Source: an uncultured Cytophagales bacterium
GTDB taxonomy: Bacteria; Bacteroidota; Bacteroidia; Cytophagales; JAAEPT01
Length of the DNA stretch: 64,000 nt
NCBI GenBank assembly: GCA_963815495.1
Contig: CAWFGW010000001.1
Location: forward strand, 65,873 to 129,872
Direction: 5' to 3'
The notes beneath the pieces were generated by a model. The model ran no database searches. It worked only from the letters and a program-made list of their open reading frames with translations, and was not told the origin of the DNA. Shown here one piece after another: positions 1 to 64,000 of the stretch; positions within the stretch are counted from its first letter, which is position 1, and every line of letters starts with the position of its first letter. A program made the position numbers and the translations under genes.

Positions 1-66
1 CTTAATTATTTTCATAAGAATGTCTATTAATGTTGGCTGAAGAGTAAATTGAGAGTTTATAAGTTA

Positions 67-1038
67 TTATTGTGACCAAGAAGTTGGTTGTCTGTCCCAA
101 CGGTGATTACGAAGTTCTTGCACTAAGTCTTTAGAAAGTTTGGTGCCATCACTTGTTGCCGTGTTTGCTATTACGTTACGTTCTTTTCGCATCCCTGGAA
201 TAGTTGTACAGATATCTTCATTTTCTAAGATAAAGCGTAAAGCCATTTCAGCCATAGTCATACCATTTGGGACAACAGGTCGTAAAGCATCGGCTTTTTC
301 AGCACTGGCTATGAGGTTTTCAGGAACAAAATAGGTAGACCTCCAATCTTCTTCAGGAAAGGTGGTTTCTTTAGAAATATTACCTGTAAGAGTGCCCTCG
401 TCAAAGGGTACACGTGCAATGAAAGCGATGTCTAATTTTCGACAGAGTGGGAGCAAAACATCTTCGGGTGCCTGGTCAAATATGTTATAGATTCCCTGAA
501 CGGCATCGATAAGGTTGGTATGTAATGCTTCTATCACATTTTCAGGTTCCCAACGATTGATGCTTATGCCCATTGCATCTATTTTTCCAGCTTTTTTTAA
601 ATCCTCTACAGCGCGTTTCCATTCATCTTTAGTCGCCCAGTGGTCATCCCACGTATGGAACTGCATTAAATCTATTTGCTCTAACTTTAAATTAGTTAAG
701 GTTTTATCTGTGTATTCGATGATATGATTATAAGGGTAAGAATCTTCAAAAGCATATTCACGTTTTGCTGGCCAGGAAAAATTTTTAGGCGGAATTTTGC
801 TGGCAGTATAAAGTTTGTTTCCAGGATGTCTTCTTACCAAGTCGCCTAATAATTGTTCACTATGACCTTCACCATAACCCCAAGCAGTATCAAAAAAATT
901 CACACCTCGTTCCACAGCTAAATCTAGCGATTTTGCAGATTGGAGATCATCAGAAGCCGTCCAACCGCCCATACCCCACATGCCGTATCCGATTTCACTT
1001 ACTTGCCATTTTGTCCTACCGAATTTTCTATACTTCAT
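67..1038 (-). CDS. aldo/keto reductase family oxidoreductase
   Basis: 323-aa ORF with an AKR-like N-terminus (GMWGMGGW, FFDTAWGYGEGHSE) and barrel-sized length. Confidence 0.85.
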   Translation of the reverse strand: MKYRKFGRTKWQVSEIGYGMWGMGGWTASDDLQSAKSLDLAVERGVNFFDTAWGYGEGHSEQLLGDLVRRHPGNKLYTASKIPPKNFSWPAKREYAFEDSYPYNHIIEYTDKTLTNLKLEQIDLMQFHTWDDHWATKDEWKRAVEDLKKAGKIDAMGISINRWEPENVIEALHTNLIDAVQGIYNIFDQAPEDVLLPLCRKLDIAFIARVPFDEGTLTGNISKETTFPEEDWRSTYFVPENLIASAEKADALRPVVPNGMTMAEMALRFILENEDICTTIPGMRKERNVIANTATSDGTKLSKDLVQELRNHRWDRQPTSWSQ

Positions 1039-1245
1039 ACTAGTTTAAACAAGTTTTTATTATTGATATACTGTGATATAGAAAAATAAGAAAATTGATA
1101 ATGAAGTAACTCTTTCGAGAGCGCTACTTATTAAAAAGGTAGCTAAGTTGTGTTTTTTTATACACGAAATATATCGCTTTAGAAACCCTGTTTTGATGGG
1201 AGAATAAGAGAGTAAACAAACTTTTATAGCGTTTGGATTTGTTTA

Positions 1246-3048
1246 TTACCCAATCAATAAGTGAGCATTGGGGTACTTGTAATTGGTTGTTGAAATACGG
1301 TTACTTAAAGCAAGTGCTAAAGTCAGTGTTCCTATTCGTCCAACAAACATAGAAAGTATTATTAACCATTTCCCAGAAGTACTCAGGGAGGCTGTAATTC
1401 CTGTACTCAAACCAACAGTAGCAAAGGCTGATATTTGTTCAAATACCAAGTCAAGAATACTAAGCCCTTCATCTGTAATTGAAAGAAGGAAAATCAAAAC
1501 TAAGTTATAGCTGGCAGCAAAGACGAAGATAGAATAAGCTTTGAAAAGTAAGTCGTTAGAAATGGTTCTTCCCGCCATGTCAATAGATTTTTTACCACGA
1601 ATGGTAGCGATAGAAGAATTTGCAATAATTAAAAAGGTAGAGGTTTTTATACCACCACCAGTAGATCCTGAAGAGGCACCTATAAACATTAAGAAAATCA
1701 TGAATATAAGTGTTGGATTAGATAGTGCACCAATGTCTACGGTATTAAAACCAGCCGTTCTTGTAGTAACGGATTGAAAGAAGGAGGCTACTAAAGCGGT
1801 AAAAGTGTCAGCCCCATCAAGCACATGACCTTTTTTGGACTCGACTAGGTAAAACAATACCATTCCAAAAAAGATGAGGGCTGTGGAGGAATATATAGCA
1901 ATTTTGGAACTAAGGCGCCAATTTTTCCATGGTTTTTCTAATCGTTCTCTTAACATTTTTGGAGAAAGTACATCTTGAATAACCGAAAATCCTAGTCCTC
2001 CAACAATAACAGCACAACCAATAATGACATGTAGTAGATAAGAGTGTCTGATGCTTTCTTCATAAAGACCATTAGTGAATAAGCTAAAGCCTGCATTACA
2101 AAAAGCAGAAACAGCGTGAAAAAGCGACTTAAATATACGGTCACCTATCCCGGTAAATTGTATTTCTGAACCCCAAGAAAAATAGATTCCAATAAAGGTT
2201 AGTAGTTCAATAGTGAAGGTAATGAACACAACTTGACGCAATAAGCTCCTTGATGAGGATAAGTTTTCGCCACTTAAATAGTCCTGTATCATCAACTGCT
2301 GTTTAATACCCACACCACTTTTCAAAAAAGTAGCGAAGAAGGTTGTAAATGAAACTATGCCTATACCTCCAAGTTGCATTAATAGGAGAATTACAATTTG
2401 ACCTTTAAAGGTAAAAAAAGTAGCTGTATCAACAATGATTAACCCTGTTACACAGGAAGCGCTGACGGAGGTGAAAATTGCTTCCATAAATGAGGCACCT
2501 CCTATTTTTATCGTCATAGCGGGTAACATTAATAAGCCTGTACCAATAGCAATTAATATTAAAAAACTGAATATAAAAGTTGTAGCCGGTTGCAATGCTA
2601 TGGAATTGAGGATGTTACTAAACCGTACCAATTCAAACCCAACCAAATAAAGCATTGAAACTGTAATTACAACACTGTAAAAGTGTGTGTATTCCTTCAA
2701 CTTGAAAAAAGAAAAAATCACCTCAGTAAAATGAAAGTCAAAAATAAGTGTTTTGAGACCTGTGATAGTAATTAAAACCATGACTAGCCCCTCAAACCAA
2801 GTGTTTTTTATAAACTGAATTCGTTCAAACGTATATAGAAGACGCGCAAAATAATTAATTGCAAAGACACCAAAAAGTAGTTCAAAGGTTTCGTGAATTA
2901 TTATTGTTTCTTTTTGAGATAGACGAAAACCATTTTGGTAAATAATCAGGCATAAAGCTGAAAAAGCACTGAGCTGTGAAAATAAGTGCAGTATCCCCAG
3001 TACTTTATCTTTACTGTCATACAAGAATCTGTATATGCGCTCTCTCAT
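1246..3048 (-). CDS. TrkH/KtrB-family potassium uptake membrane protein
   Basis: 600-aa polytopic ORF with repeated pore-loop style motifs (TGL, TRTAGFNTV, GSTGGGIKT) typical of TrkH. Confidence 0.85.
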   Translation of the reverse strand: MRERIYRFLYDSKDKVLGILHLFSQLSAFSALCLIIYQNGFRLSQKETIIIHETFELLFGVFAINYFARLLYTFERIQFIKNTWFEGLVMVLITITGLKTLIFDFHFTEVIFSFFKLKEYTHFYSVVITVSMLYLVGFELVRFSNILNSIALQPATTFIFSFLILIAIGTGLLMLPAMTIKIGGASFMEAIFTSVSASCVTGLIIVDTATFFTFKGQIVILLLMQLGGIGIVSFTTFFATFLKSGVGIKQQLMIQDYLSGENLSSSRSLLRQVVFITFTIELLTFIGIYFSWGSEIQFTGIGDRIFKSLFHAVSAFCNAGFSLFTNGLYEESIRHSYLLHVIIGCAVIVGGLGFSVIQDVLSPKMLRERLEKPWKNWRLSSKIAIYSSTALIFFGMVLFYLVESKKGHVLDGADTFTALVASFFQSVTTRTAGFNTVDIGALSNPTLIFMIFLMFIGASSGSTGGGIKTSTFLIIANSSIATIRGKKSIDMAGRTISNDLLFKAYSIFVFAASYNLVLIFLLSITDEGLSILDLVFEQISAFATVGLSTGITASLSTSGKWLIILSMFVGRIGTLTLALALSNRISTTNYKYPNAHLLIG

Positions 3049-3052
3049 GCTG

Positions 3053-4045
3053 CTAATCTAGCAATTTTCTGATTGCCTCTTCCTTCAATCGCACTTTATT
3101 CACGGGCACTACACCAATGTGTTCACACACTAACCCACCTGCTAAGTTGCTTAATTTTGCTAAAAAAGGCATGTCCGTTTGTTTTGCTAGGCAAAGTGCT
3201 GCTACACTTACAACGGTATCACCAGCTCCTGACACATCCGTGATATCTCGTTTATGGGCTGAGTTATAACTGTTTTCAGTTCCATCACCGATAAATACAC
3301 CTTCTTCTGAAAGAGTAACAAGTGCTGAAGACATGTTTATTTCCTGCTTTAATTTTAACACCGCTTTTTGAATGCCTTTTTGATCATTTTTTTTTACTTC
3401 AATATTTAACCCTTCGGTTAACTCTTTTAAGTTAGGTTTGAATATTGTCACATTTTTGTAAGCTAAAAAATTTTTCTTTTTGGGGTCAACAATGGTAGGC
3501 TTGTTTTCTTCTTTAGCAATTTTAATAAAATCAGGAATGTTTTTATCAATCAGAACGCCTTTATTGTAATCTTGAAATAAAACTACATCCACTTCTTTTA
3601 TCAGCAACTTGAAATTTTTTACTAGGCCTTTGATTTCTTTATCGTTGGCATCATGTGTATCTTCAGTATCCACACGAAGCAACTGTTGTGATGAAGCAAT
3701 AATGCGGTGTTTAACAGTGGTCTTTCTGGTTGAGCTGATGAACACTCCTTCTGCGGAGAGATGGTTTTCTTTTAATAAATCAAGAAACTCAGTTCCCTCT
3801 GCATCATCTCCTACAATAGTACATAAAAAGGGTGTGGCACCCATAGCTTGTAAGTTCAAGGCTACGTTTGCCGCACCACCTAATCTTTTTTCTCTGTTTT
3901 TGACATTTACTATCGGTACTGGTGCCTCAGGTGATATACGTGTCGTTGTTCCCCATAAATAGGAGTCTAACATTACATCACCTACGACTAATACTTTGAG
4001 TGAATTAAAATCCTCAAAGAGTGCTTCGATAGCAGTTGCTGTCAT
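3053..4045 (-). CDS. PfkB-family sugar kinase, RfaE/HldE domain-I-like (D-glycero-beta-D-manno-heptose-7-phosphate kinase-like)
   Basis: 330 aa. N-terminus VLVVGDVMLDSYLWG...SPEAPVPIV...RLGGAANVA and C-terminal GAGDT motif. Confidence 0.75.
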   Translation of the reverse strand: MTATAIEALFEDFNSLKVLVVGDVMLDSYLWGTTTRISPEAPVPIVNVKNREKRLGGAANVALNLQAMGATPFLCTIVGDDAEGTEFLDLLKENHLSAEGVFISSTRKTTVKHRIIASSQQLLRVDTEDTHDANDKEIKGLVKNFKLLIKEVDVVLFQDYNKGVLIDKNIPDFIKIAKEENKPTIVDPKKKNFLAYKNVTIFKPNLKELTEGLNIEVKKNDQKGIQKAVLKLKQEINMSSALVTLSEEGVFIGDGTENSYNSAHKRDITDVSGAGDTVVSVAALCLAKQTDMPFLAKLSNLAGGLVCEHIGVVPVNKVRLKEEAIRKLLD

Positions 4046-5262
4046 TATACTAATTTACCTAACCATTCGGTTAATCGTGTAGCAGCTTCTTTCAAATTTT
4101 CATCAGAAGTAGCGTAAGAAAAACGTAAGTTTTTAGGTGCTCCAAAAGCTTCACCAGCAACACTCGATACATGAGCAGAGTTTAATAAGTATAAACTCAA
4201 ATCCATTGAATCTTTAATCACAGAACCGTCAGGAGCGGTTTTACCATAATAAGAACTTACATCAGGGAATAAGTAGAAAGCACCTTCAGGAGTAGCTACA
4301 TCTATTCCTGGAATTTCTTTTAATAATGAAATCAATAAATCCCTTCTTCTTAAGAAAGCTTCACCCATTTCATTAATCGCCTTCGTCATGTTTGTGTAAT
4401 CTTCTAGCGCAGTCACACAAGCATGTTGTGTAATTGAGTTTGTTCCAGATGTTACTTGACCTTGAATTTTGTCTGTAGCTTTTGCCAACCATAGTGGTGC
4501 ACAGATGTACCCTACTCTCCAACCAGTCATTGCAAATCCTTTTGAAAAACCGTTGATAGTGATTGTTCTATCTTTAGCACCTTCCAATGAACCCATTGAA
4601 GTGTGTTTTCCCACGTAGTTGATGTATTCGTAGATTTCATCAGCCATGAACATCACATGTTCAGGAACTGCTTTAATCATAGCTTTTAACTCTTCTTCAG
4701 AGAATAATGCACCAGCAGGGTTACTTGGTGAGGAGTATAAAACAGCTTTAGTTTTTTCAGTACACGCAGCACCAATTTGATCTGCTGTTGGTTTAAATCC
4801 TGTATCAATATCTCCACTTACAATAACTGGAATACCTCCAGCAAACTTCACTACATCGGCATAACTAACCCAGTATGGACCTAAAATCACGACTTCGTCA
4901 CCTGGATTTACTAAGGCTAATATTACGTTTGCGATGGATTGTTTCGCGCCAGTTGAAACTACAATTTGGTTGGCAACAGCATCTATATTGTTGTCGCGCT
5001 TTAACTTAGTTACAATGGCATTTTTTAATGCTGGAATACCAGGTACGGGAGTATATTGGTGGTAACCATCGTCAATGGCTTTCTTCGCAGCATCACAGAT
5101 ATAAGAAGGCGTCTTAAAGTCAGGTTCTCCAACACTTAAGTTGATAACCTTTACACCTTTCCCCGCTAATTCTCTTGCAGCTTGAGCCATCGCAAGTGTT
5201 GCTGACTCTTCCATGTTTACGACTCTATCCGATAGAGGTAAAGTTTCTGTTAAAGCACTCAT
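4045..5262 (-). CDS. PLP-dependent class I aminotransferase (aspartate aminotransferase-like)
   Basis: 405 aa. SKGFAMTGWRVGY lysine motif and NPxG (SNPAGA) motif. Confidence 0.85.
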   Translation of the reverse strand: MSALTETLPLSDRVVNMEESATLAMAQAARELAGKGVKVINLSVGEPDFKTPSYICDAAKKAIDDGYHQYTPVPGIPALKNAIVTKLKRDNNIDAVANQIVVSTGAKQSIANVILALVNPGDEVVILGPYWVSYADVVKFAGGIPVIVSGDIDTGFKPTADQIGAACTEKTKAVLYSSPSNPAGALFSEEELKAMIKAVPEHVMFMADEIYEYINYVGKHTSMGSLEGAKDRTITINGFSKGFAMTGWRVGYICAPLWLAKATDKIQGQVTSGTNSITQHACVTALEDYTNMTKAINEMGEAFLRRRDLLISLLKEIPGIDVATPEGAFYLFPDVSSYYGKTAPDGSVIKDSMDLSLYLLNSAHVSSVAGEAFGAPKNLRFSYATSDENLKEAATRLTEWLGKLV

Positions 5263-5365
5263 GTTATATAATTATTGATTCAATTAAAATGGTCGCAAAG
5301 CTACAAATTTCGATGTGTAATTTCTAAATCAAAAGGGTGTTTTTAAAAAAAGTGATTATAAAATC

Positions 5366-7319
5366 TTAACTACCTAACTTGCTGATAGACTTTAGAATAA
5401 TTTCGATGTCAGCACCTACACTGTATTCCTTCGCATAAATAGTGTCTAACCGTTTAATAGTATTTTCATCTAAATGATTAGTGAGCATATTTGTAGAAGG
5501 TGTAAGCACTCCTTTTTTCATTTTAGGAAGGTGAACATGATTATGTTCAGAAAATCCAACCCAAGATAATACACCAAATAAAACTTTAAGTGCATTCTTA
5601 ATAAAATTAACAGGGTTTTTAATAATGAAAACTAATATCGGAGAAAAGGCCAAGCAGATTAAACTAACGCATATGTCAAAGACACGTTTGTTGCGGATAT
5701 TATTTTTTAAAATGATGTTTAATTTTATTTCTATAGTATAAAAGTCACCAGGACGGTTTTTTGAATTACTTCCTATCACATAATTACTTTCGTCAGGTAC
5801 AATTTTATAGTCTAAATAGCGTTTATCGATATTGACCATCAACTCAATAATTTGATTGGCAGAGATATCTTTAGAGCAAAAAATGATTTCATCCAATTTA
5901 TAAATCTCGAGTATTTCAGAAAGTTGGTCAAGCGCCCCAAGATTATGTTCGTGTTTACCATTTTTAACTGGCGTAATAAAACCGATGACATTTACATTCG
6001 CATGCATCTCTCGGAGTAGACCAAGTACGCGTTCGCTCTCCTGATGGTTACCTATTAGAGCAACACGTTTTTCTGGGTTTTTGTCAAGAGTGAAGTTATT
6101 ATATTTAATAAAATGAAAGATTAGCCGATTAACGATTAAAATCAGACTGCTACTAAACCCTCCCAATAAAATAAGTGCTTTAGAAAAACGATAACTATCA
6201 ATAAAATTAGTGAGTGCTGAAATTAAGATAGTGCCAATAAATATGCCGCGAATAATTTTTGCTACTTTAATGGGTTTGTCGTTACCTCCACTGAAATAGT
6301 TTGAAAGCAACCAGATAAGAACATAGCAAGGCACTACTATACTCATGAATTCTTCAGGGTATTTAGAAGGGGCAAATTTATGGTTCGCTTCCCAATAATC
6401 AGTTAGCCAACTCATGGCTAAATACATAAAAGTAATGTCGAAAAGAGTAAGTGATGCACGAGAGATGAAACGGATAAAAATATCAATTCCTGCCTTGATG
6501 TAAATAGCAATATTGATAAGGAATGAAAAAAGTGCCGCTTTATTATGAGAAAAGTGCTTTCGCGCAAAAATGATCATTGCTTTGTAAAAAATAAAAACAT
6601 AATTAATAGATGTTTTCTTGGTGCTCTCTCCTTTATAATGGATAATCCGGGCTTTGGGAAAGTAATAATTTTTATATCCACCTTTAATAATACGGTAAGA
6701 AAGAATCGATGTCTTCTCCGTACATAAAATATTCTTCATCTAGGAGGCCGACTTTTGCTAGTGCCGACTTTCGCATAAACATGAAAGCGCCTGAAAGTAC
6801 TTCTATTTCATGAATTTGATTTTCATCTAAATAACCTAAATGATATTTGCCAAAAAGTTTCGATTTGGGGAAAATCGATGCAAGACCTACCATTTTAAAT
6901 AACGCTACCTGTGGGGTTGGTAAACCTCTTTTTGATTCTGGAAGAAAATTTCCTTTTCCATCCACCATTTTTACTCCAAGTCCACCCGCATCAGGATTTT
7001 GATCCATAAACAGGCAACATTTTTCTAAAGTGTCTTCTTCTAAAAGGGTATCTGGATTGAGTAATAAGATGTATTCACCCTTTGCAATACGCATGGCTTG
7101 GTTATTAGCCTTTGCAAATCCTACATTTTCTTTATTGGCAATAAGCTTGACTTCGGGAAACTTCTCTTTCACCAGTGCAACCGATTTGTCAACTGAGTTG
7201 TTGTCTACAACGATGATTTCTACCTCAAGATTTTTTGAAGCATTGATAACAGACTTAATAATTTGCTCTAAAAAGTAGCAAACGTTGTAATTGACAATAA
7301 TGACGCTGAGTTTTTTCAA
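5366..7319 (-). pseudogene. family-2 glycosyltransferase fused to a membrane/CoA-binding-like/sugar-transferase-like C-terminal region, interrupted by a +1 frameshift near 6700-6705
   Basis: ORF 6684..7319 ends ...YFMYGEDIDSFLPYY*. ORF 5366..6739 reads ...SILSYRIIKGGYKNYYFPKARIIHYKGEST. Removing one T after GAT in gacatcgatTctttcttaccgt restores the GT2 motif GEDIDLSYRI in one frame. Confidence 0.7.
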
Positions 7320-7325
7320 GAAAAA

Positions 7326-7934
7326 TTATGAGTAGTTGTAAATAGTTCGGGAAACGATGCTTCTTCCTAAAGTAACTTCATCAGCATACTCTAATTCTCC
7401 GCCCACAGGAATACCTCTTGCGATGGTACTCGCTTTCACTCCGTAATCTTTTAGTTTTTTTGTTAAATAAAAAGCTGTAGTGTCACCTTCCATTGTAGGA
7501 CTAAGGGCAAAAATAATTTCTTGTATTTCACCTTGAGCAACGCGCTGGATTAAACTATCAATATTGAGCTCTGTTGGTCCGATGCCATCCATAGGAGAAA
7601 TCACACCACCTAATACATGGTATAAACCAAAATATTGATTGGTGTTTTCAATGGCCAATACATCTTTGGTGTCTTCGACTAAACAAAGGATGGAGCGATC
7701 TCTGCGTGAACTAGCACATACACGACATTGCTTGCTGTCGGCAATAGAATGGCAATCATTGCAATATTGAATGTTTTGCCTTAATGTAGACAGTGAGTCT
7801 GCTAAGTTTTGGGTAAAATTAGCATCTTCTTTTAATAGGTGTAAAACCAAGCGCAACGCTGATTTTTTTCCTATACCGGGCAGTTTTGATATTTCGTTGA
7901 CTGCATTTTCAACTAGTCGAGAAGGGAACTCCAT
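7326..7934 (-). CDS. recR: recombination protein RecR
   Basis: 202 aa. HhH ([11 protein letters not shown]), C4 zinc finger (CNDC...CRVC) and Toprim region. Confidence 0.92.
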
Positions 7935-7969
7935 TCAGTAAATCACATAACTTCAGCACTGATTCCTCG

Positions 7970-8224
7970 CTAACAAATAGCATTTCTTAGACTTGCTAGC
8001 TTGTCAAATTCACCTGATTTCACAGCACATTTTCCTTTGTAATGTACTAACAGGGTGCATTGCTCTGCTTGTTCAGGAGTATGGTCACAAACATCAATTA
8101 ATGTATTAATAACGTGATCAAATGTATTAACCTCATCATTAAAGATCACTAGATTATTAATGTCTGTTGTAGTAACTTCCGTGTCTACTAGTTCTTGTGT
8201 TTCAATTTCTGGAAATAGTTGCAT
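7970..8224 (-). CDS. clpS: ATP-dependent Clp protease adaptor ClpS
   Basis: 84 aa. VIFNDEVNTFDHVI...QAEQCTLLVHYKGKCAV core. Confidence 0.85.
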   Translation of the reverse strand: MQLFPEIETQELVDTEVTTTDINNLVIFNDEVNTFDHVINTLIDVCDHTPEQAEQCTLLVHYKGKCAVKSGEFDKLASLRNAIC

Positions 8225-8344
8225 GGCTTTAAAACAGGTTTGTTTGGTACAAAATTAAGAATTTTTAATCAATTTTGATTGATAATTCACGATTTGATTT
8301 GCGATAGACAACTCATTATGAATTAGTTTATTAAAATAGCTATA

Positions 8345-9823
8345 ATGAATCCATTTCTAATAATCACATTAATAACAGTTTATTTCGCTGTTCTGTTTTC
8401 AATTTCTTATTTCACCAGTAAAAATTCTGATGACGAGTCTTTTTTTACAGGAAACAAACAATCACCTTGGTACTTGGTGGCTTTTGGTATGATTGGCGCC
8501 TCACTTTCAGGAGTAACGTTCATATCAATTCCAGGCACCGTGGCGGGCAGCAGTTTTGGATACATGCAAATGGTGTTAGGGTATTTGGTTGGATATACCA
8601 TTATCGCCTTAGTGTTAATGCCTTTGTATTATCGCCTACAGCTCACTTCTATTTATAGTTTTTTGGAAGACCGCTTTGGAAGAAACACACAGTTAGTCGG
8701 GGCAGGGTTCTTCTTGCTTTCGCGCGTGGTAGGAGCTTCACTTCGAATGTATTTAGTGGTGTTGGTTCTACAGCATTTTGTGTTTGAACCCATGGGCGTA
8801 CATTATTCGATTACTATTTTTATTTCTTTAGCTTTAATCTGGGTATATACTTTTAAAAGTGGCATTAAAACCATTGTATGGACAGATTCCTTACAAACCC
8901 TTTTTATGTTACTTTCTTTAGGGATATCTATCTATGTAATAGGAGATTCTTTTGAATGGTCTTTTTTTGAAAGCATCAACGAAGTGACTAAAAGTAGTTA
9001 TTCTAAGGTGTTTTTCTTTGATGATATTTTGGGGAAAGGACATTTTTTGAAGCAGTTTTTTGGGGGTGCTATTATCGCGGTAGCTATGACGGGACTTGAT
9101 CAGGATATGATGCAAAAAAACTTGACCTGCCCCAATATAAAAGATGCTCAAAAAAATGTACTAGGGTTTAGCGTGGTGTTAGTGTTGGTTAATTTTTTGT
9201 TTCTTGTTTTAGGTGCTTTATTATTCATTTATTCAGATGCAAATGGTATCTCTATCCCTACGCGAATGGTGGATGGTGTTGAGAAAACCGCTACTGATTT
9301 ATTGTTTCCGGTGTTGGCCATTGAACACTTAGGTACTTTCTGTGGGGTGACCTTTTTAATTGGTTTAATAGCTGCAGCTTATTCGAGTGCTGATTCTGCA
9401 TTGACGGCATTGACTACTAGTTTCTGCTATGATTTTTTAAAGTTAGATAAGCGGAAAGGAAATTTCCCGAAGGGGATGAGAAACTATGTGCACATTGGAT
9501 TTACTGGTTTACTGTTTATTGTCATTGTGCTTTTTTATAAAAGTAATGATACCTCAACAATTAATAAACTCTTTACGTGGGCAGGATATACTTACGGCCC
9601 CTTGTTGGGCTTGTTCTTTTTCGGAATCATCAGTAAAGCGCAACCAAAAGATAGTTTGATTCCCTTGGTTTGTATTATTGCTCCTGTATTGTCGTATGTT
9701 CTAGATCATAATTCAGTAGCTTGGTTTGGTGGTTACCAATTTGGCTTTGAGTTATTGTTGGTGAACGGAGTGTTGACCTATGTCGGGTTAGGGTTGCTTC
9801 CTAAGAGACAGGGCTTTCATTAA
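8345..9823 (+). CDS. sodium:solute symporter family transporter
   Basis: 492-aa polytopic ORF with SSF-like layout (FFTGNKQSPWYLVAFGMIGASLSGVTFISIPG). Confidence 0.8.
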   Translation: MNPFLIITLITVYFAVLFSISYFTSKNSDDESFFTGNKQSPWYLVAFGMIGASLSGVTFISIPGTVAGSSFGYMQMVLGYLVGYTIIALVLMPLYYRLQLTSIYSFLEDRFGRNTQLVGAGFFLLSRVVGASLRMYLVVLVLQHFVFEPMGVHYSITIFISLALIWVYTFKSGIKTIVWTDSLQTLFMLLSLGISIYVIGDSFEWSFFESINEVTKSSYSKVFFFDDILGKGHFLKQFFGGAIIAVAMTGLDQDMMQKNLTCPNIKDAQKNVLGFSVVLVLVNFLFLVLGALLFIYSDANGISIPTRMVDGVEKTATDLLFPVLAIEHLGTFCGVTFLIGLIAAAYSSADSALTALTTSFCYDFLKLDKRKGNFPKGMRNYVHIGFTGLLFIVIVLFYKSNDTSTINKLFTWAGYTYGPLLGLFFFGIISKAQPKDSLIPLVCIIAPVLSYVLDHNSVAWFGGYQFGFELLLVNGVLTYVGLGLLPKRQGFH

Positions 9824-9876
9824 TGTAATAGTTTTCAATTAGAAATAAATTCATTTTCATTTGTGAGTTTCTTTAA

Positions 9877-10182
9877 ATGAAACCATATATTTTCTATATA
9901 CTTATTGTGGTTCTTATCATATTAATTCCATTTTGTGGGATTGGTTTATTAGGAACGATGGTAACTGAAAAGTATCAAATAGAACATCCGAGGATGTTTG
10001 TGGAAATGGATGAAGATATTCAGCCATATGAACTAACTAAACAAGAATTAGATAAGATTGATAAACTAGAAAAAGAAGTTCACTTAACTCAAAGTATTTT
10101 AGTGGGAGTAGTTCTTACGGCCTTTTTCAGTATTCTTGTATTGTTTTTGCAACGCAAAAAAATAATAAAAGCTAATTCTTAA
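9877..10182 (+). CDS. hypothetical two-TM membrane protein
   Basis: 101-aa ORF with hydrophobic N- and C-terminal segments. No recognisable family. Confidence 0.4.
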   Translation: MKPYIFYILIVVLIILIPFCGIGLLGTMVTEKYQIEHPRMFVEMDEDIQPYELTKQELDKIDKLEKEVHLTQSILVGVVLTAFFSILVLFLQRKKIIKANS

Positions 10183-10263
10183 GTTTTTCATTTAATGATA
10201 GATAGCAACATTTATAAGCCCGAGTTAGTGTCCTCACTAACGTTTCTTTTACCTAAATTTTAA

Positions 10264-10602
10264 CTACATCAATTCTTCTAAAGGCCGCCAAAAAATATTT
10301 TTAAAACCCACCACTTGGTTATCTTTTACCTCAATACCTTCTGCTTCCAGGCTTTCCTGCATCGCGGTAGGGGTGGGGAAGTGAAATTTGCCAGTTAACA
10401 AACCTTGTCTGTTGACCACACGATGAGCAGGAATGGAGTCATCACCATGTGCGGCATTCATGGCCCAGCCCACCATACGAGCTGAGCTTTTTAATCCTAA
10501 ATATTCACCAATAGCACCATAAGAAGTCACCCGACCGTGTGGGATTAACTTAGCCACTTCGTGCACATCATAAAAAAAGTTTTCTTTGTCTATCTTAGGC
10601 AT
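10264..10602 (-). CDS. MGMT-family DNA-binding protein lacking the acceptor Cys (alkyltransferase-like, ATL)
   Basis: 112 aa. The canonical PCHRV site reads PAHRVV, preceded by the HTH-like SYGAIGEYLG...ARMVGWAM. Confidence 0.7.
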   Translation of the reverse strand: MPKIDKENFFYDVHEVAKLIPHGRVTSYGAIGEYLGLKSSARMVGWAMNAAHGDDSIPAHRVVNRQGLLTGKFHFPTPTAMQESLEAEGIEVKDNQVVGFKNIFWRPLEELM

Positions 10603-11305
10603 TTTTGCGCAGCTGTTTTACTAGTACTTCAAAATCCTTCGGGTATGCCGCATCTGCGTTAATGGTCTTCCCGTTTAAATCGGTAAATTGAATCGAGCGA
10701 GAGTGAAGAGCTACTCGTTTAATTAGCGGTTGTTCCTCTTGGTCTTTCTTAAGGTTAAATTTCTTTTTTATGTCGGATAAAAAGATGTCTTTTCCTCCGT
10801 ACATGGTATCATTGACGATGGAAGCCTGAATGTAGGCTAAGTGGACACGGATTTGATGAGTTCTTCCAGTAATAGGCTTACAATAAAACAAGGTATGGTG
10901 TTTAAATACTTCGCCCGTTTTAATTCGAGTTTCTGCTACCTTGCCCTCACGATCAACCCGTACAATGCCTTTTCCTGAGATAGAAAGTGAAACATCAACT
11001 TTTAATCCATCATAGTCGTGAATTCCATGCGAAATGGCATGATACACTTTTTCTACTTCTCTTTTTTCAAACTGAATAGCCAGGTTTCGATAAGCATCTG
11101 CGTTTTTAGAGAACACCAAAATACCCGAGGTCTCTTTGTCAAGGCGGTGGCATACTTGCACATCCTCATTATAAGCTTTGGCTGCTGAGAGCATGTTTGT
11201 GGGATCCATTCGGTCTTCCAAAGTGGAGACAAATGGAGGTTTATTTACAATCAGATATTGTTCATCTTCATGTATTATTAGCGACTCAAACTTCATCTTC
11301 ATCAT
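10595..11305 (-). CDS. RluA-family pseudouridine synthase
   Basis: 236 aa. Catalytic HRLDKETSGILVF motif and the later GRTHQIRVHL. Confidence 0.85.
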   Translation of the reverse strand: MMKMKFESLIIHEDEQYLIVNKPPFVSTLEDRMDPTNMLSAAKAYNEDVQVCHRLDKETSGILVFSKNADAYRNLAIQFEKREVEKVYHAISHGIHDYDGLKVDVSLSISGKGIVRVDREGKVAETRIKTGEVFKHHTLFYCKPITGRTHQIRVHLAYIQASIVNDTMYGGKDIFLSDIKKKFNLKKDQEEQPLIKRVALHSRSIQFTDLNGKTINADAAYPKDFEVLVKQLRKNA

Positions 11306-12323
11306 CGTATCCTTTCTTTAGTTTGAATGAAAAGCTAGTACCTTTTCCTATTTTACTTGAAAGCACAATTTTAGATTGGTGTGCTTCAACAATGTGTTTT
11401 ACTATTGAGAGGCCTAAACCTGTGCCTCCCATTTCTTTTGATCTACTCTTATCAATGCGGTAAAACCGTCTAAAAATATTTGCTTGATGTTCCAGTGGAA
11501 TACCCGGCCCGTTGTCAACTACGGCAATCTCAATCATATCTTTTGCAGGTTTAAAAGAGACCACTACTTCGCCATTTTCGTAACCATAATTAATGGCATT
11601 CACAATCAAGTTTTTGAGTACTTGCTCAATGCGTTGACGATCAGCATTCACAATCACTTGTTTTTCACTTTTGTTGAGTGTGTCAAGGTTTACATTTTTG
11701 AGTTTTGCAGTAACTTCGAGTTGTTCAAAAATTTCTTTAGTTAATTTCTCAATATCAAAATCCTCTAAGTTGAGAACAAATTCTCCTGTTTCCAGTTGCG
11801 AAATGCTTAATAAATCGTGAACTAGACTATCTAATTCATCAAGACTTTTTGCTGCTTTTGCTAAAAACCGATCCCGAACTTTTTCATCGTCAATTGCACC
11901 ATCTTGTAGCGTATTGATAAACCCTTGAGCTGAGAAAATAGGTGTTTTCAATTCGTGGGAAATGTCGGCTAAAAATTCTTTTCTAAAGGTCTCTAATCTT
12001 TTTAGTTTTTCAATTTCTTGTTCTTTAGTATTGGCATATTTAAATAACTCTGAACTTATTTTTTTAATGGGCATTTCTGAGGCATTTCCAGTAATACTGG
12101 CACCACGAAACCGCTCAAACACCATAAAAGCCTTTCTCAATTCTCTAAAAATAACAAATTCAAGAATTAAGAAACAGACAATAAATGAAGAGAAAAAAGC
12201 GCCAACAAAACCCATAGTGATTTCAAAAGAACTGACGTTCGGAACGGATGATAACAATAATGATGTTAGAATACCGACCAGTAATGCGATTAAAAAGGAT
12301 AACGAACGTGAGTTTAACGCCAT
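11286..12323 (-). CDS. sensor histidine kinase (HisKA + HATPase_c), no adjacent response regulator
   Basis: 345 aa. H-box FLADISHELKTPI, N-box and G-boxes (DNGPGIP, GGTGLGLSIV). Confidence 0.85.
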   Translation of the reverse strand: MALNSRSLSFLIALLVGILTSLLLSSVPNVSSFEITMGFVGAFFSSFIVCFLILEFVIFRELRKAFMVFERFRGASITGNASEMPIKKISSELFKYANTKEQEIEKLKRLETFRKEFLADISHELKTPIFSAQGFINTLQDGAIDDEKVRDRFLAKAAKSLDELDSLVHDLLSISQLETGEFVLNLEDFDIEKLTKEIFEQLEVTAKLKNVNLDTLNKSEKQVIVNADRQRIEQVLKNLIVNAINYGYENGEVVVSFKPAKDMIEIAVVDNGPGIPLEHQANIFRRFYRIDKSRSKEMGGTGLGLSIVKHIVEAHQSKIVLSSKIGKGTSFSFKLKKGYDDEDEV

Positions 12324-12325
12324 TG

Positions 12326-13645
12326 TTAGTTTGGCAAGAGTTCAGCTAACTTTTGGTGAAGTGCCGCTCCTCTTAAGTTTTTACCGACAATAATTCCGTT
12401 TTCATCAATTAGAAATGTAGCAGGAATACCTCTTACAAAGTATTCTCTAGCAGCTTCTGAATCCCATTTTTTTAGCTCTGACACGTGGTAATCCCACACC
12501 ATACCATCTTGTTCAACAGCATTTAACCATCGGTTTTTGTCACTATCTAACGAAACACTAAAGACGGTAAAACCTTTGTCATTATATTTTTCATATGCTT
12601 TAACAACATTGGGCATCTCACTTCGGCAGGGCCCACACCATGAAGCCCAAAAGTCTAGCAAAACAATTTGACCTTTCAAATCAGATAATTTCAAGGTTTT
12701 ACCCTCTGAATTAGGAAGCACAACATCTGGAGCTTCATCTCCGATTTCTGGTGCACCTTTAGGAACATATTTCTTGATTCTTTCTACATATTTATCATTG
12801 CCAAACTCACTTTTCATGGTGTTATATAATTCTTTTGAATACTCTTGATTTACTGCGGATGCAATTTTTATCAAGGCAGCATAGACTACTTTTCTTGCTG
12901 TTGAAGCCTGGGGAGCAAGTGAAATCACAGAACTAAACTCACCCGCTATGTTTTGAGTATTAATACTTACAAAGCTCATAAAATACATGTTGATTTTTTT
13001 CTCTAGGATAAGCCCTCGTGTTAGTTGTTCATCTGTAAAATTTGAGGCGCTGAAATACGTTAGTTTCGATGTGTTGTCATCCATTAAAAAAATAGAAGCT
13101 ACCTTTCTAGTGAAGGCGCTAGAAGTGTTTTGGTGAAGACTTTTAAAGAAACCGACTCTGGCTTTGTTAAGACTATCAAGACTTGCTCTGACTGGTTCGA
13201 ACTGTTGCTGAAATGCTTCAGGATCAGCTTGCTGAAGGTGAACAATCGAGCGATAATTCATCTCTATTTGTGCTAAAGCCTCGTCATAACTATTAATATG
13301 ATTAAAATATTTTTGTATTTCTTTACTATCATTTCCTTCAATGACAGACCAAGCCTTACCTTCATAGTTAGCTTGTGTGTTTTCTTCTTTAATGACAATG
13401 TTCAACACTTCTTCATTAGAAAAACCCAACGCATAAATCCCAACAGGGGTCTGCTCATCAAGTTTGAATTGAAAAGTTCCTTTATTAACTTGTGAGGAGT
13501 CTTTCAAAAAAAGTTCGTCCCCAATATAACTATAAAGGTATACTTGGTTTCTGGGAGTGTTCGATACCGAGCCCTCAACTTTAATGGATTTAGCAATCAG
13601 CTGGACACTTGAGGTAAGTATAAGTAAGTATGTAAGTATTCTCAT
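12326..13645 (-). CDS. TlpA-like thioredoxin-fold protein disulfide reductase with a long N-terminal extension
   Basis: 439 aa. Signal peptide and C-terminal thioredoxin fold with WASWCGPC. Confidence 0.8.
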   Translation of the reverse strand: MRILTYLLILTSSVQLIAKSIKVEGSVSNTPRNQVYLYSYIGDELFLKDSSQVNKGTFQFKLDEQTPVGIYALGFSNEEVLNIVIKEENTQANYEGKAWSVIEGNDSKEIQKYFNHINSYDEALAQIEMNYRSIVHLQQADPEAFQQQFEPVRASLDSLNKARVGFFKSLHQNTSSAFTRKVASIFLMDDNTSKLTYFSASNFTDEQLTRGLILEKKINMYFMSFVSINTQNIAGEFSSVISLAPQASTARKVVYAALIKIASAVNQEYSKELYNTMKSEFGNDKYVERIKKYVPKGAPEIGDEAPDVVLPNSEGKTLKLSDLKGQIVLLDFWASWCGPCRSEMPNVVKAYEKYNDKGFTVFSVSLDSDKNRWLNAVEQDGMVWDYHVSELKKWDSEAAREYFVRGIPATFLIDENGIIVGKNLRGAALHQKLAELLPN

Positions 13646-13693
13646 GATTAATCTTTGAACTTCAAAAATAAGTGAATCAGTTCCATAACAAAA

Positions 13694-14503
13694 TTATTTC
13701 GCTACATTCAGTTGGTGTCGAAGTCCCGAGTAGTCTGTTAATTCTACTTCAACAGCTCCAACAAACATTTTAGCCTTAACTTTTAACGGGATTTTATTTT
13801 CATCATCCGATAACCACATAGTGATAGAGTTCTCGCCTTCAAACAGTTCATTTTCAGGCATAATTGGAACTAGTTTTATCGCATTTACTTTACCAATATC
13901 CGTTTTTATTTTTTCTTTCCCTTCATATTTCACCCCAAATTTGTATAATTTATCTTCTAAGAAAGCATCGATAACTGCTTCGCTTCCTTTTTTCATTTTA
14001 GAGTAATCAAGGTTACGGAAATAATAAAATCCGCTGACGATATCATGTACATTTTTAGGCACTTCGTATTGTGTGATCTTAGGGGTTTTGTTATTTTTTT
14101 GAAATTGAACTTTCAAGCGACCTTCATCATGATGATAAAACATCGTTTCGTTAATTTCATAACTACCACCTTCTTTGATGTCTCGGAAAAATTTTTGGGG
14201 AATAAGTGTGGACGTATCAATGTAAGACCTCCAATGGTCATCTACTTTATACATTGCTGCAAAAGCTCCTTTCGATCGACCATCTATTTCCATTCTATAG
14301 CATGGCTTGTTGTTGACTGTAAATAAGTCGGGTAAAATTGAAACCGTTCCTTCACCTGCATTAAACCAACCATAGTGCAAACGATATTTTAATACTTCTC
14401 CTTTTTTAAACGATTTATTCTTTAATTCTCGGTTAAACACCTCACTGGAGAATGCGGATAAAGTTAAAAGTGCAGCGATGTATAGATATAAACTTGTTTT
14501 CAT
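13694..14503 (-). CDS. DUF3108-like secreted protein
   Basis: ORF 13694..14545. The likely start is the Met before the signal peptide MKTSLYLYIAALL (14503). GEVLKYRLHYGWFNAGEG resembles DUF3108, from memory. Confidence 0.55.
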   Translation of the reverse strand: MKTSLYLYIAALLTLSAFSSEVFNRELKNKSFKKGEVLKYRLHYGWFNAGEGTVSILPDLFTVNNKPCYRMEIDGRSKGAFAAMYKVDDHWRSYIDTSTLIPQKFFRDIKEGGSYEINETMFYHHDEGRLKVQFQKNNKTPKITQYEVPKNVHDIVSGFYYFRNLDYSKMKKGSEAVIDAFLEDKLYKFGVKYEGKEKIKTDIGKVNAIKLVPIMPENELFEGENSITMWLSDDENKIPLKVKAKMFVGAVEVELTDYSGLRHQLNVAK

Positions 14504-14566
14504 AATTTTAGGATTACTACTGCCACTACAATTTACAAATAACATACCAAATCAATATCGTGCTGA

Positions 14567-14583
14567 GTGACAATTATTGTCAC
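14567..14583. promoter_or_regulatory. perfect 17-bp palindrome GTGACAAT-T-ATTGTCAC upstream of recA (candidate operator)
   Basis: 8-bp arms read directly. It lies about 104 nt upstream of the recA ATG and just upstream of the candidate -33/-7 elements. Confidence 0.45.
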
Positions 14584-14590
14584 AGTCGAT

Positions 14591-14623
14591 TTGGCTAGTG
14601 TATAATTGTATGCATTACATTTG
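14591..14623 (+). promoter_or_regulatory. candidate recA promoter (TTG ... TACATTTG)
   Basis: TACATTTG (14616-14623) fits the Bacteroidota -7 consensus TAnnTTTG. A TTG lies 22 nt upstream. Confidence 0.3.
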
Positions 14624-14686
14624 TGGATTGTAACGCTAACTTGTAACTTTCCTTTTTTTAAAATAGTCTAATAAAATAGCAAAAAT

Positions 14687-15712
14687 ATGAGCGATAAAGA
14701 TAAATCAGAAAAGCTAAAAGCGCTACAGCTGACGGTAGATAAAATTGAAAAAACATACGGAAAAGGTGCTGTAATGAAATTAAGCGATGAACGCATCGTT
14801 GACATTCCTGCTATTTCTACAGGTTCTCTCGGATTAGATATTGCTTTGGGCATTGGTGGAATTCCTCGTGGAAGAGTAGTTGAAATTTATGGACCTGAAT
14901 CATCTGGTAAAACCACGCTCTCTATGCATTGCATTGCTGAAGCACAAAAGGCGGGAGGCATGGCGGCTTTTATTGATGCGGAGCATGCTTTTGATAAGAC
15001 GTATGCAGAACGATTAGGTATTGATACTGAAAACCTACTCATTTCTCAACCAGACAATGGTGAACAAGCACTAGAAATTACGGAACACTTAATTCGTTCT
15101 GGGGCTATTGATATTATTGTTATTGACTCCGTAGCTGCTTTAACTCCTAAAGCTGAATTGGAAGGTGAAATGGGTGATAGTAAAATGGGTCTTCAAGCAC
15201 GTTTGATGTCACAAGCGTTAAGAAAGCTGACGGGTGCTATTAATAAAACAGGGTGCTCTTGTATCTTCATTAATCAATTGCGTGAAAAAATTGGCGTGAT
15301 GTTCGGAAACCCAGAAACAACTACCGGTGGTAATGCTTTGAAATTCTATGCTTCTGTTCGATTAGACATCAGAAGAATAGGTCAGATAAAAGAATCGCCC
15401 GATTCAATTACTGGTAACCGAGTGAAAGTGAAAGTGGTAAAAAACAAAGTTGCGCCTCCATTCAAAGTGATTGAGTTTGACATTATGTATGGTGAGGGAA
15501 TCTCTAAAATTGGTGAAATACTTGATTTAGGGGTTGACTTAGACATCATAGAGAAAGCGGGTTCTTGGTTTTCGTATTCAGGAAATAAACTAGGACAAGG
15601 TAGAGATACCGTGAAAGCTTTATTGAAAGATAACCCAGAATTGTCTGACGAAATTGAAGCTAAAATTAGAGCTAAAGTAAGTGGGAAAGTTCCTGCTGTT
15701 GTGGAAGCTTAA
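14687..15712 (+). CDS. recA: recombinase RecA
   Basis: 341 aa. Walker [10 protein letters not shown] and unmistakable RecA core sequence. Confidence 0.97.
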
Positions 15713-15758
15713 GTTTGAATAAAGACGCTAGAGTCAAGAAACAAGATTGGAAAAATAG

Positions 15759-15797
15759 AAAACCCCGAATTACTTGGTAATTTCGGGGTTTTTCTTT
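15759..15797. terminator. bidirectional intrinsic terminator after recA
   Basis: aaaaccccgaa / ttcggggtttt stem of 11 bp with a 12-nt loop. T-runs follow on both strands. Confidence 0.7.
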
Positions 15798-16006
15798 GAT
15801 AAATAGTTTACAATCACAACACGTATCAACAATAGCCATGGGGTGCCGTGGAAAAGCAAATCTCCCCAATCCATGAGTTGCATGCCTTCCGCACCTCCAG
15901 CGATCCATTTGATTTTTCCCCAAATATGTGGTTCAGGTACAAATGGAGCTAGTCCCAAAGTTAAAGTAGCTAATAACCAGGTCTTGGTGTCGTTAAGTAT
16001 TTTCAA
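15770..16006 (-). CDS. small hydrophobic protein, last gene of the YeeE operon
   Basis: 78-aa ORF. Its start overlaps the upstream YeeE stop by 4 nt. Its 3' end runs into the terminator loop. Confidence 0.4.
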   Translation of the reverse strand: MKILNDTKTWLLATLTLGLAPFVPEPHIWGKIKWIAGGAEGMQLMDWGDLLFHGTPWLLLIRVVIVNYLSKKNPEITK

Positions 16007-16416
16007 TGCGGTAGTTTATCTTTTAATAAACCATATACAAACGTTCCAGCAACTGCACTGATTACACCAAGAATCATGACATACACACCTGCTCCAACTA
16101 ATATGAATAACGGACCAGGACAAGCCCCAGTAAGTGCCCATCCAAACCCAAAAATAACCCCTCCCGCTAAATAGCGTGTAACGGACATTTCTTTTGGGTC
16201 AGTAGTGATAGGAATTCCTTCGGTAGAGTTGAGATGGGTTCGTTTTATTAGTTGTAACATGACGATACCTAAAACAACAGCCGAGCCTATAACTCCATAC
16301 ATATGAAAAGATTGAAAACGGAACATTTCGTAAATCCGATACCAAGAGATAATTTCGGCTTTGGTGAGAACAATTCCGAAGACTATTCCAATAATATAAA
16401 ATCGTATTAATTTCAT
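16003..16416 (-). CDS. YeeE/YedE-family sulfur-compound transporter component (short half)
   Basis: 137 aa and 4-TM-like, with the GACPG motif typical of YeeE/YedE repeats. Confidence 0.7.
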   Translation of the reverse strand: MKLIRFYIIGIVFGIVLTKAEIISWYRIYEMFRFQSFHMYGVIGSAVVLGIVMLQLIKRTHLNSTEGIPITTDPKEMSVTRYLAGGVIFGFGWALTGACPGPLFILVGAGVYVMILGVISAVAGTFVYGLLKDKLPH

Positions 16417-16428
16417 GGAGAGCTAATT

Positions 16429-16995
16429 TTAAAGGGCCAGAATATAAGGAAGGATGAAATAAGTTGTAATTAGTCCGCCAATGAAAAAACCAATTGTGGC
16501 AATCAATGAGGGAAGCTGTAAATCACTTAATCCGCTGATAGCATGGCCAGAAGTACAACCGCCTGCATAACGAGTGCCAAAGCCGACTAAGAAACCACCT
16601 ATTATAATCAGAATAAAACCTTTTAAGGTGAAAACAGATTCCCAACTGAATAATTCCTGAGGTACTAATCCATCACCAGGGTTGGCAATGCCGAACGATT
16701 GAAGCTCGGTAACGACCGTACCAGATAATTGAATTGTCGAGCCATCAGAAAGGTAATGCACAGCAATAAATCCACCAGTGATGGATCCAGCTACAAAGAT
16801 TAAATTCCATACTTGAGCTTTCCAATCGAAGTTAAAGAAGTCAGCATATTTACCACAGCCTCCCATGGCACACATCGTTCTTAAATTAGAGGATAAGCCA
16901 AAGCGTTTTCCAAAGAGAAGCAGCAAAAACATGACAAAGGTTATGGAAGGTCCAGCCACATACCAGGGCCATGGTTGTTTAATGATTTCTAACAT
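16429..16995 (-). CDS. YeeE/YedE-family sulfur-compound transporter component
   Basis: ORF 16429..17031. The likely start is MLEIIKQPWPWYVAG (16995). GGCTSGH motif. Confidence 0.7.
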   Translation of the reverse strand: MLEIIKQPWPWYVAGPSITFVMFLLLLFGKRFGLSSNLRTMCAMGGCGKYADFFNFDWKAQVWNLIFVAGSITGGFIAVHYLSDGSTIQLSGTVVTELQSFGIANPGDGLVPQELFSWESVFTLKGFILIIIGGFLVGFGTRYAGGCTSGHAISGLSDLQLPSLIATIGFFIGGLITTYFILPYILAL

Positions 16996-17009
16996 GTTCT
17001 TATTTATTT

Positions 17010-18422
17010 TTATAATAAAGTACTGGGACAAACATAAGCTGTTAAAGGAAGGTTTGTTTCTTTGATTGCTCCAAATCCTCCAGCGATATCGATGACATTT
17101 TCATACCCTCTAGCTTTTAAAATAGACGCAGCGATCATGGAACGGTAACCACCACCACAATGAATATGGTAGGCTTTATTTTTATCCAGTTCTTGAAGGT
17201 GTTCATTGATTGCATCCAATGGGAAGTTCTGAACTCGATCATCATCAATTCTTTCCGATTGATATTCAGATTCTTTTCTAACATCAATTACCGTAAGGTC
17301 ATTATTAAATTCTTGTTCGAGTTGCTCAGCAGAAATAGAAGCGATGGAATCCACTTCTTTACCTGCTTTTTTCCAAGCATCAATACCACCTTCTAAAAAA
17401 CCCAACGTATTATCGTATCCAACACGAGAAAGCCGTGTGATTACCTCTTCTTCCCGGCCTTCATCAGTCACTAATAAAATAGGTTGTTTTAAATCTAAGA
17501 TGAGGGCACCTACCCATGGAGCAAAACCACCATCAATCCCAATGTTTATACTTTTAGGAATAAATCCATCTTTAAAAACCTGTGGTTTACGCGTATCCAG
17601 GATTAAGGCTTGCTCGGCATTTGCAATTTCTTCAAATAATTCAGGAGCCAAGGCAACATCTCCTTTTTCAAGAATACGCTCTAAATCATTATATCCCTCT
17701 TTATTTAATTTAACGTTTTTAGGAAAATACTGCGGAGGTGTTACCAACCCTGTAGTTACTTCTTTTATAAATTCCTCTTTAGTCATGTTTGCGCGAAGAG
17801 CATAGTTGGTTTCTTTCTGATGACCAAGCGTATCAAAAGTTTCTTTGCTCATGTTTTTACCACAGGCGGATCCTGCTCCATGTGCGGGATAAACCAACAC
17901 ATCATTAGGCAACGTCATGATTTTAGTACGCAATGAATCGTATAACATGCCTGCTAAATCTTCCACGGTAAGGTGTGATTTTGCAGCTAAGTCTGGACGA
18001 CCAACATCACCGATAAATAAGGTGTCACCTGAGAAAATAGCTTTTTCTTTTCCTTCTGCATCTAATAATAAATAAGTGACAGATTCCTCAGTATGTCCAG
18101 GTGTATGTAACACTTTAATTTGAACTTCTCCTAATTGGAAAATTTGGTTGTCTTGAGCAATAATGGCGTCATAATTAGGGTTAGCTTTTGGTCCAAAGAT
18201 GATTGGAGCCCCTGTTTTTTCAGCTAAAGTAACGTGACCAGAAACGAAATCAGCATGGAAGTGTGTTTCAAAAATATACTTGATTTTCGCTCCTTCTTTT
18301 TCAGCTTTTTCGATATATGGTTTAGTTTCTCTTAATGGATCAATGATAGCTGCTTCACCATTGGATTCAATGTAATAAGCACCTTGTGCTAAACAACCTG
18401 TATATATTTGTTCTATTTTCAT
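17010..18422 (-). CDS. MBL-fold persulfide-dioxygenase-like domain fused to two rhodanese domains
   Basis: 470 aa. Metallo-beta-lactamase HxHxDH (THFHADFVSGH) N-terminal half. C-terminal rhodanese with the active-site loop CGGGYRS. Confidence 0.8.
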   Translation of the reverse strand: MKIEQIYTGCLAQGAYYIESNGEAAIIDPLRETKPYIEKAEKEGAKIKYIFETHFHADFVSGHVTLAEKTGAPIIFGPKANPNYDAIIAQDNQIFQLGEVQIKVLHTPGHTEESVTYLLLDAEGKEKAIFSGDTLFIGDVGRPDLAAKSHLTVEDLAGMLYDSLRTKIMTLPNDVLVYPAHGAGSACGKNMSKETFDTLGHQKETNYALRANMTKEEFIKEVTTGLVTPPQYFPKNVKLNKEGYNDLERILEKGDVALAPELFEEIANAEQALILDTRKPQVFKDGFIPKSINIGIDGGFAPWVGALILDLKQPILLVTDEGREEEVITRLSRVGYDNTLGFLEGGIDAWKKAGKEVDSIASISAEQLEQEFNNDLTVIDVRKESEYQSERIDDDRVQNFPLDAINEHLQELDKNKAYHIHCGGGYRSMIAASILKARGYENVIDIAGGFGAIKETNLPLTAYVCPSTLL

Positions 18423-18462
18423 TTTTGTTACTTTTTGGTGATGGATTTCTTAGTTTATACTA

Positions 18463-18506
18463 CAATAATAAATGATGTAAAGGTAGTATTCAGTGATAGG
18501 AATCAC
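18463..18506 (-). promoter_or_regulatory. Crp-type box GTGATAGGAATCAC (18493-18506) + 22 nt + -7-like TATTATTG (ends 18463)
   Basis: The palindrome and spacing were read directly. Faces the MBL-rhodanese/YeeE operon. Confidence 0.55.
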
Positions 18507-18716
18507 ATAAGCTTGTTTTATTGGGTAAACATTGAAAGCTCTGCTGAATATAAAATTTCTCTTGCTTTTCTTCACATAAAAAACACAGTTAGTACTGATA
18601 AGGCAGATGTTTTTAAGATCACAAAGGAAATCAATTGGTAGAAATATTTTTATTTATGTATAAATAATCAGACATTCATCACTCAGATTTTCAACCATTT
18701 AAAAAAATTTATTACT

Positions 18717-19283
18717 ATGAAACAAAAATTACTAATTAATACGTTTTTGTTCTTAAGTATAGTTGTTTTTGCGACTGAACATCACGTGAAAATTGAAGGG
18801 TTTACCTTTTCACCGGCAGCATTAACTATTGAAGTAGGGGATATGGTGACTTGGACTAATTTTGATGGGGCACCACACACGGCAAGTTCAATCGCTGTTC
18901 CTTCTGGCGCTACAACTTTTGAGAGCGGTACATTATCGGCTAGTGATAGTTATTCTTTTACATTTAATTTAGCGGGGGATTATTCTTATTGGTGCAATTT
19001 TCATACACATATGAAAGCAACAATTACCGTAGAAGCACCTCTCGGCATCTCTAATTTAGCTTTCGAAAACGTGGAGATATATCCTAATCCGGTTTCCCAA
19101 CAAACTGTAATTGAAGGATTGAATAAAGTCACTAACTATTTTATCTTTAGTATTAAAGGAGACTTGGTAGCAACAGGAAAAACCACTGAACTTAATTTTG
19201 ACTTGTTAGAAACGGGTACTTATTTTGTTCGATTTGAATTAGAAGGAGATAAATCAAAAACAATTCGAATTGTTAAAAACTAA
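18717..19283 (+). CDS. type-1 copper (cupredoxin, amicyanin-like) protein with a T9SS C-terminal sorting domain
   Basis: 188 aa. Signal peptide, copper ligands GAPHT and WCNFHTHM (C-x2-H-x2-M), then IYPNPVSQQTVIEG...TYFVRFELEGDKSKTIRIVKN. Confidence 0.75.
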   Translation: MKQKLLINTFLFLSIVVFATEHHVKIEGFTFSPAALTIEVGDMVTWTNFDGAPHTASSIAVPSGATTFESGTLSASDSYSFTFNLAGDYSYWCNFHTHMKATITVEAPLGISNLAFENVEIYPNPVSQQTVIEGLNKVTNYFIFSIKGDLVATGKTTELNFDLLETGTYFVRFELEGDKSKTIRIVKN

Positions 19284-19323
19284 TTTCAGGTATTATCACC
19301 CTTAATCAGGGCTGACCGGAGTT

Positions 19324-21063
19324 TTAAACCTCCCGTTCTTTAAACAAATTCGTCTGTGCAGCGTGTTTAAACTTTACTCTATGCGATTTGGTTTCTGGAT
19401 GATCGTAGTAATCAATGGCGGATTGCACATCGAGAAAGAATTTATGTTCCCCAAACTCTTGCACAAAGTTGGTGCGGTGAAGGTAGTCGCGGACTGGACC
19501 AATAACTCCTGAAAAACTAACTTCAATCTTTTGCTTCTGTAATTCTATAATCTCATCTTTTAAGGACTGTAACGCAGTATTATCAATATGAGAAATACTT
19601 CCACAATGCAATACAATTAGACGTAGGTTATTCCCTTTTTTACTTATTTCTTTTTTTAACACCTCGAGGAAATTGTTAATGTTTGCAAAAAAAAGTTGTC
19701 CATCTTGGCGAATCACTAAGACATCTTTTCGCACCTCTATTTCTTTAAAACGTGTAACATTTCTGTAATCCTTAGTTTTAGGAAGACGACCTAAAATGGC
19801 GATGTGGGGTAATGAAGTTCGATAAATTAACAGAATCAATGACATCAAAATCCCTGCTCCGATACCTTCTTTGATACCCAAAAATAATGTAACAAGGAAA
19901 GCTGCTGCCAGCATATAAAAATCTTGTTTATTCGTGTTCCAAAGTTGTTGTGGGTATTTGAAATCAAGCAAACCATAAACTGCCACTAGGATGATTGAGG
20001 CTAACATGGTTTTTGGCAAATCGTGAAATAGAGGGGTTAGGAATAACAGCACTAACCCCACTAAAATGGCACTAAAAACAGCTGCTAAATTAGTACGTGC
20101 TCCTGATTGGTCATTTACTGCAGAGCGAGAAAAACCGCCAGTAGTAGAGTAACAACCAAAGAAAGCACCTACAACATTTCCCATTCCAAGGCCGATTAGC
20201 TCTTGATTGTTTTCGATTTCGTATTCACCTTTGTGTTTTTCTTGGATGGCTTTTGCTACAGAAATCGCTTCCATAAAGGCAATTAGTGCTAATGTAAAGG
20301 CAATAGGAATTAATTCTGTAAGGTTGGAATTTGTGAGGTCTGGGATACTAAAAACTGGAAACCCAGACGAAACTTCTCCAACTACGTTAAATTTTATTGG
20401 TGTGAATTTCACGAATAGTATTCCCACGATAACGGCTAGCAATGCTCCAGGTATCTTTGGATGGATTTTTTTGACATATTTCACAATAAATATTCCTATG
20501 ATACCCAAGCTTATTGACCACCAGTTGTAATTTTTTATCTGTTGGGCAGCATCCCATAAAATTTCAAATGGAAAATTACTCTTAGTAAGCTGTATGTCAA
20601 GTAGGTATTTCAACTGATCAATACCGATGATGAAAGCTGCGGCAGAAGTAAATCCGCTAATGACTGGTTTTGAAAGAAAATTGACCAAAAATCCTAGGCG
20701 AAAAATACCAAAAGACAACTGGATAATTCCCATCAGGAATGCCAGTAAAATAGCTAAGGAGATGTAGTTTTCTGTGCCAACAACGGCAAAAGTTGAAATA
20801 CCAGCGGCTACTAATAAAGAATCCATGGCGACTGGTCCTACTGCCAATTGACGAGAAGTACCAAAAAAAGCATAAACTACTTGAGGAACCATTGCAGCAT
20901 ATAAGCCATAAACGGGAGGTAATCCCGCAATCATAGCATAAGCCATACCTTGTGGAATTAGCATAACACCGACCGTAAGTCCTGCAGCTAAATCACCACT
21001 GAGGTCTTCTTTTTTATAGTTTGGAAGCCATTCGAGGATGGGTAAGTATTTTTTCAAATTCAT
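19324..21063 (-). CDS. SulP-family inorganic anion transporter with a C-terminal STAS domain
   Basis: ORF 19324..21072 opens with GTG. The ATG at 21063 (MNLKKYLPILEWLP...) is favoured by the promoter geometry. The N-terminus and STAS tail are SulP-typical. Confidence 0.88.
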   Translation of the reverse strand: MNLKKYLPILEWLPNYKKEDLSGDLAAGLTVGVMLIPQGMAYAMIAGLPPVYGLYAAMVPQVVYAFFGTSRQLAVGPVAMDSLLVAAGISTFAVVGTENYISLAILLAFLMGIIQLSFGIFRLGFLVNFLSKPVISGFTSAAAFIIGIDQLKYLLDIQLTKSNFPFEILWDAAQQIKNYNWWSISLGIIGIFIVKYVKKIHPKIPGALLAVIVGILFVKFTPIKFNVVGEVSSGFPVFSIPDLTNSNLTELIPIAFTLALIAFMEAISVAKAIQEKHKGEYEIENNQELIGLGMGNVVGAFFGCYSTTGGFSRSAVNDQSGARTNLAAVFSAILVGLVLLFLTPLFHDLPKTMLASIILVAVYGLLDFKYPQQLWNTNKQDFYMLAAAFLVTLFLGIKEGIGAGILMSLILLIYRTSLPHIAILGRLPKTKDYRNVTRFKEIEVRKDVLVIRQDGQLFFANINNFLEVLKKEISKKGNNLRLIVLHCGSISHIDNTALQSLKDEIIELQKQKIEVSFSGVIGPVRDYLHRTNFVQEFGEHKFFLDVQSAIDYYDHPETKSHRVKFKHAAQTNLFKEREV

Positions 21064-21071
21064 AGTCACCA

Positions 21072-21115
21072 CAAAGTTTATAATTATAGAATATTTAATT
21101 GGTGATTCGAATCAC
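21072..21115 (-). promoter_or_regulatory. Crp-type box GTGATTCGAATCAC (21102-21115) + 22 nt + -7-like AAACTTTG (ends 21072)
   Basis: Read directly. Faces the SulP gene. Confidence 0.55.
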
Positions 21116-21265
21116 ATAAAAAAATAATCCCTGAATGAATTAAATGCATTCAGAGAAAGCTATTGGTATCAGTTTTTCATTTCTTACAAAACTTACTTTT
21201 TAACTTATTGTTATCTTTTGGTTTACGCCTGTACTTTTACTGTTTTTGTTATCATAATATTGTGT

Positions 21266-21309
21266 GTGACTTTTATCACTGAAGAAAGTCCACGGATTCT
21301 TTAAGTTTG
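21266..21309 (+). promoter_or_regulatory. Crp-type box GTGACTTTTATCAC (21266-21279) + 22 nt + -7 box TAAGTTTG (21302-21309)
   Basis: Read directly. Faces the rhodanese/DUF2892/hydroxylase operon. Confidence 0.6.
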
Positions 21310-21327
21310 AATGAAAAAAATTGGCAC

Positions 21328-21708
21328 ATGAAAAATTATTTGTATTTCTTCCCACTTTTGATGGTTTTAGTTTCGGCTTGTTCCCAAAAACAACCTTTAG
21401 CAAAAGACCTTTCGGCAAAGGAGTTTAAGTCATTGTTGGAAAAAAAGCAAGGAGTAGTACTCGATGTGCGAACACCTGAAGAAGTAGTGTCTGGTAAAAT
21501 AAGTCAATCGATCAATTTAAATTACTTCGGTGACTTTAAAGCACAAGCATTGAAATTGGATAAAACAAAACCAATCTATGTGTATTGCGCCTCTGGTGGA
21601 AGAAGTACTAAAGCAATGCAAGACCTTAATAGAATGGGGTTTATCGAGGTTTACAATTTGTTAGGAGGTTTTGGGGCTTGGCGTGCAGCGAAATTTCCTG
21701 AAGAATAA
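21328..21708 (+). CDS. rhodanese-domain lipoprotein
   Basis: The in-frame ATG at 21328 gives MKNYLYFFPLLMVLVSACSQ (lipobox). Active-site loop CASGGRS. Confidence 0.8.
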   Translation: MKNYLYFFPLLMVLVSACSQKQPLAKDLSAKEFKSLLEKKQGVVLDVRTPEEVVSGKISQSINLNYFGDFKAQALKLDKTKPIYVYCASGGRSTKAMQDLNRMGFIEVYNLLGGFGAWRAAKFPEE

Positions 21709-21719
21709 AGAATAATAGT

Positions 21720-21911
21720 ATGAAAAATTGGTCTTTTATACGTGTGCTTAGATTAGTGATGGCTGGGGTGATTACCTTTCAAGCGGTTGAGTCAAAAACA
21801 TGGTGGATGTTTGCCATTGCAGGTTTATTATTGTATCAAGTAATCACTAATTCTTCGTGTGGTGCATGTGCTACTGGAAGTTGTGAAATACCAGAAAAAA
21901 CGGAGAAATGA
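21720..21911 (+). CDS. small two-TM protein, DUF2892/YgaP-membrane-domain-like, with a Cys-rich tail
   Basis: 63 aa with two hydrophobic helices and the tail SSCGACATGSCE. Family assignment is from memory. Confidence 0.45.
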   Translation: MKNWSFIRVLRLVMAGVITFQAVESKTWWMFAIAGLLLYQVITNSSCGACATGSCEIPEKTEK

Positions 21912-22804
21912 AATATATAGAAATAGCTATCGGGTCGTTTATAGGCTATGCTTCATACCTGTGGAGTTCCATTGTAAGTCCCGGTTGGGATAACTATTTC
22001 TATTATTTAATTACCTTATCCTTACTTGTTTGGGTAGTAGAAATTATTGTTCCTTGGCGTAAAAAACAACCGATGTTTCGTAAAGATTTTTGGTTAGATG
22101 CCTTTTACATGTTTTTTAATTTCTTTCTTTTTAGTCTAGTTGCTTACAATGCGCTTTCTAATGTTGGCGTAGAGTTGTTCAATGATTTATTAAGACTAGT
22201 TGGAATTGAAAACGTGGTGGCAATCAATGTTGAATCATTGCCAGTTTGGGGTCAGTTTTTACTCTTATTTTTATTAGCTGATTTGATTCAATGGGCAGTT
22301 CATGTGATGCTTCACCGTGTTGATTGGATGTGGAAATTTCATAAAGTGCATCACTCGGTTACAGAAATGGGGTTTGCAGCGCACTTGCGTTTTCATTGGA
22401 TGGAAACGATATTCTATAAAACTGCTTTATATTTACCGCTGACAATGATAGGATTCGGTATTAAAGACCTGTTTTTACTTCACGCGTTTACCATTTTGAT
22501 TGGACATATTAACCATTCAAATATTAAAATCAGTTATGGGCCTCTGAAGTATGTGTTGAATAATCCTGTAATGCATATTTGGCACCATGCAAAAGACTTA
22601 CCCAAGGATATTAAATATGGAATGAATTATGGAATTTCCTTGAGCATTTGGGACCACATGTTCGGTACGGCTCATATTCCATATGATGGGCGTGATATCG
22701 AATTAGGCTTTGATGAGGTAGAAGAATATCCAGAAGGTTTTTTGGAGCAGATGAAGGTGCCTTTTTTGAAAAAGAGTCAAGTGTCAAGACACAAGAACCA
22801 ATAA
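21908..22804 (+). CDS. sterol desaturase / fatty-acid hydroxylase family membrane di-iron enzyme
   Basis: 298 aa with His boxes HRVDWMWKFHKVHHS and HIWHH. The start overlaps the upstream stop (ATGA). Confidence 0.8.
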   Translation: MKYIEIAIGSFIGYASYLWSSIVSPGWDNYFYYLITLSLLVWVVEIIVPWRKKQPMFRKDFWLDAFYMFFNFFLFSLVAYNALSNVGVELFNDLLRLVGIENVVAINVESLPVWGQFLLLFLLADLIQWAVHVMLHRVDWMWKFHKVHHSVTEMGFAAHLRFHWMETIFYKTALYLPLTMIGFGIKDLFLLHAFTILIGHINHSNIKISYGPLKYVLNNPVMHIWHHAKDLPKDIKYGMNYGISLSIWDHMFGTAHIPYDGRDIELGFDEVEEYPEGFLEQMKVPFLKKSQVSRHKNQ

Positions 22805-22840
22805 AAATTGAAATTCAGCTTCTTGCCATCATTTGTTATA

Positions 22841-22858
22841 CCCCCCCCCTTTTTTTTT
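22841..22858. repeat. C9T9 homopolymer pair
   Basis: ccccccccc ttttttttt read directly. Flanked by the direct repeats ttgccatSatttgt. Confidence 0.9.
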
Positions 22859-22912
22859 AACCTTTGCCATGATTTGTGAAGACACAAACCATCATCTAGT
22901 TTAAAAAAACTT

Positions 22913-22956
22913 ATGATTTTAATCATAACCAATAGGTTCTAAGTTTTGTAATTTTG
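22913..22956 (+). promoter_or_regulatory. Crp-type box ATGATTTTAATCAT (22913-22926) + 22 nt + -7 box TAATTTTG (22949-22956)
   Basis: Read directly. The truncated-hemoglobin ATG follows 5 nt after the -7 box. Confidence 0.6.
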
Positions 22957-22961
22957 AGTCA

Positions 22962-23333
22962 ATGAAAAAGCAAATTCAATCCCCAAAAGAAATACAACTG
23001 ATGGTTAATGCCTTTTACGCAAACGTGCGTAAAGATGAACTACTAGGACCTATTTTTGAAAAACACATAGAAGACCGCTGGCCAGCGCACTTGGAGAAAA
23101 TGTATACTTTTTGGGGCAGTATTTTATTGGGGGAGAATTCGTATTCAGGTCATCCCTTTGCCCCACATGTGAAGTTGCCGATTCAAAAAGAACACTTTCA
23201 ACATTGGTTGGAAATTTTCAATACTACTCTTGACGAATTATTTGAAGGCGAAGTAGCTGCTGAAGCAAAAAACAGGGCTAAGATAATGGCGACTTTGTTT
23301 GAGAGTAAAAAGGCGTATTTGGATAAAATGTAA
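22962..23333 (+). CDS. group III truncated hemoglobin-like protein
   Basis: 123 aa. FYANVRKDELLGPIF...W..HL.KMYTFWGSILLGENSYSGHPF..H pattern, from memory of trHb III. Confidence 0.65.
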   Translation: MKKQIQSPKEIQLMVNAFYANVRKDELLGPIFEKHIEDRWPAHLEKMYTFWGSILLGENSYSGHPFAPHVKLPIQKEHFQHWLEIFNTTLDELFEGEVAAEAKNRAKIMATLFESKKAYLDKM

Positions 23334-23412
23334 AAGGAAGAAAATAGAAAGAAGAAGGACCTTAAGAAACATGAACACCATCCTAATAGTCTAATCTCTC
23401 ATATCTAACATC

Positions 23413-24051
23413 TCAATACTTGCTACTCAACAAAGTAATCTGATTCCTACCCAACTTCACCATTCCCATATTTTCTAATTTTTTTAACAAACGGGAAACG
23501 GCTTCACGGGAAGAGTTTAAGGATAAAGCAATTTCTTGATGCGTAATGCAAAATTCCTCTTTTTTCAATACTCGCGCTCGGTCTTTTAGATATTTAATCA
23601 ACCGTTTGTCCATGCTATCAAAAGCAATGGAGTCCAAGGTTTCGAATAATTCATCCATTCGTTTTGAAAAAGTTAACAAAACGAAATCACGCCAGTCTTT
23701 GTATTTACCCATCCATAAATCCATGTACTGTACAGGGATCATCAGTAGGGTAGTATTCTCTTCTGCAACTGCCCTAATGCTGCTTTTTTCTTGGTGCATA
23801 CAACATGTAAAAGATACTGCACAGGTATTGCCGCCTTCAAGGTAGTAAAGCAGGATTTCATTACCCTCCTCATCTTCCCGCATAATTTTGACTGAACCAT
23901 TCACTACGAGAGGCATATATTTAATGTATTGTCCAATATCCATCAGCTGAGTACCCGCTTCTACTGTTTTTTGTGAACCCACTTTTTCGATTTCTTCCAA
24001 CAGGTTTTTGTCGTTCAGTAAAGGAAAATGTTCTTTGATGAATGTTGACAT
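23413..24051 (-). CDS. Crp/Fnr-family transcriptional regulator (Cys-rich effector domain)
   Basis: 212 aa. cNMP-binding-like beta-roll plus a C-terminal HTH THQEIALSLNSSREAVSRLLKKLE. Cys77, Cys83 and Cys84 cluster. Confidence 0.85.
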   Translation of the reverse strand: MSTFIKEHFPLLNDKNLLEEIEKVGSQKTVEAGTQLMDIGQYIKYMPLVVNGSVKIMREDEEGNEILLYYLEGGNTCAVSFTCCMHQEKSSIRAVAEENTTLLMIPVQYMDLWMGKYKDWRDFVLLTFSKRMDELFETLDSIAFDSMDKRLIKYLKDRARVLKKEEFCITHQEIALSLNSSREAVSRLLKKLENMGMVKLGRNQITLLSSKY

Positions 24052-24151
24052 AGATAGGACAATTTAAAAGAAGAGTCTAAAACGCCATACTACGCGAAGA
24101 GAAGATGGCGGTTCTACTAATTTTTTATTCACTTTTAATAATTAATTAAAA

Positions 24152-25756
24152 TCACATGTCTTTAAAGAAATCATTTCCCTTGTCATCACAGATGATGAAT
24201 GCGGGGAAGTTGACTACTTCAATTTTTCGAACCGCTTCCATTCCTAATTCAGGGAAATCAACCACTTCAACCGATTTAATATTTTCTTTGGCTAAAATAG
24301 CTGCGGGTCCTCCAATAGATCCCAAATAGAAACCTCCATACTGTTCACATGCTTCACGCACTTGTGGCGATCGATTTCCTTTTGCTAACATCACCATTGA
24401 CCCACCATGTCCTTGGAACAAACCAACATAGGAATCCATGCGCCCAGCTGTCGTAGGACCAAAACTACCAGAAGGCATTCCCTCGGGAGTTTTTGCTGGT
24501 CCCGCGTAATAAATAGGGTGGTTTTTAAAGTACTCAGGCATTGGTTTGCCTGCATCCAATAGCTCTTTAATTTTTGCATGAGCGATATCTCTGGCTACAA
24601 TCAAAGTACCGTTTAATATCAATCGAGTTTTTATAGTGTGTTGAGAAAGCAGCTTAAGAATATCTTCCATCGGTTGGTTCAAGTCAACTACGACAGGTTT
24701 TTCTAAGTGTGGAGCCGTTTCAGGTAATAATCGGCCTGGGTTTTCTTCTAACTGTTCAATGAAAATACCTTCTTTAGTAATTTTACCTTTGATATTTCTA
24801 TCTGCTGAACAACTTACACCAATTCCCACAGGGCAAGAGGCCGCATGGCGAGGGAGACGAATGACTTTTACATCATGTGTAAAGTATTTACCGCCAAACT
24901 GAGCTCCGATTTGACTTTCCTGACAGATTAACTGTACTTTTTCTTCCCATTCCGAATCACGGAAAGCTTGTCCGCCCAAGTTACCTTCCGTTGGTAATTC
25001 ATCATAATAGCCCGCAGAAGCCATTTTGACCGCTTTTAAATTCGCCTCAGCCGAAGTACCCCCAATCACTAATGCTAAGTGATAAGGAGGGCAAGCTGCC
25101 GTACCTATTTCTTTTAATTTTTGCTGAACAAACTTCTTTAAACTCTCCTCATTCAACAACGCTTTTGTCTGTTGATATAAGTAGGTTTTATTTGCTGATC
25201 CGCCTCCCTTTGCTAAAAACAGGAATTTATATTCATCGCCTTTTTCAGCATATAAGTCTATTTGAGCAGGGAGGTTAGAGCCTGAATTTTTTTCATCAAA
25301 CATGCTGATAGGTACCACCTGAGAGTAACGTAGATTCCTGTTTTGGTAGGTGTTATAGATTCCTTTCGATAACCATTCAGCATCATCAACACCTGTCCAT
25401 ACATTTTCACCTTTTTTTCCCATAACAATTGCTGTTCCTGTATCTTGACAAGAAGGTAGTTGTCCTTCTGCTGCAACTTGTGCATTTTGGAGCAAGGTAT
25501 AAGCGACAAATCGATCATTGTCCGTAGCCTCTGGGTCTTCCAATATTTTAGCTACTTTTTCAAGGTGAGCCGTACGAAGGAAAAAAGATACATCAGCTAA
25601 AGCCCTTTCTGCCAATAGTTCCAACGCTTTTGGGTCAACCTTTAAGATGGTTCTGCCATCCACTTCTATAGTAGAAATGTAGTCGGTAGAAATTAATTTA
25701 TAGGTGGTTGGATCTTTTTTTAAAGGAAACGGTTTTTGATAGATGAATTCTGACAT
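24152..25756 (-). CDS. class I (Fe-S) fumarate hydratase
   Basis: 534 aa with fused alpha/beta Fe-S hydro-lyase domains ([27 protein letters not shown]). Confidence 0.88.
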
Positions 25757-25894
25757 ACGTGCTATTTATGTTTTAGGAAGTCGTGAAAATAGTCACCTTT
25801 CAGCACAATTTGAAATTATTTTTTTAAGTCCCCCACGGTTTTGGTTTTTGCATTAATATTGAAGCTTATGGACAAAATAAATTATTTATCTTCT

Positions 25895-25938
25895 GTGATT
25901 TTAATCACTGATAAGCAGGTTGTGATGAACTACTTTTG
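25895..25938 (+). promoter_or_regulatory. Crp-type box GTGATTTTAATCAC (25895-25908) + 22 nt + -7 box TACTTTTG (25931-25938)
   Basis: Read directly. Faces the 99-aa rhodanese gene. Confidence 0.6.
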
Positions 25939-25980
25939 AATTATAAAAATGTAAATATTCAATAACTAAATATAACAACA

Positions 25981-26280
25981 ATGGGCTTATTCAATATGAT
26001 TTTCGGAGGAACAGATACTGCAAAAGTACAGGACTTACTCGCTCAAGGAGCAAAAATTGTAGATGTTCGAACAACAAGTGAATTTAAGTCGGGACATAAT
26101 GAGGGAGCTATAAATATTCCGTTAGACACGCTTCAATCCAACATTAGTAAGATAAAAGGATATGGTAAACCAATCGTATTAGTATGTCTTTCTGGAGGAA
26201 GAGCTGGTTCAGCAAAAAATATATTAGCTAGTGCAGGGATCGAATGTGTGAATGCTGGTGGATGGACTAATTTAAGATAA
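25981..26280 (+). CDS. single-domain rhodanese
   Basis: 99 aa with the active-site loop CLSGGRA. Confidence 0.8.
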   Translation: MGLFNMIFGGTDTAKVQDLLAQGAKIVDVRTTSEFKSGHNEGAINIPLDTLQSNISKIKGYGKPIVLVCLSGGRAGSAKNILASAGIECVNAGGWTNLR

Positions 26281-26291
26281 GATTTACTAAG

Positions 26292-27131
26292 TTATTTGGC
26301 TGTATAAACTTTCCCTTCTTCTAATTCTAGTGGTTGTCCATCAACCAAAAACTTGACAGGAATACTGGTAACTTCATTGATGCCACTATAAGAAAATACC
26401 TCAAAGTGTAGGTGTGGTCCTGATGACCAACCCGTATTACCACTTTGCCCAATAAGTTCGCCCGCCTCAACTTTATCTCCGTGCTTTACTTTTACTCCAC
26501 CTTTTTTAAGGTGAAAGTAGTTAGCAAAGGTGCCATCTTCATGATAAATGGTAATGTAATTCCCGGAGTTTTGAAAAGAAGGGTGTGATCCACCTTTTGA
26601 ATCAGATGATCGCGTTTCAACGACAATCCCCGAACGGGCAGCATACACATCCGTGCCGTTTTCCATGCTGAAATCAAGAGCATATTTTCTACCTTTCATG
26701 TGATGAGAAAATTTGCCTCCATAACCTTGATCTACTGAATGAGCAGTCCCTGATTTGTAAGGAAGCTGATAAATTACTTCATCATTGTGTTTAGCGTTAA
26801 AATCACCTTTGGAATAACCCATGGAGATAGAATAACTCGTAGCCGAATTAGGTTTGGGCGTTAGTTCAAATAATTTGAATTTTTCTGATTGTGCAGGTAC
26901 AACAGTTCTGAAAGGCAAATTAACCGAAGCCTTTAAATTTTGAAGTTTTGGGAAGTCAATGTTTAAGGTATAGGGACAATAGTTGGTGTTACTTGCGTAG
27001 TAAACGATTTTACCATCTACTTTTTCACTGGTTAATTGAATGGAATCATCGGTTGGTTGTTGGTGGGTGAAACTGAAAAAAAGCAGTCCTAAAAAAAGGA
27101 CAATGAATAACTTGAGTTTGGGTGAGTTCAT
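26292..27131 (-). CDS. M23-family metallopeptidase (secreted)
   Basis: 279 aa. Signal peptide, HxxxD-like region and C-terminal GNTGWSSGPHLHFEV. Confidence 0.85.
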   Translation of the reverse strand: MNSPKLKLFIVLFLGLLFFSFTHQQPTDDSIQLTSEKVDGKIVYYASNTNYCPYTLNIDFPKLQNLKASVNLPFRTVVPAQSEKFKLFELTPKPNSATSYSISMGYSKGDFNAKHNDEVIYQLPYKSGTAHSVDQGYGGKFSHHMKGRKYALDFSMENGTDVYAARSGIVVETRSSDSKGGSHPSFQNSGNYITIYHEDGTFANYFHLKKGGVKVKHGDKVEAGELIGQSGNTGWSSGPHLHFEVFSYSGINEVTSIPVKFLVDGQPLELEEGKVYTAK

Positions 27132-27169
27132 TTTTTGAGTTTCTAGTTATGAGTAATAAGTTTTAAGTT
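27132..27169 (-). repeat. 38-nt pre-start element (copy 1), abutting the M23 peptidase ATG
   Basis: Minus-strand aacttaaaacttattactcataactagaaactcaaaaa-ATG. Near-identical to 35158-35197 before the trpF start. Confidence 0.8.
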
Positions 27170-27265
27170 TTTCACTTAAAGAATACCAAGGTTTGAGACG
27201 TTCAATCGTAAGATTTGAGCCCTTACAAACAATAAATTAGTAAGTGCTTAACAGTTATAAAAACA

Positions 27266-27298
27266 AAAAGTTCGCCAGTAAATTGCTGACGAACTTTT
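27266..27298. terminator. orphan terminator-like hairpin in the M23 upstream region
   Basis: aaaaagttcg / cgaactttt stem with T-rich runs following on both strands. No ORF ends next to it. Confidence 0.4.
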
Positions 27299-27391
27299 AT
27301 TTATTTTATAGTTTGTGAGTATTAGAGTTATGTAAATTACGTTATTAATTACTTTTCAGTATGTTTGTTTAATACAATAGCCCTTTATAAT

Positions 27392-27829
27392 ATGAGAAAT
27401 TATTTAATCATTATGTTACTATCTTTTATAGTATTTACAACATTCTCTCAGACTAAAAAAACTAATGTTTTTAATGTTTATTTTGGAGCGTACTCTCTTG
27501 ATGAATATAAGGAATTAGATTCTGATACTTACAATTATATTTTTAGAATGAAAAGTATGGCGTATTCACAGATTGAAGAATATTTTTCGCCTTTCAACAC
27601 TTCAAGTTTATCAGAATTCATAACGGAGATGAATAAATGGAAAAACTTTATTAATAAGAATGAAATTAATGTTTTACAAGACTTCGGTGATTATAGCTTT
27701 ATTATAATTGAAAAAATGGGTAAAAAGGGAATCAAAATCTCAATGAATAATCGAAATGATCAATATTCTGAAATTGGAATTAAACAAATTGATAAGATTT
27801 TGAAAGAAGTAGATTCTTATACTAAATAA
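27392..27829 (+). CDS. hypothetical secreted protein
   Basis: The ORF track starts at a TTG (27365). The ATG at 27392 gives the signal-like MRNYLIIMLLSFIVFTTFSQ. No family recognised. Confidence 0.4.
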   Translation: MRNYLIIMLLSFIVFTTFSQTKKTNVFNVYFGAYSLDEYKELDSDTYNYIFRMKSMAYSQIEEYFSPFNTSSLSEFITEMNKWKNFINKNEINVLQDFGDYSFIIIEKMGKKGIKISMNNRNDQYSEIGIKQIDKILKEVDSYTK

Positions 27830-27860
27830 CTTCAACACTGAATTAAAGGTTGTTAGTCAT

Positions 27861-28142
27861 CTATTTAAACAGGATTGGGATATTAAACTTCAATTTATTG
27901 ACCACATTATTTGTGTTGTTAGAGTTTTCTTTCCCACCTAATTCAAGAACTTTTATAACAAAACCACCTTTGATTTCAGAAGATTCAGATTTACTGCTTA
28001 ATACAGTAATATCAAATTCAACACTTGTTGGAAGGTTTGTGGTAGAAACCCCATTATCTTTTGATAACATCACCCCCTTTTTTATCTGAATTAGTGTTTC
28101 TGAAATGTACTTTTCTAAATCTGGTAAATTCGATGTGTCCAT
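27861..28142 (-). CDS. small trypco2-like (trypsin-co-occurring domain 2-like) protein
   Basis: 93 aa. An N-terminal helix, then VEFDITV...GGFVIKVLELGG...NKLKFNI, which resembles the trypco2 pattern from memory. Confidence 0.35.
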   Translation of the reverse strand: MDTSNLPDLEKYISETLIQIKKGVMLSKDNGVSTTNLPTSVEFDITVLSSKSESSEIKGGFVIKVLELGGKENSNNTNNVVNKLKFNIPILFK

Positions 28143-28194
28143 AGTAAAAGATTTTTTATAGTATAAGATAATAAATAGTATTGTTAACTAGCTT

Positions 28195-28360
28195 CCAATC
28201 CTTCTATTTTATTCTTTCTATTTATTAGATGTTAGACTGTTAGATATGAGAAGCTAGATAGTCTTCGAAATTTTCTTGATTCTTGCATCTAGGATCTTGG
28301 CTCTAATCAAGTCTTTCTACCTTCTACAAAGTCTAGCATCTTGCTACTTGACTCTTGGAT
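28195..28360 (-). repeat. word-repeat spacer between lysA and the trypco2-like ORF
   Basis: Holds exact or near-exact copies of motifs in the trpC-trpF spacer (28310-28327, 28273-28290, 28348-28358) and in the 23.34-23.41 kb spacer (28238-28250, 28212-28222). Confidence 0.8.
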
Positions 28361-29596
28361 CTAGAAATCTATCTCCACCTGCCCTCGCATCAAATCCTCA
28401 AACGTATCCCGTGCACGAATAAGTTTTGCTTCGCCTTTATAAATCATCACTTCCGCAGGGCGAAAACGGGCGTTAAAATTGGAAGCCATCATGTAGCCAT
28501 AAGCCCCCGCATTTTTGAAAGCAAGAATATCACCTTCTTTAGTCCGGGGTAAGTCCCGATCCGTAGCGAAGGTATCTGTTTCACAAATATTACCGACTAT
28601 ATTATAAACATGTGTTTCTGTATCGGTAGTGTTGCTCAAGTTTATAATATCGTGATGCGCATCGTACATCATGGGTCGAATCAAGTGGTTAAAACCAGAA
28701 TCTACTCCAATGAAAGTACAGGCAGGTGTTTCTTTAATGATGTTGGTTGTCACTAGAAAATACCCTGACTCACTGACCAAGAACTTTCCTGGCTCAAACC
28801 ATATTTCCAACTCTCTACCGTATTCTTCGCAGAATTTAGAGAAGGCTTCAGTCATACTTTTACCTAGTTTTTCAATATCAGTAACATGAGCACCTTCATA
28901 ATAGGCTACTTTAAAACCACTACCAAAGTCTAAAAATTGCAAGTCGGCAAAGTTTTTAGCGGCTTTAAATACGATGGCAGCACCTTTCATCCACACTTCG
29001 GTGTCTAAGATGTCAGAGCCTGTATGCACGTGGATACCCTCCACATTTAAATCTAATTTGTTGACGACCTCTATCACTTCATCCAATTGAAGAATAGAAA
29101 TCCCAAATTTAGATCCGACATGACCCACTTGAATGTTTTTATTTCCTCCAGCAGTAATGTGTGGGTTAATCCGAATACAAATTGGAACAGATGAACCGTA
29201 TTTAGCGCCAAATTTCTCCAGAAAGGGAATGTTGTCAATGTTGATATGTACACCAAGATCTACCGCTTCTTCAATTTCTGAGAAAGCCACACAGTTGGGG
29301 GTATACATGATAGCCTCTTTTGCGAAACCAGCTAAAAAAGCCATTTTGACTTCGTTGATGGAAACAGCATCACAACCAGCCCCTTCGTTTTTTAGCAGTC
29401 GAAGTACATTGATATTCGTAAGGGATTTACAAGCAAACTTCAATTTCACATCTAAACCGCTGAACGCACTTTTTAATTGGTGATATTGAGCACTGATTTT
29501 TTCAGCATCGTAAACATATACTGGAGAGCCAAATTGGTTTACCACATCCGTCAATGCTACGCCTTGTACTTGATATTGTCCGTTTACTAATTCCAT
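28361..29596 (-). CDS. lysA: diaminopimelate decarboxylase
   Basis: ORF 28361..29620. The likely start is MELVNGQY (29596). PLP Lys region (FACKS) and the CETDT(F) motif near the C-terminus. Confidence 0.88.
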   Translation of the reverse strand: MELVNGQYQVQGVALTDVVNQFGSPVYVYDAEKISAQYHQLKSAFSGLDVKLKFACKSLTNINVLRLLKNEGAGCDAVSINEVKMAFLAGFAKEAIMYTPNCVAFSEIEEAVDLGVHINIDNIPFLEKFGAKYGSSVPICIRINPHITAGGNKNIQVGHVGSKFGISILQLDEVIEVVNKLDLNVEGIHVHTGSDILDTEVWMKGAAIVFKAAKNFADLQFLDFGSGFKVAYYEGAHVTDIEKLGKSMTEAFSKFCEEYGRELEIWFEPGKFLVSESGYFLVTTNIIKETPACTFIGVDSGFNHLIRPMMYDAHHDIINLSNTTDTETHVYNIVGNICETDTFATDRDLPRTKEGDILAFKNAGAYGYMMASNFNARFRPAEVMIYKGEAKLIRARDTFEDLMRGQVEIDF

Positions 29597-29796
29597 TTTT
29601 TTAAAATTACAGGGCTGCAAAGATAGAATTAATATTTTTTAAAAATTAACGATCACCGCTGAATCATAACTTGACGATATTATTTTTGAAAAGTAGGTTT
29701 TAGAGTAATTACAGAGATGGTGTGATGAAAAAAAATATTAACACTTTAAAAATAAAATTAAAAATGTATTTTTAATAACTATTTAAATTTAGTGTT

Positions 29797-30627
29797 ATGA
29801 AAACAAGAATATTCCTATTACTTATTTCTTCTTTGTTGGTGCTGAGTTGTGAAAAAGATAAGAAAGAAGATGAAACTATTCAAAACGACAAAGTTCAGGA
29901 GACTAAAGATAATCCAATTACTTATGGCGCATGGTCTTCTAGTAATGATTTAACTCGAATTAATATAGACCAAAATGGAGTAGAGTTTTGCAATATAAAA
30001 GTTCATGAAATTTATGGAGCAAGTACAACTTCAAAGATATATAAAGGTTGGATAGTAGATGGTGAGGAACAGGCAGCCGAAGGAGCAATTTTTAGATATT
30101 TTGTTCAAGGTGGAGATTTGTACATTAGAGACCCAGATGACAATGTGGCGGGTCCTTATTTTAAAAGAGAGGGAGGCTTTTCATGTTCTTATGAAGTTGA
30201 TAAACCTGAGGCTGATACTAGTATGTATGGTAATTGGACTTTGTATGAAAAAATTGATAAAGGTCAAGAGAAGTATGGAGGTTATCAAGTATGTAATGAA
30301 GTTACTCAAACATGTTCAACAAAATATTCTTATTTAGATATTTATGAGGAGACTACGATAAATCTTTCGATTGGAAAAGGTGGTGCGAGTGGTTGCGGAC
30401 ATTTTTTTAGTAATGCATTTGGTGGGTCTGGTTATGACGAAAAAGTCGATTTACGTTTATCTTGTTATGATTTAGCTTTATCTTATACGTGTACTGGAAA
30501 TGTTTATTTTTCACTTAATCCAGATGGAAACCTTGAAATTGAAATTATAGATGAAAGTTATAGAGTTGAAGGAAACTACATTCTGAAAAAGTCAGCTTCA
30601 TCATTTAACTGCCCCGATCTCTACTAA
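29797..30627 (+). CDS. hypothetical lipoprotein
   Basis: 276 aa with the lipobox LLVLSC. No family recognised. Confidence 0.45.
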   Translation: MKTRIFLLLISSLLVLSCEKDKKEDETIQNDKVQETKDNPITYGAWSSSNDLTRINIDQNGVEFCNIKVHEIYGASTTSKIYKGWIVDGEEQAAEGAIFRYFVQGGDLYIRDPDDNVAGPYFKREGGFSCSYEVDKPEADTSMYGNWTLYEKIDKGQEKYGGYQVCNEVTQTCSTKYSYLDIYEETTINLSIGKGGASGCGHFFSNAFGGSGYDEKVDLRLSCYDLALSYTCTGNVYFSLNPDGNLEIEIIDESYRVEGNYILKKSASSFNCPDLY

Positions 30628-30666
30628 AAAATAACTTAGGTTTTTACAATTCTTCCAAACTCTTTA

Positions 30667-30674
30667 TATATTTG
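30667..30674 (+). promoter_or_regulatory. candidate -7 box TATATTTG for the trp operon
   Basis: Perfect TAnnTTTG ending 4 nt before the leader ATG. No clear -33 TTTG was seen. Confidence 0.35.
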
Positions 30675-30678
30675 CCCT

Positions 30679-30732
30679 ATGCATTTACAAACTACAGTTG
30701 CAAAAAATTGGTGGTGGCTTGATAAAAATTAA
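30679..30732 (+). CDS. trpL: trp operon leader peptide MHLQTTVAKNWWWLDKN
   Basis: 17 codons with TGG TGG TGG at 30709-30717. Located between a -7-like box and a terminator directly upstream of trpE. Confidence 0.7.
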   Translation: MHLQTTVAKNWWWLDKN

Positions 30733-30784
30733 TTATCAGGCGAAGAGTGCTATATAAAAAAGAATTTGAATCATTAAATTATAT

Positions 30785-30818
30785 AAGCTTACTGCACGCA
30801 GTAAGCTTTTTTTATTTT
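30785..30818 (+). terminator. trp attenuator (intrinsic terminator)
   Basis: aagcttactg-cacg-cagtaagctt (10-bp stem) followed by tttttatttt. trpE ATG at 30824. Confidence 0.75.
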
Positions 30819-30823
30819 AAGGT

Positions 30824-32230
30824 ATGAGTAAAATTAACTTCAACACCAATTTCAAAAAGATCCTGGGCGACACGTATACCCCAGTAGGTATTTATTTGCG
30901 GTTTCGAGACAAATACCCGAATAGTATTATCATGGAAAGTTCTGATTATCATGGTAATGAACACAGCTATTCGTACATCTGCTTCGACCCAATTTCTAAG
31001 TTTGTGGTGGAGAAAAACACCATTTATCAGCAGTTACCTGATGGCGAGTTGACTACCAAAACAATTGCTAAACGGCAGGATGTGACAGAAGGATTACAAG
31101 CCTATGCAACTAGTTTTTCTTATGATAAACCGAAGGTGCCTTACATCACCCATGGCTTGTTTGGCTATTCGTCATACAATGCAGTAAGGTACTTTGAAGA
31201 CATAGAAATAGATGAATTTGAATCGGACGAAAGAGCCATCCCTGACTTATATTACCAGATTTACCGTTATGTGTTAGTGTATAGTCATCAGCAAGATGAA
31301 ATATATATCTACGAACACCTGAGAGAGGGTGAGGAAAGCAGGATGGATGTCGTGTTAGAAACGTTGAATCGAAAAGATTTTTCAGCATACGACTTCACTT
31401 CTGGTGATGATGAAACATCAAACTTCACTGATGATGAATTTTTAAAAATTCTTCAGAAAGGTATGGATCACTGCTATCGGGGTGATGTTTTTCAGATGGT
31501 GCTTTCAAGACGCTTTCAGCAAAGTTTCAAGGGCGATGAGTTTCAGGTGTATCGTGCTTTGCGTCATATTAACCCTTCGCCTTATTTGTTTTTTTTTGAT
31601 TTTGGAGGGTTTAAAATCTTTGGTTCTTCCCCAGAGGCTCAAATTGTGATTGATGACGGGAAAGCTACGATTTTCCCCATTGCAGGTACATTTAAACGCA
31701 CAGGCAACGATGAGGAAGATCGAGCGTTGGCAAAAAAATTATTTGACGATCCCAAAGAAAACTCAGAACACGTAATGCTAGTGGACTTAGCTCGAAATGA
31801 TTTGAGCCGTCATGGTTCAGAAGTAACAGTAGAAACCTTTAAAGAGATTCAGTTTTACTCCCACGTCATACACTTAGTGTCAAAGGTTACAGGTAAAATG
31901 GATGATGTCACCCAGTCAATCCAGCTGGCTGCAGACACATTTCCCGCAGGAACGTTGTCTGGAGCACCCAAATACATGGCAATGAAACTTATTAACCAAT
32001 ATGAAAACAACTGTCGTGGTTATTATGGTGGTGCTATAGGTTATATGGGTTTTGAGGGTGAGTTTAATCATGCCATCATGATTCGGACAATTTTGAGCAA
32101 AAGTAACAACCTCTATTATCAAGCAGGCGCTGGGGTAGTGGCTAAATCAACTATTGAAAGCGAGTTACAGGAAGTACATAACAAGTTATTGGCACCAAAA
32201 ACAGCTATTGAGTTGGCGAATAAGATATAA
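30824..32230 (+). CDS. trpE: anthranilate synthase component I
   Basis: 468 aa with chorismate-binding motifs (INPSPYLFF, GTLSGAPK, GYYGGAIGY). Confidence 0.93.
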   Translation: MSKINFNTNFKKILGDTYTPVGIYLRFRDKYPNSIIMESSDYHGNEHSYSYICFDPISKFVVEKNTIYQQLPDGELTTKTIAKRQDVTEGLQAYATSFSYDKPKVPYITHGLFGYSSYNAVRYFEDIEIDEFESDERAIPDLYYQIYRYVLVYSHQQDEIYIYEHLREGEESRMDVVLETLNRKDFSAYDFTSGDDETSNFTDDEFLKILQKGMDHCYRGDVFQMVLSRRFQQSFKGDEFQVYRALRHINPSPYLFFFDFGGFKIFGSSPEAQIVIDDGKATIFPIAGTFKRTGNDEEDRALAKKLFDDPKENSEHVMLVDLARNDLSRHGSEVTVETFKEIQFYSHVIHLVSKVTGKMDDVTQSIQLAADTFPAGTLSGAPKYMAMKLINQYENNCRGYYGGAIGYMGFEGEFNHAIMIRTILSKSNNLYYQAGAGVVAKSTIESELQEVHNKLLAPKTAIELANKI

Positions 32231-32346
32231 AGACGGAAAGCGGAAAAATGTAGGAATGGTTAACCTAATAATGTCAATCGTAAGTTCCGTTAAGCGTCTA
32301 GCGTTGCACGTTCTTCCGTTTCCCCGTTAACTGTAAAAAGAAAACA

Positions 32347-32919
32347 ATGAAAATACTAGTCTTAGATAATTACGATTCGTTTACCTACAACTTGGTACAC
32401 ATCATTCGCGAAGCGGGCTATGGTGCTGATCTGGATGTAATTCGTAACGATAAAATCACAGTAGAAGAAGTCGCCAAGTACGACAAAATTCTTCTTTCTC
32501 CTGGCCCAGGAATTCCAGTAGAAGCAGGTATTATGATGGACTTAATAAAAACATATGCACCAACAAAGAGTATTTTAGGTGTATGTTTAGGTCATCAAGG
32601 CATTTGTGAGGCATTTGGAGCTACGTTGACCAACATGAAACATGTCTTACATGGTATTGGAATGCAAACAACCGTCCTTGACCAAGCAGATTATTTGTTT
32701 CAAGGGATTAACAATGAATTTACCACAGGTCGATACCACAGTTGGGTTGCTGAAAAGTCAACCATTGCTGATCCCATGGAAATCACTGCTCTCAGCGAAG
32801 ACGACTACGTGATGGCTGCGAAACATAAAACTTATGATGTCCGCGGGGTACAGTTTCACCCTGAATCCGTATTGACACCTGGTGGAAAACAGATTGTGTT
32901 GAATTGGCTTGATAACTAG
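32347..32919 (+). CDS. trpG: anthranilate synthase component II (glutamine amidotransferase)
   Basis: 190 aa. GATase1 catalytic GVCLGHQ and HPES. Confidence 0.92.
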   Translation: MKILVLDNYDSFTYNLVHIIREAGYGADLDVIRNDKITVEEVAKYDKILLSPGPGIPVEAGIMMDLIKTYAPTKSILGVCLGHQGICEAFGATLTNMKHVLHGIGMQTTVLDQADYLFQGINNEFTTGRYHSWVAEKSTIADPMEITALSEDDYVMAAKHKTYDVRGVQFHPESVLTPGGKQIVLNWLDN

Positions 32920-32921
32920 TG

Positions 32922-33000
32922 AATAGTTAATAATGAAGAATTAATAATTATTTAAAAACGTCATTGCGAGGAAGGAGGTACGACTGACGTGGCAATCTTT
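32922..33000 (+). repeat. REP/MITE-like unit, copy A (aatagttaataatgaaKaattaataatt...cgtcattgcgagg...ctgacgtggcaatct)
   Basis: Near-identical to 34125-34198 apart from a short indel and a few substitutions. Confidence 0.85.
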
Positions 33001-33026
33001 CAATCGCAAACGAACATATAATTTGA

Positions 33027-33055
33027 GATGTCATCTCGAGGTTAGAGGAATCTTT
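33027..33055 (+). repeat. degenerate short unit (gatgtcatctcgaggttagaggaatcttt)
   Basis: Shares gtcatYKcgagg...aatcttt with unit A. Confidence 0.5.
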
Positions 33056-33101
33056 AGTATATAATTCTTTACTCATCAAAAATGACATCGAAGTAAAAAT
33101 A

Positions 33102-33131
33102 AAAGATTGCCGCGCTACGCTCGCACTGACA
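33102..33131 (-). repeat. inverted short unit (aaagattgccgcgctacgctcgcactgaca)
   Basis: Its reverse complement tgtcagtgcgagcgtagcgcggcaatcttt parallels unit A. aaagattgcc is the exact complement of ggcaatcttt at 32991-33000. Confidence 0.7.
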
Positions 33132-33143
33132 AATAGAGAAAAA

Positions 33144-34133
33144 ATGAAAGAACTATTACACCACCTATTCGCCCATAACACATTATCAAGAGAACAAGCT
33201 AAATCGGTTTTGATGGAGATTGGTGAAGGCAAACATGTGCCCATGCAGATTGCTACCTTCCTGACAGTGTTCAGTATGCGTAGCATCACTGTGGAAGAGT
33301 TGCTCGGCTTTAGAGATGCGATGTTAGAAATGGTGGTGAAGGTGGATTTGAGTGAATTCACTCCGTTAGACATTGTAGGAACTGGAGGCGATGGAAAAGA
33401 TACGTTCAATATCTCTACTACCAGTGCTTTTGTGACGGCTGGTGCAGGTTACAAAATTGCAAAACACGGCAACTATGGGGTGTCTTCAAGTTGTGGATCA
33501 TCCAATGTGTTGGAATATTTGGGGGTCAAGTTTAGCAATGAAGAAGCGGTATTAAAATCACAATTGGAGAAGTCTGGCTTTTGTATGCTTCACGCTCCCC
33601 TTTTTCATCCAGCCATGAGATATGCTGCGCCCGTTCGAAAGGAAATGCAGGTACGCACCTTCTTTAATATGCTTGGACCAATGATAAACCCCTGCTACCC
33701 TAAACATCAGTTTTTGGGAGTCTATAGTTTGGAGTTGTTGCGATTATATGGCTATATGTATCAAAGGACAGATATAACTTACAACATAGTACATGCTTTA
33801 GATGTGTATGATGAAGTCTCGCTGACCTGTCCTGTAAAAATAATGTCAAACCGGGGAGAAGCCTTGTTAGAGCCAAAAGACTTTGGGTTCAAACAAATCA
33901 CTCAGAAAGAATTATGGGGAGGAGCCTCTATTGAAGAGTCTGCTAAAATTTTGGTCAATATCTTAAAAGGAGATGGCACCGAAGCGCAAACCAATGCTGT
34001 ATTAGCAAATGCTGGTTTAGCTATACAAACCATGGAACAAACGTGGTCGTTAAGTGATTGTATTGCCAAAGCGAGGGAGTCGATAGATTCAGGGGAAGCA
34101 TTCGCTTCACTGAATGTTTTAATTAATAGTTAA
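33144..34133 (+). CDS. trpD: anthranilate phosphoribosyltransferase
   Basis: 329 aa. GTGGDG and NxxGP motifs. Confidence 0.92.
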   Translation: MKELLHHLFAHNTLSREQAKSVLMEIGEGKHVPMQIATFLTVFSMRSITVEELLGFRDAMLEMVVKVDLSEFTPLDIVGTGGDGKDTFNISTTSAFVTAGAGYKIAKHGNYGVSSSCGSSNVLEYLGVKFSNEEAVLKSQLEKSGFCMLHAPLFHPAMRYAAPVRKEMQVRTFFNMLGPMINPCYPKHQFLGVYSLELLRLYGYMYQRTDITYNIVHALDVYDEVSLTCPVKIMSNRGEALLEPKDFGFKQITQKELWGGASIEESAKILVNILKGDGTEAQTNAVLANAGLAIQTMEQTWSLSDCIAKARESIDSGEAFASLNVLINS

Positions 34134-34198
34134 TAATGAATAATTAATAATTTTCCGTCATTGCGAGGAAGAAGGCACGCCTGACGTGGCAATCTCTT
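34125..34198 (+). repeat. REP/MITE-like unit, copy B (overlaps the trpD stop codon)
   Basis: See copy A. The trpD TAA (34131-34133) lies inside the repeat. Confidence 0.85.
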
Positions 34199-34223
34199 CA
34201 TCGGATAACGTTTTCAAAATATT

Positions 34224-34264
34224 AAGATTACACACGTCCTGCTAGAGCAGGACTGGTAATGACG
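34224..34264 (-). repeat. inverted partner of copy B
   Basis: Its reverse complement cgtcattaccagtcctgctctagcaggacgtgtgtaatctt parallels cgtcattgcgagg...ggcaatctctt. Contains the internal palindrome gtcctgc-taga-gcaggac (34236-34253). Confidence 0.7.
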
Positions 34265-34274
34265 TAAGACAAAA

Positions 34275-35069
34275 ATGAACATACTAGATAAGATAGTCGC
34301 AAACACACAAGGAGAAGTCGCTGCACGTAAGTCGCTAGTGACTGTTGCTGAATTGGAAAAATCACCTCTTTTCAACCGAACACCTTTGGTGGTGAAAGAC
34401 TTTATTCGCAACCCAGCTAATTCGGGTATCATTGCGGAGATAAAAAAGAAAAGTCCTTCGAAAGGTATTATCAATGATAAAATTGATGTGGTAGAAGTGG
34501 GAAAAGGCTACGAAGCTGCTGGCGCATCGTGCATTTCTTGCTTAACTGATTTTGAGTTTTTCGGTGGTAAAATGGAATATCTTACTGCCGTAAAAAAAGC
34601 AGTGAACATACCCGTACTTCGCAAAGACTTCATGATTGATGAATATCAAGTCATCGAAGCGAAAGCTATTGGGGCGGATATGATTTTGCTGATAGCTGCT
34701 TGTTTGACTCCAGTAGAGTTAGAAAACTTAGCCAAGCTGGCAAAGAGTTTAGGTCTTTCTGTATTAATGGAAGTGCATGATGAAGAAGAATTAAAACGCA
34801 GTATCAACCCGTATTTGGATTTGGTAGGCGTAAACAACCGAAACCTCAAAACCTTTGAAGTTTCAGTGGAAACATCTATCCGTTTGGCAGCATTAATCCC
34901 TGATGAATTCTTAAAAGTATCAGAGAGTGGCTTGACTGATGTTTCTGTCATTCCCAGCTTAAAAGCTGCTGGTTACGAAAGTTTCTTGATTGGCGAGACT
35001 TTTATGCGAGAACAAGATCCTGCGAAATGTTTGGCAGAGTATATATCAAAAATGAAGATAGAAGGATAA
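34275..35069 (+). CDS. trpC: indole-3-glycerol phosphate synthase
   Basis: 264 aa. IAEIKKKSPSKG, LRKDF and NNRNL motifs. Confidence 0.92.
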   Translation: MNILDKIVANTQGEVAARKSLVTVAELEKSPLFNRTPLVVKDFIRNPANSGIIAEIKKKSPSKGIINDKIDVVEVGKGYEAAGASCISCLTDFEFFGGKMEYLTAVKKAVNIPVLRKDFMIDEYQVIEAKAIGADMILLIAACLTPVELENLAKLAKSLGLSVLMEVHDEEELKRSINPYLDLVGVNNRNLKTFEVSVETSIRLAALIPDEFLKVSESGLTDVSVIPSLKAAGYESFLIGETFMREQDPAKCLAEYISKMKIEG

Positions 35070-35071
35070 AA

Positions 35072-35149
35072 GTAGAAGGTAGAAAGACTCTGGAGAACCA
35101 AGATGCAAGAGTCAAGAATTAGAAGAATAATGTAGAAGGTAGAAAGACT
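35072..35149 (+). repeat. word module: GTAGAAGGTAGAAAGACT twice (35072-35089, 35132-35149) around AGATGCAAGAGTCAAGAA (35101-35118)
   Basis: Exact 18-mer duplicated 60 nt apart. The same module sits on the sense strand 3' of lysA. Confidence 0.85.
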
Positions 35150-35157
35150 TAAAAATC

Positions 35158-35197
35158 AACTTAAAACTTATCACTTACAACTAAAAAACTCAACAAC
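35158..35197 (+). repeat. 40-nt pre-start element (copy 2), abutting the trpF TTG start
   Basis: aacttaaaacttatcacttacaactaaaaaactcaacaac-TTG. The first 14 nt are identical to the M23 copy, and the remainder differs by several substitutions and one indel. Confidence 0.8.
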
Positions 35198-35830
35198 TTG
35201 AACATAAAAATAAAAGTCTGTGGCATGCAGGATCCTGAGAACATCGAGGAGCTAGTGGCGTTACAACCTGACTACATAGGATTGATCTTCTATGAAGGGT
35301 CCAAACGGTATGCTGGAGCTACTCCTTCCATGGCTATTGAGGCGGTTATTCCAGATTCTATAGAGCCTGTAGGAGTTTTCGTGAACGAAGCGATGGAGGA
35401 AATTGAAGAAATTTCTGCCGATTATAACATCAACACCTTACAGTTGCATGGGGATGAATCACCTGAGTTTTGTGGTGAGTTAAAAAACAAAGGCTTTAAA
35501 GTGATTAAAGCTTTCGGAGTGGATGAGCAATTTGACTTTAAAAAGTTGGAACCTTACAAAAACAAAGTAGATTTCTTCCTGTTCGATACTAAGGGAAAGG
35601 AACATGGCGGAAATGGTGTAACTTTCGATTGGTCTATCTTAAAAAAATATGATAACTCAGTGCCTTTTTTCCTAAGTGGAGGTTTGAGTGCAGACAACAT
35701 TTCGGAAGTGTTAAAATTAGAAGGAATGAATATCCATGCAGTGGATGTAAATAGTAAATTTGAACTAGAACCAGGCGTGAAAGATGTTGAATTACTGAAA
35801 GAATCAGTGTTTAAAAAATTGAGAATATAG
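35198..35830 (+). CDS. trpF: phosphoribosylanthranilate isomerase
   Basis: 210 aa. MNIKIKVCGM N-terminus typical of TrpF. Apparent TTG start with no in-frame ATG upstream. Confidence 0.88.
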   Translation: MNIKIKVCGMQDPENIEELVALQPDYIGLIFYEGSKRYAGATPSMAIEAVIPDSIEPVGVFVNEAMEEIEEISADYNINTLQLHGDESPEFCGELKNKGFKVIKAFGVDEQFDFKKLEPYKNKVDFFLFDTKGKEHGGNGVTFDWSILKKYDNSVPFFLSGGLSADNISEVLKLEGMNIHAVDVNSKFELEPGVKDVELLKESVFKKLRI

Positions 35831-35904
35831 AACTAAAAGACAGCTAAACGGTGAATGATGGAACGCTGAATGTTGCCCGTCAAACCGTTAAGCGATCAGC
35901 GTAT

Positions 35905-37086
35905 ATGGAACATAAAATAAACGAAAAAGGATATTATGGACAGTATGGTGGAGCTTATATCCCTGAAATGCTGTATCCAAACGTAAAGGAATTAAAAGAT
36001 AATTACCTTAAAATCATGAACGAACCCAGCTTTAAGCAAGAGTTCAATGATTTGTTACGAGACTATGTTGGTCGTCCAACTCCCTTATACTTTGCTTCGC
36101 GGTTATCGGAAAAGTATAACACTAAAATCTATCTCAAAAGAGAGGATTTATGTCATACTGGTGCGCACAAAGTCAACAACACCTTAGGGCAAATTTTGGT
36201 GGCTAAACGTTTGGGAAAAACACGCATTATCGCTGAAACCGGAGCAGGACAACACGGTGTTGCCACTGCGACCATGTGTGCTTTAATGGGCCTACCATGC
36301 GTTATCTATATGGGAGAAGTTGACATCGAACGTCAGAAACCCAACGTAGAACGCATGAAGCTTATGGGAGCCGAAGTTCGACCAGCATCTAGCGGAAGTA
36401 AGACCTTAAAAGATGCCACCAATGAAGCGATTAGGGACTGGATCAATAACCCCGTTGATACCCACTACATCATCGGTTCGGTAGTAGGGCCTGATCCCTA
36501 TCCAGACATGGTAGCACGATTCCAGTCAGTAATTTCGGAAGAAATGAAATGGCAGCTTAAAGAAAAAACGGGTTCGGAAAACCCTGACTATGTCATTGCA
36601 TGTGTTGGCGGTGGTAGTAATGCAGCAGGTGCATTTTACCATTACCTCAACGAAGAAAGTGTGAAGTTAATCGCAGTGGAGGCTGCGGGGTTTGGTGTAG
36701 ATTCAGGTAAAACAGCCGCAACAACAGCAAAAGGAGCTTCAGGAATCATTCATGGCAGCAAAACCCTGTTGATGCAAACCGAAGATGGACAAATCATTGA
36801 ACCACACTCTATTTCTGCTGGGTTAGACTACCCTGGAATTGGTCCAATGCATGCCTATTTATTTGACTCAGGTCGGGGTATATTTTATAGCGCAACAGAT
36901 GACGAAGCTTACAATGCAGGCGTACTGTTAAGTAAAACTGAAGGCATTATCCCAGCCTTAGAAAGTGCCCATGCTATCGCAGCATTGGATTTTATTCAAT
37001 TTAAAAAAGATGATGTGGTCGTAATTAACTTATCGGGTAGAGGAGATAAGGATTTACAAACTTACATGGATCGAGGAGGGTATTAA
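35905..37086 (+). CDS. trpB: tryptophan synthase beta chain
   Basis: The ORF track begins at a GTG (35851). The ATG at 35905 gives [24 protein letters not shown] Lys motif HTGAHKVNN. Confidence 0.93.
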
Positions 37087-37172
37087 ATGCATAACGTAAT
37101 TACGCAAAACGGAAAACGATAAAATATGCGGTTCAACCGTTTTGCGTTTAATCGTCAATCGTAAAAAAAACA

Positions 37173-37946
37173 ATGAACAGACTACAACAATTATTCAACG
37201 ATAAAAAGGAAAACCTCCTCAACGTATATTTTACGGCAGGTTACCCAACACTAAACGATACCACGCGGATTTTGAGTTTGCTCGAAAAGTCAGGGGCTGA
37301 TTTGGTAGAAATAGGTATGCCTTATTCCGACCCGATGGCCGATGGTCCTGTGATACAGGAAAGCAATGGTGTGGCTTTGGCCAATGGCATGTCGATCAAA
37401 AAGCTCTTCGAACAACTGGAAGGCATTCGTGAAAAAGTCTCTTTACCGGTCCTGTTGATGGGTTATTTAAACCCCGTGATGCAATACGGAATTGAAAACT
37501 TCTTGAAAAAAGCAGCAGAAGTAGGGGTCGATGGTATCATTGTGCCTGACTTACCAATGCAGGAATATGAAGACGAATACCAAGGGTTATTTGAAAAATA
37601 TGGTTTGTCAAATGTGTTTTTGGTAACCCCACAAACCACGCCTGAACGACTTAAAAAAATCGATAGTCTAACAAATGGTTTTGTTTATATCGTTTCCACC
37701 AATAGTACTACTGGAAATGAAACTAAAAAAGAAGATACCACGACTGAATATTTTGAGCGAATTAAAGCAGCAGGGTTGAAAAATGCGAGCCTGATTGGTT
37801 TTAATATCAAAGACAATGCTTCATTTGCGAATGCATGCAAATACTGTCATGGAGCCATTATCGGTAGTGCATTTATCAAGGTGTTAGAAAAAGGTGGTGA
37901 CTTAGAGAAAAGTATTCCGGAGTTTGTGAGAGGGGTGAGGGGCTGA
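37173..37946 (+). CDS. trpA: tryptophan synthase alpha chain
   Basis: 257 aa. EIGMPYSDPMADGPVIQ motif. Confidence 0.92.
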   Translation: MNRLQQLFNDKKENLLNVYFTAGYPTLNDTTRILSLLEKSGADLVEIGMPYSDPMADGPVIQESNGVALANGMSIKKLFEQLEGIREKVSLPVLLMGYLNPVMQYGIENFLKKAAEVGVDGIIVPDLPMQEYEDEYQGLFEKYGLSNVFLVTPQTTPERLKKIDSLTNGFVYIVSTNSTTGNETKKEDTTTEYFERIKAAGLKNASLIGFNIKDNASFANACKYCHGAIIGSAFIKVLEKGGDLEKSIPEFVRGVRG

Positions 37947-37951
37947 GAGCT

Positions 37952-38485
37952 ATGAGTAAATATTTGTTTGTACTCTGTGTTCTAAGTTCGTCAGTTTGTT
38001 GCTCCCAAGATTCATTATATGTCCAACCAAAAGCTGTTTTTAGTTTAAACCTACTCAATCCAGGCTTTCAAATTGAATATGGTTTAAATGAAATTATAAC
38101 ATTGAATTACGATTTCAATGTGGGTTTTATATACCTCACTTATGGTTATTTGGCTGAGAGTATCAAGCCAACCGTACAAAACAAATTGCAGTTAAGGGCA
38201 TATTATAATATTGATGAGCGAATGAAAAAAGGGAAGAATATTTCTAATTATTCGGCTAACTATGGCACTGCTTTTTTCTATTATTCTCCAACTCGGGAAA
38301 GAACACATCAACAAATTATTGATAATCTTCAAGCAATTTGTTTTGCATGGGGTCTTCAGCGGAATTATAAATCACATATTCATTTTGGTTTAGAATTGGG
38401 TTATGGTGTAGCTTTAAATGCAATGAATATTGATAATGGTCAAGGATTCCCGTTTATAGATTACAATTTTGGATTTGCTTTCTAA
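37952..38485 (+). CDS. hypothetical secreted protein (beta-strand-rich, possibly outer membrane)
   Basis: 177 aa with a signal peptide, alternating aromatic/polar pattern and a C-terminal aromatic residue (F). Confidence 0.4.
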   Translation: MSKYLFVLCVLSSSVCCSQDSLYVQPKAVFSLNLLNPGFQIEYGLNEIITLNYDFNVGFIYLTYGYLAESIKPTVQNKLQLRAYYNIDERMKKGKNISNYSANYGTAFFYYSPTRERTHQQIIDNLQAICFAWGLQRNYKSHIHFGLELGYGVALNAMNIDNGQGFPFIDYNFGFAF

Positions 38486-38489
38486 TTCT

Positions 38490-39683
38490 TCACCTACAAC
38501 TCTTCTCAATCACCTCATCCACAAACACATGCCCATTCTTTTTTGCTTTTTCAAACGAGTTGCAGGCTTCGGCTAAACCAAGCTCCAGTTCGCACAAACC
38601 TTTCATATATAATGCATCGCGATTAGCGCTTCTTAAAAACAAGGCACCACGTAAATCCTCTAGTGCCGCTTGATAGTTCTTGAGGTTATAGTTGGTGATT
38701 GCACTTTGATAATAAGTGTCGAAGTGTTCCTGAGGTGCATCTGAAGGTACAAACTGAAAGCCTACATTTTTATACTGTTCACTTAAAATTTGTTTTGCTT
38801 GCAGATGCCAGGTGACTGCTTGTTCAAGATCATTATAGTTGTCACGGTAAATAACAGCTAACAAAGTTGGTATTTCCGGAGACTCATCAGTTTGTACGGC
38901 TAATAGCAGGTCGATAGCCTTTTCCGTCTGGTTGTTGTAATAATAGGCTAAGCCCAGATAATAAATATATTTATCTTTATGGGTAAGTTCACTATTATTA
39001 CTTAGTACAGTAAAAGCTTCAATTGCTTTGTTGTATCTTCCTTCTTGTAAGTCTAAGGTGCCTTTTCTCGTAATGTCGTATAAAATTGTGCGTTTGAAAT
39101 CTATTGATTCAAGGTACTTGGGAAGCTCTTCAATGAGTTGATTGGCTAGTTGTAAACTTGCTGCATAATTTTTGTTTTCAAGTTGTGTTTCTGCTTCGGT
39201 GCTTAGTTTTATAAAGGTGTTTCTTGCAGCAATACCTTTTCTTTTTAACGTTTCTTGTTGGTGGTATTGCACCAAGTTGGCTACGCCAATTGAACCAAAC
39301 ACTAAGACCGTGCTCAAGCAAAGGACGGCTATAAAGTGTTTGTTTTTTAGATTGAGCCAACTGTCTTTTCTGTAATAGGGGGTATAGGTTGGTTTACTGA
39401 ATTGGTAAGTCTTGGGTTGGGTATAGGTTTGGTAGTGACTGGTGCTTTGTTGATTATATGACTGAAATTGCTGGTAACTTAAAATAGCATCATAGCGTGA
39501 TTTTTTTGCTGGACTACTAAGTGTATCATAGGCGAGAGCAATTTTTTTAAAAAGTTCTTCCGCATGAGGGTTATTAGGATTTTTATCAGGATGATATCGT
39601 AAAGCTAATTTCCGATAAGCGGACTTTATCTCCTCATAAGAGGCGTTTTCGGAAATGTTAAGTAGCTCGTAATGGTTCTTCAT
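38490..39683 (-). CDS. J-domain protein with a TM segment and TPR-like repeats
   Basis: 397 aa. DnaJ domain YELLNI...YRKLALRYHPDKNP, and a C-terminal half with TPR-like repeats. Confidence 0.75.
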   Translation of the reverse strand: MKNHYELLNISENASYEEIKSAYRKLALRYHPDKNPNNPHAEELFKKIALAYDTLSSPAKKSRYDAILSYQQFQSYNQQSTSHYQTYTQPKTYQFSKPTYTPYYRKDSWLNLKNKHFIAVLCLSTVLVFGSIGVANLVQYHQQETLKRKGIAARNTFIKLSTEAETQLENKNYAASLQLANQLIEELPKYLESIDFKRTILYDITRKGTLDLQEGRYNKAIEAFTVLSNNSELTHKDKYIYYLGLAYYYNNQTEKAIDLLLAVQTDESPEIPTLLAVIYRDNYNDLEQAVTWHLQAKQILSEQYKNVGFQFVPSDAPQEHFDTYYQSAITNYNLKNYQAALEDLRGALFLRSANRDALYMKGLCELELGLAEACNSFEKAKKNGHVFVDEVIEKSCR

Positions 39684-39726
39684 TTAATTGATATCTCTTT
39701 AAAGATAATGAACCTACTCTAAAAAG

Positions 39727-40989
39727 TTACTTTGAGTTCAACTCGTGGAGTGTTTTTTCTTCATGAATGGGGTGCGCATTTTTTGAAGACCCCACAATTT
39801 GTGCTTTGTAAATCCCTGTATGTCCTGAAAACAGGTAAGCCACAATACAAGCGATACCTATATACGTTCCCCCTTCTGCACCAAACAATTCAATACCCAT
39901 AAAAATACAAGCTAAGGGAGTATTTGCTGCTGCTGCAAACACGGCCACAAAACCACAACCCACTAATAATGCCATAGGCAGAGGAATAAAAAATGAAAGC
40001 GCATTACCCAGTGTAGCACCTATAAAAAACAAAGGTGTAACTTCACCACCTTTATAACCTGCTCCTAAAGTGATGGCTGTGAAAATAATTTTCACCGCAA
40101 AGTCATACCAAGGTAGTGGTGATGAGAAAGCTTCCACAATGGTTGGAACTCCGAGACCGATGTATTTGGTTGTTCCAATGCTCCACACTAGTAAAGCGAT
40201 AATAATTCCCCCTACAAAAGGTCGCAAAGGAGGAAAATAAATGTGTTTTCCATATAATTTCCCTAACTCGCGTGTTAAGACACTAAAACTCATTCCGGCT
40301 AAACCAAAGAATAATCCACCTATGATTATCCAAAGAATATTGATGGTAGTAAGTGGAGGTATTGCATCGATAAAATAGGCCGTGTGACCAACCCCCCAGG
40401 CAGTCGTAACATAATCGGCTAAAGCAGCAGATAGGAAACAAGGTAAAATAGCTTTATAATTAATTCGCCCTATAAAGGCCATTTCCAAACCGAAAATAGC
40501 ACCAGCTAGTGGGGTACCAAATACAGAAGCGAATCCAGCACTTACTCCAGCTGCAATTAACATTCTACGATTTTCATTATCAAACTGAAAAACGCGATGC
40601 AATTGATCAGCAATGGAACCACCCATTTGTACAGCAGTACCTTCACGACCAGCGGAGCCACCAAAGAAGTGAGTTGCCACAGTTCCAACCAGTACAAATG
40701 GCGCCATTAAGATAGAAATCAACTTTGTTGGCTGTTGGATTTCTTCAATAATGAGGTTATTACCCGCCTCAACCTCTTTCCCGAAATAATGATAGAGCAG
40801 ACCAATAGCCATACCTCCAACGGGCAGGGTCCAAATAATCCATGGATGGGCTTCTCGCCAGTTGGTTGCCCACTCTAATGACACTAAGAAAAAAGCAGAC
40901 GCACTCCCTACAGTTAAACCGATGAAAGAACTAATAAGAAGTCCACGGAATATGAATTGAAGTAGTTGTAGGTGCTCTTTTGCCTTCAA
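39727..40989 (-). CDS. CLC-family anion channel/antiporter, possibly the fluoride-type CLC-F
   Basis: 420 aa. GREGT and GTPLAG motifs. GNNLI replaces the canonical GSGIP. Confidence 0.8.
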   Translation of the reverse strand: MKAKEHLQLLQFIFRGLLISSFIGLTVGSASAFFLVSLEWATNWREAHPWIIWTLPVGGMAIGLLYHYFGKEVEAGNNLIIEEIQQPTKLISILMAPFVLVGTVATHFFGGSAGREGTAVQMGGSIADQLHRVFQFDNENRRMLIAAGVSAGFASVFGTPLAGAIFGLEMAFIGRINYKAILPCFLSAALADYVTTAWGVGHTAYFIDAIPPLTTINILWIIIGGLFFGLAGMSFSVLTRELGKLYGKHIYFPPLRPFVGGIIIALLVWSIGTTKYIGLGVPTIVEAFSSPLPWYDFAVKIIFTAITLGAGYKGGEVTPLFFIGATLGNALSFFIPLPMALLVGCGFVAVFAAAANTPLACIFMGIELFGAEGGTYIGIACIVAYLFSGHTGIYKAQIVGSSKNAHPIHEEKTLHELNSK

Positions 40990-40991
40990 AA

Positions 40992-42266
40992 TTAGTTGAT
41001 AAGGTCAAACCCTGTATAAGGACGTAAAATTTCTGGAATAACAATTCCTTCTTCCGTTTGGTTGTTTTCAAGCAAAGCTGCTAAAATACGAGGCAAAGCC
41101 AAAGCACTACCGTTGAGGGTATGCAACAACCGTGATTTTTTATCTTCGTCTTTGAAGCGAAGTTTTAAGCGGTTGGCCTGATATGTTTCAAAATTACTTA
41201 CAGAACTTACCTCTAGCCACATTTTCTGTGCAGCAGAATACACTTCTAAATCATATGTCAAGGCAGAGGTGAAGCTAATGTCTCCACCACAAAGGGTTAA
41301 AATGCGGTAGGGGAGTTCCAGTTTTTCAAGAAGGCTTTGTACATGTTTACACATTCCTTCCAAAGCTTCATATGATTTGTCTGGATGTTGTATTTGTACT
41401 ATTTCTACTTTGTCAAATTGATGTAGTCGGTTAAGTCCTCGTACGTGAGCACCCCAAGAGCCCGCTTCTCTTCTGAAACAAGGGGTATATCCAGCATGTT
41501 TTATTGGAAGGTCGCTTTCTTTCAAAATCACATCGCGGTACATGTTGGTGATTGGCACTTCCGCTGTAGGAATCAAATAGAGGTTGTCACCACTAGCATG
41601 ATACATTTGGCCTTCTTTGTCAGGCAATTGTCCCGTAGCATACCCCGATTCTTCATTCACCAAAATAGGGGGTTGCACTTCACTATAACCAGCTTTCACT
41701 GCTTCATCCAAGAAAAAATTAACTAGTGCACGTTGTAATCTAGCACCTTTTCCTTTGTATACAGGAAAGCCAGCACCCGTGATTTTAGTACCTAACTCAA
41801 AATCAATGATGTCATATTTCTTTATCAACTCCCATTGTGGTAAGGCGTTTTCAGGAAGTTTTATTTCCTTTTTCCATTCGTAAGTGGTAATGTTGTCTTC
41901 CGCACTTTTTCCTTCTGGTACTTTATTGTTGGGTATATTTGGGATGGTGTATAACAAATCACGCACCTGGTCTTCAAGCGTTTTCACTTTATCTTTCAAT
42001 ACGCTTGCGGCTTCTTTCAGAATTGTTGTTTCTTTTTTTATGTCTTCAGCCTCTTCTCTTTTGCCCTCTTTCATCAATAGCCCAATCTGTTTTGCAATTG
42101 AATTTGCTTTGGTGAGGTTACTATCTAGTTCTTGTTGCGTTGATTTTCGTGCCTCATCAAGTTGAATAACTTGATCAATGGTTTCTTCCGCATTTTTAAA
42201 CCGTTTAACTTCTAAACCCTTTAAAACAGTGTTTTTGTTTTCTTTAATGAAAGCTATCTCCAGCAT
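40992..42266 (-). CDS. serS: seryl-tRNA synthetase
   Basis: The ORF opens with GTG at 42287. The ATG at 42266 gives MLEIAFIKENK. Class II motifs (FRREAGS, GSALA). Confidence 0.92.
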   Translation of the reverse strand: MLEIAFIKENKNTVLKGLEVKRFKNAEETIDQVIQLDEARKSTQQELDSNLTKANSIAKQIGLLMKEGKREEAEDIKKETTILKEAASVLKDKVKTLEDQVRDLLYTIPNIPNNKVPEGKSAEDNITTYEWKKEIKLPENALPQWELIKKYDIIDFELGTKITGAGFPVYKGKGARLQRALVNFFLDEAVKAGYSEVQPPILVNEESGYATGQLPDKEGQMYHASGDNLYLIPTAEVPITNMYRDVILKESDLPIKHAGYTPCFRREAGSWGAHVRGLNRLHQFDKVEIVQIQHPDKSYEALEGMCKHVQSLLEKLELPYRILTLCGGDISFTSALTYDLEVYSAAQKMWLEVSSVSNFETYQANRLKLRFKDEDKKSRLLHTLNGSALALPRILAALLENNQTEEGIVIPEILRPYTGFDLIN

Positions 42267-42500
42267 AATGTTTTTAAAATTTGTCACAAAAATAAAGGGA
42301 TAGATAGAAACAACATGAAATAAGTGATAAATAAATTATTTTAAATTTGTTTCTTAAAGTCGGTAGTGATATACTTGTACATCGAAGAAGGCACCCAGCC
42401 TCTTTAGTTTAGCATTTCTACAGTAACTACACGTTATTTCCTAGAACTTTAAATAATCAAATAAAACTTATTATTAACCAAAATTAGTCACTGACTTTTC

Positions 42501-44165
42501 ATGTACAGTATTGATGAATTAGAACTGAAATTGCTTTCTGAGTTAAAGCAAATCGGAGAAGAGTTGAACTTAAAAAAGTTCAAAACCCTTACAAAACAAG
42601 AGCTTATTTATTCTATTCTTGATCACCAAGCCCAAAACCCGGGTCAAGTAGAAGCAATTAAAAAGAGAGAGTCTAAAGTAGAAGCGAAAGATTTAGCTCA
42701 GCCAGAATCGAACACTCCTAAAGCTGCTCCATCTCCTAAAAAGCAAGCTGCTTCAGAAGGATTTGAAGTAAGCGAGTCTGCTGCTCCAGCTCCGGCTAAA
42801 AAAAGTCGGTTTAAGCGAGAGAAAGTAGTAGAAGTAGAAGGTGTAGAGGAAATTCCTGAAACAATTACTTCCGCTCCTCCAAAATATAAAGAGCGAACAA
42901 GAGAAAAGGCAGTCTCTTCCTCCAACGGATCGGGATCTGCAGATACTCAAACAGACGTTGCTACAGCACCAGCTCCTCGAGAGCGAGCGCAACGACCCGC
43001 GCGCCAAGCTGCTGCACCAGTATCAACCAACTCCGTTAACTTAAAAGAGTTTGACGGGATTATTGAAAGCCAAGGCGTATTAGAAATAATGCAAGATGGT
43101 TACGGTTTCCTTCGCTCATCAGATTATAACTACTTAGCAAGTCCTGATGATATTTATGTGTCGCCTTCTCAAATCAAATTGTTTGGTTTAAAAACCGGAG
43201 ATACTGTAAAAGGAGATATCCGTCCTCCAAAAGAAGGTGAGAAATATTTTGCGTTATTAAAAGTAACGGATGTTAACGGTAGAACGACTGAAGAAATCAG
43301 AGACCGTATTCCTTTTGAATACTTAACACCTTTATTTCCTCAAGAAAAATTAAACCTCTTTACTAAACCTTCTGAATATTCTACTCGAATAGTGGATATG
43401 TTCTCTCCAATTGGAAAAGGACAAAGAGGGATGATTGTAGCACAACCAAAAACAGGTAAAACAGTCTTGTTGAAGCAAATTGCCAATGCAATAGCTGAAA
43501 ATCACCCGGAGTGTTATTTGATGATTCTTTTGATAGACGAACGTCCTGAAGAAGTAACAGATATGGCGCGTAGTGTAAAGGCTGAAGTTATCTCTTCAAC
43601 CTTTGATGAGCAAGCTGAACGTCATGTGAAAGTTACTACAATGGTGCTTGAGAAAGCAAAAAGAATGGTAGAGTGTGGTCATGATGTAGTTATCCTATTG
43701 GATTCTATCACGCGACTAGCTAGAGCTTACAACACGGTTGTACCTTCATCAGGTAAAATATTATCAGGTGGTGTGGATGCAAATGCTTTACACAAACCAA
43801 AACGTTTCTTTGGAGCCGCTAGAAATGTTGAGAACGGTGGTTCTTTAACTATCATAGCTACCGCGTTAACTGAAACAGGTTCTAAGATGGATGAGGTTAT
43901 CTTCGAAGAATTCAAAGGTACTGGTAACATGGAACTTCAATTGGATCGTAAGTTGGCTAACAAACGTGTGTATCCTGCGATTGATGTGCCGGCAAGTGGT
44001 ACACGTAGAGAAGACCTGTTAATGGACAAAGAACAACTTCAACGTATCTGGATCTTACGTAAGTTTATGTCCGATATGAATTCTAATGAAGCTATGGAAT
44101 TCTTATTGAGCCGAATGAAAGGCACGAAGGATAACGAAGAGTTCTTAATTTCTATGAACGGATAA
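42501..44165 (+). CDS. rho: transcription termination factor Rho with a ~135-aa low-complexity insertion
   Basis: 554 aa. N-terminal helix bundle, an A/P/E/K/S-rich insert (aa ~44-178), the cold-shock-like domain GFLRS, and Walker A PKTGKT. Confidence 0.93.
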
Positions 44166-44189
44166 GCTTAACAGCTTGAAAAATATACA

Positions 44190-44223
44190 GGGCATTGAAA
44201 ATTATTTTCAATGCCCTTTTTTT
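44190..44223 (+). terminator. intrinsic terminator after rho
   Basis: gggcattgaaaat / attttcaatgccc stem followed by T7. Confidence 0.8.
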
Positions 44224-44360
44224 ATGAGTGAATTTTAATGTCTAAAAAAATGCCAATGTCAGTGCCCTCATTGACAATTTTAACAGGCTTAGGCTTCAAG
44301 TTAGTCAGTGAAGAAACTGACTAAGGCGGTAAGGTTGTGAATCTTTACTATTTCTGACAA

Positions 44361-45242
44361 CTAGTAAATAGCCACCACATGCACATCAAATATTAAAATA
44401 GAGTTAGCAGGTATTTTATCCTTAGCAATATTGCCGTAGGCTAAATGAGAAGGGATGATTATTTTAGCTTTTGCGCCATTTGGAATGTTACGAAACACAT
44501 CGTCCCATCCTTCAATTACGTCACCGCTTCCCACTGTAAAAGTGATAGAGTGGCCCACATCTTCATAAGAAGACTCGAAAATTTGTCCATCAATAAGCTG
44601 TCCTACATAATTAAACACCACAGCGCTAGCTTCATTTGGTAGTTTATCGTTATCCAGTTTTTTTTCAAGAATAGTGTAATAAACCCCTTTATTAGTTTTT
44701 TTAAAATCAAACCCTGATTTTTTGATGTACTCCTGAATCTTAGCTTCTTCTTTCTTTTTTCTCTTAGCGATGACTTCGGGTTTTTCTTTCAGGTTAGAAT
44801 CATAATAAGCCGTTTGCTCGTCTTTGTATTCTTGTTGCGACCTGATTTTTAAGGTTTTGATTGTTACTTTTAAATCGCTACCATGCGTAATTGATTCTGG
44901 AAAAGGTTTTCTGAAAACCTTCATGTACATCGAGTCAGCGTTTATCCAGAAAGAAGCACTATCCCCTTCTGACATTAAGGCAACAGCTTCATAAATGTCT
45001 GCATCAAAATGGGGATACTTCAAAGGAAATAAGATGGGTTTACCTTCTGAAAAAGAGTTGCGAATTTCCTCTCCTTTATCATCAACAATAAGCATGTGCA
45101 GCGAAATTAAATCTCCTATTTTGGGTAAATCTCCTTTAGAGTTGATGTAAAACTCATGTTTGAGACCTTTTTCAGTTTCTAAAACCTGAGAAAAAGAGAC
45201 TGATGCTAATAATAATGAGGTGATTAGTAAGGTGATTTTCAT
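44361..45242 (-). CDS. FKBP-type peptidyl-prolyl cis-trans isomerase (secreted)
   Basis: The likely start MKITLLITSLL (45242) overlaps the upstream stop as ATGA. C-terminal FKBP domain (GDVIEGWD, IPANSILIFDV). Confidence 0.8.
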   Translation of the reverse strand: MKITLLITSLLLASVSFSQVLETEKGLKHEFYINSKGDLPKIGDLISLHMLIVDDKGEEIRNSFSEGKPILFPLKYPHFDADIYEAVALMSEGDSASFWINADSMYMKVFRKPFPESITHGSDLKVTIKTLKIRSQQEYKDEQTAYYDSNLKEKPEVIAKRKKKEEAKIQEYIKKSGFDFKKTNKGVYYTILEKKLDNDKLPNEASAVVFNYVGQLIDGQIFESSYEDVGHSITFTVGSGDVIEGWDDVFRNIPNGAKAKIIIPSHLAYGNIAKDKIPANSILIFDVHVVAIY

Positions 45243-46267
45243 AGTTCTAATTTCGCGTAACAAGTTTGTAGGGCTTCTTTATATTCAGGTAATAAGGATT
45301 CGAATTTTTTAACTGTTTCTAAAAATGGGGCTTCTGTTCGACCACCAGCAGCATTTCGATGACCTCCACCATTAAAATGATTTCTGGAAAAATAATTGAC
45401 ATCAAATTCGCCTTTTGATCGAAACGACATTTTAACAAAGCCTTTGTCTTCTTTAAAAAGAGCTGCAAAAACAATGTTTTTCATAGATAAGGCATAATTA
45501 ACAATACCTTCAGTGTCGCCAGTTTGTACGTTAAATTGTTCAGTGTCTTTTTTGCTTAAGAAAATGTATGCAGTATGAGACTCGGGTATAATAGTCAAGC
45601 AGGAAGTAAGGCAATAACCCAAAAACCGCAGTCTGATTTCAGTGTTATTGTCATAGATTAAGCGGTGTACTTTTGTGTGGTTAATTCCTTTATCCATCAA
45701 GTCTGCTACTATCAAATGTACGTTTTTATTAGTGCTAGGAAAGCGAAATGAACCCGTATCAGTCATCATGCCCGCATAGATACACTCACCAATTTCAGGA
45801 TCAATTAAATCAGTTTCACCGAGCATTTGGATAAAGCGATATATCAGTTCCGCTGTTGCTGCGGATGATGTATCTGACATAACAAAATCTGCAAAATCTT
45901 CAGGCTGTAAATGATGATCTATCAAAACTTTTTTGGCAGAAGATTTTTTCACCTGTTCTCCCATCTCTCCTATACGAGATAAAGCATTGAAATCGAGGCA
46001 AAATATTACATCGGATTTATCAATAAAGGGTAAGCATTCACTTTTTTGTTTTTCGTAGATAAGTACTTCCTCATTACCCTTCATCCACGTAAGAAATTCA
46101 GGGTATATAGTTGGCATAATAACAATAACATGGTGTCCCTTTTTTAAAAGGAAGTTTTTTAATGCTAAAGCAGAACCAAGCGCATCAGCATCAGGACGTA
46201 TATGAGCCGTAATAACTATTCTTTTAGGGATTTTAAGAAGTTTCTTGAGTGCTTCGAAATTTGTCAT
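45239..46267 (-). CDS. DHH/DHHA1 phosphoesterase (NrnA-like oligoribonuclease/pAp phosphatase)
   Basis: The likely start is MTNFEALKKLL (46267). DHH motif region HIRPDADALGS, DHH (IDHH) and GGGHRNAAGG. Confidence 0.8.
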   Translation of the reverse strand: MTNFEALKKLLKIPKRIVITAHIRPDADALGSALALKNFLLKKGHHVIVIMPTIYPEFLTWMKGNEEVLIYEKQKSECLPFIDKSDVIFCLDFNALSRIGEMGEQVKKSSAKKVLIDHHLQPEDFADFVMSDTSSAATAELIYRFIQMLGETDLIDPEIGECIYAGMMTDTGSFRFPSTNKNVHLIVADLMDKGINHTKVHRLIYDNNTEIRLRFLGYCLTSCLTIIPESHTAYIFLSKKDTEQFNVQTGDTEGIVNYALSMKNIVFAALFKEDKGFVKMSFRSKGEFDVNYFSRNHFNGGGHRNAAGGRTEAPFLETVKKFESLLPEYKEALQTCYAKLEL

Positions 46268-46414
46268 TGATCTACTTTTGAAATAATAAGAGTTGTTAAA
46301 GCTAAAACACCTCAATCTACGAAAAAAGTTAAACAGTATATTCTTGTAATTTTTTTGAAAATAAGAGCTAATTAATATTATATTGCATCTTATTCTTCGA
46401 CTTGAGCAGTAGAA

Positions 46415-46819
46415 ATGAAAGGTGATTTAACTTTTACAATTATCAAACCCAACGTAATAAAAAAGCATAAAGCAGGAACTGTGATTCAGTTGATTGAAGA
46501 TGGTGGGTTTGAAATATTAAATATGAAGATGATTCAGCTCTCTAGCCAACAAGCAAGTGAATTTTACATTGAACATAAGGATAAAGCATTTTTTGATAAA
46601 TTAATTAACTTTATGGTCTCTGATAAAATTATTGTCATGGCCTTAAAAAAGCCGAATGCAGTAGAAGAGTATCGCGATTTTATAGGGGGCGCTACAGATC
46701 CGAATAAAGCCAGAGAAGGGTCTATAAGACAGTTATTCGGTGAAACAGTGACTGAAAATGCGGTTCATGGAAGTGATTCTGATTTAAGTGCTGAACGAGA
46801 AATAAACTTCTTTTTTTAA
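46415..46819 (+). CDS. ndk: nucleoside diphosphate kinase
   Basis: 134 aa. TFTIIKPN start and active-site NAVHGSDS. Confidence 0.9.
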   Translation: MKGDLTFTIIKPNVIKKHKAGTVIQLIEDGGFEILNMKMIQLSSQQASEFYIEHKDKAFFDKLINFMVSDKIIVMALKKPNAVEEYRDFIGGATDPNKAREGSIRQLFGETVTENAVHGSDSDLSAEREINFFF

Positions 46820-46827
46820 AATATGGA

Positions 46828-47244
46828 ATGATTTATGGTAGTTTCAGAAAAAAAAGAAGTAATAAGAAAAATTTGAAAAAACAATTCATCATATTAACCT
46901 TGGTTTTTAGCGCTAAAATTGCGTTCACACAAGTGCCGACTGCTACTAAAAAAGTTGATATAGTGAGTAAATCAGGTCAGAAGATTAATTTTGCCGAGAT
47001 AAAAATCGAGTCAGATGATTCAGAGTCATACAAAACTTTGGAGATACGATATCAGAAGCTTGATACAGCTGATCAAAAAGAGGTGAAGATTGAAGGGATA
47101 ACATACAAGTGTTTTCCCGATAAAAAAGAAGCCATAAAGTATTATTATTTGGTGAAAAAACATGCTCCCGCTATAGTTGTTTACTATGTGTATGCGGTAG
47201 AGAATAAAAAACCTGAGGTATTTACTTTTAGAGTTGCCGACTAA
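46828..47244 (+). CDS. hypothetical signal-anchored protein
   Basis: 138-aa ORF with a basic N-terminus plus a hydrophobic segment. No family recognised. Confidence 0.35.
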   Translation: MIYGSFRKKRSNKKNLKKQFIILTLVFSAKIAFTQVPTATKKVDIVSKSGQKINFAEIKIESDDSESYKTLEIRYQKLDTADQKEVKIEGITYKCFPDKKEAIKYYYLVKKHAPAIVVYYVYAVENKKPEVFTFRVAD

Positions 47245-48365
47245 CTTTTAAATTTTATCAAATTTCTATTCCCGAAAAATACTTTACGAATCCACTTTCG
47301 TAAAACAAACGCTCCAATGATTAAGTAAAGATACGAGGTTAAAAACCTCCAAAGAAAGCCAACTGTGTCTTCAAGTCCATCTGTTGGGAAAAATTCACCA
47401 AAGAATGAGTTGAAATAAATTTCAGCAAACCCCCCACTACCGGGTGTGGGAGAGAGTAACTGAGCAATCCACATAATCACTTGATTTCCATATGCTTTCA
47501 AATGTAGTCCAACCCCCATACTTGGGTTGAAGGCTGCAATTAAACAGTTAAGCATGAAGTACCTTGCAGTCCAAATCATGGCAGTCGATAATATTGCTTT
47601 ACGCCAATAGCTTGCTTCTTTAGTTTTTAATTCACGTGATGCCATAATCATTACATCTCCTTGTTGAATAGCTTCGGCTCGCCATTTTCTCATAAATGAA
47701 ATTGAACAGATTTTGACTAGAATCCATTTAATAGATTGAGGAGCAATTAGAACACCTGTTAACATAAAAAAGGTATAAGCTAAAATGAGACTATAGCTAA
47801 ACCAAAAAATAGACTGGATATTAATAGAAATATCACTTAAAAAGAGAAAGTTCACATGGTTGAATTCAATCACAGGGAAACTAATATCAGGAGCAATATT
47901 TAGAATTAATGGAGCTACTATTAGAAAATAGCTGTTATCTAAAATTGCTGTGAGCATCACATAAGCCAAGGATTTTCCAAAAGCAATTTTTTCTTTCAGC
48001 AGTATAAAAACAGCTACAGCTGTTCCTCCAACCACTGAAGGTGTTACAGCAGAGGCAAATTCCCAAAGGAGGGTAGTATAAATACTCGAAGACCAACTGA
48101 GTTCTTTTTGTGTAAGGTTTCGTATTCGGTACACATACCCAAAATCACGTAGAAATAATACTAACAGTGCCAAAATTACCCATGAAATATTGATGTTCGA
48201 GAGGTCCTTTACTAGTTGATCTAAAGTGCCTTCAGATTGCGTTTTTCTAAAAAAATTATATATAGAAACTGATACTCCAATGGCTACCGCTAAAAAAATA
48301 TTAGTTGGGCTAAAGGTTTTAAGTATTTGCTTTCGCTTAATTTTCATTTGTAAGGGAGTCGTCAA
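47241..48365 (-). CDS. flippase-like / lysylphosphatidylglycerol-synthase-TM-region (UPF0104) membrane protein
   Basis: 374-aa polytopic ORF with UPF0104-like topology and a PTPGGSGFAE-type motif (SPTPGSGGFAE). Confidence 0.65.
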   Translation of the reverse strand: MTTPLQMKIKRKQILKTFSPTNIFLAVAIGVSVSIYNFFRKTQSEGTLDQLVKDLSNINISWVILALLVLFLRDFGYVYRIRNLTQKELSWSSSIYTTLLWEFASAVTPSVVGGTAVAVFILLKEKIAFGKSLAYVMLTAILDNSYFLIVAPLILNIAPDISFPVIEFNHVNFLFLSDISINIQSIFWFSYSLILAYTFFMLTGVLIAPQSIKWILVKICSISFMRKWRAEAIQQGDVMIMASRELKTKEASYWRKAILSTAMIWTARYFMLNCLIAAFNPSMGVGLHLKAYGNQVIMWIAQLLSPTPGSGGFAEIYFNSFFGEFFPTDGLEDTVGFLWRFLTSYLYLIIGAFVLRKWIRKVFFGNRNLIKFKS

Positions 48366-49092
48366 TTCGTGATATCCAAAAGTTATTATACCCTAGTCCA
48401 ATGTTAATGGATATCATTTTTAATTGTAGAAGTTCAAGTATAGACAGAAAATTAAATATTACAGCAATTTTATCGATGTTCTCACGTATTATATCTTCAA
48501 AAGACACTTTTTGTTGAAGGGATATTTTTTTTAGAATATATTCTTTTTGTTCTGAAATAGTGAAAGCATATTGTACTACTTCATGTCTTGGTTTTTCATT
48601 TTCAGCTTTTAGCTTCAGCATCATTTTTTCAAAAACTTTCAAAAGCTTATATAAATCTAGGTCTTGGAGTTCTGCTTCAACGTTATTTATTTCAGAAAGC
48701 TTTTTAATTTCTTTTGCTATGTTTCCTCTTTTTTCTTTCTGGAGTTGGCTGTTTTCCATTTCGCCCAGTTCCTGAATAATACTTTTGTATTTTTTATATT
48801 CTAATAAGCGTTGGACGAGTTCTTTTCGTGGGTCAATCTCATTGCCTTCTTCATCTTTTTCAGGACGAGGTACTAATAATTTAGCCTTAATTCGCATCAG
48901 TGTGGCTGCAACCAGTATAAACTCACTAGCAACTTCAATATTTAGTTTTTCTAGATGCTCGAGGTAGGTTAAAAAATCTCCTGTGATTTTGGAAATTGGT
49001 ATGTCATTAATATCTAATTCGTCACGTTCAATGAAGAAAAGTAATAAATCAAAAGGACCTTGAAATAATGGTAGTTGGACTTCGAAACTCAC
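48337..49092 (-). CDS. scpA: segregation and condensation protein A
   Basis: 251 aa. FQGPFDLLLFFIERDELDINDIPISKIT N-terminus. Confidence 0.85.
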   Translation of the reverse strand: MSFEVQLPLFQGPFDLLLFFIERDELDINDIPISKITGDFLTYLEHLEKLNIEVASEFILVAATLMRIKAKLLVPRPEKDEEGNEIDPRKELVQRLLEYKKYKSIIQELGEMENSQLQKEKRGNIAKEIKKLSEINNVEAELQDLDLYKLLKVFEKMMLKLKAENEKPRHEVVQYAFTISEQKEYILKKISLQQKVSFEDIIRENIDKIAVIFNFLSILELLQLKMISINIGLGYNNFWISRIDDSLTNEN

Positions 49093-49235
49093 AATTTTAT
49101 GGTGTTGTCAACGATTCTTAAAGTTATTATTTATAAGAGTAAATAAATACCATTCCTGAAAAAAATAGTAATTTCGTATATTGACTTAACACAACATTTT
49201 TTAATCAAAAATGTTATGTTAAAAAACTTAGAGAT

Positions 49236-51152
49236 TTGAGTCTGATAGAACAAGGTAATTTATTAAAAACAATTAATTCTCCAGCAGATTTGCGGAAGTT
49301 AGACAGAGCTCAATTACCTGAGTTGTGTAAGGAGTTACGTAAATTCATTGTTGATAATGTTTCCGTTTATGGCGGTCATTTTGGGGCCAGTTTAGGAGTG
49401 GTTGAAATGACGGTAGCTATGCATTATGTGTTCGATACCCCAGAAGACCAAGTAGTTTGGGATGTAGGACATCAAGCATATGGACATAAAATATTAACTG
49501 GAAGAAAAGAGAATTTCCATACTAATCGCGTTTATAAAGGTATTTCAGGGTTCCCAAAACGATCTGAAAGTGAGTATGACGCCTTTGGAGTAGGGCATTC
49601 CTCTACGTCAATATCTGCAGCATTGGGAATGGCTGTTGCTTCAAAATATAAAGGAGATAAAAACCGGCAACATGTTGCCGTGATTGGTGATGGAGCCATG
49701 ACTGCTGGAATGGCCTTCGAAGCAATGAATCACGCGGGCGTGAGTAATTCTAATTTACTTATTGTCTTAAATGATAACTGCATGTCCATAGATCCCAACG
49801 TTGGTGCATTAAAAGATTATCTCACCGATGTAAGAACTTCTAAAACTTATAACAAAGTCAAAAGTGAGGTTTGGAAAATCTTAGGAAAAGTAAGCAAATT
49901 TGGGCCTGATGCTCGGTCAATAATTGCTAATGTTGAAAAATCAATCAAGTCCTATTTACTCAAACATAGCAATTTGTTTGAGGCACTTAATCTACGTTAT
50001 TTTGGCCCTGTTGATGGCCACGATATTGATTTTTTAGTGAGTGTATTCGAAGATTTAAAAAAAATACCCGGCCCCAAATTGTTGCATTGTGTGACTACAA
50101 AAGGTAAGGGATATGCTTTGGCTGAAAAAGATCAAACTAAATGGCATGCACCAGGAAAGTTTGATTCCCTTACGGGTGAAATCGTGAAAAGTATATTGGT
50201 AAGTCCGCAAGCCCCAAAATACCAAGATGTATTCGGCCACACGATTGTTGAGCTCGCTGAGAAAAACAAAAAAATAATGGGGATTACCCCAGCAATGCCT
50301 TCTGGTTCATCATTAAATATTATGATGGAAAAGATGCCTGATAGAGCATTTGATGTAGATATTGCTGAACAACATGCTGTAACTTTCTCGGCAGGATTAG
50401 CTACTCGAGGATTAACACCTTTTTGTAATATCTATTCAACGTTTATGCAACGTGCTTATGATCAGGTGATTCATGATGTTTGTATCCAAAAATTAAATGT
50501 AGTCTTCTGCTTAGACAGAGCTGGTTTTGCAGGTGCAGATGGTGCCACCCATCATGGGGCATACGATATTGCCTACATGCGTTGTGTGCCTAATATGGTT
50601 GTTTCTTCACCAATGAATGAATCGGAACTAAGAAACCTGATGTATACAGCACAGTTGCCAGATAAAGGTCCTTTTACCATTCGCTACCCGAGAGGAAAAG
50701 GGGTGATGCCTGAATGGAAAACGCCTTTTAAAGAAATTGAAATCGGTAAAGGGCGTGTGATTACTGAAGGTGAAGAAGTGGTAATCCTGACACTTGGACA
50801 CATCGGAAATCATGCGGTAGAAGCAATTAATCAAATGCAAGCTGAAGGAGTTTCAATTGCGCATTATGATATGCGCTTTGCCAAACCATTGGATGCACAA
50901 TTACTTAAAAGAGCATTTGATAAGTATTCTAAGATAATAACCGTTGAAGATGGTTGTCTTCAAGGAGGTTTTGGAAGTGCTATTCTTGAATGGGCTTCAG
51001 ATAATGGCTACCACAATCCCGTTACCCGATTAGGAATTCCTGATAAATTGATAGAACACGGGGAGCAATATCAGCTTTATAGAGAATGTGGGTATGATGC
51101 AGAAGGTATTTTTGACACCATTAAAAAGGTGTTGGGGCTAGTTAAAGCTTAG
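49236..51152 (+). CDS. dxs: 1-deoxy-D-xylulose-5-phosphate synthase
   Basis: 638 aa. GGHFGASLG, VWDVGHQAY and GDGAMTAG motifs. Apparent TTG start. Confidence 0.93.
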   Translation: MSLIEQGNLLKTINSPADLRKLDRAQLPELCKELRKFIVDNVSVYGGHFGASLGVVEMTVAMHYVFDTPEDQVVWDVGHQAYGHKILTGRKENFHTNRVYKGISGFPKRSESEYDAFGVGHSSTSISAALGMAVASKYKGDKNRQHVAVIGDGAMTAGMAFEAMNHAGVSNSNLLIVLNDNCMSIDPNVGALKDYLTDVRTSKTYNKVKSEVWKILGKVSKFGPDARSIIANVEKSIKSYLLKHSNLFEALNLRYFGPVDGHDIDFLVSVFEDLKKIPGPKLLHCVTTKGKGYALAEKDQTKWHAPGKFDSLTGEIVKSILVSPQAPKYQDVFGHTIVELAEKNKKIMGITPAMPSGSSLNIMMEKMPDRAFDVDIAEQHAVTFSAGLATRGLTPFCNIYSTFMQRAYDQVIHDVCIQKLNVVFCLDRAGFAGADGATHHGAYDIAYMRCVPNMVVSSPMNESELRNLMYTAQLPDKGPFTIRYPRGKGVMPEWKTPFKEIEIGKGRVITEGEEVVILTLGHIGNHAVEAINQMQAEGVSIAHYDMRFAKPLDAQLLKRAFDKYSKIITVEDGCLQGGFGSAILEWASDNGYHNPVTRLGIPDKLIEHGEQYQLYRECGYDAEGIFDTIKKVLGLVKA

Positions 51153-51155
51153 AAA

Positions 51156-51923
51156 ATGGATAAATTAATAATCGCAGGCAAGGAGTTTAATTCTCGGCTT
51201 TTTACCGGTACGGGAAAATTTAGTTCTAATGCAGTGATGGAGGAGTCACTTTTGGTTTCCGGTTCTGAGTTGGTAACCGTAGCATTAAAACGGGTTGATT
51301 TGCAAAATGATGAGGATGAAATTATTAAACACCTTAGTCATTCTCAGTTTAATTTATTACCAAACACATCTGGCGTGCGAACAGCAAAGGAAGCTGTATT
51401 TGCAGCGCAGTTGGCACGTGAAGCTTTAGAAACAAACTGGTTGAAATTAGAGATCCATCCTGATCCAAAATATTTATTACCAGATCCTATAGAGACATTA
51501 AAAGCAGCAGAAGAATTAGTTAAGCTTGGTTTTGTTGTCTTGCCTTACATTCATGCCGACCCAGTATTGTGTAAGCGATTAGAAGAAGTCGGAACGGCTG
51601 CAGTAATGCCTTTAGGTGCTCCTATTGGATCGAATAAAGGATTGAAAACCCGAGATTTTTTAGAGATAATTATTGAACAAAGTAAAGTGCCTGTTGTGGT
51701 TGATGCTGGAATAGGTTCACCTTCCCATGCGGCTGAAGCGATGGAAATGGGTGCACATGCCGTTTTAGTGAACACTGCCATCGCTGTTTCATTGGATCCT
51801 GTTGCGATGGGAAAAGCTTTCAAAATGGCAGTAGAGGCTGGACGGATGGCTTATAATGCGAAACTGGGCAGTAAATCTTCTGAAGCGGTAGCAAGTAGCC
51901 CGTTGACTTCTTTTTTAGATTAA
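51156..51923 (+). CDS. thiG: thiazole synthase
   Basis: 255 aa. [12 protein letters not shown] start, LLPNTSG and the [11 protein letters not shown] motif. Confidence 0.9.
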
Positions 51924-51958
51924 AAAAAAAGCAAATATGGTTGTGATCACAACCATAT
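51922..51958 (-). terminator. intrinsic terminator for the GH5 gene (hairpin may also stop thiG)
   Basis: Palindrome atatggttgtga/tcacaaccatat, followed on the minus strand by T9. Confidence 0.7.
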
Positions 51959-51982
51959 CTGCTCTAATGATAAAACGTTCTT

Positions 51983-54526
51983 TTATTGTTTTACAATTCG
52001 TTTGATTGCTTTTTTAGTATTCTGTTGCAGCTCTAAAATGTAAATTCCTTGATTAATTTCTGCACCAATATTACAATCGCTGTTACAGCTTCCTTGCGTA
52101 ATGAGACTTCCGAAGGTATTGTAAAGCTTGAAAGTTGTGATTTCAACTACAGACAATTGAAAGGTGTTAGTGAAGGGGTTTGGAAATATATCCGTAGTAG
52201 ATAAAATATCATCTTCGAAACCTACAGGTTCAACTAAGCGGAACTCCATATTGTCAATATTAAAGGCAGCTCCAGTTATTAAAAACTGCAGAGTATATTC
52301 CCCTGATGAAATAATTGTTGTTGTGTCAGAAGTAAACATATCCCAGGCAGTCCAGCTACCAGTTGAAGGGACCTTTACAGGAGTATTAAAGATGTCTTTA
52401 TTATCGAGTTTTATCATTAAGCTACCTGTTGATTGTGCAGAAGCAATGTTAAAATCTACAACGTATCTACCTGGTTTATTTACATTTACACTATATTTTA
52501 ACCACTCACCTTCGGAAACCCACCCAATTGAAGCATTGGTTCCGTCAAATGAAATGTCTACTCCATCAGATCCTCTTAATTGGTACATGCCTTGATTGGC
52601 GGCATCAACATCATAATAAGTGACTCCTGCTTTTCCGTAGTCATATTCTTCTAATTCTATTTTTCCAGGAATTAAAAAAGGGTCGCCATTGAATGGACCA
52701 GGACATCCATTAATACCTGTGGTTCCTCCAATACATCCACATTTATCAGTATAAGCTTCACCATACCATGTATTATTACAATCAAAAAAACCATTAGAAA
52801 CAGTTGAGTAACTTAAATAGGGCATAGTATCTCCTTCGGAGGTCAGTATTGCAAAATCAAAGGCGGAAGAATCGACTAAACCAATGTATTCTATAAACAA
52901 TATATTTTCTCCTTTCAGAAGAGGGAAGTCCTTGGTATTGGTAGCAGTACCATTCACATACATGGTAGAATTCCCAATATTTGCTGTGGAGATTTTAGCT
53001 TGTCTTGCAATGGGGTTGATCACATAAATTGCTAAAAAGGATTTTACAGCAGAATCGGCTTGGGAGAAAATACCGTCTGGTTCGTTCACGATTTTCCATG
53101 TGTAAGTTTGAGAATCTAAAGATAGTATGGAGTCTGCCAATGGGACAGCTTTACTTTTATTTGGAAAGATGGTTTCTGGAGCTAGTTTGTATGAGTTGCT
53201 TAACGTGAGCGCTAAAAAGGTTTTATCTGTTTTGTTAAGTAGTTCTCCTTGTTTAACGTCAGATACGTTAAAAGGAATTGCACTGGTGGTAACAAGGGTG
53301 TCATAAAAGGCAGTAATTAACAATCGAAAAGCACCAGTCTCGCCATTGGGGGTGAATAGAGCTGAATCAGTAATAGCACCACCATCAGTTAATTCGAGTT
53401 TATAAGTTACTAAAGAATCATCAACAAGTGTATCCCCTAGGTATACACTAAATTCGAATTGAAAGGTTGTATCTGGACTTAACACCTGATCAATAAATTT
53501 ATATTGAATACTTAAGTTGTTGTTGTACACAGGTAGTTGATAAGTTCTTCGTAATTCATCTCTTACTAAATTACCGGAAGTAGAATAATCACTTTCATCC
53601 CAATCACCTGTACTAGAAGAACCTGGGACAAGGGAAGAAGCTGATTCGAGTTTATTTGAAACAGACCAATTACACCAGCTAATGCTATTTTCTGCTAAAA
53701 AATCCCACCATAATCGAGTTTCATATTCGTCAATAACTCCATTACCGCTTGCTTCACACGTACCAAACTCAGTAACAAATAAAGGAACACCTTTAGTAAT
53801 AGCTCTTTGAGCCTTCGCTCTTAGACTTTCTTTATGTGTGGCAGCGTAAAAGTGTAAGGTGTAGGCTACATTTGTGTCTGCAATCATATTAGTAGCCACT
53901 TCTTCTACTTCTTGACACCAGTTACGAGTGCCACAGATTATTAAGTTATCAGAATCATGGGTTCTAATGGTATCAATCACAGCTTCACAGTAAGGCTTGA
54001 TAACGCCACTCCAACTGACGTTTAGGGGTTCATTATAAACCTCATAAATCACATTAGGATGATGTCCATATAACTGAGCCATTTCAGCAAAGAATTTTTT
54101 AGCTTCGGCTTCCTCATCTTCTGCATGATGACTGTGCCAGTCAATAATTACATAAATACCTTTGGCAATAGCTGCTTCAACTACTTTTTGAATTTTGGCT
54201 TTTTCTATTTCTGGATGGTGTATGTATCCATCAGTTTCGTCAGTGCTCACGCCCATAGCGGCTCGCACAATGTTTATTTTCCAGTCATCAACAAGCGTAT
54301 TGATTGTACCTTCATTATAAAATTTGCTTCCGTCTCCCCATTGACTCCAAAACATAGACATTCCTCTTAATTGAGCTGGAGAACCATGATTGGTACCAAT
54401 AATTTTGGTGCCTTCAACTTGCAGTTTACCATGGGTATCTATGGCTGTCAAGGTGTCTTGACCAATGGTGTTTTTGATATTTAAACATAGAGCGACAAAT
54501 GCGAGTAGTATAGTTATGTTTTTCAT
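51983..54526 (-). CDS. GH5 endoglucanase with a CBM6-like module and a T9SS C-terminal sorting domain
   Basis: 847 aa. GH5 signatures IIDWHSH, YEVYNEP (acid/base) and FVTEFGT (nucleophile). A CBM6-like GKIELEEYD...GEWLKYSV module. IFPNPFTNTFQLSV...KRIVKQ tail. Confidence 0.85.
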   Translation of the reverse strand: MKNITILLAFVALCLNIKNTIGQDTLTAIDTHGKLQVEGTKIIGTNHGSPAQLRGMSMFWSQWGDGSKFYNEGTINTLVDDWKINIVRAAMGVSTDETDGYIHHPEIEKAKIQKVVEAAIAKGIYVIIDWHSHHAEDEEAEAKKFFAEMAQLYGHHPNVIYEVYNEPLNVSWSGVIKPYCEAVIDTIRTHDSDNLIICGTRNWCQEVEEVATNMIADTNVAYTLHFYAATHKESLRAKAQRAITKGVPLFVTEFGTCEASGNGVIDEYETRLWWDFLAENSISWCNWSVSNKLESASSLVPGSSSTGDWDESDYSTSGNLVRDELRRTYQLPVYNNNLSIQYKFIDQVLSPDTTFQFEFSVYLGDTLVDDSLVTYKLELTDGGAITDSALFTPNGETGAFRLLITAFYDTLVTTSAIPFNVSDVKQGELLNKTDKTFLALTLSNSYKLAPETIFPNKSKAVPLADSILSLDSQTYTWKIVNEPDGIFSQADSAVKSFLAIYVINPIARQAKISTANIGNSTMYVNGTATNTKDFPLLKGENILFIEYIGLVDSSAFDFAILTSEGDTMPYLSYSTVSNGFFDCNNTWYGEAYTDKCGCIGGTTGINGCPGPFNGDPFLIPGKIELEEYDYGKAGVTYYDVDAANQGMYQLRGSDGVDISFDGTNASIGWVSEGEWLKYSVNVNKPGRYVVDFNIASAQSTGSLMIKLDNKDIFNTPVKVPSTGSWTAWDMFTSDTTTIISSGEYTLQFLITGAAFNIDNMEFRLVEPVGFEDDILSTTDIFPNPFTNTFQLSVVEITTFKLYNTFGSLITQGSCNSDCNIGAEINQGIYILELQQNTKKAIKRIVKQ

Positions 54527-54833
54527 GTTAAATTTTTTGTTCTGCCTTAAGTATAATTAACAACACGCTCAATTAGCTTGTTATGAACACTAAATGAGGA
54601 AACTATAATGCAAAACCACTCTTTTTTTGACCTGTTTTATAACACGTAATTTTTGTCAATTAATACGATTAGAGAGTGTTTTCAGGTTGTAGCATTTGAA
54701 ATAGTGCGCTTAAAATTATAGTTAATTAACATCAGCATATATTTTTGAAGGAAGGCTTCAATAATATAATGGGATACATTTAAAAAAAGGATAGATTTGA
54801 ACCTGTTATTCAAAAAAAGCAAAAATCAATTTA

Positions 54834-56678
54834 ATGAGAAAATTACTAGTAGGGTTATGTTTCTTATTGACGTTTTCACTTTTTGCTTCTGAAAATGTTC
54901 CTGCTTATACTGTTTTGACTGATGAAGTTCAAGATGTATTTATTTATAAAAAAAGAATCGCAGTATTTCGAGATTCCCTTGAGAATTTGGCTTTTGATCA
55001 AATTTATAAAAGAAAAGAAAACCTGTTTACCTTGAGTAAACAACGGAATTTGATTAACAAGGATAAAGAAAGTACTTATTGGCTATATTTTGTGGTTGTA
55101 AATCACTCTAAAAATTCCAACTTTAGGTTGGAATTGTATGATTTTGACATAGATGAAATCACCTTTTTTTCTCCTCAAACCGATGGTACTGTTAAAGTTG
55201 AACATGCTGGTTTTTCACTTCCGTTTTATACTAGAACTACCTATCATAAAAACCCCGGGTTTGATCTACAATTGGATTCGCAAGAAAAAAGAGAGGTGTT
55301 TCTTAAAATTAAATCTAAGCAAACCAATATTTTAAAACCTGTTGTAAGGCATTACCAAAGTTTTATTACTTATGGGTTGAAAGAATATTTAATTCTAGGT
55401 GTTTTTTATGGTTTAGTTTTACTCATTTTAATTTATAATCTCATCTATTTTTTGATTTTAAGAGCTTTGCATTATCTCTATTATGTGTTATATGGTGGAT
55501 GTTTGTTAATCTACTTGTTGACCCAAAATGGTATGGGGTTTCAGTTTCTATGGCCATCATATCCAGCACTCAACCCCTATATCGATTGTATAAGTTTATC
55601 TTTTAGTGTTGTGTTTTTACTGCTTTTTTGTAATAGTTATTTAAAATTAAAAGTATTTCACCCTCAATCTTATCGATTAGTATGGATTGCTATTTTGTTA
55701 AAAGTAGTATTGTTATTTACACAGTTGATTTATAATGCTGATTTGGTTTATAACATGATCGATTTTTTATTTTTTCAACTTTGTTTTGCTTTTGGCATAA
55801 TGGCTTATAGAGGGAAATACGAAAAAATCAAGTGGTTTTTAATGGCTTTCATCGTGTTTAATTCTTCCGTTTTTATATCAATGGGTGAAAGTTATGGGGT
55901 AATCTCTTCTAACATCTTATCAGTTTATTCACTTAATATCGGATTACTTTTACAATTTGTTTTTTTCTCAATAGGGATAGCAGAATCGATAAGAGATAGT
56001 GATCGTGAAAAGCAAAAAGTACTAATCGAACTGTTGCAAATGAGGGAAAAGAATGAGGCTTTACGACTTACGGAGTTGAAAAGGCAGATGAATCCACATT
56101 TCATTTTTAATGCATTGAATTCTATTCAGAGTAAAATACTGACGGATAAAAAAAATGAAGCATCTAAGTTTTTGATTTTATTTTCCAAACTCATTCGCAA
56201 GAACCTAGAAATTTCGGATGTTGAATTTATTACTCTTGACGAAGAGTTAAGTAATATTGAAGTGTATCTGGAAATTGAAAATATGCGATTAGGCGATTCG
56301 TTTAGCTATCATTTCGTTATAGATGACAATGTAGCTATTGACACAATTAAAATACCTACTTTTTTGATTCAGCCTTTAGTTGAGAACGCAATTTGGCATG
56401 GTCTAATGCCTTTAGAAACTGATAAAAAATTGTCAATAGAGATAAAGAAAGAAGGTGCTTTTTTGAAAATTCGAATTATTGATAATGGTATTGGTATACA
56501 AAAGTCTCAAGCAATGAAAAGAGATAAATCATATCATACCTCTAAGGGATTAGGTTTAATTGTAGAGCGACTAGAATTAATCAGTAAAAAATTAAATAAA
56601 AAAAATTCACTTCAGTTTTTAGATAATGATTTAGATAAAAACTGTGGCACACAAGCACTTTTGACCCTTGAAATATGA
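54834..56678 (+). CDS. 7TMR-DISM-type sensor fused to a LytS/YehU-type histidine kinase
   Basis: 614 aa. Periplasmic N-domain, seven hydrophobic helices, then NPHFIFNALNSI and an HATPase region. Confidence 0.8.
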   Translation: MRKLLVGLCFLLTFSLFASENVPAYTVLTDEVQDVFIYKKRIAVFRDSLENLAFDQIYKRKENLFTLSKQRNLINKDKESTYWLYFVVVNHSKNSNFRLELYDFDIDEITFFSPQTDGTVKVEHAGFSLPFYTRTTYHKNPGFDLQLDSQEKREVFLKIKSKQTNILKPVVRHYQSFITYGLKEYLILGVFYGLVLLILIYNLIYFLILRALHYLYYVLYGGCLLIYLLTQNGMGFQFLWPSYPALNPYIDCISLSFSVVFLLLFCNSYLKLKVFHPQSYRLVWIAILLKVVLLFTQLIYNADLVYNMIDFLFFQLCFAFGIMAYRGKYEKIKWFLMAFIVFNSSVFISMGESYGVISSNILSVYSLNIGLLLQFVFFSIGIAESIRDSDREKQKVLIELLQMREKNEALRLTELKRQMNPHFIFNALNSIQSKILTDKKNEASKFLILFSKLIRKNLEISDVEFITLDEELSNIEVYLEIENMRLGDSFSYHFVIDDNVAIDTIKIPTFLIQPLVENAIWHGLMPLETDKKLSIEIKKEGAFLKIRIIDNGIGIQKSQAMKRDKSYHTSKGLGLIVERLELISKKLNKKNSLQFLDNDLDKNCGTQALLTLEI

Positions 56679-57421
56679 ATAAGATTTTTACGGCTATTAT
56701 AATAGATGACGAAAAGGATGGAAGAGTAGTACTTCAATCACTGATACAAGAGCATTGTCCCGAGGTTGAAATAATAAAGTTATGTAACTCAGCACAGGAA
56801 GGGGTAGAGGCAATACATCAATTGACACCTGATATTGTGTTTTTGGACATCAGTATGCCTCACATGAGTGGATTTTCGGTGTTAGATAAAGTGAAGGAGG
56901 TTAAGTTTAACCTTATTTTTGTTACAGCATATGATGATTATGCATTAAAAGCAATAAAACATGCGGCTATAGATTATTTGTTAAAACCAGTCGATTACAA
57001 TGAGCTGATAGTTGCAGTCAACCGATGTATTGAAATAGATAATGCTTTAAATAGTGAAAAAATCACACACTTTATTGATTCATTGGCATCAGACCAGATA
57101 GAAAAGGTGATTTTACCCGTGAGGGAAGGTTATCTTTTTGTAAACGTTAAAGAAATTATACGGTGTGAGGCAAACAGTAACTACACAGTGCTGTATTTAT
57201 TAGATGGTGAGAAACATATGATATCTAAAACATTGAAAGATTTTGAATCCCAGCTCTCGAATAAATCTTTTTTTAGAATTCATAAGTCTCATTTGATTAA
57301 CCTATCCTACTTAAAAAAATATACGAAAGGTGATGGTGGTACAGTAACAATGGTTGATGATGCCGAACTTGATGTCTCGCGAAGGAATAAAGAAGAGTTT
57401 TTAAAAATGTTGAGCTTATAG
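56675..57421 (+). CDS. LytTR-family response regulator
   Basis: 248 aa. Receiver domain (DD...D...K) plus a C-terminal LytTR domain (FFRIHKSHLIN). The start overlaps the kinase stop (ATGA). Confidence 0.88.
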   Translation: MNKIFTAIIIDDEKDGRVVLQSLIQEHCPEVEIIKLCNSAQEGVEAIHQLTPDIVFLDISMPHMSGFSVLDKVKEVKFNLIFVTAYDDYALKAIKHAAIDYLLKPVDYNELIVAVNRCIEIDNALNSEKITHFIDSLASDQIEKVILPVREGYLFVNVKEIIRCEANSNYTVLYLLDGEKHMISKTLKDFESQLSNKSFFRIHKSHLINLSYLKKYTKGDGGTVTMVDDAELDVSRRNKEEFLKMLSL

Positions 57422-57566
57422 TTCTCCTATCACTAATTAACTTCTACCGCTTACATTTCATTTCTTGCCGAAGAATCATTAGTAGTTTTTGGGTCTCTTT
57501 AAAAATTATTTTTGAAGCTGGGAACTCGATTTTAGCTTTCCCTTTTTTAAACTAAACCAAAATAAA

Positions 57567-60500
57567 ATGAAAAAGAGACTATTACTTTTTGGAGCCGCAT
57601 TATTTATGCTCTTCAATGGTGCCATAGCACAATCAACTATTATTAAAGGACTCACCGTTATAGTGGAGTTTGCCGATAAACCTTTTGTTGAATCAGAAGA
57701 CTCCGTTGCTTTGATGATGAACCAAACTGATTTTTCTGGATGGGGAAATGAAGGGTCAGTTAAAGACTTCTTTTTTACGCAATCAAACGGTACAGTATTG
57801 ATTACAAGTGAAGTAATACGAGTTGCTTTGCCCTACAATAGAAATGCTTATTATGGCGATAATGCGACTCGGAAAGATATCTCAGATGTAGTAGATGCTA
57901 TAAATGCTAAATACCCAACAGGGTTTAATAACCTTAGCCTTAAAGATGATAATTCACTTGTACACTTTCATTTATTAACGAAAGGTGGAGGTGGAGCATG
58001 GGCTTTTGGTCCACAGCCTGGGAGTAATACCATCAAAAACAATGGACAAAATGTGTTGGTTAAAACAGGTAATATCACCAACTATGACGCGAACGAACAA
58101 CCACAACATAATACCATATGTCATGAAATGGGGCATAATGTGATGGGGTGGCCCGATCACTATAATACCGCCTGGAGTAACTTGGGAAATTATGCAGTGA
58201 TGGCTAGTGCTGGAAATAGAAAACAACCACAAATGATTAACCCAGCTTTACGATTACAAAAAGGTTGGCTTAAGTCCATTAATATTCGTGATGAACAAAA
58301 TTCTTATACAATAAAAGTTGGTTCAAATAACTATGATACCGTATTTAAATACACTAATCCATTAAATTCAAAAGAATATTTATTGCTTTATCCGACTACC
58401 TATGGTAAATATTTTCAAAAATATCTTAGTACAACAGCGGTAGCAGATCAAGGCTTGGCAATCTATTATGTAGATGAAGAAGGTGGTATGGATAAATCAG
58501 GAGTAAATACTGATTACAAAATTAAATTAATCACAGCAGACAACGTAGATGAATTACATAATGAAGATTTGAGGTTTGCATCAAATAACAATGATATTCG
58601 AGGAGATTTTAATGATTTATATGACAATGTGAAGAATAGTTTTCCTGCAGGTACACCTTTCAGGTGGAAAGACGGTGGCGAGTTTGGGTTATATTTAAGT
58701 AATATCTCAGCACCCGGTGCTACTATGCGATTTACAGTAGATTCTCGTGGTGGTAATAGACATTTGGTAACTTCGGACAAAAATGGAGACGTTTTTCCAA
58801 AAGGCGTAGTGAGAGAACTTACTCCAGTAACGTATAGAATTAGACCAAATCCTGGTTATGAAATTAATACGGTAAAAGTAAATGGTGTGGTAACCACAGT
58901 AACTGGTAATACCTTCACTGTAGGAACAGGTATAAAACGCGTTGAAGTAAGCTACAAAAGAACGGCTGATCAAACACCTTTGCCTGCCCCATGGAAATCA
59001 GTACACATTGGTTCACAAACTCCAGCAGGTTTTACTGCATTTGATTCGGATTCAAGCAGATTTTTGCTAGAATCTAACTCTGGAGACATTTGGGGTTCTA
59101 ACGATAATTTTAGTTTTATCTATCAAAAAGTAGCTGGAGATGTTACTGTAATCGCAAGAATAACTTCTATGAGCCGAATTAACAATTGGAGTAAAGCTGG
59201 AGTTATGATTCGCGAAAGCTTGAGTTCGAATGCTGCCTATTCCATGTTGATGAAAACGCCAAGCAATCACTCAAGAGTACAACAAAGATCTGCTACTGGT
59301 GCAAATGCTACAGATAACCCAAATGGCATAGAAAACCTTCATTATTATAATTTATATCGATGGTTTAAGGTAGAAAGAAAAGGAAATGTCATTACTAGTT
59401 ATGTGTCTCGAAATAAAACGAGCTGGACAAAACTGGGCGAGCAAACTATAGAAATGGGTAATGAAGTGTATATAGGGTTGGCTGTAAGTGGACAAAATGA
59501 AAGTGAAGCAACCATTGCTCAATTTGAAAATGTATCGGTAGTTAATCCAAATAAACAACCAACAGTGAGCTTTACCACACCAGTTGAAGGTAGCCATTTT
59601 TATCCTACTCCAGATTCTTTAACTGTAAAAGTAGATGCCTTTGATACAGATGGTTACATCACTAAAGTTGAGTTTCGTGATAATCTTCATGGCTTGGTTG
59701 GTGTGGATTCTGTAGCACCATATAGTATGAATTTTGGTTTTGCTGAAGCGGGATTCTATTATATCTCAGCTACAGTAATAGATAATAGAGGAGATTATGG
59801 GTTTGCACTAACAAGTGTGACAATAGATGAGTGGCCTGTTAATGAAAAACCAGTAATTGCTATTACCTCATCTGCTGAGAATCAGACTTCCGTAGCTCCA
59901 GCAACTATTATCATTGACGCTGCGGCATATGATTCTGACGGCACAGTTGCCAAAGTTGATTTCTTTATGGGTAGTACATTGTTAGGTACGGATCACTCAG
60001 CTCCATATAATTTTGTGTGGAACAATGTGAGTGCAGGTACCTATAATATTGTAGGAAAAGTGACAGATAATCAAGGAGAATATAGCTATGATGTCATCTA
60101 TGGTATAGTAGTTACAAACTCTGCAGCTAATATCATTGGTTCAGTATGTGGATCCAATAACGCGACTTTAACCTATGAAGTGTCGCCATCTAAAAAGACA
60201 AATGCAACTGGCTTTAACTGGTGGTATACAGGTTCTTCCAATGGCATTATACCAGTAAGTGGTAATGCTTCAAAGGTTAACTTATATACAGGTAGTAATT
60301 TTAGCTCTGGACAGGTTTGTGTAGGAATAAATTACAATGGAGCTCCTTGGTATGCTAATTATTGTGTGAATGTCGACAAATGTTCATCTGCCCGAGTAGG
60401 TGAGTTTGAAGCAGATGTAAGTAAAACAATTAGCTATCCTAATCCATTTACTTCAGAAACAGTGATTCAGATTCCTGTAAAGACAGCTGCTGCTGAGGTT

Positions 60501-60647
60501 CAGGTGTATGATGCAAATGGCATCTTAATGTTATCTGGAAAGTCAACTGGAGAGTTTAGATTTGGAAATGAATTTGAATCAGGTATTTACTTAGTGAAAA
60601 TTAGTTATAATGGAAAATCAGAAACGATAAAAGTCATGAAACAATAA
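57567..60647 (+). CDS. M6 (immune inhibitor A)-like zinc metalloprotease with lectin-like and Ig-like modules and a T9SS sorting domain
   Basis: 1026 aa. HEMGHNVMGWPDHY matches the M6 HExGHxxGxPDxY pattern. A concanavalin-like module, two Ig-like repeats, and a C-terminal YPNPFTSETVIQ...IKVMKQ. Confidence 0.75.
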   Translation: MKKRLLLFGAALFMLFNGAIAQSTIIKGLTVIVEFADKPFVESEDSVALMMNQTDFSGWGNEGSVKDFFFTQSNGTVLITSEVIRVALPYNRNAYYGDNATRKDISDVVDAINAKYPTGFNNLSLKDDNSLVHFHLLTKGGGGAWAFGPQPGSNTIKNNGQNVLVKTGNITNYDANEQPQHNTICHEMGHNVMGWPDHYNTAWSNLGNYAVMASAGNRKQPQMINPALRLQKGWLKSINIRDEQNSYTIKVGSNNYDTVFKYTNPLNSKEYLLLYPTTYGKYFQKYLSTTAVADQGLAIYYVDEEGGMDKSGVNTDYKIKLITADNVDELHNEDLRFASNNNDIRGDFNDLYDNVKNSFPAGTPFRWKDGGEFGLYLSNISAPGATMRFTVDSRGGNRHLVTSDKNGDVFPKGVVRELTPVTYRIRPNPGYEINTVKVNGVVTTVTGNTFTVGTGIKRVEVSYKRTADQTPLPAPWKSVHIGSQTPAGFTAFDSDSSRFLLESNSGDIWGSNDNFSFIYQKVAGDVTVIARITSMSRINNWSKAGVMIRESLSSNAAYSMLMKTPSNHSRVQQRSATGANATDNPNGIENLHYYNLYRWFKVERKGNVITSYVSRNKTSWTKLGEQTIEMGNEVYIGLAVSGQNESEATIAQFENVSVVNPNKQPTVSFTTPVEGSHFYPTPDSLTVKVDAFDTDGYITKVEFRDNLHGLVGVDSVAPYSMNFGFAEAGFYYISATVIDNRGDYGFALTSVTIDEWPVNEKPVIAITSSAENQTSVAPATIIIDAAAYDSDGTVAKVDFFMGSTLLGTDHSAPYNFVWNNVSAGTYNIVGKVTDNQGEYSYDVIYGIVVTNSAANIIGSVCGSNNATLTYEVSPSKKTNATGFNWWYTGSSNGIIPVSGNASKVNLYTGSNFSSGQVCVGINYNGAPWYANYCVNVDKCSSARVGEFEADVSKTISYPNPFTSETVIQIPVKTAAAEVQVYDANGILMLSGKSTGEFRFGNEFESGIYLVKISYNGKSETIKVMKQ

Positions 60648-60666
60648 CTTCAAAGAAGTTAAGTTA

Positions 60667-60710
60667 AAGAAAGCCACATCGAGAATTCTCGATGTGGCTT
60701 TCTTATTTTA
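60667..60710 (+). terminator. strong intrinsic terminator after the metalloprotease gene
   Basis: About 17-19 bp perfect stem aaagaaagccacatcgag-aatt-ctcgatgtggctttcttt, followed by atttta. Confidence 0.8.
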
Positions 60711-60760
60711 AGGCGTGAAATTTTATAATTAGAAATTGTTGTAAAACATAGAAGAAAACA

Positions 60761-60790
60761 AAACCACTTCTGAGTAATCGGAAGTGGTTT
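60761..60790. other. second stand-alone hairpin (aaaccacttc / gaagtggttt), with a T-run on the minus strand
   Basis: 10-bp stem and 10-nt loop. The minus strand continues ttttgttttcttc. No credible ORF ends here. Confidence 0.4.
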
Positions 60791-61076
60791 ATAGCTGATT
60801 GAAAGTACAGTTTCGATTTTTAATCGAAGAAATTGGTTTAAAGGCATTCTGTGAAAATGGGACTTAAACTATTTTGTTACCTGAACTTAAAAAAAGTATA
60901 CGCTATTATTGCCAGAGAGTTGTATGGTGTAGTTTTTTTTATCCATTTTTCATGTTTTCCTTCATTATGATTTTTTTATACAATTAATAATTCAGTGAAA
61001 AATTTGAAATTAATTCATAAGATATCTGAATATAAATGGTAACTTTTTTCTTAGGGATGAAAGTGGCTATAATAAA

Positions 61077-62060
61077 GTGAAACATAAAGATTCAAATCAG
61101 ATTAAAGACAATGCTACCAAACCACATTTAAAAAAATGGTGGATAGCCAGTGCTTTCTTATTCGGGGCGATAGGCATCGTTTTCTTAATGAAATACGAAG
61201 CCAAAGAAGAGGTGCTTCCGCCAAAAAAAATAAAAAAAGAAGAAATTTTTGTCTCTCAAGAAGTACGGGAGGGTGACAGAATTTTAGATACCATTCAGGA
61301 TCTCATCATCTCGAGAGAAAAAGGGACACTAGAGGAAAAGGTGGAAACAAGAACATTCACGAAAGAAATAAAAGCCCCCGGCTCACCAAAAAATGAGTTG
61401 GAAAATAAGTTGACATCAAAAAAAGAAGAGAATTCAAAGCCCTTAAAAGAGAAGTCGACTACAACTATAAAGCATGAGGTTGTTGTAAAAAAAGACTCCC
61501 CAACAAACATAAAAAATCCAGAAAAACTTGATGTTGGTGATTCTTGCATAACAACGGTTATAAAAGCGAAGCCAACGATTTCACCTGCTTGTGAAGGGGA
61601 ACGGAATGGTGGCTTTTACTTAGAAATTGAAGCTATTTCTGGTGGTATATCACCCTACCACTATTCTTTTGATGGAGCTAAAGTAAGATTTGTAACACAA
61701 AATGGAATAAAATACGACAACCTTGCAGCGGGTAATTATACACTTGTTTTAACTGATGCAGATAGTTGTGTGGATTCGGTTCTGATTGTAGTTAATGAAA
61801 AAGTGTGCATGGAAGAACGACAGTTTTCTTTTAACCCCACTAAACAATCGCTTCGAATTACGTTACAACACTCGGGTGATGGGGTAGTTGAAATTCGATC
61901 TGAAACAGGTATGCGTGTGTATAAACAAGAAGTTCAAACAGCATTTGAATGGGATGGTCGTGATGACAATGGAAATGAGGTCGCTTCAGGAATTTATCAT
62001 TTTGTAGTTCGATATTCCAATGGAATTCAAGAACATGGTTTTATTACGGTGATTTATTAA
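61077..62060 (+). CDS. hypothetical membrane-anchored protein with a K/E-rich linker, an SprB-like repeat and a FlgD-Ig/T9SS-like C-terminal domain
   Basis: 327 aa with a GTG start. TM segment WWIASAFLFGAIGIVFLM, CEGERNGGFYLE...GNYTLVLTDADSC, and FEWDGRDDNGNEVASGIYHF. Confidence 0.5.
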   Translation: MKHKDSNQIKDNATKPHLKKWWIASAFLFGAIGIVFLMKYEAKEEVLPPKKIKKEEIFVSQEVREGDRILDTIQDLIISREKGTLEEKVETRTFTKEIKAPGSPKNELENKLTSKKEENSKPLKEKSTTTIKHEVVVKKDSPTNIKNPEKLDVGDSCITTVIKAKPTISPACEGERNGGFYLEIEAISGGISPYHYSFDGAKVRFVTQNGIKYDNLAAGNYTLVLTDADSCVDSVLIVVNEKVCMEERQFSFNPTKQSLRITLQHSGDGVVEIRSETGMRVYKQEVQTAFEWDGRDDNGNEVASGIYHFVVRYSNGIQEHGFITVIY

Positions 62061-62203
62061 ATCGATGTGAAAAAACAGATTAGTGACTTAGTGGTGCAAT
62101 ACAAATACATTTAGACAAAAGAGAGAGTTTTTACTTCTATAACTTTTCTCCCTCTGACTTTCTTACCAGTATTGATATCAATGTATCTTACCAGTAAAAG
62201 ATA

Positions 62204-64000
62204 TTATTGAATAATAATTTTCTCTATTCTATTCGGAGTTTTTATAAAATAAATTCCCTCAGGTTGATTCATAATATTTATCTCCAACCCTTCACCTTTG
62301 CTAACAAAGGTGCCATGGATAGAATATACCTCCCATTTAACCGATTGACTTAGCTTAAATTGACCATTGGCACTTGGGTTGGGATATATCGACAGCATTT
62401 GATTGTTAGCATCATTTTCCAGAGCAGTAATAGCTGATACAGTTACAGTAAAGTCATGCGATGATTGACAACCCGATGGCGTGGTGTAGTTGACTTTGTA
62501 AATACCGCTTTCGTTTAAGGAAATATTATTAACTACCAATGATCTGGTTTCATCAGCAATACTATTGGGTCCAGTCCAACTCCATCCTTCAGTAGCTATG
62601 CCAGAAATATTCGATTGAGGTCCAAACCAAACTACATCTCCTTCTTTTACCGCTACTTCACTCACCTCATTCCAACCTTCGCTATTAACATTTACATAAG
62701 GAATTACATCACACGGTGAGTTGATGATAATGTTTCGTGTTGCAACACAACCATTTGGGTCAGTGTATGACACTTTATAAATACCTGCATTTTCAACTTG
62801 AATATTGGTTATCGTATTGTCTCTTTGGTTACTGGTGAAGGTGTTCGGACCTGTCCATAACCAACCAGGTGTGTTTTGTCCTTGTGTAGTGCTTGACTGG
62901 GGGCCCAACCTCACTGTGCCGCCTACATTTACCTCAATGGAATCAGTTTGATTCCATCCACCATTATTTATATTTACATAAGAAATAAGAGAGCAGGTTG
63001 GTTTTTTTGTGAAAGTAATTTTGTCAAGGTTAAATCCTGCTTTTGTAATGTTAATTCTAAGAATATGTTCTCCTTTAATTAAGGATATTTCTTTTGTAAA
63101 AGTATTATAAGTGTTCCAGTCGTTACTAATAGGTACAGTACTTTCTGCCAAAATGGTTGTTCCATTTAATTCTAGAGAAAGACTACCGCCACCATTCAAT
63201 GAGGAGGTTAAAAATTCAGCACGATAAGTAGTAGTTTCGTTAATGGTCACCGTATATTCCAACCACTCGCCCACAGCAGTCCAACCTACTTTGTAACTAC
63301 CAGTAGTGCCCTCAATATCAACCCCATCGGTTCTATAGGCTGCACCATTATTAATGAGGTCGGCATCACTGTAACTCACTCCTTGTCCTCCTTTGTCATA
63401 ATTTTCGGCTTCTAATATGCCTGGTATAGCAATCGGAATACCTGTGTAAGGTGCTTTTACTTCTGGATTAAGTACCCCAAACCGATACGACATCGTTTGT
63501 CCCTCAGCAGAAATTTCGGAGATTTTTAAACCACTATTAGTGTTGTCATACCATTTAGCATTTGGTATAGAAGTGTCGTTAAAAGCGTTTTTGCTATTGG
63601 TATGAAAACAAGCCCCCGATTGTCTTGTCCAGTCGTTGTTGGCGTGCTCCAAATAAACTTCTCGTCTGCTGGCAGTGGAGCCACCATTGTCTTCATGTTG
63701 TACTTGCTGACTTTCATCCCGATCAATATGCCAGATAGTGAGACCATTGTCTGGTATATTAGCGCTACGATTCGTTCTATGCCTCACATCGGTCAAGAAA
63801 AATTCAGCAGGGTTGTTGGGGTTGGTGTATTTATAGACTTTAAAGTCATCATGCTGTTCTGTTACTTCACCATTAAAATTGTTCACTTCAGTTGGGGTTA
63901 ACCAGCCTGCGAGCATTCTAAAATATGGGTTAGGAATAGTCGGGTTTTTTCCACCAGAACTAGCCATCACACAGAATCCACCAATGCCTCCATTTCCGCT
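62204..64000 (-). CDS. M6-like metalloprotease paralog (5'-partial at the window edge) with a CBM6-like module, two Ig-like repeats and a T9SS sorting domain
   Basis: The frame stays open upstream of the listed Met to position 64000 (...SGNGGIGGFCVMASSGGKNPT). FCVMASSGGKNPTIPNPYFRMLAGWL parallels NYAVMASAGNRKQPQMINPALRLQKGWL in 57567..60647. IYPNPSANGQFKL...IEKIIIQ tail. Confidence 0.75.
   Translation of the reverse strand, partial: SGNGGIGGFCVMASSGGKNPTIPNPYFRMLAGWLTPTEVNNFNGEVTEQHDDFKVYKYTNPNNPAEFFLTDVRHRTNRSANIPDNGLTIWHIDRDESQQVQHEDNGGSTASRREVYLEHANNDWTRQSGACFHTNSKNAFNDTSIPNAKWYDNTNSGLKISEISAEGQTMSYRFGVLNPEVKAPYTGIPIAIPGILEAENYDKGGQGVSYSDADLINNGAAYRTDGVDIEGTTGSYKVGWTAVGEWLEYTVTINETTTYRAEFLTSSLNGGGSLSLELNGTTILAESTVPISNDWNTYNTFTKEISLIKGEHILRINITKAGFNLDKITFTKKPTCSLISYVNINNGGWNQTDSIEVNVGGTVRLGPQSSTTQGQNTPGWLWTGPNTFTSNQRDNTITNIQVENAGIYKVSYTDPNGCVATRNIIINSPCDVIPYVNVNSEGWNEVSEVAVKEGDVVWFGPQSNISGIATEGWSWTGPNSIADETRSLVVNNISLNESGIYKVNYTTPSGCQSSHDFTVTVSAITALENDANNQMLSIYPNPSANGQFKLSQSVKWEVYSIHGTFVSKGEGLEINIMNQPEGIYFIKTPNRIEKIIIQ

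Follow-up and report, generated by a model that had tools for sequence, protein, structure and literature searches.

A conserved box-to-promoter spacing in sulfur-gene clusters of Bacteroidota and its candidate Crp/Fnr-family regulator

A gene cluster for sulfur handling and sulfide detoxification within a 64-kb stretch of Bacteroidota DNA (the window, analysed here at its full length) raises the question of whether the palindromes in its intergenic regions are operators of one regulator, and which genes and signal such a regulator would serve. The preliminary description of this cluster listed five 14-bp GTGA-N6-TCAC boxes, each followed by an 8-mer resembling the Bacteroidota -7 element TAnnTTTG. 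All five palindromes and 8-mers are present at the positions and on the strands where they had been placed (Table 1), and every 8-mer ends exactly 30 nt past its box. However, only four of these boxes are exact, the fourth reading ATGA..TCAT, and another exact box upstream of a class I fumarase gene had been overlooked. This sixth box has no -7 box at the 30-nt activating distance; in the close relative L001 it is conserved, as is the entire stretch around it. The gene calls were confirmed by Pfam except for the 63-aa ORF, whose assignment to DUF2892 we reject for lack of a Pfam match to DUF2892/YgaP-like_TM.

Table 1. Candidate regulatory sites and genes of the window. Scores, in bits, refer to a weight matrix derived from loci independent of the window; start sites are predicted from the TAnnTTTG position at -12..-5 (PMC9723704).
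Feature	Coordinates	Strand	Sequence	Details
Box 1	18493..18506		GTGATAGGAATCAC	Serves MBL-rhodanese/YeeE operon on minus strand; score 16.8; predicted start ~18458, 36-nt leader
-7 box	18463..18470	-	TATTATTG	Pairs with box 1; 1 mismatch
Box 2	21102..21115		GTGATTCGAATCAC	Serves SulP on minus strand; score 15.3; predicted start ~21067, 4 nt before SulP ATG at 21063
-7 box	21072..21079	-	AAACTTTG	Pairs with box 2; 1 mismatch
Box 3	21266..21279		GTGACTTTTATCAC	Serves rhodanese lipoprotein/63-aa ORF/hydroxylase operon; score 18.9; predicted start ~21314, 14-nt leader
-7 box	21302..21309	+	TAAGTTTG	Pairs with box 3
Variant box 4	22913..22926		ATGATTTTAATCAT	Upstream of truncated hemoglobin; score below 7; predicted start ~22961, 1 nt before trHb ATG at 22962
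-7 box	22949..22956	+	TAATTTTG	Pairs with variant box 4
Box 5	25895..25908		GTGATTTTAATCAC	Serves single-domain rhodanese; score 19.6; predicted start ~25943, 38-nt leader
-7 box	25931..25938	+	TACTTTTG	Pairs with box 5
Sixth box, exact GTGA-N6-TCAC	25783..25796		GTGAAAATAGTCAC	27 nt upstream of class I fumarase start; score 7.9
Four-gene operon	15770..18422	-		Pfam, NCBIfam; behind box 1
MBL-fold hydrolase with two rhodanese domains	17010-18422	-		Pfam, NCBIfam
Split YeeE/Sulf_transp	16429-17031 and 16003-16416	-		Pfam, NCBIfam
Small membrane protein	15770-16006	-		Last gene of MBL-rhodanese operon
SulP-family anion transporter with STAS domain	19324..21063	-		Pfam, NCBIfam
Rhodanese/63-aa ORF/hydroxylase operon	21328..22804	+		Pfam, NCBIfam
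Rhodanese lipoprotein	21328-21708	+
63-aa membrane ORF	21720-21911	+		C-terminal CGACATGSC motif
FA_hydroxylase-family protein	21908-22804	+
Truncated (bacterial-like) globin	22962..23333	+		Pfam
Crp/Fnr-family regulator, 212 aa	23413..24051	-
Single-domain rhodanese, 99 aa	25981..26280	+		Pfam

The number of sites far exceeds the chance expectation. The exact box occurs five times in the window (0.50 expected) and the composite pattern RTGA-N6-TCAY-N22-TAnnTTTG, with at most one mismatch, also five times (0.30 expected); for neither did any of 100 dinucleotide-preserving shuffles of the window reach five. The composite scan returned exactly the five sites listed originally, which confirms that the arrangement occurs nowhere else in the window. 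Coincidence, or the copying of a dispersed repeat, might be suspected in an AT-rich intergenic region where sites were picked by eye with mismatches tolerated. Yet the shuffle counts and the recurrence of the 30-nt spacing in independent loci, including distant families of the phylum, contradict this explanation, and conservation is confined to the box and -7 positions and does not extend to the flanks. In L001 boxes are retained amid diverged or rearranged flanks: a box (GTGATGGATGTCAC) is still present at the place of box 1 between unalignable flanks, box 3 and its -7 box persist despite a diverged spacer and an insertion of ~0.75 kb in L001, and box 5 differs by one non-core base below diverged upstream sequence. 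We regard the probability of a chance or repeat origin as close to negligible.

The spacing was compared across 79 independent Bacteroidota loci encoding a homologue of the 23413-24051 regulator, a set that leaves out the window and L001. Of 64 pairs with GTRA-type boxes, 50 show a box/TAnnTTTG distance of exactly 30 nt, as do 21 of 29 pairs with GTGA-type boxes, and any other distance occurs at most twice. In four loci (L050, L004, L006 and L028) a single palindrome between divergent genes has a -7 box 30 nt off on both sides, save for 31 nt on one side in L004. The arrangement is found across the phylum Bacteroidota; the preliminary description had placed the related genomes in Flavobacteriia, whereas the closest genome is labelled Cytophagales.

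Because TAnnTTTG occupies -12..-5 in the transcriptome map of Flavobacterium psychrophilum (PMC9723704), the box would span -48..-35 with its centre at -41.5, which is the class II geometry of E. coli CRP (e.g. galP1) and bears out the originally proposed class II CRP/FNR position. The two systems have in common the 22 bp from TCAC to the TA at -12, although the partner promoter here is of the Bacteroidota TAnnTTTG type. It is this geometry that suggests activation rather than repression. A repressor covering the -33 region and released by reactive sulfur, like CstR, SqrR and BigR, would also overlap the spot where a -33 element would lie, and the well-studied dedicated persulfide sensors are all repressors except FisR (PMC13467558). 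However, repression needs overlap, not a base-pair-exact distance that reproduces the -41.5 position; the spacer contains no conserved -33 element, as expected of activator-dependent promoters, and single boxes lie symmetrically between divergent -7 boxes. We consider a repressor improbable.

The genes behind the sites belong mostly to sulfur-handling families that also occur in the window, in support of the sulfur regulon that the preliminary description had proposed. In the 79 loci, 86 composite sites occur in 48 loci, and the genes behind them encode MBL-rhodanese (23), TauE (13), SulP (10, all in loci outside the window), rhodanese (5), YeeE (3), YgaP-TM (3), SQR (2), Trx (2) and FA hydroxylase (2), as well as the regulator itself (3). 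The MBL-rhodaneses are persulfide-dioxygenase-like. In nine loci an FA_hydroxylase homologue is found close to the regulator, and in two it directly follows a composite site; homologues of the small membrane protein of the first operon turn up repeatedly behind such sites elsewhere. SQR and TauE are absent from the 64-kb window, which counts against the proposed reading. In a metagenome scan by DNA pattern alone, sulfur/thiol genes were found immediately downstream of 31 of 120 matches.

The truncated hemoglobin site is the outlier. It shares the geometry of the other boxes and has lost both outer G/C pairs, and its weight-matrix score is below 7 bits against 15.3-19.6 for the other four. Elsewhere, the spacing of ATGA..TCAT palindromes has virtually no peak (two pairs at 30 nt, both upstream of unrelated genes, vs eight at other distances). 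Of the other loci, only L001 has the hemoglobin gene alongside the regulator, with the final G of its -7 box replaced by A; the gene is not a conserved neighbour. Four of the five window sites are therefore secure, whereas the membership of the hemoglobin box is doubtful; the gene may be a fifth, weak target. Two of the four secure sites have a mismatched -7 box, a point against the proposed reading. Of the several near-leaderless mRNAs anticipated originally, such transcripts are predicted for SulP (~4 nt) and the hemoglobin (~1 nt) and for no other unit.

The link between the boxes and the 23413-24051 product, named at the outset as the probable regulator, is supported by covariation. Its recognition helix carries Arg182, Glu183 and Arg187, the DNA-contact residues of CRP, and both arginines are invariant in 80 of 80 homologues. 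In loci with Glu183, the equivalent of CRP Glu181, the third half-site position is G in 72 cases and A in 11; in Flavobacteriales loci with Val183 it is A in 91 and G in 4, the box changing from GTGA to GTAA. This covariation of residue and base ties the box to this regulator. In the metagenome set selected by TGTGA, all 15 loci encoding a homologue have a Glu183 copy, and L092 has a Val183 copy alongside a Glu183 copy. The Glu-to-Val change follows one clade, the Flavobacteriales, and may represent a single evolutionary event.

The same residue/box relationship is already in the literature for HcpR2 of Bacteroides, Clostridium and Thermotogales (Rodionov et al. 2005, PMC1274295), likewise a local Crp/Fnr-family regulator. 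Its GTAAC-N4-GTTAC box is the one used by the Flavobacteriales form of the present family, and in both the box change accompanies replacement of the residue equivalent to CRP Glu181, by Pro there and Val here. HcpR, described in PMC12750200 as a heme-binding NO sensor that controls hcp, differs in regulon, since the present family controls sulfur genes and no hcp was seen among them; the model of our regulator has only 14% sequence identity to P. gingivalis HcpR.

The boxes might instead be bound by a global CRP-like factor or by a paralogue from the same Crp/Fnr family. Such paralogues are numerous in Bacteroidota, and one subfamily, 32-42% identical, with Cys77 only and Glu183, adjoins YgaP-TM genes with TGTGA boxes of identical sequence and spacing; a member of it, if the window's genome has one, may cross-bind. 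Against another binder as the main one, the loci were gathered via regulator homologues of at least 44% identity and composite sites lie beside the regulator in 48 of the 79, the box sequence tracks residue 183 of the neighbouring regulator, the two paralogues of L092 differ in predicted specificity, and the 64-kb window contains no second Crp/Fnr gene. This alternative has, in our view, a small probability.

The regulator shares with E. coli CRP the two-domain fold, the Arg-Glu-x3-Arg helix and the TGTGA-N6-TCACA box, and scores far below the cut-offs of the CRP, FNR and NtcA family models (49.7 vs 266 for NCBIfam CRP). Contacts to cAMP are lost: Ser90 (80 of 80 homologues) stands in for Arg82, and the position of Glu72 is taken by Val (Met or Leu in homologues). 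Cys77 (80/80), Cys83 (78/80) and Cys84 (79/80) occupy the former nucleotide pocket, aligned to the 70-83 cassette of CRP, which has no such cysteines; this segment is modelled with low confidence, and its chemistry may be that of a persulfide bridge, an Fe-S cluster or a metal. The top solved-structure relative by sequence, a Crp/Fnr regulator from Eubacterium rectale that is uncharacterised (PDB 3dv8; E = 1.3e-28 with the family profile), shares the SRE..R helix and counterparts of Cys77 and Cys83, but it lacks one of Cys84 and comes from Firmicutes.

Reactive sulfur is the most likely signal, because in other phyla this gene set is controlled by dedicated persulfide sensors, namely CstR (CsoR fold), SqrR/BigR (ArsR fold) and FisR (sigma-54 activator). 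Their regulons likewise contain SQR, persulfide dioxygenase-rhodanese fusions, rhodaneses and TauE/YeeE-type transporters, and they too have conserved sensor cysteines. The regulator differs from them in fold, in having a cluster of three cysteines where those sensors have a pair, and in its predicted sigma-A class II activation as against de-repression (CstR, SqrR, BigR) or sigma-54 activation (FisR). Alternatively, the cysteines could bind an Fe-S cluster or metal, or be linked in a disulfide, and the signal would then be oxygen, general redox state or a sulfur oxyanion. FNR senses oxygen by a Cys-bound cluster, a globin and an Fe-S fumarase are among the neighbours, and poor modelling is frequent at cofactor sites. 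But three cysteines within eight residues of the beta-roll are unlike the N-terminal pattern of FNR, the regulator's own N-terminus has no Cys, globin and fumarase are not conserved neighbours, and the SQR, PDO-like MBL-rhodanese, TauE, rhodanese and Trx content matches known persulfide regulons. Such a signal is thus rather unlikely, while retaining an appreciable share of probability.

Taken jointly, we consider it probable that the boxes are operators of a dimer of the 23413-24051 product, which would read them through the CRP-type contacts Arg182, Glu183 and Arg187. With 22 bp between it and the TA of the -7 element, the box would take the place of a -33 element, and the bound dimer would most likely act as a class II activator that recruits RNA polymerase. 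The contact would probably be made by an acidic AR3-like loop (E59-E65) touching sigma region 4; this loop aligns with residues 52-58 of AR3, which plays this part in CRP. Four units would be switched on: i) the MBL-rhodanese/YeeE/small-membrane-protein operon, ii) SulP, iii) the rhodanese/small Cys-protein/hydroxylase operon, and iv) the single-domain rhodanese. The Cys77/Cys83/Cys84 cluster, replacing the cAMP phosphate-binding cassette, would sense sulfide-derived reactive sulfur, and the outcome would be a small local sulfur regulon as opposed to the global catabolite control of CRP.

A review of August 2026 lists no persulfide sensor for Bacteroidota (PMC13467558), and we found no description of this system in the published literature. 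The arrangement points to an undescribed cysteine-based activator of the sulfur-stress response in this phylum.

The five 14-bp palindromes and five accompanying 8-mers reported in the preliminary description are all present in the sequence of 18000-26500, and at each site the 8-mer, a -7 box of the Bacteroidota TAnnTTTG type, ends exactly 30 nt beyond the palindrome in the direction of the adjacent gene. Exact GTGA-N6-TCAC occurs five times in the 64 kb against 0.50 expected, and none of 100 shuffles reached five. The box alone with one mismatch is at background in the 64-kb window (23 vs. 18.6 expected), and the composite site of box, 22-nt spacer and -7 box (RTGA-N6-TCAY-N22-TAnnTTTG, at most one mismatch) has five matches vs. 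0.30 expected. These are precisely the sites described previously, so the claim that the window holds no further box with this spacing is borne out. Origin of the five sites by chance or from a dispersed repeat is rejected on the shuffle and expectation counts and the unconserved flanking positions. The preliminary description placed the five sites correctly and overlooked a sixth box, an exact GTGA-N6-TCAC located 27 nt upstream of the start of the class I fumarase. This box has no -7 box at the activating distance and, at that position, could act only in repression or be a chance occurrence; a close relative of the window, L001, is identical here and throughout the surrounding stretch. A scan of 15600-26400 for sigma-70 promoters and intrinsic terminators found none above shuffled expectation, as expected in a Bacteroidota genome.

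Boxes, -7 boxes and genes of the sulfur-gene cluster, with weight-matrix scores of the boxes and predicted leader lengths; named gene families are from Pfam and NCBIfam profile matches
Feature	Position	Strand	Sequence	Score (bits)	Leader (nt)
Box 1	18493-18506		GTGATAGGAATCAC	16.8	
-7 box of box 1	18463-18470	minus	TATTATTG		
Box 2	21102-21115		GTGATTCGAATCAC	15.3	
-7 box of box 2	21072-21079	minus	AAACTTTG		
Box 3	21266-21279		GTGACTTTTATCAC	18.9	
-7 box of box 3	21302-21309		TAAGTTTG		
Box 4 (trHb)	22913-22926		ATGATTTTAATCAT	below 7	
-7 box of box 4	22949-22956		TAATTTTG		
Box 5	25895-25908		GTGATTTTAATCAC	19.6	
-7 box of box 5	25931-25938		TACTTTTG		
Sixth box	25783-25796		GTGAAAATAGTCAC	7.9	
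78-aa membrane ORF	15770-16006	minus	LGLAPFVPEPHIWGKIKW...		
Split YeeE/Sulf_transp pair	16429-17031 and 16003-16416				
MBL-fold hydrolase, two rhodanese domains	17010-18422	minus			36
SulP with STAS domain	19324-21063				4
Rhodanese lipoprotein	21328-21708				14
63-aa membrane ORF	21720-21911		C-terminal end CGACATGSCEIP		
FA_hydroxylase protein	21908-22804				
Bacterial-like globin (trHb)	22962-23333				1
Crp/Fnr regulator	23413-24051	minus			
Class I fumarase	24152-25756	minus			
99-aa rhodanese	25981-26280				38

In the transcriptome map of Flavobacterium psychrophilum the sigma-A TAnnTTTG box lies at -12 to -5 (PMC9723704); because 22 bp separate it from the palindrome, the boxes span -48 to -35 relative to the predicted start sites and are centred at -41.5. 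The class II arrangement proposed in the preliminary description therefore agrees with the computed position of the activator site. Predicted leaders are usually 10-45 nt across the compared loci. In E. coli class II CRP promoters GTGA-N6-TCAC also covers -48 to -35, with the TA of TATAAT at -12/-11. By analogy, the promoters bound by the regulator would be class II and activator-dependent, and the system would work like CRP at such a promoter.

Homologues of the regulator number in the thousands and are named only 'Crp/Fnr family transcriptional regulator'. Selection of one genome per species gave 80 loci from Saprospiraceae, Cytophagales, Flavobacteriales, Chitinophagales and Bacteroidales, among them the near-identical L001 (labelled Cytophagales), which was left out of the spacing counts. 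In the remaining 79 loci, a box and any TAnnTTTG no more than 80 nt away have an end-to-end distance of 30 nt in 21 of 29 cases for GTGA-N6-TCAC boxes and in 50 of 64 when GTAA half-sites are allowed, each other distance occurring at most twice; box and spacing are thus conserved upstream of genes in related genomes. The 86 composite sites are spread over 48 of these loci, and the first ORF behind them encodes an MBL-rhodanese (23), TauE (13), SulP (10), rhodaneses (5), YeeE (3), YgaP-like TM proteins (3), SQR-type flavoproteins (2), thioredoxins (2), FA hydroxylase (2), a small membrane protein (2) or the regulator itself (3). At least one such gene lies inside the fetched flanks of 56 of the 79 loci. 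Four loci (L050, L004, L006 and L028) have one palindrome with a -7 box on either side at 30 nt (31 nt on one side in L004), and this palindrome thus serves divergent genes. The information profile of 41 independent sites reads TGTGAy-N4-rTCACagA, 19 unconserved positions and TAnCTTTG, and contains no -33 element; its consensus TGTGAy-N4-rTCACA is a palindromic operator of the Crp/Fnr type, which has 5-bp half-sites 4-6 bp apart.

The regulator, a candidate binder of these boxes, matches PF00027, PF13545 and PF00325 above their cut-offs, and its predicted model has strands as far as residue 106, then helix 118-162 and a helix-turn-helix (171-194), corresponding to the cNMP-binding-like beta-roll, dimerisation helix and Crp-type HTH of the superfamily. 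The AlphaFold model (mean pLDDT 80, segment 73-91 being the least confident of the domain) has the Crp/Fnr fold, and its best matches, CRP, FNR, NtcA and HcpR, indicate a generic Crp/Fnr fold only. In the profile alignment SREAVSR of the regulator corresponds to SRETVGR of E. coli CRP, placing Arg182, Glu183 and Arg187 at Arg180, Glu181 and Arg185, the three base-contacting residues of CRP (PMC1274295). Arg182 and Arg187 occur in every one of the 80 homologues; at residue 183, 52 have Glu and 28 have Val. Position 3 of the half-site is G in 72 and A in 11 cases at Glu183 loci, and G in 4 and A in 91 cases at Val183 loci, where the box becomes GTAAC-N4-GTTAC at the same 30-nt distance. This box switch is the one expected from the known CRP contact. 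Since the Val183 type is confined to records labelled Flavobacteriales, the Glu-to-Val replacement may represent a single evolutionary switch.

Judged by the features that define them, CRP, FNR and HcpR2 were each rejected as the identity of the regulator. The regulator shares with CRP the TGTGA-reading triad, and Glu183 loci have GTGA boxes, but of the cAMP contacts Glu72, Arg82 and Ser83 the first two are replaced (Val, or Met/Leu in homologues, stands at 72 and the invariant Ser90 at 82), and the protein scores 49.7 with the NCBIfam CRP equivalog (cut-off 266). FNR holds its [4Fe-4S] cluster by an N-terminal Cys cluster and a central Cys, whereas the first Cys of the regulator is Cys77; the protein scores 31.8 with the NCBIfam Fnr model (cut-off 228), and the FNR box TTGAT-N4-ATCAA differs from the GTGA or GTAA boxes of regulator loci, TTGA having no 30-nt peak. 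The NtcA family model also scores far below its cut-off. The HcpR2 box GTAAC-N4-GTTAC coincides only with that of Val-type members. HcpR2 has Pro at the CRP-181 position, whereas the regulator family has Glu or Val at 183 and never Pro, and it targets hcp, whereas the classified downstream genes of the regulator are sulfur genes and none is hcp, a gene outside the reference set. PgRsp of P. gingivalis was set aside as a relative, being a heme protein of the CooA type whose regulon is different.

Public metagenome contigs were also scanned independently of the regulator, using TGTGAY-N4-RTCAC-N22-TAnnTTTG alone, and gave at least 120 loci. Among the 120 matches listed, the first downstream ORF belongs to a sulfur/thiol family in 31 (YgaP-like TM 12, MBL-rhodanese 5, thioredoxin 4, rhodanese 3, TauE 2 and small membrane protein 2, plus single cases of SulP, of an SQR-like protein and of a protein related to the 63-aa Cys-motif ORF of the window), and about 45 hold at least one sulfur/thiol family gene; many of the remaining matches listed are on high-GC contigs and look like chance occurrences. 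All 15 loci encoding a regulator homologue among these TGTGA-selected matches have a Glu183 copy. One of them, L092 (contig ERZ651776.24), encodes both a Val183 copy with the Cys triad and a Glu183 copy with Cys77 only. A paralogous Crp/Fnr subfamily, 32-42% identical to the regulator (L083, L094, L138, L153, L162, L169, L174, L192 and L200), keeps Cys77, Ser90 and the Arg-Glu-Arg helix, lacks Cys83 and Cys84, and adjoins small YgaP-like TM (DUF2892) genes bearing TGTGAC-N4-GTCACA at the same 30-nt distance. The box switch of Flavobacteriales may keep the two paralogues from cross-talk. In five further loci (L107, L154, L161, L170 and L173), whose contigs have 55-57% GC and may not be from Bacteroidota, the composite pattern precedes a ~326-aa protein with many CxxCH motifs, which by our reading looks like a multiheme cytochrome c.

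Within the window, the MBL-rhodanese is persulfide-dioxygenase-like with weak similarity to Blh; no SQR, TauE or second Crp/Fnr gene was found there. The first operon (MBL-rhodanese/YeeE) probably comprises four genes, because the 78-aa ORF following the YeeE pair is homologous to proteins directly behind composite sites in L006, L046, L128 and L140. The one representative homologue searched had no Pfam match, and the protein is a recurrent, unnamed regulon member. The 63-aa ORF, previously described as DUF2892, matches neither DUF2892/YgaP-like_TM nor any other Pfam family; in L126 and L129 a second small membrane protein, whose C-terminal motif CNAGSCAITSSP is similar, comes immediately after composite sites. 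The FA_hydroxylase-family membrane protein is weakly OlsE-like. Its position near the regulator is conserved in nine loci (including L006, L028, L047, L054, L055 and L064), and in two it lies directly behind a composite site. An inverted repeat (24083-24110) is present in the gap that separates the fumarase stop from the start of the regulator gene. The window's copy is weak and has TTTT after it on the minus strand; in the corresponding L001 region the hairpin is long and perfect. The arrangement points to a terminator, and hence to the regulator having a promoter of its own; upstream of the regulator no box was seen in the window, and three other loci have one there.

The boxes were scored with a weight matrix trained on loci excluding the window and L001. 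The earlier interpretation is supported for four of the five promoters and is doubtful for that of trHb. Box 4 scores lowest, the outer G/C pair, the most informative position, being lost in both half-sites. When the half-site variants GTGA, GTAA, ATGA, TTGA and CTGA were compared, only GTGA and GTAA palindromes had a 30-nt peak: ATGA-N6-TCAT gave two pairs at 30 nt vs. eight at other distances in 1.96 Mb, both before unrelated genes (a USP-like protein and deoC), TTGA-N6-TCAA gave none at 30 nt vs. 11 elsewhere, and no CTGA palindrome fell at 30 nt. Among the compared loci, trHb and fumarase adjoin the regulator only in L001. Box 4 is nevertheless probably a real Crp/Fnr-type site, because by our rough base-composition estimate a window should contain only ~0.03 symmetric two-mismatch boxes whose -7 box is both perfect and exactly spaced; that it is used by the 23413-24051 regulator is rather doubtful. 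A C9T9 homopolymer (22841-22858) follows the hydroxylase gene and precedes the trHb promoter; its length is different in L001, which has C6 and then an interrupted T run.

L001 is 79-95% identical to the window at the DNA level across aligned stretches. It retains the box GTGATGGATGTCAC upstream of the MBL-rhodanese within 140 bp that are otherwise unalignable, the box and -7 box of the rhodanese lipoprotein across a large insertion (~0.75 kb), and the box of the 99-aa rhodanese beside a diverged, longer upstream region. The insertion (roughly 12800-13500 of L001; window 21160-21265) lies between the divergent SulP and rhodanese promoters, apparently carries a minus-strand ORF, and has the boxes kept on both sides. 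L001 lacks the cupredoxin/plastocyanin-like gene (18717-19283), whose product has a T9SS sorting tail, together with the flanks of that gene (18425-19320), and only ~140 bp correspond there; the interval from the MBL-rhodanese promoter to the SulP end has thus recently undergone an insertion or deletion.

Cys77 (80 of 80 homologues), Cys83 (78), Cys84 (79) and Ser90 (80) align to CRP positions 70, 75, 76 and 82, within the phosphate-binding cassette. The highly conserved loop R58-E65 (REDEEGNE) aligns with residues 52-58 of CRP AR3, has Glu at the position of the inhibitory Lys52, and is presumably the AR3 counterpart by role. The regulon reconstructed from the 79 genome loci and the 120 metagenome loci listed contains the gene types that a persulfide sensor controls (SQR, PDO, rhodanese and sulfur transporters). 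From these data we infer, with good motivation, a sulfur-sensing mechanism, in which persulfidation of the conserved Cys residues may alter DNA binding. The Cys77/Cys83/Cys84 cluster would replace the cyclic-nucleotide phosphate cassette, its sulfuration or polysulfide bridging would mimic ligand binding, and the sulfurated dimer would then switch on the sulfide-detoxification regulon of Bacteroidota as a class II activator, with the -41.5 activator-polymerase geometry working with the unusual -33/-7 sigma-A of this phylum. In Flavobacteriales the replacement of Glu by Val would have shifted the box sequence, which may have served to avoid cross-talk with a Cys77-only paralogue.

The dedicated sensors covered by a review of August 2026 are only of the CsoR (CstR), ArsR (SqrR, BigR and others) and Fis (FisR) types, none of them from Bacteroidota (PMC13467558). 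In the literature on Crp/Fnr-family regulators (including HcpR and PgRsp) and sulfur genes we found no Crp/Fnr regulator of sulfide/persulfide genes and no sulfide/persulfide sensor in Bacteroidota. The present system resembles the CstR, SqrR-BigR and FisR classes in regulon content but differs in fold and in its predicted sigma-A class II mode. We tentatively propose, as a serious possibility still short of even chances, a fourth structural class of dedicated reactive-sulfur sensors, a class II activator with the Crp/Fnr fold triggered through Cys77/Cys83/Cys84. We found no clearer sequence evidence than these composite sites that the TAnnTTTG promoter retains class II activation at -41.5, an arrangement useful for promoter annotation and inducible expression tools in Bacteroidota, and the Glu183/Val183 split with GTGA/GTAA boxes offers a ready-made specificity swap. 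Culturable carriers include Haliscomenobacter hydrossis, Aquimarina amphilecti, Euzebyella marina and Winogradskyella aurantia. Sulfide is common in the sediments, oceans, soils and guts of which Bacteroidota are major heterotrophs, and for this phylum the work supplies a concrete regulator, operator and regulon together with candidate sensor residues.

Follow-up and report, generated by a model that had tools for sequence, protein, structure and literature searches.

The 64-kb window analysed here (the whole stretch of 64,000 nucleotides, from an uncultured Cytophagales bacterium) contains a tryptophan operon, and the question is whether the 158-nt gap before its first gene, trpE, holds a control element and how such an element could sense tryptophan. 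We find in this gap a short leader ORF with three Trp codons and an intrinsic terminator, which together head the operon trpEGDCFBA (30824..37946, forward strand). It is very probable that they form a ribosome-mediated transcription attenuator of this operon. Ribosome-mediated attenuation had been proposed in an earlier note made from the sequence, and the proposal is supported by conservation across the Bacteroidota and by its match to a published class (Weinberg 2010). The trp leader is thus not a new discovery, as its class was described in 2010 and is represented in Rfam as RF01692, and the attenuator opens no new kind of mechanism. For annotation, the gap should be recorded as a trp leader/attenuator with terminator that is missed by the current Rfam model.

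All genes of the operon were assigned by Pfam and are on the forward strand: trpE (30824-32230), trpG (32347-32919), trpD (33144-34133), trpC (34275-35069), trpF (35198-35830), trpB (35851-37086), and trpA (37173-37946). In the window, trpG and trpD are separated only by a 224-nt spacer (32920-33143). In three close relatives, a PF05635 gene (23S-rRNA-intervening-sequence-protein) is found between trpG and trpD (L081, 3605-4000; L082, 3598-3981; L086, 3535-3930). The gene that immediately precedes the leader, an ORF of 276 aa (29797-30627, forward strand), has no Pfam match.

Loci for comparison were collected by their TrpE proteins. The best TrpE homologues are metagenomic proteins with 94-69% identity, followed by proteins from Cytophagales and Chitinophaga with about 65%, and the homologues align over their full length. 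The scan of a genome collection yielded one uncultured Cytophagales MAG with 98% identity and 79 other Bacteroidota with at most 63%. Nine further close loci (within L081-L090) came from exact-protein look-ups. A metagenome scan for closer relatives added 80 loci, all with at most 58% identity, and found no TrpE above that value.

Leader ORF, promoter and terminator

The leader ORF (30679..30732, forward strand), read from the window sequence, codes for the peptide MHLQTTVAKNWWWLDKN and consists of 17 codons followed by TAA. Its three consecutive Trp codons, TGG TGG TGG, are at 30709..30717 (forward strand) and would be the sensing site, where a ribosome would stall when charged tRNA-Trp is scarce. 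The stop codon follows 12 nt after the last Trp codon. The earlier note had given the ATG at 30679, the end of the ORF at 30732 and the Trp codons at 30709-30717, and every one of these coordinates was confirmed. TGGTGGTGG occurs three times in the 64-kb window against 0.29 expected copies, and the two other copies are located within ORFs of 600 aa and 470 aa.

Upstream of the leader, a -7 box of the Bacteroidota sigma-A type, TATATTTG (TAnnTTTG), is found at 30667..30674 (forward strand) and is followed by four bases and then the leader ATG, exactly where the earlier note had placed it. A possible -33 element, TTTA at 30643..30646 (forward strand), can be assigned with low confidence from its position relative to the -7 box; the consensus is TTTG, and this motif is weak in Bacteroidota (PMC6847099, PMC7366714). 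The TAnnTTTG box of Flavobacterium johnsoniae has its G at -5, and the start site follows 4-5 nt on (PMC6847099). With the corresponding G at 30674, this spacing would put +1 on A30679 (forward strand), where the leader ATG begins. The leader mRNA is therefore predicted to be leaderless, with transcription starting at or within a base of its ATG. The suggestion of an essentially leaderless mRNA, already made in the earlier note, is thus supported by the F. johnsoniae spacing rule and also by the relatives, as the gap of 4-5 nt between the -7 box and the ATG is kept in all ten close relatives. By itself, TAnnTTTG-N4-ATG is not rarer than chance (one in the window, 1.96 expected), and only about 4-13% of mRNAs are leaderless in the Bacteroidota that have been studied. 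RNA sequencing runs were searched for this locus, and none was found to cover it.

The spacing between box and ATG is bimodal across the fetched loci. Bacteroidales have about 20 nt, whereas the clade of the window and some of the other Cytophagales have 4-6 nt, for which a leaderless mRNA is predicted.

The terminator hairpin, AAGCTTACTG-CACG-CAGTAAGCTT, has a perfect stem of 10 bp (30785..30808, forward strand) and was found by terminator scan and by folding, with a folding energy of -12.1 to -12.6 kcal/mol. The U-tract TTTTTTTATTTT begins at 30807 and overlaps the last stem bases; the part beyond the stem (30809..30818, forward strand) ends 5 nt short of trpE. This is the terminator which the earlier note had described at 30785-30818, 5 nt before the trpE ATG (30824), and the terminator scan reports the same hairpin. 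In the relatives, 95% of its cells are paired. The palindrome AAGCTT is present at both ends of the terminator stem (30785-30790 and 30803-30808).

A simple detector reported a terminator for 74 out of 84 leader-bearing loci in one set and for 49 out of 69 in a second. Five of the misses were inspected and all have the hairpin; they were missed because the pattern of the detector excludes their tails, which are of TTTTGATTTT type in four cases and TTTTATAATTT in L065.

Alternative pairings of the leader RNA

Directly after the Trp codons, the leader can form a first hairpin ("1:2") in which GCUUGAUAA (30717-25) pairs with UUAUCAGGC (30733-41). This hairpin (30717..30741, forward strand) has -9.8 kcal/mol and carries the stop codon in its loop. 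It covaries in the clade of the window: among the 10 relatives, both bases are exchanged in three of the nine pairs, and 84% of the cells are paired. L088 and L089 have a different, unrelated sequence at this site, and yet a hairpin is found at the same place. The 5' arm is no more than about 13 nt away from the Trp codons and would be covered by a ribosome stalled there. An outer stem between UGGU (30709-12) and GCUA (30749-52) is predicted by RNAalifold and is invariant in the seven closest sequences.

Another stem, between GCAUUU (30681-86) and GAGUGC (30745-50), appears when the single sequence is folded but is not secure, as only 68% of its cells are paired in the relatives and the partner shifts its position in L084, L086, and L087. 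It may possibly act as an extra anti-antiterminator.

A candidate antiterminator was obtained as the minimum-energy fold with the region of the stalled ribosome masked. In this fold, the putative switch strand GCGAAGAGUGCUAUAUAA (region 2; 30740..30757, forward strand) pairs with region 3 (30779..30799, forward strand), which begins 6 nt before the terminator and continues through its 5' arm and loop into the first base of the 3' arm. The predicted pairing has four segments: G30740-G30742 with C30797-C30799, A30746-U30748 with A30791-U30793, G30749/C30750 with G30787/C30788, and U30751-A30757 with U30779-A30785. As a duplex the two strands have -11.4 kcal/mol and as a hairpin -8.4 kcal/mol, which is weaker than the terminator (-12.6 kcal/mol). 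Shuffled sequences form duplexes of -7.2 +/- 2.5 kcal/mol, and 29 of 500 shuffles reach the value of the window (p ~0.06). When the complementarity test was confined to the arm, the loop and 3 nt in the window, p was 0.12. Among the 10 relatives, 85% of the cells of the antiterminator are paired, against 17-51% for slid controls; the pairing is almost without covariation, and 147 of 500 shuffles reach its paired fraction. When the alignment of 10 sequences was truncated to the stalled state, RNAalifold gave no consensus antiterminator, for which the misalignment of L088 and L089 is a partial cause. The antiterminator is the weakest link of the attenuator model in this clade, and that its pairs are exactly those given above is a modelling result which we regard as slightly more likely to need revision than to hold.

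The candidate switch strand has further partners. G30740 and C30741 are common to the first hairpin and the antiterminator, UGGU (30709-12) is an alternative partner for GCUA (30749-52), and GCAUUU (30681-86) for GAGUGC (30745-50). With these alternative pairings of 30740-57, a leader that is untranslated, or from which the ribosome has been released, could sequester the switch strand.

There is a competing proposal for the switch, by which the Trp-codon region itself would pair with the terminator (regions 1:3; 30711-30732 with 30774-30796). It includes the pairing of 30716-32 with 30774-90 that had been pointed out in the earlier note. This complementarity does exist, with -6.1 kcal/mol, a value which is reached by 12 of 500 shuffles, and no other single strand of the window is as strongly complementary to the terminator 5' arm as the one of the 1:3 pairing (-10.6 to -11.6 kcal/mol). 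As an antiterminator, however, the pairing of the earlier note is unlikely because its 5' strand would lie under the stalled ribosome and is already engaged with 30733-41 in the covarying local hairpin 30717-41. With the 5' strand in the footprint of the stalled ribosome, a 1:3 switch would let the polymerase read through under ample tryptophan, the opposite of what is required. Furthermore, two properties of the sequence produce such complementarity as a by-product. Across the phylum, UGGUGG faces arms of the pattern YYRYYR, G/U-rich against pyrimidine-rich sequence, and so the pairing of the Trp codons with the 5' arm (-10.6 kcal/mol in the window) had to be rejected as a product of composition: in 74 loci, shuffled arms pair equally well. 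The AAGCUU palindrome, in turn, gives the 5' arm spurious complementarity to any strand that contains GCUU, including the segment past the Trp codons. The pairing of 30716-32 with 30774-90 belongs to this same by-product of composition and palindrome, and we consider a 1:3 switch highly unlikely.

Returning to the attenuator with a switch strand past the Trp codons, we analysed whether the family as a whole folds as the model would demand. A total of 104 distinct leaders were folded up to the terminator loop in three states, and the free-energy gain of the 5' arm from upstream pairing was measured. The mean gain is 1.85 kcal/mol for naked RNA, 4.9 kcal/mol for a stalled ribosome whose A site is on a Trp codon, and 2.55 kcal/mol for a ribosome on the stop codon. 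The stalled state exceeds naked RNA by more than 1 kcal/mol in 90 leaders, while the reverse never occurs; it exceeds the state with the ribosome at the stop codon by more than 1 kcal/mol in 64 leaders, with the reverse in 16. The complementarity of the region past the Trp codons to the 5' arm, the loop and the first three bases of the 3' arm has a mean z of -2.6, with p<=0.05 in 65 of 103 leaders. These modelled foldings are in line with the classical logic of attenuation and support it for the family.

For the clade of the window, the same three-state folding gave gains of 3.5 (naked), 4.9 (stalled), and 6.4 kcal/mol (at the stop codon) for the alternative pairing. The thermodynamic model thus does not favour the stalled state over the ribosome at the stop codon in this clade. 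Discrimination would then have to rely on the ribosome leaving and the first hairpin folding again, and not on masking of the antiterminator by the terminating ribosome.

The stop codon (UGA) is predicted to be fully paired in 60 of 103 distinct leaders, L016 and L053 among them, its partners being bases of the terminator loop or the base that begins the 3' arm. Examples of the pairing are GUGAA with UUCAC and GUGAG with CUCAC, and in L076 the stop codon UAA is opposite the loop UUUA, a compensatory change. With the stop codon paired to the terminator loop, a terminating ribosome would sit directly on the antiterminator strand. Pairing of the switch strand with the terminator apex is present across the family, and the window has only a degenerate form of it. 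The supplement text and seed alignment of Weinberg 2010 (PMC2864571) that were consulted do not mention pairing of the stop codon with the terminator apex.

Distance between terminator and trpE

As the U-tract ends only 5 nt before trpE in the window, and 8-25 nt before it in many Cytophagales, refolding of the leader might mainly control translation of trpE by changing access to its start codon; Shine-Dalgarno sequences are not used by this phylum. Initiation in Bacteroidota does depend on unstructured, A/U-rich leaders (PMC6847099). However, a hairpin followed by a run of at least seven U is a canonical intrinsic terminator, and this hairpin ends 15 nt upstream of the ATG with an unstructured U/A run in between. 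In addition, the leader and terminator are found 45-216 nt from trpE in many relatives, so that proximity is not conserved. Control mainly at the level of trpE translation is for these reasons very improbable, and transcription attenuation is preferred.

Conservation of the leader in Bacteroidota

A survey was made for ATG-started ORFs of 8-30 codons that contain WW or WxW and are located at most 420 nt upstream of trpE. Such a Trp-rich mini-ORF was found in 75 of 80 genome loci, in 69 of 73 usable metagenome loci, and in all ten close relatives. A conserved mini-ORF of this kind before trpE, which the earlier note had named as something to look for in related genomes, is therefore widespread. 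The reverse complements of the same regions gave no such ORF (0/133), and shuffled sequences gave 11 in 665 (1.7%), none of them with WWW. This survey supports the view that classical leader-peptide attenuation is near-universal before trpE in Bacteroidota.

The UGG run (30709-17) is invariant in 10 of 10 close relatives, with leader peptides such as MHLQTTVTNNWWWLDKK, MHLQTALANNWWWLDKK, MAQTKYITLTNWWWLGNN, MLRKAHIENANWWWLGNN, and MLINNAHINRWWWHNFYC. Among the relatives, conservation is limited to the Trp run, the reading frame and the approximate length, while the remaining codons vary freely. A leader peptide that serves as a sensor should show such a pattern, whereas a functional protein should not. 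The gene upstream of the leader also varies (a DGC-domain gene, a gene for a CvfB-like S1 protein, or a divergent lysA), while leader and terminator remain with trpE, and thus the hairpin is not simply the terminator of the upstream gene.

That the mini-ORF is coincidental or untranslated, with the hairpin as terminator or insulator of the ORF at 29797-30627 and the UGG run as an RNA- or protein-binding motif, is a notion to which the chance-level frequency of the box-ATG motif lends some room, but we consider it practically negligible since ATG, in-frame Trp codons and stop codon are kept in more than 150 loci while the other codons vary, the controls of the survey are nearly empty, the element stays with trpE where the upstream gene differs, and a promoter box separates that gene from the leader.

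Proposed mechanism

From these parts we infer the following response to tryptophan for the attenuator of the window. From the TAnnTTTG promoter, transcription would start on the leader ATG or one base away at most, and a ribosome would translate the 17-codon leader. With ample charged tRNA-Trp, the ribosome would pass the three UGG codons, terminate at the UAA (30730), and leave. The hairpin 30717-25/30733-41 could then form, and further pairings would hold 30745-52. This would allow the 10-bp terminator with its U-tract to form, and most transcripts would stop 5 nt short of trpE. If charged tRNA-Trp runs low, the ribosome would stall with UGG in the A site and cover about 30694-30728, so that the first hairpin is blocked. 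The freed strand 30740-57 would be able to pair with 30779-99 and so to engage the 5' arm and loop of the terminator together with the first 3'-arm base. With the antiterminator paired, the terminator could not nucleate, and RNA polymerase would read into trpE.

The clade of the window may represent a variant design that combines a truly leaderless leader mRNA with a stop codon moved out of the switch strand, an idea we put forward with reserve and hold to be rather doubtful. If it applies, Trp sensing would depend on ribosomes that start at a 5'-terminal AUG, and discrimination would rest on release and hairpin refolding instead of a terminating ribosome that masks the antiterminator. Two design points could be tested in this clade: whether the leader mRNA starts at its AUG, and where the stop codon stands with respect to the switch strand. 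A search of the literature library found no experimental test of a Bacteroidota trp leader.

Comparison with known systems

The Bacteroid-trp leader motif occurs upstream of trpE or trpB in Bacteroidetes and has at least two conserved UGG codons (Weinberg 2010, PMC2864571). The supplement reads this motif, RF01692 in Rfam, as ribosome-mediated attenuation. The RF01692 seed alignment marks a "loosely conserved hairpin" past the Trp codons, and around it an outer stem in which the Trp region pairs with downstream sequence. The element of the window shares with this family the phylum, the site before trpE, a short ORF with at least two UGG codons, the hairpin directly past the Trp codons, the terminator at its end, and the proposed mechanism, and its 5' arm GCUUACUG resembles the GGCUUGUC and GGCUUACU of the family. 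It differs in having the stop codon in the loop of the first hairpin, whereas in 60 of 103 leaders of the family it is part of the switch strand, and in its terminator loop, which is CACG in the window and UUCA, ACUC, or UUCG in the family. The spacer from the stop codon to the terminator also differs: it measures 54-59 nt in the clade of the window and reaches 64 nt in L088/L089, while the other loci have 24-49 nt; the 55 nt of the window are exceeded only by L086, L087, and L088/L089.

A further difference is that the window and its nine closest relatives are not scored by the Rfam model. In the window (30400-31000), neither RF01692 nor RF00513 gave a match even at E<=10, and RF01692 gave none at E<=10 in the nine closest relatives. 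The model has low sensitivity in general, as its gathering threshold of 49 bits was passed in only 2 of 20 clearly leader-bearing loci (L002 with 54.1 bits and L041 with 64.9 bits), and it needs to be rebuilt from more diverse sequences. By position, content and architecture, though not by model score, the element of the window is a divergent member of the RF01692 class.

Two other model matches were rejected. RF00513 (Trp_leader) matched L088 with 22.4 bits and an E-value of 2.7, which is at chance level; no other of the nine closest relatives gave a trp-leader match. A match of PyrG_leader (RF02371) in the window has 37.7 bits against a threshold of 65 and is driven by the terminator and its A/U-rich flank.

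In the enterobacterial trpL (RF00513; the Yanofsky model), the ribosome senses charged tRNA-Trp, as is proposed for the window, and the leader RNA switches between 1:2, 2:3, and 3:4 pairings. The leader of the window is similar in peptide size, in its leader ORF with Trp codons side by side roughly 10 codons after the ATG, in a 1:2 hairpin that a stalled ribosome would disrupt, and in the intrinsic terminator (3:4) before trpE; its 2:3 pairing is a candidate. It differs in having three Trp codons where trpL has two, and it is without sequence or model similarity to RF00513. It also has a promoter of the sigma-A(Bfr) type, no Shine-Dalgarno sequence and a leader mRNA that is predicted to be leaderless, no TrpR operator is apparent, and its candidate antiterminator extends into the terminator loop.

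Attenuators with leaderless small ORFs are known from Actinobacteria, e.g. the polycysteine leaderless ORFs of mycobacteria. These differ from the leader of the window in phylum, in the amino acid and in the downstream genes, and for the window the leaderless status is predicted from promoter spacing. Given that start site, the two would have in common a regulatory mini-ORF, rich in one amino acid, whose start codon is also the 5' end of the mRNA from which it is translated.
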